Made by a program: the position numbers and the translations under genes | Shown: positions 1 to 32,000 of the stretch, piece by piece | How positions within the stretch are numbered: position 1 is the first letter of the stretch | Layout of the letters: each line of letters begins with the position of its first letter | The notes under the pieces: model-generated | Seen by the model: the letters and a program-made list of their open reading frames with translations, nothing else | Database searches by the model: none | Told to the model about the DNA's origin: nothing | Assembly (NCBI RefSeq): GCF_018389705.1 | Contig: NZ_CP065581.1 | Span: forward strand, 990,001-1,022,000 | Length of the DNA: 32,000 bases | DNA from: Mycoplasma mycoides subsp. capri | Lineage (GTDB): Bacteria; Bacillota_I; Bacilli_A; Mycoplasmatales; Mycoplasmataceae | Direction: 5' to 3'

Positions 1-1043
1 TGACTATGAATAGAATGAGATTTTAAAATACCTGGAACTATATATTTATAAGTATTATTTGCACTTGTTTTGTATTTTTTAATATTAGGTTTTTTATCTA
101 ATTTATATTTATAAGAAATATCATCTAAATTATTATAATAAACATATTTATCTAAATTAGAATTACTTTTGTCTGATAATGAAGCAAATAAATTTTTATT
201 TTTAAAATTAAATACATCAACTAATTGATATGGAATTGATAATCAAGAATAAATTTGTCAAATATTTGAAGAACTATTTGAATAATTAACTACATCTTCT
301 AAATATTTAACTTGTTCTACACTAAACTCTTTATTATTAACTCCATTTGGTATTAAAAATAATTCATCTTTATGATTGTTTAAATAATAAGGTTCAACAT
401 TTACTTCATTTCCTGAATGATGATTTTTATATTCTTTATTAATATAAAAGCTAGCTTGATCAACATTAGATTTAACATTAATAGATAAAATCATTCCAAT
501 TAAGCTTAAAGGTACAAATAAAACAAATGGAATAATCATAGAAATCTTTTGAGCTAATTTATAACTTAATAACACTGTAAATAAACTAAATAATAAATAA
601 GTAATTAACCCAACAAATCCTAATAATAAACTAGTTAAAAATAAATATAAAAATGAATAAGTTGCATATAAAGATAAAAAACCACTAATTAATAAAGTTA
701 AAGATCAAATTAATCCAAAAAAGGTCAAGCATAATAATTTACCAATAATTAAAGATTTTCTAGTTAATGGTTTTGATAAACTAATTATTTCTAATCCTTC
801 TTGTTCAAGGTCTTTAAAAATATTTAAAGCTTTAATACAGCTAAAAACAACAGTTAAAGTAATTAAAATAAAAACATATAAAAAACTTAATAACTCTACG
901 TATTTATTATTAACTACAAACTTTAAAATAAGCCCAATAATTAATGAACTAACTAAAGTAAAAATGGGTAAAATTATTGAACTTTTTTTCTTTAAAATAG
1001 TGTAAAAAGCAAATTGTGAGTATTTAAAAGCATTCAGTTTCAT
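1..1043 (-). CDS. ABC-2-type permease-like polytopic membrane protein (3' end runs off the window)
   Basis: ATG at 1043. Track ORFs 705..1043 and 258..575 share one frame and are separated only by TGA (705-707, 258-260). I checked the frame by hand and it stays free of TAA/TAG down to position 3. The N-terminus MKLNAFKYSQFAFYTILKKKSSIILPIF is followed by several hydrophobic helices and a large Asn/Lys-rich polar loop. The family call rests on pattern only. Confidence 0.5.
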
Positions 1044-1115
1044 AAAATATCTTTCTAAAAATTAAAAGTCTTATTTATAAAAATTATAAATAAAATTATA
1101 ACAAAATCCAAGTTA

Positions 1116-1153
1116 TAACAAAAAAGACTTACATTTTTTTGTAAGTCTTTTTT
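1116..1153 (-). terminator. Rho-independent terminator after the YfcC-family gene
   Basis: Stem AGACTTAC (1125-1132) pairs with GTAAGTCT (1141-1148), extended by flanking A/T runs. The hairpin lies directly after the TAA at 1154-1156 and is followed by a U-run on the minus-strand transcript. Confidence 0.6.
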
Positions 1154-2920
1154 TTAAGATATTGAATCTGGTAATGCTCCACCAGTTAATAAAAGGATAA
1201 AACATAAAATAAATAAATATGAAATTATTGGTAACATTGCTTTTAAGTATTTAGCATAACTCATTCTAGATAATGAACAAGCTCCCATTACAACTCCTGA
1301 AGTTGGAGTAATTAGATTAACTAAACCTATTGCAAAAGTAAAGGCCATAATTGATCCAGATGAAGCATAAGCTTGTAATTGATTAGTTTTACTATCAACT
1401 AAAGATTTAGCAAGAAGTGGAAAAATAGTTGTTGCAAATCCAGATGAAGATGGAATTAAAAATCCTAGTGGAATAAATACTATAAATAAAACAATAACTT
1501 TAGCTGTTTGATTGTTAATCCCACCAATTGAATTTAAAATCCCTTTAACAAATAGAGATTGTAAATTAGTTTGAACTAAAATATATCCAACTCCAGCAGC
1601 TGTTGCTATTATAAATGCCACTGATAAAATGTCTGAAGCCCCTTCAAATCATTTTTTAATAAATGTAGCTTCACCAATTGAATTGATAATAGCTAATGTA
1701 ATTGAAGCTAATAAGAAAAATGCAGCAACATTATCTAAATCTCCATTTCCTCATCCGGGAATTAGAGCAGTTAAATAAGGAATATTTTTTTTAATTCAAA
1801 TAGCTTGATCTGCCATTTTAGTATTATTAAAAATTGAATCTCATCCAACTAAATAAAAAATCATTACTAAAAAACTAATTGCAAAAACAACTAAAGATAC
1901 TTTCTTTTTTCAATCTAGTTTTATAGTCTTACTTACATGAGCTAAAAAGAATTCTTTATCTCCTTCTAGTGTTGAAAAAGTCACAGATTTAGAAGGATTT
2001 TTTTTAACTTTTAAAGCATATAAAAGTGTAAAAGTAGTAGAAAAACTAGTTAAAATTAATCAACAAATTATTCTTCAAACTAAACCATCACCAATTGTTA
2101 ATTTAGCAGTTGAAGCATCAATTCCACTATTAATTGCAGAAACAGCAATTGGTATTGTAAATGGATTAACTGTTGATCCAATTACTCCAGTTCCAGCACC
2201 AACCATTAAAATTAAAACACCTGTAAAAACATCAAAGCCTGCCATTAACATAATAGGAATAAATATCATATAAAATCCTAATGTTTCTTCAGCAAATCCT
2301 TCAACAGTTCCAAATATTGAAAAAAACAACATTAAAGGAATAATTGCAAATGCTTCTTTTCCTTTTAGTTTAGCAATAATAGCTTGTGATAATCCTTCTA
2401 GTGCTTTTGTTGATACTAAAATATATAAAAAAGCACCAATTGAAATTGTAAAAATAATAATATTAGATTTTAAAACAAATCCTTTAATTGGAGCATAAAT
2501 TACATCAATTATACCAATTGGTTGAATTGGTACTAATCCATTAAAAATAGCATCTCCACTATGTTGAATTGTATAACTATCTTTTATTCAACCATGAGAA
2601 TTATAAACTCAGCCTAAAAAAGAATTGGAATTCATAAAATCAATTCAAGTTTGTGAATTTCCAGCAGTAATATTTGGATATTTACTAGTTCAAGCATTAT
2701 AAATAGGGCTTAAAATAGGATCATATTTTCAATCATTAAAACTAATTGTTTTAACTAAATCAGTTTTAGTTTTTGATCAATATAATATTCAAGAAACTAA
2801 CATTAAAACAAGCATAATTAAAAGAAGAATACTAAAAGAAGAAAGCATTTTTAAACGCTTTTTCTTTTTAATATTGCTATTAAAATTATTCATTTCTGTA
2901 TTCTCAACTTTAATATGCAT
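1154..2920 (-). CDS. YfcC/DcuC-family (C4-dicarboxylate anaerobic carrier type) membrane transporter
   Basis: ATG at 2920 (alternative at 2893), TAA at 1154-1156. Pieces 1154..1621 and 2075..2332 are in the same frame. Hand checks of 1622-1800 and 2761-2920 show only TGA interruptions. GFAEETLGFYMIFIPIMLMAGFDVFTGVLILMVGAGTGVIGSTVNPF is typical of this family. About 588 aa. Confidence 0.7.
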
Positions 2921-2988
2921 AAAGACTCTTTTCTAATATATACAAATTTAAATTATACTTAAAAAGTGCTAAACAAATAGCATTAAAT

Positions 2989-3702
2989 TTAAATTCCTTT
3001 AGAATTTAATATTTGTTGTAGTTCTTGATAGTTAGGTAAATAACTAGCTATATGTCTTCAAAAATCTTTTGAATGATTAGGATATAAAATATGAGTAAGT
3101 TCGTGAACAATTACATAATCAATAATTTCAATATTAAAATGTAATAGTTTTGTATTATAAATAATATGCTTTTTTTTAGAATAACACAACCCCCATTTTG
3201 CTTTCATCACTTTTACACTAACATTTTCAAAACTTAAATTCATTTTTTGACTTCAAATTAAAGTTCTACTAATGAATCAGTTTTTATACTCTTTAGCTAA
3301 AAAGTTATAAATTTTTTCTAATTGAATTTGATTATCATAATAGTTTTTAATTAGTATTTTATTATTATTTTTTTTAGGGTGAATGTTTTGATCAACTAGT
3401 TCTATATCAACAGGTTGTTCAAAAATTTTTATTCAAGGTTTATTAGTATAAAAATCATAAACTCTTAAAAACTCATAATTATTCTGAATTTTTATTATTC
3501 TTGATATGTGCTTATAAATGAATTGTTCAATTAAATAAATTGGTGTATTAATTGGAGCACTAATGATTATTTGATTATCAATTAATCTTAAAATTGTGTT
3601 TTTTTGATTTTTATAATGAACATAATAAGTTATTTTATTTCCTTGATAACTTAATTGGTGTTTTTCTTTAGACATTAAATTTAAAAAAGCATACATCTCC
3701 AT
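2989..3702 (-). CDS. DUF45/YgjP-like HEXXH metal-dependent hydrolase
   Basis: Pieces 3058..3243 and 3433..3702 share a frame. The TGA at 3058-3060 reads through to the TAA at 2989-2991. The HEXXH motif sits in VIVHELTHILYPNHSKDFW. The start may instead be the ATG at 3675, which overlaps the ychF stop (ATGTCTAA). Confidence 0.7.
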
Positions 3703-4762
3703 CTTGCATTATGTATGTCTTTCCTTCTAAACGCATTTTACCAGCTTCTTTAATTGCTTTTTCACTACCTAATACTAATAAATCATTAATCGAATAAATA
3801 TCAGCTTTAATAAATCCTTTTAAAAAATCAGTATGAATTACTCCAGCACATTTAGGAGCAGTTCAACCTTTTTTAAATTGCCAACTTCTTACTTCTTGAG
3901 GTCCTGCTGTAAAAAATGTTTGTAATCCTAAAGTATCATAAGCTGCTCTAATTAATTGATCTAAACCAGATTCTTTAATTCCTAATTCTTTTAAAAATTC
4001 AATTTTTTCTTCTTTTGAAGCTTCAGATAAATCTTCTTCTATTTTTGCACAAATTTTAACTACTTGAGAATTTGATTTTTCTGCAAATTGTCTAACTTTT
4101 TTAACATAATCATTATCTTCTAATAATTCAGTATCACTAACATTACATACATAAATAATTGGTTTACTAGTTAGTAATTGATAACTTTTTAAAAGATCAG
4201 TTTGTTCTTCATCTAAAGTTAAACTGTTTAATAAAATTCCTTTATTTAAAGTATCTAATAAATAGTTTAAAAGATCATATTCAACTTTAGCTACTTTATC
4301 ACCTGATTTAAATTTAGGTAATATTTTATCAAGACGTTTTTTAACTGTTGTTTGATCTGCTAGCATTAATTCTAAATTAATAATTTCAATATCTCTGATT
4401 GGGTCAATACTATTTTCTACGTGCATAATTTCTTTATCATCAAAACATCTAACAACTTGACAAATAGCATCAGTTTGTCTAATGTTTGCTAAAAAAGCAT
4501 TACCTAAACCTTCTCCTTGACTAGCTCCAGCAATAAGTCCTGCAATATCAACAAATTCAATAGTTGTAGCTACTCTTTTTTTAGAATTAAAGATTTTAAA
4601 TAATTCATCTAATCTATAATCTGGAACTTCAACAATCCCTACATTTGGTTCTATAGTTGCAAAAGGATAATTTGCAGCTTCAACTTTTGAATTAGTAATT
4701 GCATTAAATAGTGTAGATTTTCCAACATTTGGTAGACCAACAATTCCTACTTGTAATCCCAT
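3668..4762 (-). CDS. ychF: Ribosome-binding ATPase YchF (Obg-like GTPase family)
   Basis: P-loop GIVGLPNVGKSTLFNAIT. After read-through of the TGA at 3863-3865 the canonical YchF C-terminus follows (TAPKCAGVIHTDFLKGFIKADIYS...GKMRLEGKTYIMQDGDVCFFKFNV), ending at the TAA at 3668-3670. 364 aa. Confidence 0.95.
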
Positions 4763-4797
4763 ATTATTTACCTTTCTATTTTTTAATAATGATTAAT

Positions 4798-4998
4798 TTA
4801 TTTAATAGTTTTTTTAATGATTTTTTTTAATTGCATTTTTAAAGTTTGTCTGTTTAATTCAATAAACAAATCAAATTGATCACAACTTCTAAATTTATAT
4901 TTAGCTCCAATTCTGATTAATTCTCATCTTATTGTTTTACTTGGATGAGGTTTTTTTAATTCAATAATATCTCCAATTTCAAGCTCTTCATAGTTCAT
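4798..4998 (-). CDS. DUF951 (YyzM-like) small protein, absent from the supplied ORF track
   Basis: Hand translation gives MNYEELEIGDIIELKKPHPSKTIRWELIRIGAKYKFRSCDQFDLFIELNRQTLKMQLKKIIKKTIK (66 aa, one internal TGA). The GD-I-x-E/M-KKPHP...RW-x-I-x-R-x-GA core matches DUF951. It sits between rsmG and ychF, 1 nt after the rsmG stop. Confidence 0.8.
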
Positions 4999-4999
4999 A

Positions 5000-5695
5000 T
5001 TATTTACTCTCTTTTAAAATTTGTTGATATTTTCTTGGATATAAATTATTGGTGTGATTTATCTTTTTATAAAACAAATTAACTCTAGTTCCAAACCCTG
5101 TATCTTCTAATTCTTGAATATTGACTAATTTTAAGTTCATTTTTTGATCTTTATTTTTTAAATCTTTAATTTCTTGATAAGCTTTAGGTCCTTTTAATAA
5201 AATAAACATTCCATCAACTTTAACTAATTGCACACCCAATTCTAAAATAATATCTAAATAAGCAACAGCTCGTGAAATTACTATATCAAATTGTTCTTTA
5301 TACTCATTTAGTTCTTCAGCTCTTTTATTTAAAATTTCAACATCATTTAATTCTAATTTTTGAACTAAATATTTTAAAAAATTAGCTTTTTTATTATTGG
5401 ATTCAATTAAAGTTAATTTAATATTTGGAAAAAAGATTTTTAAAACAACTCCAGGAAAACCAGCACCAGTTCCAATATCAGCTATTTCTTGATCTGTTAT
5501 TTGAAATTGTTCAACAAACAATAAAGAATCTAAAAAGTGTTTTTCAAAAACTTCATTTAGTTGTGTAATTCTTGTTAAGTTATACTTTTGATTTTCTTGT
5601 ATTAAAATTTGATAATAAAGATTAAGCTTATTTTTAATTTCTTGATTTATAGTAAAGTTTTTATAATTTAAAAATATATCTCAATTACTAAACAT
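5000..5695 (-). CDS. rsmG: 16S rRNA (guanine527-N7)-methyltransferase RsmG (GidB)
   Basis: ATG at 5695, TAA at 5000-5002. SAM-binding motif DIGTGAGFPGVVLKI. N-terminal part MFSNWDIFLNYKNF...LTRITQLNEVFEKHFLDSL. 231 aa. Confidence 0.9.
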
Positions 5696-6291
5696 TAAAA
5701 TAAATTAGATCTTGCTTTTAAAAAGTAAATAACTCCACTATAAATACTAAAAAATGTTGCAATATACATCGGAATCAAAACTAATTGATTTTGTCAATCT
5801 CATTCACTTCAACCAAATATTTTTAAATTAACAAAAAATAATAATGATAATCCAATCATTTGAAAAGTAGTTTTTAATTTCCCGCCCATTCCAGCAGCTA
5901 AAGTAATTCCTTTTGAACTTAAGATCATTCTAATAAAATCAATAAAAGTATCCCTTAAAATTAAAACCACTGTCATTCAAATTGGTAAAACACCTAAACT
6001 AGAGAATAATATTAAAGTAGCATTTACTAATAATTTATCTGCAATTGGATCAAAAAATTTACCAAAATTAGTTACTAAATTATATTTTCTAGCAATTCAT
6101 CCATCTAAAAAATCAGTTAAAGAAGCAATAATAAAAATAGCTCCTGAAATAAATCAAGCAAATTTACTAAAATTAGTAAATACTAAGGCATTCACATAAT
6201 GATCAACTAGTAATAAAACAATAATAATTGGTACTAAAACTATTCTAATAGTTGTTAAAATGTTTGGAAGATTAATTGTTTTTTGTTTCAT
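5695..6291 (-). CDS. pgsA: CDP-diacylglycerol--glycerol-3-phosphate 3-phosphatidyltransferase
   Basis: [29 protein letters not shown] is an exact D-x2-D-G-x2-A-R-x8-G-x3-D-x3-D CDP-alcohol phosphatidyltransferase motif. The ATG at 6291 is preceded by AAGGTGA. The TAA at 5695-5697 overlaps the rsmG ATG (TAATG). Confidence 0.85.
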
Positions 6292-6370
6292 AACATCACC
6301 TTTTTTAATATACATATAAATTTTAAAAAAATAGAATATGTTTTGCACTAAATATATTATAAAACCTAAA

Positions 6371-6408
6371 TTTAACAAAAATAAAACCTACACTAAACTG
6401 TAGGTTTT
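6371..6408 (-). terminator. Rho-independent terminator of APC permease 1
   Basis: AAAACCTACA (6383-6392) pairs with TGTAGGTTTT (6399-6408), loop CTAAAC. ATTTTTGTT follows on the minus transcript. The permease TAG (6393-6395) lies in the loop. Confidence 0.6.
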
Positions 6409-7973
6409 GCTATGATTTGAATTTCAGGATTTTCTAAATCATATTTTTTTCTTCTTTTTTCTTGAATACATCAAAATATAAAGACAGAACCAAGTTCTAA
6501 TAAAGTTAATAAAATAAATAACGGACCTTGGTAGTAATTACTTGTAAACCAATTTGAATTATTATTATTTTTATTAATCACATCTAGTGGAACAAGTATA
6601 GTAAATAAACTCATTGTTACAAATAAAACTAAACAACAAGCTGCAATTGATCCTAAAACTACAAATCCTTTTTTCTTTTCTACTTCTACTTTATTAGTTT
6701 TTCTATTAAATAAAGCTCCAATTATTAAAGTAATTATCATTATAAATGATAAACACGCATTAGAAGTGGCAATTATTTGAATTGGATAAATTAATCCATT
6801 TGTTGAACTAACTGCTTGTTCAACTGTTGCTGTATTTGTTAGTCCAACTGTTGCTAAAGTTCCAACTAAAATAAATGTCGAATAAATAGCTGTAGCAACA
6901 CTAACTTGAATTATTGCAATTCTTTTTGCTGAAATATTTTTTTGTGAAGTTAAATATAATTTATCAATAACATCTGATTCAATAACTACAAATGAAACAT
7001 AAGATAAATTATTAGCTCCGATTGAACATATTATTATAATAATCACTGAAGTTAAAATATTAGCTACTCTTGATAATGTGCTACTATCACTAGAGCTTAA
7101 AACTTTACCACCATTAAATAATTTTTCTAATAAAGCACCAATTGATCCATCTGGAGAACCCATTAGTAATGAAACGGCTATTAAAGTATAAAATACTGAA
7201 ACAAAGATCATTCCAAAAATTAAAGCTTTTGGAACAACGTCTTTATATTTTGCTTTTCTTTGTGAATTACAAATAAAAATAAACCCATCAAAAGCAAATA
7301 GAATTCCACCAAAACCTCTAAAAAATAATAGTGGATTAAAATTGTTTGTTGATCATTCAACTTTAGAAGTGCCACCGGTTGGATTAGTTATATTAATTCC
7401 ACCACTTAAAAAAGCACCATTTTGATCAAATAAAACTACACCTGCAATAAGTGCAATTGCTAAAGGTATAAATTTAAAAATTGTTCCGAATGCTTGATAC
7501 TTTCTAGATATTGAAAGATCAAAAACATTAATTAAAGCATTAATTATTATTATTGCAATTCCTGTTGTTAAAAATATTAATAAGAAATGTATCCCTTTTA
7601 GTTGCACAGTACTAAACATCATCAAAATAAATGTTATAAAAAATGAAATAAACATTGATTGCATTACTGGTAAATAAAAAAAGGCATTTAAGATTGCAAA
7701 AAACGATCCAACTTTTCTATTAATAAATAGTTTAGTTCAAACTCCAATAGTTCCACTTCCACCATTTTTTGTTGATGAAGCTATTTCTAAAAATAAATAA
7801 ACCATTGAAACACAAACTGAACCAACTATGATTCATAGAATTATTGCTATTATAGGATTTCTTGTATCAAATAAAATTTCTTTATTTTTAAAATATACTC
7901 CAGCTCCAACAACAGAACCAATCGTCATTGCAAATAAAGTTAAAAATTCTAGTAATTTTCCTTTATTTTTCAT
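6393..7973 (-). CDS. APC-family amino acid permease (paralog 1)
   Basis: ATG at 7973 with a GGAAGGG RBS. I verified by hand that pieces 6471..7211 and 7353..7664 and the flanking segments are joined only by TGA. FFRGFGGILFAFDGF and about 12 hydrophobic helices. 526 aa. Confidence 0.85.
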
Positions 7974-8080
7974 TATTTCCCTTCCTTTCTTTTTATATAT
8001 ATACTTATAAGTTCAAGTCTATTAATAATGATAATAACACATTCTAATTAATCATTACAACAACTATTTTGCTATTAAAT

Positions 8081-8105
8081 AAAAAAAGACTTCTTAAAGA
8101 AGTCT
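8081..8105 (-). terminator. Rho-independent terminator
   Basis: AGACTTC (8087-8093) pairs with GAAGTCT (8099-8105). A U7 run follows on the minus transcript (plus-strand A-run 8081-8087). It lies 14 nt after the TAA at 8119-8121. Confidence 0.6.
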
Positions 8106-8118
8106 AATAAATTAATAG

Positions 8119-8799
8119 TTATGATCTAATTATTTTTTTAATCAATACTTTTACTCTTTTATAAATTATACAAAAAATTGCATGATTAACTACTAATTTA
8201 ATAATTGTAAACATAAACGTTACAGCTAGTATTGGACCAAATGGTTTTGGTACTTTATATAAATCAAATATAAATGTAGCATTTGAAATATAAGCTACTA
8301 GACCACCAAATAAAGTAGCTATTACTGAAGCAAATACAACAAATAAAATTTCAAATTTTGCAAAAGCTTCACTTTTATTTGATTCGATAAACATTTTTTT
8401 AACAATATAAAACACTGTTGCAAAACCAATAATTGCTGAACTATCAACTAGCATTAATGATAATAAACCAATAGGCTCACTACCTAATAATAGTCTCATT
8501 CAAACTGAAGCAACTGTAAAAATTAAGCTTCAAAATAGATTAGTTGCAGTTAATACTACAGTTGAAACTCAATAGTTAATTTCTAATTTTAAATAAGGTG
8601 CACTTAGAAATATAACTAATGCTCCCATTACATATTTAGAAAATAAAGTAAGTAAGATTTGTAAAGCAAGTAGAGTTGCTAATAGTGCAATTTTATTAGT
8701 AGATAATAAAAAATATTGTCTTAGTGATTGAACTCTTTTGATTTTTTTATCTTTTTGAAGTTCTAAATTATTATCTTTTTTCTCTTTGTATGTGATCAT
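8119..8799 (-). CDS. Small 5-6 TM membrane protein, ECF-transporter S-component-like
   Basis: Pieces 8119..8499 and 8569..8799 are in one frame, joined by TGA. 226 aa. A basic N-terminal tail is followed by STNKIALLATLLALQILLTLF and further helices, which resembles substrate-capture (S) components. The family assignment is tentative. The start overlaps the end of permease 2 by 29 nt. Confidence 0.5.
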
Positions 8800-10309
8800 T
8801 TTTCAAACAAAGACCTCCTATAAGTCTTTTGTTTTGATTATATCAAAGGATGGCTACAAAAATTAAACCTAAAACCATTAATAATAAGAATAAAGGACCT
8901 TGAGAATGTTGAGCTGTTCATCAACTATCTCCATTTCTAATAACACCTAATGGAACTATAAAAGTAAATAATCCCATTGATGAAAAGAAAATAAATGTAA
9001 TTAATCCAAATATTGCTAAAGGGATAAATCCTTTAATTTTTTTAACTTCTACTTTATTAGTTTTTCTATTAACAAGAGCAGCTACTATTAAACTAGCCAT
9101 CATTGCAAATGATAAACAAGAACAAGTTGATGACATAATTTGAATTAAATACAACATCCCAGAAGCTGAATCAGTAGCATTTCCTACTTCAATTTGTTTA
9201 TTTAAACTAATAGAAGAACTAGCTCCAACTATAATAAAAATTGCAAAAATAGCATAAGAAATTACACCTTGAATTAAACCAATCTTTTTAAAACGGTGTT
9301 TATCATCAACTGATTTTATATAACTTAAACCATCAATAACATCTGATTCTAATCCAGCCATTCCAATATATGAATAAGCATTTAATCCTAAAAAGCAAAT
9401 AATCATTGAAATAATTGCAACCATTACTTTAACAGTTTGATTTACTTGAGTTTTTAATGGTTGACCGTTATTAAATACTCTTTCTAATAATTGTTCAATA
9501 GATCCATCTGGTGAACCTAAAATTAGTGAAATTGACATTATTAAATAAAATACAGCAGCAAACGCCATAGCTGAAACTAATGCAATTGGTACTACATCTT
9601 GATGTTTTGCTCTTTTTTTAGAATTACAAATATAAATAAATCCATCAAAAGCAAATAAAATTCCACCAAAACCTCTAAAAAATAATAATGGGTCAAAATC
9701 GTGTTTAGTTCAACTTTTAGTTGCATCAATTCCTCTAACATCAACTCCATTATTTTGTAGTGCACCAAAATGATCAGCTAGAATAAATCCTGCAAATAAT
9801 GCAATAATTAATGGAAAGAATTTAAAACCTGTTCCAAAAATTTGAACTGCTTTAGAACCTTTAATACTAAAGACATTTAATATATTGGTTAATAAAATAA
9901 TAACTGCACCAACTAGTAAAAAAATTAATAAATATTGATAACCATATAATTTAAGATCAAAAATATTTAAAAAATAAGATAATAAAGCTGAAGTAAAAAT
10001 TGCTTGATTTACAGGAGCATAAAACATTGTTTGAAAATTAGCAAAAAAAGAACCAACTCTATGCCCAAAAAAAGCTCTTGATCAAGAACCAATAGTTCCA
10101 TTTTTTGTTGATGAAGATATTTCTAAAAATAAATAAACTACAGCTATACAAGAAATTCCAACTGCAGTTCATAATACTATAGCAATTATTGGGTTGTGTG
10201 TTTCAATTAAAATATCTCTATTTTTAACATAAATACCAGATCCAACAATTGTCCCAACAGACATCATAAACAAAGTTAGAAATTCAAAAAATCTAGACTT
10301 GTTTTTCAT
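8771..10309 (-). CDS. APC-family amino acid permease (paralog 2)
   Basis: ATG at 10309. Pieces 8921..9568 and 9710..10027 are in frame. Two TGA codons at 8918-8923 read through to the TAA at 8771-8773. The N-terminus MKNKSRFFEFLTLFMMSVGTIVGSGIYVKNRDIL is colinear with paralog 1 (MKNKGKLLEFLTLFAMTIGSVVGAGVYFKNKEIL). 512 aa. Confidence 0.85.
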
Positions 10310-10366
10310 ATATTAAACCTTTCTTTTAATTTTAAAGTTATCATAAATTCTAAAAATATAATAGTT

Positions 10367-13024
10367 TTAAATTCAATTTTTAAAAATAATTAAATAGATT
10401 TTTTTAATTATTTCACTAATTATTCAAGCTAATATTTCTAAACCAAGCAATATTAAAAACCATCAAGATAAATTGATATTATTAAAATTACCAATCATCA
10501 TTTTAAACCCTAAACTATTAAAACTACTACTTATAAATACAATCATAAAACAAACTATACTAAAAAATAACATTGAAATTAACATTTGTTTTGATGCTAT
10601 TGATTTAAAAAATGATAATTTATCAGTTCTTAAAACTAAAATAATCATAATATGAGTTAATATACACTCAATAAAATAACAAGTTTGAAATAATTCAATT
10701 GAATAAGCATCTAAACCTTTTATATTAAACCCAAAATATAAAATCACAAAGTTAGTAAAACTAATAATTACTTGTGTTAATCCATTAAATATAGCAAAAG
10801 GAATAATTGATTTAATATTTCATTTTTGCGGCTTTTTAATAGATGATTCATCAACATTATCAAATACAAAAACTAAATTAGCAAAATCAAAAATTAAATT
10901 TTGAATAAGTAATTGAATTGGTGACATTACTTCAAATTTAAATAAAATTGTAGCTAATAATAAAGTTAATAAAATTCCAAAATTAGAAGCAACAGTTATT
11001 TTAATATATTTAATAGCGTTACTAAAAGTTTTTCTTCCAATAATAAAAGCGTGCTCTAAAGCGTTTAAATCTTTTTCTAATAAAATAACATCTGCAGATT
11101 GTTTTGCTAAACTTGAAGCATTATTTACTGAAATACCAACATCAGCTTTTTTTAAAGCAACTGCATCATTAACTCCATCACCTAAAAAACCAACAACATT
11201 ATTAGATTTTAAACTATCTATGATTTTTGCTTTATCTAGTGGAGAAAGTTTATAAAAAATATTAACTGATTGACTTATTTTTATTAACTCTTCTTTAGTT
11301 AAATTATTGATTTGTTTTCCAATTAAATTAGTATTTGAATTAATCCCTACTTGATCACATACATTTTTACAAGTATATAAATTATCACCACTTAAAACTT
11401 TAATATCAATATCATAAGCTTTAAAAGTATCTATTACTTGTTTTACATTCTCTCTAATTTGATCACTAAAAACTACCATTCCTAAATATATTAAATTTTT
11501 ATTATCAATAACATCTGAATTTTTATAACTTAAAACTAGTACTTTATAACCTTTTTTAGTATAACTATTAACTTGATCAATTATCATATTTTTATAATTG
11601 TCACAAAGATTAATAACTTGATTATTAACATTAATAAAACTAGTAATTTCTAATATTTCTTCTAAACTACCTTTAGTAATTAAAAGATTAGAGTTATTAA
11701 AATTAATCAAAACTGATGAAATTCTAAAATTATGATCAAAACTTAAATGATCAATTAATTTAATATCACTAATATTTGTTTTAAACTGATCAATGATTGC
11801 TTTATCAATAGTGTCAAACAAATTATTTTGAAAATAAGCATTATAAAAAAAGTATTGCTTTAAAAGCTTATTTTTTTGATTATTAATATCTAAATATGTT
11901 TCAATATTAGTTGTATCTAAAGTTAAAGTCCCAGTTTTATCAGTTGCTAAAATATTAACTGACCCAATGTTTTGTAATACAGAAAGCTTTTTAATAACAA
12001 CTTTGTTTTTAGATAATCTTTTTGAAGCTAGTTTTAAATTAGAAGAAATAATAGCAGGCAAAGCTTCAGGAGTTAGTGAAACTGCTATAGATAATCCAAA
12101 AACTAAACTTGAAGTTCAATTACTAAATCCACTTTTTAATAAAGAAATAAAAGTAATAATAAATACTAAAATAGAAATTAAATAAATTAAAATTTTAGTA
12201 ACTTTATTAATTCCTTTTTCATAATCAGTAATTATTTCATCATCAATTAAATCTAATAAAGAATTTGAATAATTATCTTTATTTATATTAATAACTACAG
12301 CTAAACAATTACCTGAAACTATTAAAGTTTCTTTAAATAAAATATTTTCTAGTTCTAAAAAATTAGTTTTAGTGTTAGTAGTTTGTTTTTTGATTGCTTT
12401 AGATTCACCAGTTAAAGTAGATTCATCTAAATAAAGATCTTCTGATCAAATAATTCTACAATCACTTGGAATAATATCTCCTTTTGATAAATAAACAACA
12501 TCACCAATTGTTAAATTAGATTGCTTTTCTTTTATTAAATTATTTTTAATATTTTGATAGTTTAAATTATTAAAATCTTTTATTTGATCATTAACTACAA
12601 ATACATCATTTTCTATTATTTTAGTTAATTTTAAATTAAATTTATAAGCTTTATATTCTTGAATAAAATCAACAATACTAGCTAAAAAAATCATAAAAAA
12701 GATAATAAAAGCAGATATTAAAGTAATTCAATTTCTTTGAAATAAAAAATAAATAATCAATTCTAATATACCAATAAACAATAATAATAAATTAAATGGT
12801 TCTATCAAAGTTTCTAGTATTTTTTTAAATATTAAAAACTTTTTAACAACAATTTGATTAGAACCAAATTTTGAAATATTGTTTTGTCTTGTTTGATTAT
12901 TTAGCCCTATTTTTGAATCTAAAACACTTTCTAAGTTATTAGAATTAGTATTAGATAATTTAATTACATAATCTTGTTTTTTATAATCTAAAGATTTTAA
13001 ATTACCTTTTTTTGTTTTAAACAT
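10367..13024 (-). CDS. mgtA: Mg2+-importing-type P-type ATPase
   Basis: Four track pieces (10463..10747, 10820..12061, 12446..12694, 12728..13024) share one frame. I checked 12062-12445 by hand and found only TGA interruptions. Motifs LTGES, DKTGTLT and GDGVNDAVALKKADVGI are present. TAA at 10367-10369. 885 aa. Confidence 0.9.
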
Positions 13025-13065
13025 ATATGCCTTTCAATACAATAATAATTATATATTAAAAATAG

Positions 13066-13103
13066 AGCAAATAAAAAATGGCAATTATATACTTGCCATT
13101 TTT
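13066..13103 (-). terminator. Rho-independent terminator of the HU-like gene
   Basis: AAAATGGCAA (13075-13084) pairs with TTGCCATTTT (13093-13102). A U-rich tract follows on the minus transcript. Confidence 0.6.
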
Positions 13104-13107
13104 GCCC

Positions 13108-14040
13108 TTATTCATTCATTTTTTCTTTAACAGATTTTGATAATTTAAATTTAACAACTTTATGTGCAGGAACTTCGATTTGTTCTTGTGTTAAAGGATT
13201 CATCTTCATTTGAGCTTCTTTTTCAACTGTTTCAAATTTACCAAATTTTGCTAAAACAACATGATCACCAGCAACTAAGTTTTTGCTTGCTACAATAAAT
13301 GCTTTATCAAAGATTGTTTTAATTGAAACTTTAGTCATTTCAATGAATTCAGGATCTTCATAAAGTTCGTCAAGTAACATACCTTTTGTAACTTGTGGGT
13401 AAGTTTTTTTCTTTTTACGTTTTTTAGCTGGTTTAGTTTCTGATTCAACCATAATTGGAGCAGGAACTACAACTGGTTCTGGTTCTGGTTTTGGTTCTGG
13501 TTTTGGTTCTGGTTTTGGTTCAGGCTCAACTACTGGTTCAGGTTCAGTCATCATTGGTTCTGGTTCAGTCATCATTGGTTCAGGTTCAACTACTGGTTCA
13601 GGTTCAGTCATTGGTAATTGTTCAACAACCATAACTTCTTCTTTTTTCATTGGTTGTTCTTCTGATTCAGTTTCAACAATTACATCACCTTCAGTTTTGA
13701 TTGTAATGTCTACTTTAGTTGTAGAATCTTCAACTTGAATAGTTTTTACTAAGTTTTTGTAGTATAAAATGTAAAAAATTAAAGAAACAATTAGTATTAG
13801 TGGTATTCAAGTGATGAATGCAATGTTACAAAATTCATCCAATCCAGGTCCTCATTTAACCGGTTTAGCTAATGTAACACCAAAACCAGTTAAAGCTGTC
13901 ATAAAGTCAGGACCAATTTTTCCTGTTCATTTACTTACATTAACTAGTTTTAAAATAAAGATGATAACAAAAGAAACAAAAAATAGGCCTAGAAATATTC
14001 TAGCTACAAGTAAGTGTTTACTTGATGGTTTTTTTGACAT
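13108..14040 (-). CDS. Membrane-anchored protein with Pro/Glu-rich repeat linker and C-terminal HU/IHF-fold domain
   Basis: The track ORF 13108..13650 extends upstream in frame through three TGA codons to the ATG at 14040 (alternative 14046), preceded by AAAAAGAG. Two hydrophobic helices are present (ARIFLGLFFVSFVIIFILKLV and IAFITWIPLILIVSLIFYILYY). They are followed by an acidic segment, EPEP/KPEP repeats and KKRKKKK. The C-terminus LAKFGKFETVEKEAQMKMNPLTQEQIEVPAHKVVKFKLSKSVKE aligns without gaps to the HU core GFGxFxV...NPxTGExIxIPAxxVxxFKxGKxLKD. 310 aa. Confidence 0.8.
13475..13612 (-). repeat. In-frame tandem repeats encoding (K/E)PEP and MMTEPEP/VVEPEP units
   Basis: ggttctggtttt occurs 3 times in tandem (PEPK). 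The ggttc(a/t)ggttcagtcatcatt and ggttcaggttcaactact units are each seen twice. Confidence 0.85.
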
Positions 14041-14258
14041 TTTCATATCTCTTTTTACTTCTTTCTATAGATTAAAGATTGCTATTTAATATAGCTGATC
14101 AGTACACATATATGAGTAGGTTTTGAAATGTTATTAAAAATAATACCTATAAAATAATTATATATTTTATTAATTTATGAATTTATTTAGCAGAGAAAAT
14201 TTCGTAATATAGGCTTAAAATTTGATAAAACAAGCGTTCATTTGTAATAAATAAATGT

Positions 14259-14298
14259 GTTCTTTTAAAATTGAGCTTTTAAAAGAACAACCTTTTTT
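14259..14298. other. Orphan perfect 12-bp hairpin with T-run (terminator-like, orientation ambiguous)
   Basis: GTTCTTTTAAAA (14259-14270) pairs with TTTTAAAAGAAC (14277-14288), followed by AACCTTTTTT on the plus strand. It lies in the 300-nt intergenic region, separate from the MFS terminator. Confidence 0.4.
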
Positions 14299-14310
14299 AA
14301 GCATTTAAAC

Positions 14311-14350
14311 AAAATAAAAAATTCCTAAGATCTTTTAGATCATTAGGAAT
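14311..14350 (-). terminator. Rho-independent terminator of the MFS gene
   Basis: ATTCCTAAGATC (14321-14332) pairs with GATCATTAGGAAT (14338-14350) with one bulge. It is flanked by A- and T-runs and starts 6 nt after the TAA at 14356-14358. Confidence 0.65.
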
Positions 14351-14355
14351 TTTTC

Positions 14356-15783
14356 TTATTTTATTTCTTTTTGTTTAGATTTAAAATTGGGAAAGGTTTT
14401 TGCATCATCTCGAGGCTCTTTTAACATTAATATTCCAACAAATGACAATAACGCCAGAAGAACAATTAATACTACTTGAATAATAGCTACACTTGCCTTT
14501 TTTTCTATTCCTAATAAAGGAATTGAAGAAACAATAATTAAAGAGAATGTAAAGAACATATATCCAAATCCTCAAATTAAACTAAACATTCAACCAATAG
14601 TTTTTGGATCTGCATCTTTATATTCATGTGGTAAGTTTAAAATAACTGCTTCTATTCCTCAAGTACAAAATCCTGATAAGAATCCTAAAATGTAAAATAA
14701 TGCTAATCAACCTTTATAATTACCTGAAAGTGATTTATTTTCTTGACTATAATTTGTAGCCAATCCAAATTTATAAACAATAATTGAAAGTATAAATAAT
14801 AAAATACCCATACCTGTAAGCGCTACAATATATCATCTTCTTTTTAAATTAAATCTTGATCATAAACCAACAATTACTGGTCCTACAGTTCCTGCAAATA
14901 AGAATAAAATTTGTCATATTCTTATCTCATTAGCTAAAGTATTAGATTCTAAACCAGAAATTCATGGAAATAATAATAAGCTTAATGATGTTGGAAATAC
15001 TGCAACAACTAATCAACCACCAAAAACTAATAATCAAGCATAAGTTGATTTAGTTTTTAAGTAGCCTTTTAATATTTTAAACCCATTAACTTTAGGTTCA
15101 TTTGAATCTTTTTTAACATCAAAATTAGTTCCTAAGAAAAGAACTGCAAGTAATGGTATTAAGTAAAGCAATGACATAATACCAAATACTAGTTTTCAAT
15201 TATTTTGTATATTTTGAACAGCTTCACTATTTCCAGCAATTACAAATGGAACTAAAGAAACAATTGAACCTAATGGAAAGAATGCAATTGCTATTTGAGA
15301 ATAAACAGGTTTTGCTTTTTTAGTAAAGAAGTTAGCAGCAACCGGTTGGAATAATATAGTTAACATAGTTCCACCAATTGCCATAACTGTTCTTAGAATT
15401 AAGAATAATACATAACCATATTTTTCACCTGGCATAAAAATTGCTGGTAATCCAAATAAAGTCATTACACAAGCAATTAATGTTGCTCTTTTATGTGCAA
15501 ATTTAACTAATAAAAAAGCAACAGCAACTGAACCAATACCTCTACCAAAAGTAATTGCTCAGTTAGCAGCTGTGTTTGTTAATTGGAATGATTGATCATT
15601 TACAATTTTAAAATAACCTAAAAATCCTGGTGAAGTAACACCATCTTTAATTCCTCCACCAGCTAACCCAATAGCAAAAGCTCAGTTAGCAATAAATAAT
15701 AGGTAGCCAAAACCAATAAAAGCTCATAAGATACTCCCATAAAGCATTTTATGATTTTGCGATCATTTTTCTACAGTTTTCAT
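14356..15783 (-). CDS. MFS-type transporter
   Basis: ATG at 15783 with a GAAAGGG RBS. I walked every in-frame codon from 14359 to 15783 by hand and found only TGA interruptions. About 12 hydrophobic segments. 475 aa. Substrate unknown. Confidence 0.8.
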
Positions 15784-15930
15784 ATACGCCCTTTCAAAAT
15801 TGATCTTTTATGCTTTCTCTTGTATTTTACAATATTTAAAGACTTAGAATTTAACACAAAAACTAAATTAAGTTATTTTTGACAATTTATCATATATTTT
15901 TATATAAAAAGTAGCATAAATACATAGCAA

Positions 15931-15957
15931 AATAAAAAAAGCAACCATATGGTTGCT
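15931..15957 (-). terminator. Rho-independent terminator
   Basis: Palindrome AGCAACCA-TA-TGGTTGCT (15940-15957). A U7 run follows on the minus transcript. Confidence 0.65.
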
Positions 15958-15987
15958 AAATTAATTTTTATAAATTTATCAAAATAA

Positions 15988-16632
15988 TTAAATTTCAACT
16001 AATTGATTAGATTTTTCTAACATTTTAATAAATTGTTCTATTACATAATCTTTATACTTTAAATTAATATCAGAAACACAGACTTTTTTAGTTATAGTTG
16101 GAGTATTAAAATTAATAGTTATATAATCACAATCCAAACCTTTAAGTTGATCTAATAAGTTCTTTTTTATCTGTAGATCTTCTATGTTCTTTTTTATATA
16201 ATTTTGATAGAAACGAACTGATTTTAAATTAGATTTATCTAAATAATTTTGAAAATATTTATCAACATCAATTATATTATTATGCATAGCAAAATCAGAT
16301 ATTTCATATTCTTGTCAAACATCATCATAAGTTAAAACTAATACATAAAATCTAATTAAAGCATCTATAAAAATTCATCCTAAAACATCTTTGTTTAAAA
16401 TAATTTCTAAAACTCTTTTTGTAATTCTTTTTTGATAACTATTTTTAATTAACATTAAATTAAATAATGTTTTTAATTGATTGTGATTAAAAAATGGTGA
16501 GGTTTTAAATTTATTATTTTCAAAATGTATTAGCTTTTTATAAATTTTTTCTACAGTTCAATTTGAATCTAAATATTTAATTAATTCATTGATTTGACTT
16601 TTATAATTTGTTTTAATTCAAGCTAGTGTCAT
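15988..16632 (-). CDS. Hypothetical soluble protein, 214 aa, no recognisable family
   Basis: ATG at 16632 preceded by AAGGAAAA, TAA at 15988-15990. The frame was checked by hand and has five internal TGA codons. It begins MTLAWIKTNYKSQINELIKYLDSNWTVEKIYKK. No TM segment and no motif I recognise. Confidence 0.7.
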
Positions 16633-16660
16633 TTTTGTTTTCCTTTATTTAAATTAAACA

Positions 16661-16690
16661 TAACAAAAAACAAGTTATAAAACTTGTTTT
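16661..16690 (-). terminator. Rho-independent terminator of asnA
   Basis: AAAACAAGTT (16667-16676) pairs with AACTTGTTTT (16681-16690). TTTTTTGTT follows on the minus transcript. It overlaps the asnA stop. Confidence 0.6.
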
Positions 16691-17669
16691 ACAATAAAAC
16701 TATTCCTTGTTTTTTTAACTCTTCTTTATATTGTTTTTCTCACACACTTACTTGTACTTCACCAATATGAGCTTTTTCTAATAAAAACATACTTAATCGG
16801 CTTTGACCAATTCCTCCACCAATAGTTAAAGGTAATTTATCATTAAGTACTTGATCGTGATATAAACCTAAATCAGAATCTGTTTTATTTAATATTTTAG
16901 TTTGTTCACTTAAACTTTTAGCATCAACTCTAATACCCATAGAACTAATTTCTAAAGCTTTATCATTAACTAGATCATAAAAAATTAAATCACCATTTAA
17001 ATTTCAATCATCATAATCAAATGCTCTTTTTGAATGAGGTTTTTTATCTGGTAAATCATAACCAATTTTATAAATAAATACAGCTTTATATTCTCTTGCA
17101 ACTTCATCTTCTCTTTGTTCAGCTGTTAAATTAGGATATTCATTATATAAATCTAAAGAATCAATAAATGTTAATTGTTTTGGTAACTTATCTACTAAAT
17201 CAGGATATTTAAAATTGATTTTGTGTTCAACATATCTAATCGAGTCATAAATTTTAGTAGCAATTTGTTTTAAAAATTCAAGATTTCTTTGTTCTTTACT
17301 TATAATCAATTCTCAATCTCATTGATCAACATATAATGAGTGTTTATAATCAACAACATCATCTTTTCTAATAGCATTCATATCTGCTCAAATACCTTCA
17401 CCAAAATTAAAGTTATATTTATCTAGTGCATAGCGTTTTCATTTAGCAAGTGAGTGAACTATTTCTAAGTCTTCTTTTCATTGATTAGGAGTAAATACAA
17501 CTGGAATATCACCATTTAATCCATCATTAATTTTAGATTCTGAAGTTACAAAAAGTGGAGCTGAAACTCTTGTTAAGTTTAAATTTTGTTTTAATTGCTT
17601 AGTTAGACCAAATTTAATATCTTGAATAGCTTGTTGAGTTTGTTTAATACTTAGTTTAGATTTATACAT
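16689..17669 (-). CDS. asnA: Aspartate--ammonia ligase (asparagine synthetase A)
   Basis: Three pieces are in one frame, joined by TGA. The C-terminus [32 protein letters not shown] matches the AsnA signature GGGIGQSRL...HIG.VQ..VW. RBS AAAAGGAGT. 326 aa. Confidence 0.9.
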
Positions 17670-17872
17670 AATACTCCTTTTTACATTAATAAAATTATAT
17701 TATTTTAAATTTAAATATTATAAAAACATAAACTTAAACTGCATTAAATACTAATATATGACATAGATTTACAAAAGAGTTTTAATAAATATTGTTTTAT
17801 AAGTTATTTATTTTTTAAAATTGGCTATTTTTTATTTTTATTTTCTAATACTAATATAGATAGGAAATAATT

Positions 17873-18634
17873 ATGAAAACTAAAAATACTAAATACATTA
17901 GCATATATTTAGATGAAAGTGGTTCAGGAAATTCACCTTTTTTTATTGTCGGAGGATTTTATTTATTAATTTTGATAGAAAACAAATATATATTCAAGAA
18001 GTTAATATATCAAAAAACATTGAATATATTGAGTCCCAAATAAAAAAGAACAACAAAAAAACAATAGATTTAAAAAAAAGAAATCAAATTTATAAATCTA
18101 ACATTTAAAAATAAAAGATTACTTTTCAGTAATATAAAGAATAATAATCAGGTTAATATTTCTATGTTATATGATTTAGTTAAATTTAAAAATGTAAATC
18201 AAAAACCCATATTAATTGATTATTTATACAATATAATGGTCTTTTTAATTCTTCAAAATATACTTTTTGATTTATTAAAACAAGATTTTATAAATTTAAA
18301 AGATGAGATTTCTATAAAAGTAAACATAGATCAAAGAAGAAACTATAAAAACTCTCTAACCAAATCTAATTCATTTAAAGAATTAAAGATGTATTTGAAC
18401 ACTAGGATGTATGAAAAATCTAAATTCATAAATATGAATAAAATAGAAGTTTTACAGTTTAATTCTAAGTTAGAACCAAATATTAGGTATGCAGATTATT
18501 ATGTGGGATTGTTATCATCGGTAAGAAGAATTTTAAAAAATCAAGCAAAAAGTTATGATTTTAAATCAGACAAACTATTATGTTTACTAAATAATAAAAT
18601 TAAACATATCGAATATAAAAATACCTTTTCTTAA
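17873..18634 (+). pseudogene. DUF3800-family gene disrupted by two compensating frameshifts
   Basis: The ATG at 17873 (RBS TAGGAAA) opens MKTKNTKYISIYLDESGSGNSPFFIVGGFY, a DUF3800-like N-terminal DESG motif, and this frame stops at 18041-18043. The sense continues in the -1-related frame (open 17902-18108). It returns to the original frame at the A8 run at 18072-18079 (open 18074-18634). The last part holds the track ORF 18164..18634 with SKLEPNIRYADYYVGLLS, resembling the C-terminal DUF3800 motif. Confidence 0.65.
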
Positions 18635-18678
18635 TATAATAAATAAATCACATTAATATATGAAAAAACACTTAAAAA

Positions 18679-18687
18679 TGATAATAT
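18679..18687 (+). promoter_or_regulatory. Candidate extended -10 promoter (TG-n-TAATAT) for the small RNA
   Basis: TG at 18679-18680 and TAATAT at 18682-18687, about 5-8 nt upstream of the start of the GC-rich block at 18692. No clear -35 element. Confidence 0.35.
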
Positions 18688-18691
18688 AAAA

Positions 18692-18864
18692 GTGTCACTT
18701 AAGACCAAAAACCCGAGGCACGTTCCTAAGCGTATGTGGATGACCACGAAATACGTTCGATTTTGGCAGCGGCGACAAGTGTTTACTTGTCTCAAAGTAA
18801 AAGAATTAATAATAAATTCTCAAAAAGCAACATCACAGACGTCTATGTTGCTTTTTGTTTTTTT
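18692..18864 (+). ncRNA. Structured small RNA of uncertain identity (possibly the U6-like MCS4-type RNA reported in Mycoplasma capricolum)
   Basis: I counted 48% G+C over 18692-18791 against a background of about 25%. Nested helices are CCAAAA (18705-10) with TTTTGG (18761-66), CGTATGTGG-ATGA-CCAC-GAA-ATACG (18731-55), GACAAGT-GTTT-ACTTGTC (18774-91) and AGAATT/AATTCT (18802-20). It has its own terminator. The 5' end is inferred, not mapped. Confidence 0.6.
18826..18864 (+). terminator. Rho-independent terminator of the small RNA
   Basis: AGCAACAT (18826-33) pairs with ATGTTGCT (18845-52), followed by TTTTTGTTTTTTT. Confidence 0.7.
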
Positions 18865-18870
18865 ATATAC

Positions 18871-18897
18871 AAAAAAAGAACTGCTATAGCAATTCTT
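18871..18897 (-). terminator. Rho-independent terminator of mnmG
   Basis: AAGAACTGC (18876-84) pairs with GCAATTCTT (18889-97) with one mismatch. A U7 run follows on the minus transcript. It overlaps the mnmG stop and is convergent with the sRNA terminator. Confidence 0.6.
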
Positions 18898-20785
18898 AAT
18901 TATCGATATTTTCTAATGGATACTGCTTTTTTAAATAAAATAATAGCATTTGAATATCAGCTGGATTAACTCCAGTAATTCTTGAAGCTTGTCCAATATT
19001 TAAAGGTCTAATTTTTTCTAATTTATCTTTTGCTTCTGTTGCTAAATTATCAACTTTAGAATAATTAATATCTAAAGGAATTTTTTTACGTTCTAATTTA
19101 ACTAATTTATCAACTAATTGACGCTCTTTTTTAACATAACCTTCAAATCTAATTTCAATTACTATTGATTGTAATTGATTAGTTTTTAATTTTTGTAAAC
19201 TTGGGATAAATTCAATTAATTCATTAATATCAACTGTTGGAATTTTAATAATTTCATAACCACTATATCCATGAGATAAATCAGCTTGATTTTTATTTTT
19301 TAAATTTAATGCTAATTGAGATTTTGGTGTAAATCTAATTTCTTTTAATTCTTTGATAGCTTCTTCAATTTCTTTAACATAAATTAAATATTGGTTTCAT
19401 TCTTGATCACTGATTAATCCAATTTCTCTTCCATATTGTTTTAATCTAGTTTCGGCATTATCATTTCTTAATAATAATCTATGTTCTGCTCTACTTGTTA
19501 ATAATCTATAAGGTTCTCAAACACCTTTATTAATTAAATCATCAATCATAACACCAATATAAGCTTCGTCTCTTCTTAAAATAATTGGATCTAATCCATC
19601 TATTTTTCTAGAAGCATTAATACCAGCTATTAATCCTTGTCCAGCAGCTTCTTCATATCCACTAGTTCCATTAATTTGTCCAGCAGTAAATAAGTTTTTA
19701 ACATCTTTTAATTCTAAACTAGGAGATAATTGAATTGGATCTATACAATCATATTCAATCGCATAAGCTCAATGTTTTACTCTAACATTTTCAAATCCAG
19801 GTAGTGATTTTAACATCATTTCTTGAACTTCAATAGGCATTGAAGTTGAAAATCCTTGAACATATCAAGTATCTCCATTTAAAGTTTCAGGTTCAATAAA
19901 AATTTGATGAGTATCTTTTTCTTTAAATCTGACAACTTTATCTTCAAAGCTAGGACAATATCTTGGTCCAATTGATTCAACAGTTCCTGAATACATTGCA
20001 GATTTTTCTAAATTGTCTTCAATTATTTTTTTAGTCTCTAAAGTTGAATGAATTAAATAACAAGGTTGTTGTTTTTCTATTGGAGTATAGGTATTTGTTG
20101 AAAAGCTAAAAGCTAGTTTCATATCAGTTCCTGGTTCAAGAACAGCATTACTCAAATCAACTGAATCTCTATAAACTCTAGCAGGAGTTCCGGTTTTAAA
20201 TCTCATCAATTTGATTCCCAAATCAATTAGAGATTTACTTATTCCCTTAGTTGTTTTTTCATTATTAGGTCCTGATTCATATCTATCAACACCTTTTAAA
20301 ATTTCAGATTTTAAATAAGTTCCAGTTGTAATGATTACTGCTTTAGCATTTAAAATAGTTTGATCATCTAAATAAATACCTGTAACAGTTTTATTTTCAT
20401 CATAAACTAAACCAGTGCATGCTCTTGTAATTAAATCTAAATTTTTTTGATTTTTAATTACATTTCTCATATATTTAGAATATTCTTCTTTATCTGATTG
20501 CACTCTTAATGCTCATACACCAGGTCCTCTTGAAGAATTAAGTAATTTAGTTTGTAAAGCAGTAGCATCAGCGGCTTTGGCCATTTCTCCACCAAGTGCA
20601 TCAATCTCTCTAACTACTATTCCTTTAGCAGGACCACCAACACTTGGATTACATGGCATTGTTGCAATTTTATCTTCATACAAGTTAATTAAAGCTGTTT
20701 TTTTATTTAATCTAGCACTAGCTAAAGCAGATTCAACTCCTGCATGACCTCCACCTACAACAATTACATCATAATTACTTTTCAT
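18896..20785 (-). CDS. mnmG: tRNA uridine 5-carboxymethylaminomethyl modification enzyme MnmG (GidA)
   Basis: FAD motif [20 protein letters not shown]. Pieces are joined by TGA. The C-terminus is [34 protein letters not shown] with the TAA at 18896-18898. RBS AAAGGGTGA. 629 aa. Confidence 0.95.
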
Positions 20786-20892
20786 ACCAAATCACCCTTT
20801 AATCTATTCATTAATAATATTATATTTCCAATCAAATTTTAAAGCACTATATATTATTGCATAATTTATTATAATTCCACTAAAATAGAAAA

Positions 20893-20921
20893 TAAAAAAA
20901 GTTCAACATTTGTGTTGAACT
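20893..20921 (-). terminator. Rho-independent terminator of the nox-symporter operon
   Basis: AGTTCAACA (20900-08) pairs with TGTTGAACT (20913-21). A U7 run follows on the minus transcript. Confidence 0.65.
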
Positions 20922-20932
20922 CAGGTTATTAA

Positions 20933-22510
20933 TTAATTTTTAACTTCTACTTTATTAGTTTGTTGAGCTTCTTTTATTTCTGGTTTTGATTTCTTTTCTC
21001 TAATTATTTTTTGTTTTTCTAGTTGTTGTTTAGATAGAATTGTTGATTCTTCACCAATTAATCCTTCACTTTTTGCAACAATTGTAGTAACTACAGCTCC
21101 TGAAGTAACATTAACTCCAGTTCTTCCCATATCAAATAATCCATCTAATGAACCAACTATTGCATAAACTGGAGCAAATCAAACTCCTAAACCTAAACCA
21201 GATAAAACACCTGATGTAAGAACAGTTGCAGTTCCTGGAATTCCACTAATTCCTAAAGAAGCAATTAAGGTAATAACAAAGGCTAGTATAAAGAATGTAA
21301 ATAATCCCATATTGTGAAAATCAGCATTAACTGCACCAGTTCATAATAAACTAGTAATAACTCCAGATTGAACTCCAGCACATCCCATTAATCCCATTGT
21401 TGTTGATAATGGAACGACTGTTGATACTGCCGAATCATCTATTTTAATTTCATCTTTTAATGTTTCAATACTCATTGGTAAAGTAGCATTTGAAGATTGT
21501 GTTGCAAATCCTTGAATTAAAATTTTAAATGATAATTTTCATCAAGCAATAACATTAACTTTATTTACAAATAATAAGAATGTTAAGAATAGTAATGAAA
21601 TAGTTAACCCTAAATATCCTAGTCCTAAAACTTTTCCAATTGTTGCTAGTGCTCCAATTGGTTTAGAAATAACTGATGAAGCAATCATTGACATAACTGC
21701 TAAAGGCATTATTTTCATAAATGTCATTAGTATTGAAATAACAATGTTTCAAGCAACATCCATTCCTTTTCTAATAGCATCCATTTCAGCAGGTTTTTTC
21801 TTAGATAAAATTTTTACTGAATTTCCAATTAATCCTGCAATTACCATTAAAGGAATTACCATTGATCCAAGTCATGGTTGAATAAAGTTATTTGGTAAAT
21901 ATTCTCAAACTATTTTAGGAAGTGGTTGAGTTTCTTTTGGTGCATTTTTTACAATAGAATGATCTAAAGATAATCCAGATCCAGCACCAACTTTTATTAA
22001 ATAACCCAATCAGAATGTAATTACAAATGCAAATGCAGTATTTAATAATAATAAACCTACACCTTTTAATGAAATACGTCCAACATTTTTATTACCTTTT
22101 TTTGATGTAACTCTAAAAATTGCAATAAACACAACTGGAGCTGTTAATAATAAAATACCATTAATAAAAATATTTTTTGCTAAAGAAATTCATATATCTA
22201 ATTGATATACTCACAATCTAAAATCAGGGTTGATTTTTTCTATTTTTTCACCATTATTTTTAATTTCTGTTGGTAAATTCTTATTAACTAATCCATTTTG
22301 TGGAAATTTGTAAATAGCTTGAATAATAATTCCAAATACTAAACCAATTGCTAATCCAATTAAAACTCTATAAATGAATTTAAATTTAAATTTTTTAAAT
22401 GTAAACCATAAACCAATTTGAATTCCGATAAATATAATAATAGCAATAGCCGCTTGTCAACTTCCAATTGCTAAGAATTTATCTAATAAAACATTAGTCT
22501 TATCTTGCAT
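20933..22510 (-). CDS. DAACS-family (dicarboxylate/amino acid:cation) symporter, GltP/TcyP-like
   Basis: ATG at 22510. Pieces 20933..21130 and 21542..21727 are in frame. Family motifs ATQSSNATLPMS and LFDMGRTGVNVTSG are present. 525 aa, with an extra loop after TM2 and a 40-aa Lys/Glu-rich C-terminal tail. Confidence 0.8.
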
Positions 22511-22529
22511 TTTTTATGTATTTCTCCTA

Positions 22530-23873
22530 TTAATTTTTAATAAGTTTTTCTAAAGCAATGTGAATAATATCTACAACTCTAGAAAATGGTGGTGAATATG
22601 GTAAATCAACTTGAGTTAATTCTTGATTAATTTCAATTTGATTTCAAATCAATGAAATTAAGAAATTAATTCTTAATACAGATAAATTAGATCCATACAT
22701 TTGAGCACCAATTAATGTATTTGTTTTTTTATTTAAAATTAGTTTTAAAGCAAGCGGCGTTGGGTTTGGATAATATGATGGATGATCAGCATCTTTAATA
22801 AAAATAGTTTTTATATCATATCCTAATTCTTTAGCTAAAGTTTCATTAACTCCAGTAGCAACTAATTCTGATTCAAATACTTTTAAAATCGCGGTTTGTA
22901 AAGTTCCAACAAATTCGCTATTAACATTTAAAATATCATCAGCTACAACTTTAGCAAATTTTCTAGCAACTGTTGCTAGTGGAGTATAAGTAATTTGGTT
23001 AGTAATTTTATGATAAACAGTAGCACAATCACCACAAGATCATATATTTTTTAAATTTGTTCTTCCATGTTTATCAACAACAATAGCTCCATTACCTAGC
23101 ATTTCTAATTTTGTATCTTTTAAAAACTCAGTTGCTGGTCTAAATCCAATAGCTAAAATTATTAAATCAACTTCAATTTCTTCATTTTGATCTAAGGTTA
23201 AGCTTAATCTTTTATCTTTAGTTTGAGTTATTGATTTTAACCCATTTTCTTTAATAATTTCAACATTGTTTTTGATTAAGTTTTGCTCTAATAAATCAGT
23301 GATTTCTTGATCAAACACTCTTTGATTTAATCTACTAGTTTTTTCAATTAAAACTATTTCTTTATTAAAGTGTTCTAACATTTCACAACACTCTAAACCA
23401 ATAAATCCTGAACCAATTACTGCTACTTTTTTAATATTTTTGTCTTTTAGCTTTTCTTTTAATTCAGTTGCATCTTCTAATCTTGTTAAAGTAAAAATAT
23501 TTGGTAAATCAATTCCTTTAATTGGTGGAACTATAGGCTTTGCACCTGTTGAGATTACTAATTTATCATAGTCTAACTCTAGTAATTGATCATTTTTTTC
23601 ATATCAAACTTTTTGATTCTCAGCATCAATTTTTTTAACAACTGATTCACTATAAACTAAAATGTCTTGTTCTATAAATTGTTCTACAGTTCTTGCTAAT
23701 AAATCAGTTGGTTTTAAAGATGGATTAGCTACAAAATAAGGTAAACCACAAGCTCCTAGTGAAACGTATTTTTCTTTTTGAATAACAATTATTTGGGCTT
23801 TTTTATCAGCTTTTTTTAGTCTGCTTGCAACTGTCATTCCACTAGCTGCTCCACCTATAATTACAATTTTCAT
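22530..23873 (-). CDS. nox: NADH oxidase / single-cysteine pyridine nucleotide-disulfide oxidoreductase
   Basis: KIVIIGGAASGMTVASRL (FAD-binding GxGxxG) plus VSLGACGLPYF (redox-active Cys context of the Nox/Npx/Cdr group). The second dinucleotide fold is KKVAVIGSGFIGLEC. 447 aa. The stop lies 19 nt upstream of the symporter ATG. Confidence 0.8.
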
Positions 23874-23949
23874 ACTAGCCTTTCTTATAAAAATTGAATT
23901 AAAATTATTAAATATAAAAATAAAAATTCTCTATTTTTGCACAAATTAA

Positions 23950-23976
23950 AATAAGAAAAAAACTAATTTTCTTATT
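23950..23976. promoter_or_regulatory. 10-bp inverted repeat in the nox/pncA divergent intergenic region
   Basis: AATAAGAAAA (23950-59) and TTTTCTTATT (23967-76) are separated by a 7-nt spacer. No gene ends here, so it could be an operator. It could also be chance in AT-rich DNA. Confidence 0.25.
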
Positions 23977-24090
23977 AAAATAATTCAAAACTAAATATTT
24001 TTTATATTAATATTATTTATAAAATAATAATTTAATCTATTTAAATTATATAATCAGAACTTAATTATTAATGCTAAGAAAGTACTATTT

Positions 24091-24591
24091 ATGAAATCTA
24101 AAAATAAAAATAAAGCATTAATTATTGTAGATTATCAATATGATTTTTGTGATCCTAATGGTAGTTTATATGTAAAAAATGCTTATACATTAAAACCTAA
24201 AATTGAAAAATTGGCAAAAGAATTAAAGTCTCAAGGTTGAACAATTATTGCAACTAAAGATTTTCATCCAATTGATCATTGTTCTTTTAAAATTTGAAAT
24301 AAACATTGTGTACAAAATACTAAAGGTAGTGAACTTTATTTTGATTATAGTGATGTTGATTTAATTATTGAAAAAGGCGTTAATAAAGATATTGAAAGCT
24401 ATAGTGGCTTTTTTGATGATGCTAATAACTCAAATGGATTAGATGAATATTTAAAATCAAAAAACATAGACACTTTAAAAATAGTTGGTGTTGCTACTGA
24501 AATTTGTGTAAAAGCTAATTATGATGACGCTATTAAATTAGGTTATGATGTTGAGGTTGATTTAGAATATTGCAAAGGTTTTACTGACTAG
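24091..24591 (+). CDS. pncA: Isochorismatase-family amidase, nicotinamidase/pyrazinamidase-like
   Basis: ALIIVDYQYDF (Asp), ATKDFHP (Lys) and VGVATEICV (Cys) form the catalytic triad pattern. Two internal TGA codons. TAG at 24589-24591. 166 aa. Confidence 0.75.
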
Positions 24592-24780
24592 AATTATATT
24601 GTTTTATCTTTTAATTAATTGATCAATTTTAATGTTTTGCTATGAAATCAAAAATAAATCAAATTTTTTATAGCCTAATTTTTTAATTTTTCTGATATTT
24701 TTATGATTTATAATCTCATTTTATATAATAAAAACGGAAAAAATTTATCTATTTTATAACACAAACTCTAGGAGAGAATA

Positions 24781-26109
24781 ATGAAAAATAAACATATCAG
24801 ACTACTAGCAAAACTTGGAGTTTTATTTTCTGTTGCATCACTTCCATTAGTTGTTGTTTCATGTAAAACTTCAAATTCTAATAACAATAAACCTAATAAT
24901 AATCAACAAAAACAATTAAGTAAAATTGATATTTCAAGTTTTAAAGGTAAAATTGAACCAAAAAATGAGTGAAATAAAGAAAATGTTTTACAAGCATTAC
25001 TAAAAATAAATGGACTAGATAAATTAACTGAAAATGATTTTGAATTTAGTATTAAGAAAGCTAATTTATTACATAATGGAAAACTAGTAATTAAATCTAA
25101 AGACGATTCTAAAATTATAAAAGGTGAACTAAGTTTAGAAATTAAAAAACTAGATAAAGTTAAAAAGGTTGAAACAAAATATAATGATAATAAAACTGAA
25201 GTTTTAGAAATTGGTTATGATGAAAATGGAAAAATTTCTAGGTTTGCTGAAACTGTTAAAAAAGTTCCTGAAAAACTACCAGAAGAAATTATTAATTTAG
25301 ATGATGCTTTTAGAAAAAATCAATCTAATACAATTGAGAATCTTGATAAATGAGACACATCTAATATAGTAAGTATGTCAGCAATGTTTCAAAATGCTAA
25401 GAATTTTAGTCAAGATTTATCAAATTGAAATACAGAAAGTGTAACTGATATGAGTTATATGTTTAATGGTGCAAATAAATTCAATGGTAATTTATCAAAT
25501 TGAAATACAAAAAATGTAAAAAATATGTGAAGTTTATTTGAAGATACTAAAGAATTTGACCAAGATATTTCTAACTGAGATGTAAGTAATGTTGAAAACA
25601 TGAAAAGTATGTTTAAGAACGCATCAAAATTTAATAAGTCACTTTCAAATTGAAATCTAAAGAGTATAAAAACACTAGATTCTATGTTTTTTGGTGCTTC
25701 TGAATTTAATAGCGATATCTTCAAACTAGAAAATAATCTAGTAACTGATATGAGTTATATGTTTTATCAAGCTAAAAAATTTAATAAGTCTTTAGATTGA
25801 GATATATCAAAAGTAACTAATATGAATAGTATGTTCAATAACGCTCATAGTTTTAATCAAAATATAACTAATTGAAATGTTTCAAATGTTAAAACTATGA
25901 AAAGTATGTTTAGTGATGCACATTCATTTAGTCAAGATATAAAAGATTGAAAAGTTGATAAAGTAACTGATATGGAGCGTATGTTTCAAAATGCAAGAAG
26001 CTTTAATAGAAATATTTCGAATTGAAACGTAAAAAGCGTAAAAACATATGATCACTTTAGTATACACTTAAAAAATGAATATAAACCTCAATTTGGAAAA
26101 AATAAATAA
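24781..26109 (+). CDS. Lipoprotein with DUF285 (BspA-like, mycoplasma repeat) domain
   Basis: Strong RBS TAGGAGAG. The signal peptide has the lipobox LVVVSC. The track ORF stops at a TGA at 24970 and reads on to the TAA at 26107-26109. 442 aa. Confidence 0.85.
25351..26049 (+). repeat. Ten tandem 75-nt (25-aa) DUF285 repeat units
   Basis: The unit-initial TGA (Trp) recurs at 25351, 25426, 25501, 25576, 25651, (Leu at 25726), 25798, 25873, 25948 and 26023. The unit consensus is W-[DN]-x-S-x-V-x-x-M-x-x-M-F-x-x-A-x-x-F-N-x-x-[IL]-S-N. Confidence 0.85.
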
Positions 26110-26189
26110 TCTAATTATTAAATAATATGAAATAAATAAAACCTGTAATTTTTAAAATATAATAAAAATTTAATTATTATATATTCCAT

Positions 26190-26222
26190 TAAAACTCATT
26201 TGTTCAAACAAATGAGTTTTTT
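26190..26222 (+). terminator. Rho-independent terminator of the lipoprotein gene
   Basis: AAAACTCATTTGT (26190-26202) pairs with ACAAATGAGTTTT (26207-26219), loop TCAA, followed by a T-run. Confidence 0.75.
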
Positions 26223-26316
26223 ATTAGAATTTTTTTTATAAAGAATTAAGAGAGTAAATATTTAAATCTACTAATTATTAAATGATATTATACAAGTAGA
26301 AATTAAGTTAAAAGTT

Positions 26317-27540
26317 ATGTTAGTAGAAACAAGCAAGAAAAATAAACAAGTTATCTTTAATTTAAAAAACTCAAAGTATCATTCATCATATTTCATTTAT
26401 ATTTGTGTCGGAATTTTATTTATATTAGGATTAATAGCTTTAATATTTTCAACACCTTATAAAAACGATTTTAAACTTTCTCAATTTTTTGAAAAAATAA
26501 CAAATTATGAATTAGGTAAATGATGAGCAAGAGGAACAGAATTAATTGGAGATACCCAAGTACTTATTTATTATCTTGCATTATTTATGATAGCTATTGA
26601 GTGCTTTTTTGCTTATAAAAAACAAAATAAAAAAGTGTTCTTTATTAAGCATTACTATTTAGTAAAAATAATTTATATATTAATTTTATTTACAATTATA
26701 TCAATAGCCATTTTTCGTATTTATAAAGTTTATAACTTTGATAACGGATTTGGAAAGTATGGTGATTTGGTATTTCAAGATACTATAATCTATAGACAAA
26801 TACTAACTACACTTATTCTTGTTTATCAAGTTATTATTTTGAGTTTATTTTTTTATACAATACATTTTAAATTAGCAAAAAGATCTGATATTTTAACTAA
26901 TAAATATTTTAGTAAGTCTATTAAAATTTTAATTATAGGTCCTTTTTTACTAACTGTTATTACTTTGATAAAAGGAATGACTTCTCGTCCTTATTATTGA
27001 AATGTAATTTTTGCAGATCTACTAAATAAAATGTCTAAAACTCATCCAGAATTTGTAACTTATTATTTAAAACAAGAAAATTTTCAACTAGGTTTTTTAG
27101 CCAGTTCATCAGATTTTAAACAATACGATTTTTTAAAACTAGTTGATATTAATCAAATTAAAAATATGTATTTTTCTAATGCAAATTCAACTGATAACTG
27201 AGCTTGATATGTATCTAATGGATTTTTTAATCCATCAAAATATACTTGTCAATTTACTTATTATCAAGAATGAGCGTTTCCATCAGGACATGCTTGTCAA
27301 ACTATGGTGGTTGGTTATGCTTGATATTCGATTTTTATTGCTGATAAGAAGTTAACTACTAAAAAATTAATGTTTTGTTTTGTTTATTTATTGTTTTTAA
27401 TTTCAATGAGTTTTGCTTTAGTTACTACTAGAGGGCATTGAGTTAGTGATGTTGCTTTTTCTTATGTTTTTACAATTCCTTTAATAGTTATTGTTGAAAT
27501 AATTTATAAAAAATTAAGTATAAAATACTTTAAAATTTAA
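26317..27540 (+). CDS. PAP2-superfamily phosphatase with extended N-terminal membrane domain (paralog 1, intact)
   Basis: I verified the whole frame codon by codon from 26998 to 27540. The three PAP2 motifs are KGMTSRPY, FPSGHA and TRGHWVSDV. 407 aa. Confidence 0.8.
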
Positions 27541-27670
27541 AATGTTTTACTGATTGATTATGAATTAAATATGTTGTTTTTTATTCTCAAATATAAACCA
27601 ATAATTATTAGCAGCAAATATTTTAAAATTTGATAAATAAAAACAAAAAGTTGTATTTATAATATTTATT

Positions 27671-28877
27671 ATGACAAATACATTACCTAAAAAAGATGCG
27701 ATCAGTACTGAGTTTAAATTAAAACAACAAAAAACATTTTCTTTTAAGCCTATATTTATTAGTCTTATTATTATTTATGTTCTAGCTGTTATTAGTTTAA
27801 TATTTTCAACACCTTATAAATATGATTTTAAACTTTCTCAATTTTTTGAAAAAGGTTTAAAATTTGAAATAGTTAAATACTGATCAATGTGATATGAAAT
27901 AGTTGGAGATACTGAAATAATTATTGTTTATTTATCTGTAGCTATGATATTAATTGAAAGTTTTTTTAGATGAAAAACTATAAATAATCAAATTAACTTT
28001 TGATCAAAAAATAAATGAATATTAAAAGCAATTTATATCATAATAATCATTAGCTGATTAATTCAAGTTATTATAAAAAACATTAAAACATTTAATCAAG
28101 ATAATGGATTTGGTAGTAGTGGTGATGCTGTTTTATTAGATAGTAATATTTATCGTAATTCAGGAAACGTATTAGTTAGTGTTATTCATACAATTTTACT
28201 AATTAGTGTATTTTATTGAATTCATTTTAAACTTGCTAGATCTAAAGATTTTTTAATTAATCAATATTGAATTGATGCTTTAAAAGTTTTAATAGTAGTA
28301 TTAGTTTCAACAAGTACAGTTATTTTAAAAGGAATGACTTCAAGACCGTTTTATTATAATGTTATTTATAATGACTTATTAGAACAAGTAAAATTAAATG
28401 GAAATAATCATTGAGTTGAACATTACTTAAATCAAGATGTTTTTAAACATGGATTTTTAGATATTAAAACTAATAAATATTATAGCTAATTCAACAACCG
28501 ATTGACCTTGATATGTATCTAATGGTTTTTTTAATCCATCAAAATATACTAATCAATTTAATTATTGACATGAATGAGCATTTCCGTCAGGTCATGTTGC
28601 TGCTAGTTTAGTATTAGGTTATGTTTTATACTTATTTATAACTAAAAACAATAAGATTACTTATAAGACACTAATTATACTAGGTATTTATTTATTACAT
28701 TTATTTTCAATGAGTTTTGCTTTAGTTGTTAATAGGGGTCATTGAGTTAGTGATATTACTTTTTCTTATGTGTTTTATATTCCTTTAATAGTTGTTATAA
28801 ATGTGTATTCTAAAAATTGAATATTAAAAATAACTGAATTTATTAATAAAAAATTAAATAGTAAAAAAGGTTGTTAA
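27671..28877 (+). pseudogene. PAP2-superfamily phosphatase paralog 2, split by a single frameshift
   Basis: The frame from the ATG at 27671 carries motif 1 (KGMTSRPF) and ends at the TAA at 28487-28489. Motifs 2 and 3 (FPSGHV, NRGHWVSDI) continue in the next frame (open from 28461) to the TAA at 28875-28877. Removing one nt near 28485-28488 (tatagcTaattca) restores KYYSNSTTDWPWYVS, colinear with paralog 1 MYFSNANSTDNWAWYVS. Confidence 0.7.
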
Positions 28878-28889
28878 ACAACCTTTTTT
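28863..28889. terminator. Bidirectional-looking terminator between convergent genes
   Basis: AAAAGGTTG (28865-73) pairs with CAACCTTTT (28879-87), loop TTAAA, with an A-run upstream and a T-run downstream. It overlaps the PAP2-2 stop and lies 70 nt from the coiled-coil gene stop. Confidence 0.65.
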
Positions 28890-28958
28890 AATGATTATTA
28901 AATTATTAGAATGAATAAATTTATTAATTTATATATTTTATAAACAATTAGAAAACGA

Positions 28959-31223
28959 TTATCTATTATTTTCGTTATCTACATTAAGATAATTATCATC
29001 AAAGTTATCATTGAAATTATCAATAAAACTATTTAAGGCCTCATCTAGTTCACTTATTACTTTTAATTCAGATTCAATGTGTTTAAAATGTTCTTTAAGT
29101 GAAGGTTCTAAACTATATCTAATTTTATTGGTAATATTAGGTTTTATATGAGCTAATGCTTTATTTCATTCTCCCATTGTAACAATTATTTCATTTACTA
29201 AATCAACAGACGTATTGATTTCTTTATCAATATTAATTGGTTCTTTATTTCTGATTTCATCAATGGTATCTTGCATATGTTCAACTTCTTGTTTTAGAAT
29301 AATTTTTTTGTTTAAAATATCATCTATTTCAGATAGAAGTTTTCTATTTTCTTTTTCTGTTTTTTCAATTTCTTCTTCTAAATTACTTTGTGTAATCATA
29401 TTTGCAGCGATTTGTTTTTTAATATCTTTTTTATCAGACTCATATTCTTGCAATAGTTTTTCAATTTCACCTTGAGTAGCTAGAAGAGATTCTTTATCTT
29501 TATTTAATTGTTCAATTTCTTTTTGTTTGTCCTTTATTTCTTTTTCTAGACTTTCTTTTGTTAAGCTAAATTCCATTTTATCAATTTTAGATTCTAATTC
29601 TTTTAGCTCTGATTCTTTTTTAGTTTTCTCCAAATTAAGTTCTTCTATTCTTTGTTTAGATAAAGATGCTTGTCTTTCTAAATCTTTAGTTCTTTGGCTT
29701 AAATCTTTTGTTTCACTAATTAGAGTTTTATGTTCTTGCTCTTTTGTTTTAAGTTCTTTTCTAATTTCTTTTTGTTTGTGTTCTTTTTTTCTAATTTCAA
29801 TTTCAAACACTTTAGTTTCAATTTTTAAATTTTCTTTGTAAGAATCGGTTCTATCATATTCTAATTCAAGTACATAATCTTGATCTTTTAGACTTTTTAT
29901 AGTTTTTTGTTTTTCAGCAAGTTTTTTTCTTAATCTTTCTATCTCTTTTTCAATTATATTTTTGTTTTTTTCAACTTCTTTAATCTTTTTTTCTAGTTCT
30001 TGACTAACTTTTTCTTGTTCTTGAATTTTTGAATTTAAAATACTTATTTCAGACTCTAATTGCAAACTTTCTTGCTTTTTAAAATTATTTTCATTATTAA
30101 TATTTTCAATTTTTTTCTGTTTTTCTTTTAATTCATTTTGTTTTTCTAAATTATTGTTTCTTGAAGTTTTTAATTCTGATTCTAAACTACTTACTTGTTC
30201 TTTTAATCTATTTATTGTTTGTTCATTTTTAGTTATTTCAGATTTTATTTGAGTTAATTTATCTTGTTTTTCTTTTAATTGATTTTTTAAATCTTTATTT
30301 CAATCTTCACTTTTTTGACTATTTAAATTTTCAAATTCTGATTTTAATTGTTGAAGTTGAGCTTCTAAGTTGCTTATTAATTTATTATTTTCATCAATTT
30401 CATTTTGTTTTTGTTGAAGTTCATTTTTAATTCTTTCTTGTTCTGATTTAACATTAATTAGCTGACTTTCAGCAACACTAATTTTTGCTTCAATATCACT
30501 TAGTTTACTTTTTTCTGAATCAAATTGTTTTTTTAGTATTTTACTTTCTTTTTTTAAATTATCAATTTGAGAGTTCAATAAATTGATTTTTTCGTTGTAT
30601 TTTTTGATATCTGATAATTTTTGATTTAAGATTAAGTATTTTCAATTACTTTTCTGAACTATTGATTCAAGTTTATATATTTCATCACTAAATGACTTTT
30701 TAACATTTTCTAATTCTGATTTTTCTTTATTTATTTTTTCATTTTTAGCAAATAGATCTTCTAATTCTTTTTCTTTTTTAAAAAATTCATTTAGTATAGT
30801 TTTAAGAAGCCTTTTATTTTCTTTTATTTGTTCTTCTAATTTTTTTATTTCATTTTCTTTTAACGAAATATTTTGGTTATCAAGTTTTATTTCACTATTA
30901 ATCTTTACAAGATCAGCATCCAATTTATTTAATCTATTTTTATTTGTCTTGCCTTTATCATTAAGACTATTAATATTAGCATCTAAATTATTAATTTGAT
31001 TAGTTAGTTCATTTTTTTTGTTTTCACTATCATTTAAAATTTTTTGTATATTTTTTAATTCTAGTTCTTTAGTTTTCAACTCTTTTTTTATAGATTTAAT
31101 TTGATTTAGCATATTCTGTTCTTTAGTGTTATTTGAAACAGCTATGTTTTTATACCCAACATATCCAAGACCAGTAGCTGTAATAACACTAATAACTGCT
31201 AGTAAACTTGTTAGCTTTTTCAT
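28959..31223 (-). CDS. N-terminally membrane-anchored long coiled-coil protein (754 aa)
   Basis: Track pieces 29166..30065, 30300..30578 and 30642..31223 share one frame. I checked all junctions by hand and they contain only TGA. The N-terminus MKKLTSLLAVISVITATGLGYVGYKN has no lipobox Cys. About 650 aa of Lys/Glu/Leu/Asn/Ile heptad-like sequence follows, then an acidic Asn/Asp tail. TAA at 28959-28961. Confidence 0.8.
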
Positions 31224-31232
31224 AAAACACCT

Positions 31233-32000
31233 CTATTCAGTTAGCTCTGATACATTACTTGAAATTGCATCATATATAATTTTTTCAAGTTTTTTGATAT
31301 TATCTTTTATTTCTTTTTTAGATTGATCTAGTTTAGAGTTTAGGTCTTTAATTTCTTTGTGATTCTTATTTATTTTTTCTTGAATTGGTGTCATCTTTTT
31401 TATATATTCGTTATAGCGAACACTTAATTCTTCAGGAACTAATCATTTTTTAACAAGTTCAGAAAATGAAGATAAATCTTCTTTAAGTTCTTGATCTTTT
31501 TTAATAATTTCTGCTAGACTTTCTTTAGTAGTTTTAAAACCAAATCTAATTTGTTGTATATATTCAATTATTTTGTTTGAAGCGTTTTCTATATTAGCTT
31601 TTATTGTTGAAAGTCTTTCATGTTCTTTTTCAGCTAGATTTAAATCTCTATTTAATTGTGAAATTTTAGTTTCATACATTTCTACTTCTTTAATTAGATC
31701 CAGTATCTCATCAGCTTTTTTATCTATTTCTTCTTGTTTTTCAGTATTAGCTCTTTCTATATTTTCGTTAGTATGTTTTAGTTCTTCTATTGTTTTGTTT
31801 AAACTATCAACAACTTCTTTAACTCTTTTTAAATCATCTTTATCGTTTAACAATTCATCTTTTTTACTTGAAATTCTATTATTTATTTCTTTAATTTCAT
31901 TAGATAATTGCTTTTGTTTTTCTATAAATTCATTTTGTTCTTTAGTTAAATTAGATATTTTATTTTCTAATTCTGATTTTTGTGTTTTTAACATTAACAA
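31233..32000 (-). CDS. Coiled-coil protein, 5' end outside the window
   Basis: Track ORF 31443..32000 reads through the TGA at 31443-31445 to the TAG at 31233-31235. It has the same K/E/L/N-rich composition. Its stop lies 9 nt upstream of the next ATG, and that gap contains AGGTG. Confidence 0.75.

What the first reader, a model, noticed from the sequence alone, without database searches (positions are those of the whole stretch)
13108..14040. HU-fold domain tethered to the membrane through a TonB-like Pro/Glu/Lys rod
Re-joining the TGA-split ORF gives a 310-aa protein. It has two N-terminal TM helices, an acidic segment, EPEP/KPEP repeats, a KKRKKKK patch and a C-terminal domain. That domain aligns without gaps to the HU/IHF core (FGKFETVEKEAQMKMNPLTQEQIEVPAHKVVKFK versus HU FGxFxVKERAARTGRNPQTGKEIxIPA). 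The intercalating Pro of the beta-arm (NP) is kept. The arm arginines are altered (R55->K, R58->Q, R61->M in E. coli HU numbering). HU proteins are normally about 90-aa soluble dimers. A membrane-anchored, arm-degenerate HU fold on a rigid proline spacer is not an architecture I know to be characterised. It could tether the nucleoid or another nucleic acid to the membrane, or it could have been recruited for a non-DNA ligand.
Basis: partly seen in the sequence, partly recalled or inferred. Interest (0 to 1): 0.65.

Follow-up and report, generated by a model that had tools for sequence, protein, structure and literature searches.

The report
Membrane-anchored second HU protein of mycoplasmas
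This gene of the Mycoplasma mycoides group encodes a real, evolutionarily conserved but non-essential extra copy of the bacterial DNA-packaging protein HU, fixed to the inside of the cell membrane by two membrane helices and a long floppy acidic spacer, so it probably holds DNA at the membrane; it was removed when the JCVI minimal cell was built and nobody has tested what it does.

Summary
Read with genetic code 4 (three in-frame TGA=Trp codons), window 13108..14046 (-) is one 312-aa ORF. It comprises a basic N-terminus, two TM helices, an acidic juxtamembrane segment, a repeat-rich Pro/Glu spacer, a KKRKKKK patch and a full-length HU/IHF domain (Pfam PF00216, E=6.5e-20; fold search returns only HU/IHF). 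R55K, R58Q and R61M are correct, and N62-P63 are kept. The dimer-core phenylalanines and body lysines are also kept.

By position it is the orthologue of MMSYN1_0880. It is a paralogue of the essential 90-aa HU (MMSYN1_0350) and was deleted in JCVI-syn3.0/3A. Orthologues exist only in the mycoides cluster and the M. yeatsii/cottewii clade, always directly upstream of mgtA and ending in a conserved terminator. The TM hairpin and HU core are under purifying selection (dN/dS 0.13-0.15). The spacer is nearly neutral (53-169 aa between landmark motifs), and its proline content is not conserved. M. mycoides SC carries a 1-nt frameshift in the HU domain.

The charge distribution predicts N-in/C-in, so the HU domain is cytoplasmic. 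The most likely role is an accessory DNA-membrane tether. This is inferred, not shown. Comparable membrane-tethered HUs were predicted in 2017 for Bacteroidetes and haloarchaea. I rate it a new variant of a known kind, of moderate interest.

The parts
13108..14046 (-). Complete CDS (312 aa plus stop; genetic code 4) of the membrane-anchored HU paralogue. By position it is the orthologue of MMSYN1_0880.
   Evidence: Table-4 translation. Full-length orthologues at 61-96% identity in the mycoides cluster. It lies between the orthologues of MMSYN1_0879 and MMSYN1_0881, whose lengths match exactly.
13999..14046 (-). Basic N-terminal tail (aa 1-16, five K/R, no D/E), predicted cytoplasmic.
   Evidence: Charge count. 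The same bias is seen in M. cottewii and M. yeatsii.
13942..13998 (-). TM helix 1 (aa ~17-35).
   Evidence: Hydropathy up to 2.88. AF2 helix 10-40 with pLDDT about 82.
13825..13941 (-). Conserved ~39-aa loop between the TM helices (aa 36-74, containing the PVKWG motif), predicted extracellular. It contains the TGA=Trp codons W40 and W65.
   Evidence: Nearly invariant in the mycoides cluster; P62, W65 and G66 (P0001 numbering) are invariant across both clades. Not hydrophobic enough to be a TM segment.
13759..13824 (-). TM helix 2 (aa ~75-96), ending in the invariant YILYYK. It contains the TGA=Trp codon W80.
   Evidence: Hydropathy up to 2.59. AF2 helix 70-106. Invariant columns.
13621..13758 (-). 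Conserved acidic juxtamembrane segment (aa 97-142). In the M. yeatsii/cottewii clade a Cys-rich cluster takes its place.
   Evidence: Alignment. dN/dS 0.21-0.23. Cys clusters in the sister clade.
13432..13620 (-). Hypervariable Pro/Glu repeat spacer (aa 143-205), encoded by tandem DNA repeats.
   Evidence: TRF period 12 at 13473-13521 and period 21 at 13516-13611. 53-169 aa between the KKEE and KKRKKKK motifs across orthologues. dN/dS 0.55-0.82. AF2 pLDDT below 41.
13405..13431 (-). Polybasic patch PAKKRKKKK (aa 206-214) immediately before the HU domain.
   Evidence: KKRKKKK is invariant in the mycoides cluster. The sister clade has RRSTKKH or KAKKxxKKR at the same place. It raises the pI of the C-terminal module from 6.95 to 9.55.
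13111..13404 (-). HU/IHF-fold domain (aa 215-312) with a short YPQVTKG N-extension, a 3-aa insertion in the alpha1-alpha2 turn, and an arm with N62-P63 kept but R53V, R55K, R58Q and R61M.
   Evidence: Pfam PF00216 E=6.5e-20. PDB phmmer. AF2 pLDDT 60-86 with HU topology. Foldseek top 38 hits are all HU/IHF/Hbb/TF1. Residue map. dN/dS 0.13-0.14.
13074..13103 (-). Intrinsic terminator hairpin (11-bp stem plus T-run) directly after the stop codon. It separates the gene from mgtA.
   Evidence: Terminator scan. The stem AAAATGGC/GCCATTTT is conserved in M. capricolum, M. leachii, M. cottewii and M. yeatsii, with different loops.
14152..14230 (-). Conserved upstream non-coding block, probably the promoter or a regulatory region. 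It contains TAAAAT and TATAAT -10-like hexamers.
   Evidence: 27-30 of 30 identical per 30-nt window against M. capricolum across most of the block, although about 34% of synonymous sites differ. Function inferred.

Best explanation
The gene encodes a lineage-restricted, accessory, membrane-anchored paralogue of HU.

Shown or strongly supported:
- It is one polypeptide.
- It has an N-terminal two-helix membrane hairpin.
- A long spacer of variable length follows. It is acidic, low in complexity and probably disordered.
- A conserved polybasic patch sits next to a complete HU-fold domain.
- That domain keeps the dimer core, the body lysines and the intercalating Asn-Pro arm tip.
- Both structured modules are under purifying selection.
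- The gene is its own transcription unit.
- It coexists with the canonical essential 90-aa HU.
- It is dispensable in rich medium.

Inferred:
- The topology is N-in/C-in, so the HU domain lies in the cytoplasm.
- Two chains dimerise through the HU core.
- The dimer, helped by the KKRKKKK patches, binds DNA without sequence specificity. This holds segments of the chromosome (or another nucleic acid) within roughly 10 nm of the inner face of the membrane, and at most about 40-75 nm. That distance is my own estimate from standard polymer scaling for 118-212 disordered residues.
- The protein therefore acts as a DNA-membrane tether in a wall-less cell that lacks Noc/Min-type systems. The spacer acts as an entropic leash whose exact length matters little.
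For: - HU domain: Pfam PF00216 over its full length, E=6.5e-20. Spiroplasma HU structure, E=8e-10. The AF2 model has HU topology with pLDDT 60-86, and the top 38 Foldseek hits are all HU/IHF-type.
- Dimer core F29/F47/F50/F79, body lysines K3/K18/K75/K80/K83/K86 and N62-P63 are conserved in both clades.
- Two TM segments and a strongly basic N-terminus. The same charge pattern occurs in the sister clade.
- dN/dS is 0.13-0.14 for the HU core and 0.14-0.15 for the TM hairpin, against 0.22 for flanking mgtA and 0.26-0.27 for the MFS gene.
- The reading frame is kept across spacers of 53-169 aa in 24 orthologues.
- The polybasic patch is conserved in kind across clades.
- An orthologue at 32% identity in M. 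cottewii, and others in M. yeatsii and Mycoplasma sp. HU2014, have the same architecture and the same position between mnmG and mgtA.
- The terminator is conserved.
- The canonical HU MMSYN1_0350 is a separate 90-aa protein with no TM helix.
- Burroughs 2017 independently proposed nucleoid tethering for analogous TM-linked HUs.
Against: - No experiment or expression data were found for this protein.
- Three of the four conserved arm arginines are lost in the mycoides cluster. The arm is net negative (+3/-4) and the HU core alone is neutral (pI 6.95), so DNA affinity may be weak or may depend on the KKRKKKK patch.
- The gene was deleted from JCVI-syn3.0/3A with no phenotype attributed to its loss in the papers read here.
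- It is frameshifted in M. mycoides subsp. mycoides SC. Any tethering role is therefore not needed for growth or for basic chromosome segregation.
- The topology rests on the positive-inside rule only. Dimerisation was not modelled.
Confidence: 0.5

Rival explanations
1. The HU fold is used mainly for protein-protein contacts. It heterodimerises with the canonical HU (MMSYN1_0350), or binds another partner. This would recruit or sequester scarce HU at the membrane, and so tether or regulate it indirectly, without binding DNA through its own arms.
For: The dimer-core residues are conserved while the arm arginines are not. Canonical HU is reported at only about 28 copies per Syn3A cell, so sequestration could matter. 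Burroughs 2017 proposed a heterodimer with a classical HU for single-domain membrane HUs, and loss of DNA binding in the two-domain forms.
Against: N62-P63 and all body lysines remain under strong constraint. A polybasic patch is conserved next to the domain, which fits nucleic-acid contact. The sister clade keeps a basic arm with R58. The two genes are not linked.
Confidence: 0.2
2. It is a membrane-bound, one-component regulator in the style of ToxR or CadC. The conserved extracellular loop, or the juxtamembrane acidic or Cys-rich segment, senses a signal such as a cation. The HU domain then bends or binds specific DNA, for example near the adjacent P-type cation ATPase gene.
For: The gene sits directly upstream of mgtA in both clades even where other neighbours differ. 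The loop between the TM helices is conserved. The sister clade has a 6-11-Cys juxtamembrane cluster suggestive of metal binding. A conserved non-coding block lies upstream.
Against: The HU domain scores as generic HU/IHF, and I found no evidence of sequence-specific recognition. The region is syntenic as a whole, so adjacency is weak evidence. A conserved terminator separates the gene from mgtA. mgtA (0879) remains essential and functional in Syn3A without this gene. The N-terminal module is only weakly constrained in the sister clade (dN/dS 0.71).
Confidence: 0.1
3. The topology is reversed and the HU domain is displayed on the cell surface. There it would bind extracellular DNA or host polyanions, as extracellular DNABII proteins do in biofilms. 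The variable Pro-rich repeats would be an antigenically variable stalk.
For: Repeat-length variation and Pro/Glu-rich stalks are typical of mycoplasma surface proteins (general knowledge). The spacer varies strongly between strains.
Against: The N-terminus is +5/0, and there are two TM segments rather than one or three. This gives N-in/C-in in both clades. Translocating a tail of more than 200 aa that carries KKRKKKK, without a signal peptide, is unfavourable. The sister clade has a Cys-rich cluster on the same side, which fits a reducing cytoplasm. Spacer substitutions look neutral rather than positively selected (dN/dS below 1).
Confidence: 0.05
4. It is a decaying, functionless remnant of an HU duplication fused by chance to a membrane ORF.
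For: Deleted in syn3.0/3A. Frameshifted in M. mycoides SC, with an IS element inserted upstream. Truncated or frameshifted copies occur sporadically in single strains (P0022, P0023, P0024, P0033).
Against: dN/dS of 0.13-0.15 on both modules is lower than for the neighbouring essential transporter. The architecture and synteny are retained at 32% identity in a sister clade. The frame is preserved through many spacer length changes. The terminator and upstream block are conserved.
Confidence: 0.05

Closest known systems
Canonical bacterial HU (for example B. subtilis HBsu, Spiroplasma melliferum HU PDB 5L8Z, M. mycoides MMSYN1_0350)
   Same: Same Pfam family and fold. 40.5% identity to Spiroplasma HU over 74 ungapped residues. 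The aromatic dimer core, body lysines and the intercalating Pro63 with Asn62 are conserved.
   Different: 312 aa instead of about 90. It has an N-terminal TM hairpin, a 118-aa spacer and a polybasic patch. R53, R58 and R61 are lost and R55 is Lys; G46 is Lys. There is a 3-aa insertion in the alpha1-alpha2 turn, and the core is neutral rather than basic. It is non-essential, whereas MMSYN1_0350 is essential.
Bacteroidetes HU-CCDC81 proteins fused to a disordered segment, a TM helix and SPOR/LysM domains; and haloarchaeal HUs with N-terminal TM helices (Burroughs et al. 2017, PMC5499826)
   Same: A cytoplasmic HU domain joined by a disordered linker to a membrane anchor. These were predicted to tether the nucleoid to the envelope, and some members have degenerate DNA-binding features. 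The haloarchaeal forms also have the TM helices at the N-terminus.
   Different: The anchor is unrelated. An exhaustive search with the N-terminal module finds only Mycoplasma proteins. There is no HU-CCDC81 Pfam hit. The domain order is the reverse of the Bacteroidetes forms. There is no extracellular peptidoglycan-binding domain; these cells have no wall. It is therefore an independent, convergent fusion. Those families are also computational predictions only.
HU proteins with charged extensions (mycobacterial HupB/MDP1 and Streptomyces HupS C-terminal PAKKA tails; Deinococcus and Burkholderiales N-terminal Lys-rich extensions; Kamashev et al. 2017, PMC5683647)
   Same: A Lys-rich segment next to the HU core that could add DNA affinity. 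Kamashev et al. note long N-termini among Mollicute HUs.
   Different: Here the basic patch is only 7-9 residues. It is preceded by a long net-acidic spacer and a membrane anchor, and the protein is not soluble.
TonB proline-rich spacer
   Same: (EP)n and (KP)n repeats follow a membrane anchor. NCBIfam's TonB model aligns to aa 125-217 (E=4.9e-7, 29.9 bits).
   Different: The score is far below the cut-off of 315 bits. There is no TonB C-terminal domain. Mollicutes have no outer membrane. The proline richness is not conserved in orthologues. The resemblance is compositional only.
Noc and RacA-DivIVA DNA-membrane tethers of Bacillus
   Same: The proposed function: recruiting chromosomal DNA to the membrane.
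   Different: The folds are unrelated (ParB-like, or a MerR-type wHTH) and they attach to the membrane peripherally rather than integrally. This is a functional analogy only.

Membership tests
HU/IHF (DNABII; Pfam PF00216 Bac_DNA_binding) | Profile match above the curated threshold over the whole ~90-residue domain | tested here: met
   aa 220-311 against profile positions 2-90 of 90, 71.6 bits against a cut-off of 22.4, E=6.5e-20. The NCBIfam IHF and HU equivalog models hit but lie below their equivalog cut-offs, so it is neither a bona fide IHF-alpha/beta nor HU-alpha/beta equivalog.
HU/IHF (DNABII; Pfam PF00216 Bac_DNA_binding) | alpha1-alpha2-beta sheet with protruding beta-arm-alpha3 fold | tested here: met
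   The AF2 model of the window's C-terminal 180 aa has H89-97, H110-128, five strands and H172-179, with pLDDT 60-86. Foldseek ranks 1-38 are all HU/IHF/Hbb/TF1, best E=3.8e-6, TM-score up to 0.65 normalised to the target. The model is of moderate confidence and is a monomer.
HU/IHF (DNABII; Pfam PF00216 Bac_DNA_binding) | Intercalating proline at the arm tip (Pro63, with Asn62) | tested here: met
   N283-P284 align with N62-P63 and are invariant in all orthologues of both clades.
HU/IHF (DNABII; Pfam PF00216 Bac_DNA_binding) | Conserved arm arginines R55, R58 and R61 (plus R53 in HBsu) | tested here: not met
   The window and the mycoides cluster have V53, K55, Q58 (E in M. leachii) and M61 (I in M. 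leachii). The sister clade has V53, V55, R58 and M/I61, but compensating K56, K66, K68 and R64. Arm charge is +3/-4 here against +5 to +6/-2 to -4 in canonical HUs.
HU/IHF (DNABII; Pfam PF00216 Bac_DNA_binding) | Hydrophobic/aromatic dimerisation core (F29, F47, F50, F79) and the GFG motif | tested here: met
   F29, F47, F50 and F79 are all conserved. The motif is KFG rather than GFG, with G46->K in the whole family. Actual dimerisation was not testable with these tools.
HU/IHF (DNABII; Pfam PF00216 Bac_DNA_binding) | Binds and bends DNA | not testable with these tools
   Needs EMSA or another binding assay with aa 206-312.
TonB | C-terminal TonB domain (Pfam TonB_C) and match to a TonB equivalog model | tested here: not met
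   No TonB_C hit in Pfam. NF008084 scores 29.9 bits against a cut-off of 315 and covers only the Pro-rich spacer.
TonB | Conserved proline-rich rigid spacer | tested here: not met
   Proline is 19% of the spacer in the window, 9% in M. leachii and 5% in M. cottewii and M. yeatsii. Spacer dN/dS is 0.55-0.82.
Bacteroidetes HU-CCDC81 membrane-tethered HUs (Burroughs 2017) | HU domain of the CCDC81 clade; N-terminal HU followed by a disordered segment, one TM helix and an extracellular SPOR/LysM domain | tested here: not met
   Only PF00216 passes its threshold; there is no HU_CCDC81, SPOR or LysM hit. The domain order is reversed and there is no extracellular domain beyond a 39-aa loop. The features shared are a cytoplasmic HU, a disordered linker and a membrane anchor.
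HU-HIG (Pfam PF18291) | Profile match above the gathering threshold | tested here: not met
   16.8-18.5 bits against a cut-off of 26.2.
Known anti-phage defence or phage protein families | Match to a PADLOC or specific PHROG family; mobile-element context | tested here: not met
   PADLOC gives 0 hits. PHROGs gives only the generic phage HU-type family phrog_379. The neighbours are housekeeping and transport genes.

The most novel reading that the evidence does not exclude
This is a dedicated integral-membrane chromosome tether of wall-less bacteria. A dimeric HU head on a leash of variable length pins DNA to the cytoplasmic face of the membrane. In the sister clade a juxtamembrane Cys cluster may add a metal-sensitive switch. 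Its removal during genome minimisation would be one reason why JCVI-syn3A is described as having no DNA-membrane attachment protein. Adding MMSYN1_0880 back would then measurably re-organise the minimal cell's nucleoid.
Probability: 0.3. Interest if true: 0.6.

Novelty: new variant of a known kind. Interest (0 to 1): 0.4.

Why it matters
If the tethering function is real, the Mycoplasma mycoides group, the parent of the JCVI synthetic and minimal cells, has a simple single-gene link between chromosome and membrane that whole-cell and chromosome models do not include. Those models state that Syn3A has one HU-type protein and no DNA-membrane attachment protein (PMC8339304, PMC10445541). That is correct for Syn3A, but only because this gene was deleted.

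The system is unusually easy to test. syn1.0 has the gene and Syn3A lacks it, and both have cryo-ET, 3C and proteomic baselines. The gene is also an independent third example, after the Bacteroidetes and haloarchaeal cases, of HU being fused to a membrane anchor, which supports the idea that this is a recurrent solution.

If the protein does not bind DNA, it would be a case of the HU fold re-used for another ligand. Either way, the practical consequences are modest: the gene is accessory, confined to a narrow lineage, and already inactivated in the CBPP agent (M. mycoides subsp. mycoides SC).

Tried and rejected
1. Table-11 ORF calling splits the gene. I retranslated with code 4.
2. The first genome-contig scan with the single protein found nothing. 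The alignment-based rescan found only M. yeatsii and Mycoplasma sp. HU2014. Mycoides-cluster genomes appear not to be retrievable there, and M. putrefaciens was not detected. The scan depends on short patterns, so absence is not proven.
I used P0023, a frameshifted fragment without the HU domain, as a proxy for the N-terminal module. I used P0001 and the window's table-11 180-aa ORF for AF2.
4. The word-indexed search with the HU domain alone returned only 6 candidates and told me little.
5. The first AF2 model, of the full-length protein with 17 sequences, gave an unusable HU domain (pLDDT below 57). Only the second run was usable.
6. I first suspected that this gene was the single Syn3A HU, JCVISYN3A_0350. 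I rejected that: 0350 is a 90-aa protein with no TM helix and lies next to dnaD and gpsB.
7. TonB relationship rejected as compositional.
8. Internal start at Met133 rejected.
9. A third TM segment in the loop rejected.
10. Phase variation through the A-runs that encode KKRKKKK was considered, because P0023 is frameshifted there. The runs are only 5-7 nt, and that evidence is a single short read-set contig, so I did not pursue it.
11. Defence-system, phage and structured-RNA explanations: no support.
12. Literature searches for locus tags, proteomics or essentiality data on this gene found nothing.
Full report
**What is there.** The window is AT-rich (GC about 19-30%). Its genes are interrupted by TGA under table 11, which is the signature of a Mollicute using genetic code 4. 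Under code 4 the minus strand at 13108..14046 is one uninterrupted 312-aa ORF. It has three in-frame TGA=Trp codons: W40, W65 and W80. The first ATG at 14046 is conserved in all orthologues and is the likelier start.

- a basic N-terminus (five K/R, no acidic residue);
- two strongly hydrophobic segments, about aa 12-38 and 72-100, and no third one (the loop peaks at 0.77);
- an acidic juxtamembrane segment;
- a Pro/Glu repeat region encoded by DNA tandem repeats of period 12 and period 21;
- a PAKKRKKKK patch;
- a C-terminal domain that matches Pfam PF00216 end to end (E=6.5e-20, 71.6 bits against a cut-off of 22.4).

**HU fold and residues.** phmmer against PDB sequences returns only HU, IHF, Hbb, TF1 and related histone-like proteins. 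The best hit is Spiroplasma melliferum HU (E=8e-10, 74 ungapped columns, 40.5% identity). An AF2 model of the window's own C-terminal 180 residues gives the HU order of helices and strands at pLDDT 60-86. The first 38 Foldseek PDB hits are all HU/IHF-type proteins.

[quoted passage not shown] The alignment also shows:
- R53V, K59M, G60K and G46K;
- a 3-residue insertion in the alpha1-alpha2 turn, which is the commonest insertion site in HU according to PMC5683647;
- intact aromatic core residues F29, F47, F50 and F79;
- intact body lysines K3, K18, K75, K80, K83 and K86.

The arm is net negative (+3/-4). The HU core alone has pI 6.95, and including the KKRKKKK patch raises it to 9.55.

**Whose gene it is.** Full-length homologues occur in M. 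mycoides (subsp. capri and subsp. mycoides), M. feriruminatoris, M. capricolum and M. leachii. They are annotated 'HU family DNA-binding protein'. Some subsp. mycoides (SC) records name them 'putative transmembrane protein and histone-like DNA-binding protein'.

The neighbours are a P-type cation ATPase, a Mycoplasma MFS transporter, AsnA, MnmG, amino-acid permeases and an ECF S-component. These correspond to MMSYN1_0876-0887 as described in the JCVI literature. In the Syn3A gene table, 0879 is 2658 nt and 0881 is 1428 nt, exactly the lengths of the two ORFs that flank this gene. The gap between them is 398 nt in Syn3A and 1331 nt in the window. Neither MMSYN1_0880 nor JCVISYN3A_0880 appears in any syn3.0 or Syn3A table. 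The gene is therefore the MMSYN1_0880 orthologue (by position, inferred), and it was cleanly removed in the minimal cell.

The single HU of Syn3A, JCVISYN3A_0350, is a different gene. It encodes a 90-aa protein with no TM helix, lies next to dnaD and gpsB, and is essential. It is reported at about 28 copies per cell. The mycoides cluster thus has two HU-family genes, contrary to the generalisation that Mollicutes have one.

**Distribution and conservation.** I ran an exhaustive phmmer scan of 1.84 billion representative proteins. The query was a natural fragment that contains the N-terminal module and spacer but no HU domain. The scan found only three proteins: the query, the mycoides-cluster representative, and a 302-aa protein at 32% identity. 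That protein is from M. cottewii. It has the same architecture and lies between mnmG and the mgtA-type ATPase. Further orthologues of 338 aa occur in M. yeatsii, in Mycoplasma sp. HU2014 and in unassigned read-set assemblies, with the same synteny.

Nei-Gojobori dN/dS under code 4, window against M. capricolum / M. leachii:

| Region | dN/dS |
|---|---|
| HU core | 0.13 / 0.14 |
| TM hairpin | 0.14 / 0.15 |
| Juxtamembrane segment | 0.21 / 0.23 |
| Spacer | 0.55 / 0.82 |
| mgtA (flanking) | 0.22 / 0.23 |
| MFS (flanking) | 0.27 / 0.26 |

Between M. cottewii and P0055 the HU domain gives 0.22 and the N-terminal module 0.71.

Across 24 intact orthologues the stretch between the KKEE and KKRKKKK motifs ranges from 53 to 169 residues, and the HU domain is always in frame. 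Together these results argue strongly that the whole ORF is translated as one protein and that both ends are functional.

The spacer is not a conserved proline rod. Proline falls from 19% to 5% across species, while acidic content (21-26%) and the terminal basic patch persist. AF2 treats the spacer as disordered.

**Expression unit.** The upstream MFS gene ends with its own hairpin. About 300 nt of AT-rich intergenic DNA follow. They include a 79-nt block (14152-14230) that is 90-100% identical to M. capricolum, even though about 34% of synonymous sites differ. An 11-bp-stem terminator follows the stop codon directly. Its stem is conserved in both clades while the loop differs. The gene is therefore monocistronic and is not co-transcribed with mgtA.

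**Decay in some lineages.** All M. mycoides subsp. mycoides (SC) entries carry a single-G deletion in the Gly269 codon. It removes the arm and the C-terminal half of the HU domain, while the downstream DNA is almost unchanged. An IS transposase also lies between the MFS gene and this gene there. Single strains of M. capricolum, M. leachii and M. feriruminatoris have truncated or frameshifted versions. Together with the deletion in syn3.0/3A, this marks the gene as accessory.

**Topology.** The N-terminus has +5/0 charge, the loop +4/-3 and the first 15 residues after TM2 +3/-2. In M. cottewii and M. yeatsii the loop is net negative and both flanks are basic. With two TM segments, the positive-inside rule gives N-in/C-in. 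The spacer, the basic patch and the HU domain are then cytoplasmic, and only a conserved ~39-aa loop is outside. In the sister clade, a cluster of 6-11 cysteines directly after TM2 also fits a cytoplasmic location better (inference).

**Mechanism.** The best-supported reading is an accessory DNA-membrane tether. HU-fold dimerisation is inferred from the conserved core. It would bring together two chains, each anchored by a hairpin. The body lysines, the Asn-Pro arm tips and two KKRKKKK patches would provide non-specific nucleic-acid binding. The disordered acidic spacer would act as a leash whose exact length is unimportant. Every functional step is inferred; none was tested. I put confidence at about 0.5.

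Rival readings:
- Protein-protein use of the fold, or heterodimerisation with the scarce canonical HU (0.2).
- A ToxR-like, membrane-bound, possibly cation-linked regulator next to mgtA (0.1).
- Surface display of a DNABII domain (0.05; contradicted by the charge topology).
- A functionless relic (0.05; contradicted by dN/dS and by conservation across clades).

**Comparison with what is known.** The protein is a member of the HU/IHF superfamily by profile, fold, arm-tip and dimer-core criteria. It fails the conserved arm-arginine criterion and is not a small soluble protein.

It is not TonB. It has no TonB_C domain, its score is far below threshold, and the spacer is not conserved. It is not an HU-CCDC81 or HU-HIG protein.

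Conceptually, the closest relatives are the membrane-tethered HUs that Burroughs et al. 2017 predicted to anchor the nucleoid to the envelope. In Bacteroidetes these have an HU domain, a disordered segment, a TM helix and a SPOR or LysM domain. In haloarchaea the TM helices are N-terminal to the HU domain. The mycoplasma anchor is unrelated to any of these, so this is an independent, convergent fusion. I found no paper that discusses this protein or its function.

**Verdict.** The 'rigid TonB-like rod' and the claim of an unknown architecture are overstated. This is a new variant of a known kind: a lineage-specific, membrane-anchored HU paralogue. It is already annotated as such, but nobody has studied it. 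Interest is moderate (0.4). It is raised by how easily syn1.0 and Syn3A can be compared, and by the statement in minimal-cell models that no DNA-membrane attachment protein exists. It is lowered by the gene's dispensability, its narrow distribution and the earlier computational precedent.

Noticed in passing
window 14152-14230 (- strand), upstream of the gene; small palindrome GCTATATTAAATAGC at about 14084-14098: A non-coding block that is 90-100% identical between the window, M. capricolum and M. leachii, although about 34% of synonymous sites differ. It is probably the promoter or an operator. A short conserved palindrome lies in the 5' leader.
   Followed up: partly
L001 8001-8909 (M. cottewii); L008 4965-5981 (M. 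yeatsii); L009 4716-5732 (Mycoplasma sp. HU2014); L002 8001-9017: In sister-clade orthologues a dense cysteine cluster replaces the acidic juxtamembrane segment (6-11 Cys, for example CKAECACECEKSCEKSCEDKVCEKSCDNKSC). It lies directly after TM2, and the gene is next to a P-type cation ATPase. This may be a metal-binding element.
   Followed up: no
L007 2249-3660 and 4001-5014 (M. mycoides subsp. mycoides, CP010267): An IS transposase (rve family) is inserted between the MFS gene and the TM-HU gene. A single-G deletion frameshifts the HU domain. The frameshifted ORF runs on into the start of mgtA.
   Followed up: yes
window 26317-27540 (+) and 27671-28489 (+): Tandem paralogous membrane proteins that share the FSTPYKxDFKLSQFFEK motif. 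The first (407 aa) has a C-terminal PAP2 phosphatase domain. The second (272 aa) ends before it and has no Pfam hit, so it may be a truncated copy.
   Followed up: partly
window 24781-26109 (+); 28959-31223 (-) and 31233-31994 (-): A DUF285-repeat lipoprotein with a weak Spiralin-like N-terminal region, and two long Lys/Glu-rich ORFs that look like coiled coils. The first of these starts with a signal-peptide-like sequence. They are typical mycoides-cluster surface proteins.
   Followed up: partly
window ~23900-24100: Gene orientation switches from the minus strand to the plus strand, and the sign of the GC skew flips. The cumulative skew reaches its minimum near 24 kb.
   Followed up: no
window 13405-13431 (A-runs encoding KKRKKKK); P0023: One M. 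feriruminatoris read-set contig is frameshifted inside the A-rich tract that encodes the polybasic patch. The runs are only 5-7 nt, so a sequencing or assembly error is at least as likely as phase variation.
   Followed up: partly
window 13811-14089 (+): A 92-aa antisense ORF overlaps the 5' end of the gene. The equivalent ORF is called as a gene in one M. mycoides record (L007 3958-4236). It has no Pfam hit and lies opposite codons that are under purifying selection, so it is very likely spurious.
   Followed up: partly

What the first reader, a model, noticed from the sequence alone, without database searches (positions are those of the whole stretch)
18667..18866. Orphan GC-rich structured small RNA between a decayed DUF3800 gene and mnmG
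A block of about 100 nt (18692-18791) is 48% G+C by my count, against a background of about 25%. In Mollicutes that contrast is characteristic of structural RNA. It has a plausible extended -10 (TG-n-TAATAT, 18679-87) and its own strong terminator (18826-64). It folds into several mutually compatible helices. One is a closing helix, CCAAAA/TTTTGG. A second is a 9-bp interrupted hairpin, CGTATGTGG-ATGA-CCAC-GAA-ATACG. A third is a 7-bp GTTT-loop hairpin, GACAAGT/ACTTGTC. The fourth is AGAATT/AATTCT. The overlapping ORFs (18692..18889, 18736..18969) have no RBS and odd composition. It lacks the SRP RNA, tmRNA and RNase P signatures. The stretch GGATGACCACGAAATACGT (18738-56) and GGCAGC (18765-70) resemble the U6 snRNA segments GGAUGACACGCAAAUUCGU and GGCAGC. 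From memory, a U6-like small RNA (MCS4) was described in Mycoplasma capricolum. Its function was unknown as far as I recall, and I cannot confirm identity here.
Basis: partly seen in the sequence, partly recalled or inferred. Interest (0 to 1): 0.7.

Follow-up and report, generated by a model that had tools for sequence, protein, structure and literature searches.

The report
DUF3800-linked small RNA in Mycoplasma
This is a real, structured small RNA gene with its own promoter that sits directly after a DUF3800 (RNase H-like) gene in Mycoplasma mycoides and M. feriruminatoris. By position, strand and sequence it appears to be the abundant transcript of unknown identity recently reported in the synthetic cells JCVI-syn1.0 and syn3A, and it matches no catalogued RNA family.

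Summary
Window 18692-18791 is 48% G+C, the highest 100-nt value in a 23% G+C window from Mycoplasma mycoides. It has a conserved extended -10 box (TGnTAnTAT) and a strong terminator. Homologues were found only directly 3' of DUF3800 genes: in M. mycoides (two alleles, 98% and 86% identical) and as two tandem units in M. feriruminatoris (74-76%). Across them 98.6% of proposed pair cells stay paired, and four core pairs plus two terminator pairs show compensatory changes. Indels break every reading frame.

A 2025 preprint reports an abundant, sharply bounded forward-strand transcript between MMSYN1_0884 and gidA/0885 in JCVI-syn1.0. It is also expressed in syn3A and was left unidentified. I show that syn3A lost DUF3800 but kept this RNA gene.

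The RNA is therefore not "orphan". It belongs with the DUF3800-associated RNAs (Weinberg 2017, eleven unrelated motifs, function unknown). It matches none of them, nor any other Rfam family, even at E<=10.

The U6 resemblance is weak (p~0.02), not collinear and not conserved. Identity with MCS4 could not be tested. My best guess is a partner RNA of the DUF3800 RNase H-fold nuclease; that mechanism is inferred.

The parts
17873..18634 (+). DUF3800 gene, decayed in this strain. It carries a -1 slip in a T-run near 17966 and a +1 in a poly-A tract near 18078, leaving ORFs of 56 and 156 aa.
   Evidence: ORFs. The gene is intact at 252-253 aa in GM12/JCVI-syn1.0 and in subsp. mycoides. Pfam PF12686 E=3.5e-12. 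The lesions are mapped.
18679..18687 (+). Extended -10 promoter element TGATAATAT. The predicted transcription start is about 18692-18695.
   Evidence: TGnTAnTAT is invariant in all alleles and in both tandem copies of M. feriruminatoris. It is retained in syn3A after deletion of the upstream genes, and the transcript is reported to be still expressed there (preprint 10.1101/2025.10.23.681674).
18694..18773 (+). 5' domain of the RNA. It contains P0 (18694-99 with 18768-73), an invariant UAA (18700-02), P1 (18703-10 with 18761-67), two junction pairs (18714-15 with 18758-59), P1a (18716-18 with 18725-27) and the interrupted hairpin P2 (18729-39 with 18744-57).
   Evidence: RNAalifold consensus. 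Pair counts. Compensatory A-U to G-C change at 18710:18761 and U-A to C-G change at 18735:18751. Several G-U pairs would be C-A mismatches on the - strand, which supports the + strand.
18774..18791 (+). P3 hairpin GACAAGT-GTTT-ACTTGTC.
   Evidence: Two pairs show compensatory changes (C-G to U-A at 18776:18789, and U-A to C-G at 18780:18785). P3 is deleted in one M. feriruminatoris copy (L040 copy b), so it may be dispensable.
18792..18820 (+). A/U-rich linker with a possible weak hairpin AGAATT/AATTCT (18802-07 with 18815-20). The 3' part, AAUAAAUUCUCAAAAAG, is invariant across species.
   Evidence: Alignments A4 and A6. There is no covariation, so the hairpin is unproven. No excess of complementary sites was found in the window.
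18821..18864 (+). Intrinsic terminator of the RNA: a 13-bp stem, an 11-nt loop containing a 2-bp inner helix, and a U-run.
   Evidence: Folds. One compensatory pair lies in the main stem (C-G to U-A) and one in the 2-bp inner helix, both in M. feriruminatoris.
18876..18897 (-). Terminator of the convergent mnmG gene. It is not part of the RNA.
   Evidence: Synteny with M. capricolum and M. feriruminatoris begins here, at 18855-18861.

Best explanation
This is a non-coding RNA gene of about 130-175 nt. Transcription runs from its own extended -10 promoter (start near 18693) to its own terminator (end near 18864). Together with the upstream DUF3800 gene it forms a two-gene cassette, so it is a Mollicutes representative of the 'DUF3800-associated RNAs'. 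The 5' domain folds into a multi-helix junction (P0, P1, P1a, P2) followed by hairpin P3.

Shown here or in cited work:
- The RNA is structured.
- The unit carries its own conserved promoter and terminator, and its 98%-identical counterpart in JCVI-syn1.0/syn3A is reported as an abundant, sharply bounded transcript.
- It is strictly adjacent to DUF3800.
- It diverges together with DUF3800.

Inferred mechanism: the RNA binds its cognate DUF3800 protein, an RNase H-fold enzyme with conserved YLDE, DQR and IRYADY motifs. It controls the enzyme, most likely holding it inactive or specific in the manner of an antitoxin or sensor RNA. In that model the RNA is made in large excess and is kept even after the nuclease gene decays.
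For: Adjacency: the RNA was found only directly 3' of DUF3800, on the same strand. This holds in M. mycoides subsp. capri and mycoides, in a divergent M. mycoides allele (L028/L029) and in M. feriruminatoris, where the downstream neighbour is prs rather than mnmG. It is absent from the mnmG loci of M. capricolum, M. leachii, M. yeatsii and M. putrefaciens. No DUF3800 homologue from those species turned up in the protein searches.

Co-divergence: between two M. mycoides strains the flanks are 97-100% identical. The DUF3800 ORF is 73% identical, the spacer 55% and the RNA 5' domain plus P3 84%. Identity returns to 97-100% at about 18800.

Structure: 98.6% of pair cells are paired and 6 pairs show double changes, against 0-2 in slid controls.

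Independent, abundant expression: the preprint 10.1101/2025.10.23.681674 reports a forward-strand transcript with sharp edges downstream of MMSYN1_0884. It is far more abundant than 0884 and is also seen in syn3A. Syn3A lacks DUF3800 but keeps the RNA gene and its -10 box. The tandem copies each carry a promoter and a terminator.

Asymmetry of loss: the RNA is intact where DUF3800 is decayed (window; L035; L040). No intact DUF3800 without the RNA was seen in the genomes examined.

Precedent: eleven unrelated RNA motifs flank DUF3800 genes, several with terminators (PMC5737381). DUF3800 has an RNase H-like fold and serves as an effector or accessory in type VII retrons and in Cas12a2/a3 and VI-F loci.
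Against: Only two closely related species are sampled, giving three alleles, so adjacency and co-divergence could reflect one inherited block and one recombination event.

The RNA persists and is expressed without DUF3800 (syn3A, natural pseudogenes). That equally fits a function independent of DUF3800.

No RNA-protein contact has been shown. There is no complementarity to the DUF3800 5' UTR.

The core has no significant thermodynamic z-score.

The RNA matches none of the Rfam DUF3800-I to -XI, drum or skipping-rope models.

In a Legionella Tn-seq study a DUF3800 gene scored as essential alongside antitoxins. This does not fit a simple model in which DUF3800 is the toxin.

The AlphaFold model of the protein was low-confidence (pLDDT 48). 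The RNase H fold therefore rests on the Pfam match and on the literature.
Confidence: 0.5

Rival explanations
1. Stand-alone abundant small RNA, possibly the M. mycoides counterpart of M. capricolum MCS4. Its function would have nothing to do with DUF3800, and the adjacency would be historical linkage within a block that moved or recombined as a unit.
For: The RNA is retained intact and expressed where DUF3800 is decayed or deleted (preprint). It is much more abundant than the DUF3800 mRNA. Only three alleles in two sister species support the linkage. From my own memory, unverified, MCS4 is an abundant 125-nt RNA said to resemble U6, and the window sequence has a short U6-like stretch.
Against: The RNA was not found at the M. 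capricolum or M. leachii mnmG loci. The 18-mer of hairpin P2 is absent from every hit in the scan of species-representative genomes. That scan also failed to return M. mycoides, so its coverage of this clade is uncertain. The divergence boundaries coincide with the DUF3800 start and the end of the RNA's structured part. DUF3800 genes are known to attract unrelated RNA partners.
Confidence: 0.3
2. Activating cofactor or guide: the RNA is a scaffold or guide that the RNase H-fold DUF3800 protein needs in order to find or cut its nucleic-acid target. This would be analogous to omega-RNAs of TnpB/IscB, which are encoded at the 3' end of their nuclease genes.
For: The position is directly 3' of an RNase H-fold gene on the same strand. 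The protein and the RNA core co-diverge. The RNA is abundant and stable. An invariant single-stranded stretch, AAUAAAUUCUCAAAAAG, lies 3' of the structured domain.
Against: No candidate target complementarity above chance was found in the window. The invariant stretch lies outside the co-diverging cassette. The protein is small (252 aa) and has no recognised RNA-binding or guide-loading domain. No transposon ends are present. Retention of the RNA after nuclease loss is not predicted by this model.
Confidence: 0.12
3. 3' UTR or processing product of the DUF3800 mRNA, or a small protein-coding gene.
For: The RNA is on the same strand as DUF3800 and 45-60 nt downstream of it. The window has ORFs at 18692-18889 and 18736-18969.
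Against: The RNA has its own conserved -10 box. Each tandem copy has its own promoter and terminator. The transcript is still made in syn3A, where DUF3800 is deleted. Read depth has sharp edges and far exceeds that of 0884. The ORFs are broken by 1-2-nt indels and stop codons in relatives.
Confidence: 0.03
4. Bacterial homologue of eukaryotic U6 snRNA.
For: The window has two short U6-like stretches. GGATGACCACGAAATACGT resembles U6 positions 70-89, and GCTTTGGCAGC in the L028 allele (TTTTGGCAGC in the window) resembles U6 positions 6-17.
Against: The local alignment gives p~0.02 in the window sequence only, and 0.12-0.44 in the other alleles. The two segments are in the opposite order to U6. 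The matching bases lie in a stem and loop that vary among alleles. There is no Rfam U6 hit at E<=10.
Confidence: 0.01

Closest known systems
DUF3800-associated RNA motifs DUF3800-I to -XI, plus drum and skipping-rope (Weinberg et al. 2017, PMC5737381; Rfam RF02969, RF02968 and others)
   Same: It is a structured RNA encoded next to a DUF3800 gene and ends in a Rho-independent terminator. It is not a 5' leader, it contains an invariant UAA, and its function is unknown.
   Different: It matches none of those covariance models even at E<=10. It occurs in Mollicutes. Here the position is fixed (3' of the gene, same strand), with direct expression data and an allele-level co-divergence signal.
MCS4 RNA of Mycoplasma capricolum (Ushida and Muto 1993; recalled from memory, not retrievable here)
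   Same: It is an abundant small RNA of the M. mycoides cluster, of unknown function, with a short U6-like stretch.
   Different: The M. capricolum mnmG locus lacks this RNA, and no M. capricolum DUF3800 homologue turned up. The predicted primary transcript is about 172 nt rather than 125 nt. The sequences could not be compared.
Type III toxin-antitoxin RNAs (ToxI/ToxN, CptIN, TenpIN)
   Same: An abundant structured RNA is paired with a nuclease gene. The pair would need cognate specificity (co-divergence). The RNA is tolerated without the protein gene. The RNA is duplicated in tandem in one species.
   Different: There are no short internal repeats. The RNA lies after the protein gene, not before it, and has its own promoter. 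DUF3800 has an RNase H-like fold, not a ToxN/Kid-like fold. Toxicity of DUF3800 has not been shown.
Type VII retrons (RT with DUF3800; Mestre et al. 2020, PMC7736814)
   Same: A DUF3800 protein works alongside a structured non-coding RNA locus in a defence context.
   Different: No reverse transcriptase gene is present in the locus. There is no msr/msd-like inverted repeat.
Unannotated intergenic transcript downstream of MMSYN1_0884 in JCVI-syn1.0/syn3A (bioRxiv 10.1101/2025.10.23.681674)
   Same: This appears to be the same gene. The GM12-type locus L021 is 98% identical to the window, and the position and strand match.
   Different: The preprint reports expression only and says identification failed. 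The structure, the homologues and the DUF3800 link are added here.

Membership tests
DUF3800-associated RNAs (class defined by gene association, Weinberg 2017) | Conserved RNA structure encoded next to a DUF3800 (PF12686) gene | tested here: met
   The RNA is directly 3' of DUF3800 in all loci that carry it. Pfam E=3.5e-12. Covariation.
DUF3800-associated RNAs (class defined by gene association, Weinberg 2017) | Rho-independent terminator at the 3' end (stated for several of the motifs) | tested here: met
   Stem 18821-18857 plus a U-run, conserved with one compensatory pair.
Rfam DUF3800-I to -XI, drum, skipping-rope (individual families) | Match to the family covariance model | tested here: not met
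   cmscan of Rfam 15 gave 0 hits at gathering scores in the window. None of these families appeared at E<=10 on 18500-19000, on the core 18685-18800, or on the M. feriruminatoris copies.
U6 snRNA (RF00026) | Covariance-model match, or collinear similarity that includes the functional boxes | tested here: not met
   No hit at E<=10. The local match has p~0.02 in the window only, is not collinear and is not conserved in homologues.
MCS4 RNA (M. capricolum) | Sequence identity or similarity to the published MCS4 gene | not testable with these tools
   The paper and sequence are not in the held library.
MCS4 RNA (M. capricolum) | Presence in the M. capricolum genome | tested here: inconclusive
   The RNA is absent from the M. 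capricolum mnmG locus. The exact 18-mer is absent from all scan hits among species representatives. A diverged copy elsewhere in the genome cannot be excluded.
MCS4 RNA (M. capricolum) | Abundant stable small RNA of about 125 nt | tested here: inconclusive
   Abundance in syn1.0/syn3A is reported. The ends are not given. The predicted primary transcript is about 172 nt, and 125 nt would require 3' trimming.
Type III toxin-antitoxin RNA | Array of short tandem repeats upstream of the toxin gene, separated from it by a terminator | tested here: not met
   No internal repeats are present. The RNA lies downstream of the protein gene. Only whole-unit duplication is seen, in M. feriruminatoris.
Retron (type VII) | Adjacent reverse transcriptase gene | tested here: not met
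   The neighbours are asnA, mnmG or prs. No reverse transcriptase is present.
SRP RNA, tmRNA, RNase P RNA, 6S RNA, riboswitches | Rfam model match | tested here: not met

The most novel reading that the evidence does not exclude
DUF3800 and its neighbouring RNA form a previously uncharacterised two-component ribonucleoprotein system: an RNase H-fold nuclease whose activity is gated or targeted by a cognate, rapidly co-evolving structured RNA. The Mycoplasma cassette would then be a twelfth, structurally new RNA partner. It also comes with ready-made genetics. There are natural DUF3800 knockouts, two co-diverged alleles for swap experiments, and syn3A, which expresses the RNA alone.
Probability: 0.35. 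Interest if true: 0.8.

Novelty: new variant of a known kind. Interest (0 to 1): 0.6.

Why it matters
Three consequences follow.

1. It gives a probable identity to an abundant transcript in the minimal cell JCVI-syn3A and its parent syn1.0. The authors who mapped that transcript could not identify it. An unannotated, highly expressed RNA whose partner gene was deleted matters for whole-cell models and for further genome minimisation.

2. DUF3800-associated RNAs have been an open puzzle since 2017: eleven unrelated structures next to one protein family, with no proposed function. DUF3800 now appears in retrons and in CRISPR accessory modules. A version in a small, engineerable Mycoplasma makes the question directly testable. 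That organism offers natural loss-of-protein variants and two co-diverged alleles.

3. It shows that the 'U6-like' appearance of this RNA is not conserved and should not be taken as homology.

Tried and rejected
**Rfam.** The whole window at gathering scores gave nothing. At E<=10 the local region gave only terminator-driven chance hits, and the core gave nothing.

**Similarity searches.** BLASTN against plasmid and phage collections gave no match.

**Genome scan.** The genome-contig scan with the 18-mer GGATGACCACGAAATACG returned 13 hits, none from a Mollicute; BLAST extended each match to at most 23 nt, so I take them as chance. It also failed to return M. mycoides itself, presumably because the region is masked or the representative genome differs.

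**Metagenome and viral scans.** Scans with the DUF3800 alignment and with a degenerate RNA pattern found nothing.

**Literature.** Searches for MCS4 or the Ushida and Muto paper found nothing usable.

**Antisense regulation.** Pairing of the RNA with the DUF3800 5' UTR is no better than shuffled sequence. Complementary sites for the invariant linker occur at chance level.

**Protein structure.** The AlphaFold2 model of DUF3800 from a 3-sequence alignment was too poor to use (pLDDT 48). No solved relative exists. PADLOC, PHROGs and NCBIfam gave nothing useful.

**Thermodynamics.** The stability of the core alone is not significant.

**Distant relatives.** P0174-P0176 were found only after the contig look-ups were exhausted, so their neighbourhoods remain unexamined.

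Full report
**The observation.** The window is a 23.4% G+C Mollicutes sequence in which TGA encodes Trp. Its mnmG and the DUF3800 fragment match Mycoplasma mycoides proteins exactly. Positions 18692-18791 are 48% G+C, the highest 100-nt value in the whole window (mean 23.4%, sd 5.6%). The sequence shows TGATAATAT at 18679-87. The simple terminator scan reported only mnmG's own terminator on the other strand (18897-18876), presumably because the loop of the RNA's terminator is longer than that scan allows.

**Known RNA families.** Rfam 15 gave no hit at gathering scores anywhere in the window. At E<=10 it gave only weak hits driven by the terminator. The 116-nt core gave nothing at all, and the M. 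feriruminatoris homologues gave nothing relevant. This excludes SRP RNA, tmRNA, RNase P RNA, 6S RNA, riboswitches and U6. It also excludes the DUF3800-I to -XI, drum and skipping-rope families, at least two of which (RF02969, RF02968) are documented in Rfam 15.

**Relatives and context.** The orthologous regions downstream of mnmG lack the RNA in M. capricolum, M. feriruminatoris, M. yeatsii, M. putrefaciens and M. leachii. Synteny with M. capricolum stops at window position 18861, just past the RNA's terminator.

The RNA is found wherever the neighbouring DUF3800 gene is found:
- GM12/JCVI-syn1.0-type M. mycoides subsp. capri and subsp. mycoides, with an intact 252-253-aa DUF3800 and an RNA 98% identical.
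- M. mycoides strains with a divergent DUF3800 allele (66% amino-acid identity), where the RNA is 86-87% identical.
- M. feriruminatoris (DUF3800 57% identical), where two complete RNA units lie in tandem between DUF3800 and prs. Each has its own -10 box and terminator, and they are 74-76% identical to the window RNA.

Protein searches found this DUF3800 subfamily only in those two species, plus three distant relatives from JGI and Logan assemblies (34-39% identity). None came from M. capricolum or M. leachii. Across all six proteins the motifs YLDE, DQR and IRYADY are invariant. This fits the DE and C-terminal acidic motifs described for the RNase H-like DUF3800 domain (PMC7736814; PMC10910872).

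**Structure.** RNAalifold on seven sequences gives a 5' domain made of a terminal helix P0, P1 (CCAAAA/TTTTGG), a 3-bp P1a and the interrupted hairpin P2. Hairpin P3, an A/U-rich linker and the terminator follow.

On that structure 98.6% of pair cells are standard pairs, against 39-47% when partners are slid by 1-3 columns. Six pairs show changes on both sides, against 0-2 in the slid controls (the same on the model-based alignment). Compensatory changes occur in P1 (A-U to G-C), P2 (U-A to C-G), P3 (two pairs) and the terminator region (one pair in the main stem, one in its 2-bp inner helix). Many G-U pairs would be C-A mismatches on the opposite strand, which fixes the + strand.

There are limits to this evidence. 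Only three lineages contribute, so the number of independent events is small. The core alone has no significant folding-energy z-score (-0.03 to -1.4). AGAATT/AATTCT never varies. P3 is deleted in one M. feriruminatoris copy.

No reading frame survives the 1-2-nt indels and stop codons among alleles.

[quoted passage not shown] The read depth has sharp rises and falls and greatly exceeds that of 0884. The region lies opposite the reverse-strand gidA/0885. [quoted passage not shown] Position, strand and sequence (the GM12-type locus is 98% identical) point to the RNA studied here; the preprint gives no coordinates or sequence, so this match is inferred.

I retrieved the syn3A locus. CP016816.2 at 543,379 bp is syn3A to my own knowledge. 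There, DUF3800, asnA and the next gene are gone, but the RNA gene with its -10 box is intact. So the RNA does not depend on the DUF3800 promoter, and it is not a 3' UTR.

**Link to DUF3800.** Weinberg et al. 2017 (PMC5737381) reported eleven mutually unrelated RNA motifs beside DUF3800 genes. Several have terminators, UAA is often present, and the authors offered no functional hypothesis. The Mycoplasma RNA shares the association, the terminator and an invariant UAA (18700-02), but none of the eleven structures.

One new piece of evidence here concerns divergence within M. mycoides. The window strain and strain L028 are 97-100% identical in asnA, mnmG and the RNA's linker and terminator. Across one block, however, they are only 73% identical in the DUF3800 ORF, 55% in the spacer and 84% in the RNA 5' domain plus P3. 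The boundaries of that block fall at the DUF3800 start and at about 18800. The protein and the structured part of the RNA have therefore diverged, or been exchanged, as a unit.

A second pattern concerns decay. DUF3800 is decayed repeatedly: in the window by homopolymer slips, in L035, in M. feriruminatoris L040, and in further fragments listed. The RNA stays intact in each of the three decayed loci I could check (the window, L035 and L040). I saw no intact DUF3800 without the RNA.

**Mechanism.** The steps shown are that the RNA unit is structured, non-coding, has its own promoter and terminator, is genetically coupled to DUF3800, and by position, strand and 98% identity corresponds to an abundant, sharply bounded transcript in syn1.0/syn3A. 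The rest is inferred.

I favour a partner RNA that binds and restrains or specifies the RNase H-fold DUF3800 nuclease, in the manner of an antitoxin or sensor. This fits the RNA excess, the cognate co-divergence, the tolerance of protein loss, and the defence-system contexts of DUF3800 (type VII retrons, Cas12a2/a3 and VI-F accessories).

Some observations count against this, or are neutral. The RNA has no complementarity to the DUF3800 5' UTR. The sample is small. In a Legionella Tn-seq study a DUF3800 gene behaved as essential, like an antitoxin.

The main rival is that the RNA has an independent function and is merely linked to DUF3800. In that case it might be the MCS4 RNA.

**U6 and MCS4.** The best local alignment (GGATGACCACG-AAATACGT against GGATGA-CACGCAAATTCGT) has p~0.02 against shuffles for the window sequence, and 0.12-0.44 for the other alleles. 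The second U6-like segment (TTTGGCAGC) lies 3' of the first, whereas in U6 it lies 5'. I regard the resemblance as chance.

The MCS4 sequence could not be obtained. Identity with MCS4 therefore remains open.

**Verdict.** The feature is a real and expressed structured small RNA, with covariation support limited to three lineages, and it is not orphan. It is best filed as a new structural variant among the DUF3800-associated RNAs, and it appears to be the unidentified transcript of JCVI-syn1.0/syn3A. Its biochemical role is unknown.

Noticed in passing
L034:5417-5596 (-), JCVI-syn3A CP016816.2: The minimal genome lost DUF3800 (0884), asnA and the adjacent 214-aa gene. It kept the RNA gene and its promoter intact, so syn3A expresses the RNA without its presumed protein partner.
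   Followed up: yes
window 17873-18800 compared with L028:4001-4916: This is a sharply bounded block of high divergence. DUF3800 is 73% identical, the spacer 55% and the RNA core 84%, inside flanks that are 97-100% identical between two M. mycoides strains. It looks like an allelic cassette or a recombination import.
   Followed up: yes
L030:4845-5031 and 5149-5334; L040:3846-4032 and 4150-4321: M. feriruminatoris carries two tandem complete RNA units. In a strain whose DUF3800 is split into 126-aa and 140-aa ORFs, both copies remain, but copy b has lost hairpin P3.
   Followed up: partly
window about 17966 and about 18078: DUF3800 is inactivated here by a -1 slip in a T-run and a +1 slip in a poly-A tract. 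Several other strains carry differently truncated versions (156, 183, 140, 126 aa). This suggests recurrent loss or phase-variable loss.
   Followed up: partly
proteins P0174, P0175, P0176: These are distant relatives (34-39% identity) of the Mycoplasma DUF3800 in JGI and Logan assemblies. One lies on a contig of 1,013,235 bp, the same length as the contig recorded for mnmG P0031, so possibly the same record. Their neighbourhoods could not be fetched, so it is unknown whether they have an RNA partner.
   Followed up: no
window 18803-18827: The stretch AAUAAAUUCUCAAAAAG just before the terminator stem is invariant between species even though the surrounding linker varies. No excess of complementary sites was found in the window.
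   Followed up: partly
(genome-contig scan): The exact 18-mer is present in all main-allele M. mycoides loci I fetched, yet the species-representative collection returned no M. mycoides hit. The region may be masked there, or the representative may carry the other allele. Absence in that scan is therefore weak evidence.
   Followed up: no
window 25384-26055: Six 75-nt direct repeats (60-71% identical to the reference copy) lie inside the 442-aa ORF 24781-26109. A 440-442-aa ORF at the corresponding position in M. feriruminatoris (L002/L003) carries Pfam PF03382 (DUF285), so these are probably DUF285-type repeats.
   Followed up: no
window 6393-7973 and 8771-10309; 26317-27540 and 27671-28489: There are two pairs of diverged tandem paralogues, about 71-79% identical at the DNA level. 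One pair consists of two ~520-aa ORFs; a permease identity is my guess from their sequence and was not tested. The other consists of two membrane-protein-like ORFs.
   Followed up: no
L002:7156-7227 (-): The G+C-rich island downstream of mnmG in M. feriruminatoris is an ordinary tRNA gene, not a relative of this RNA.
   Followed up: yes
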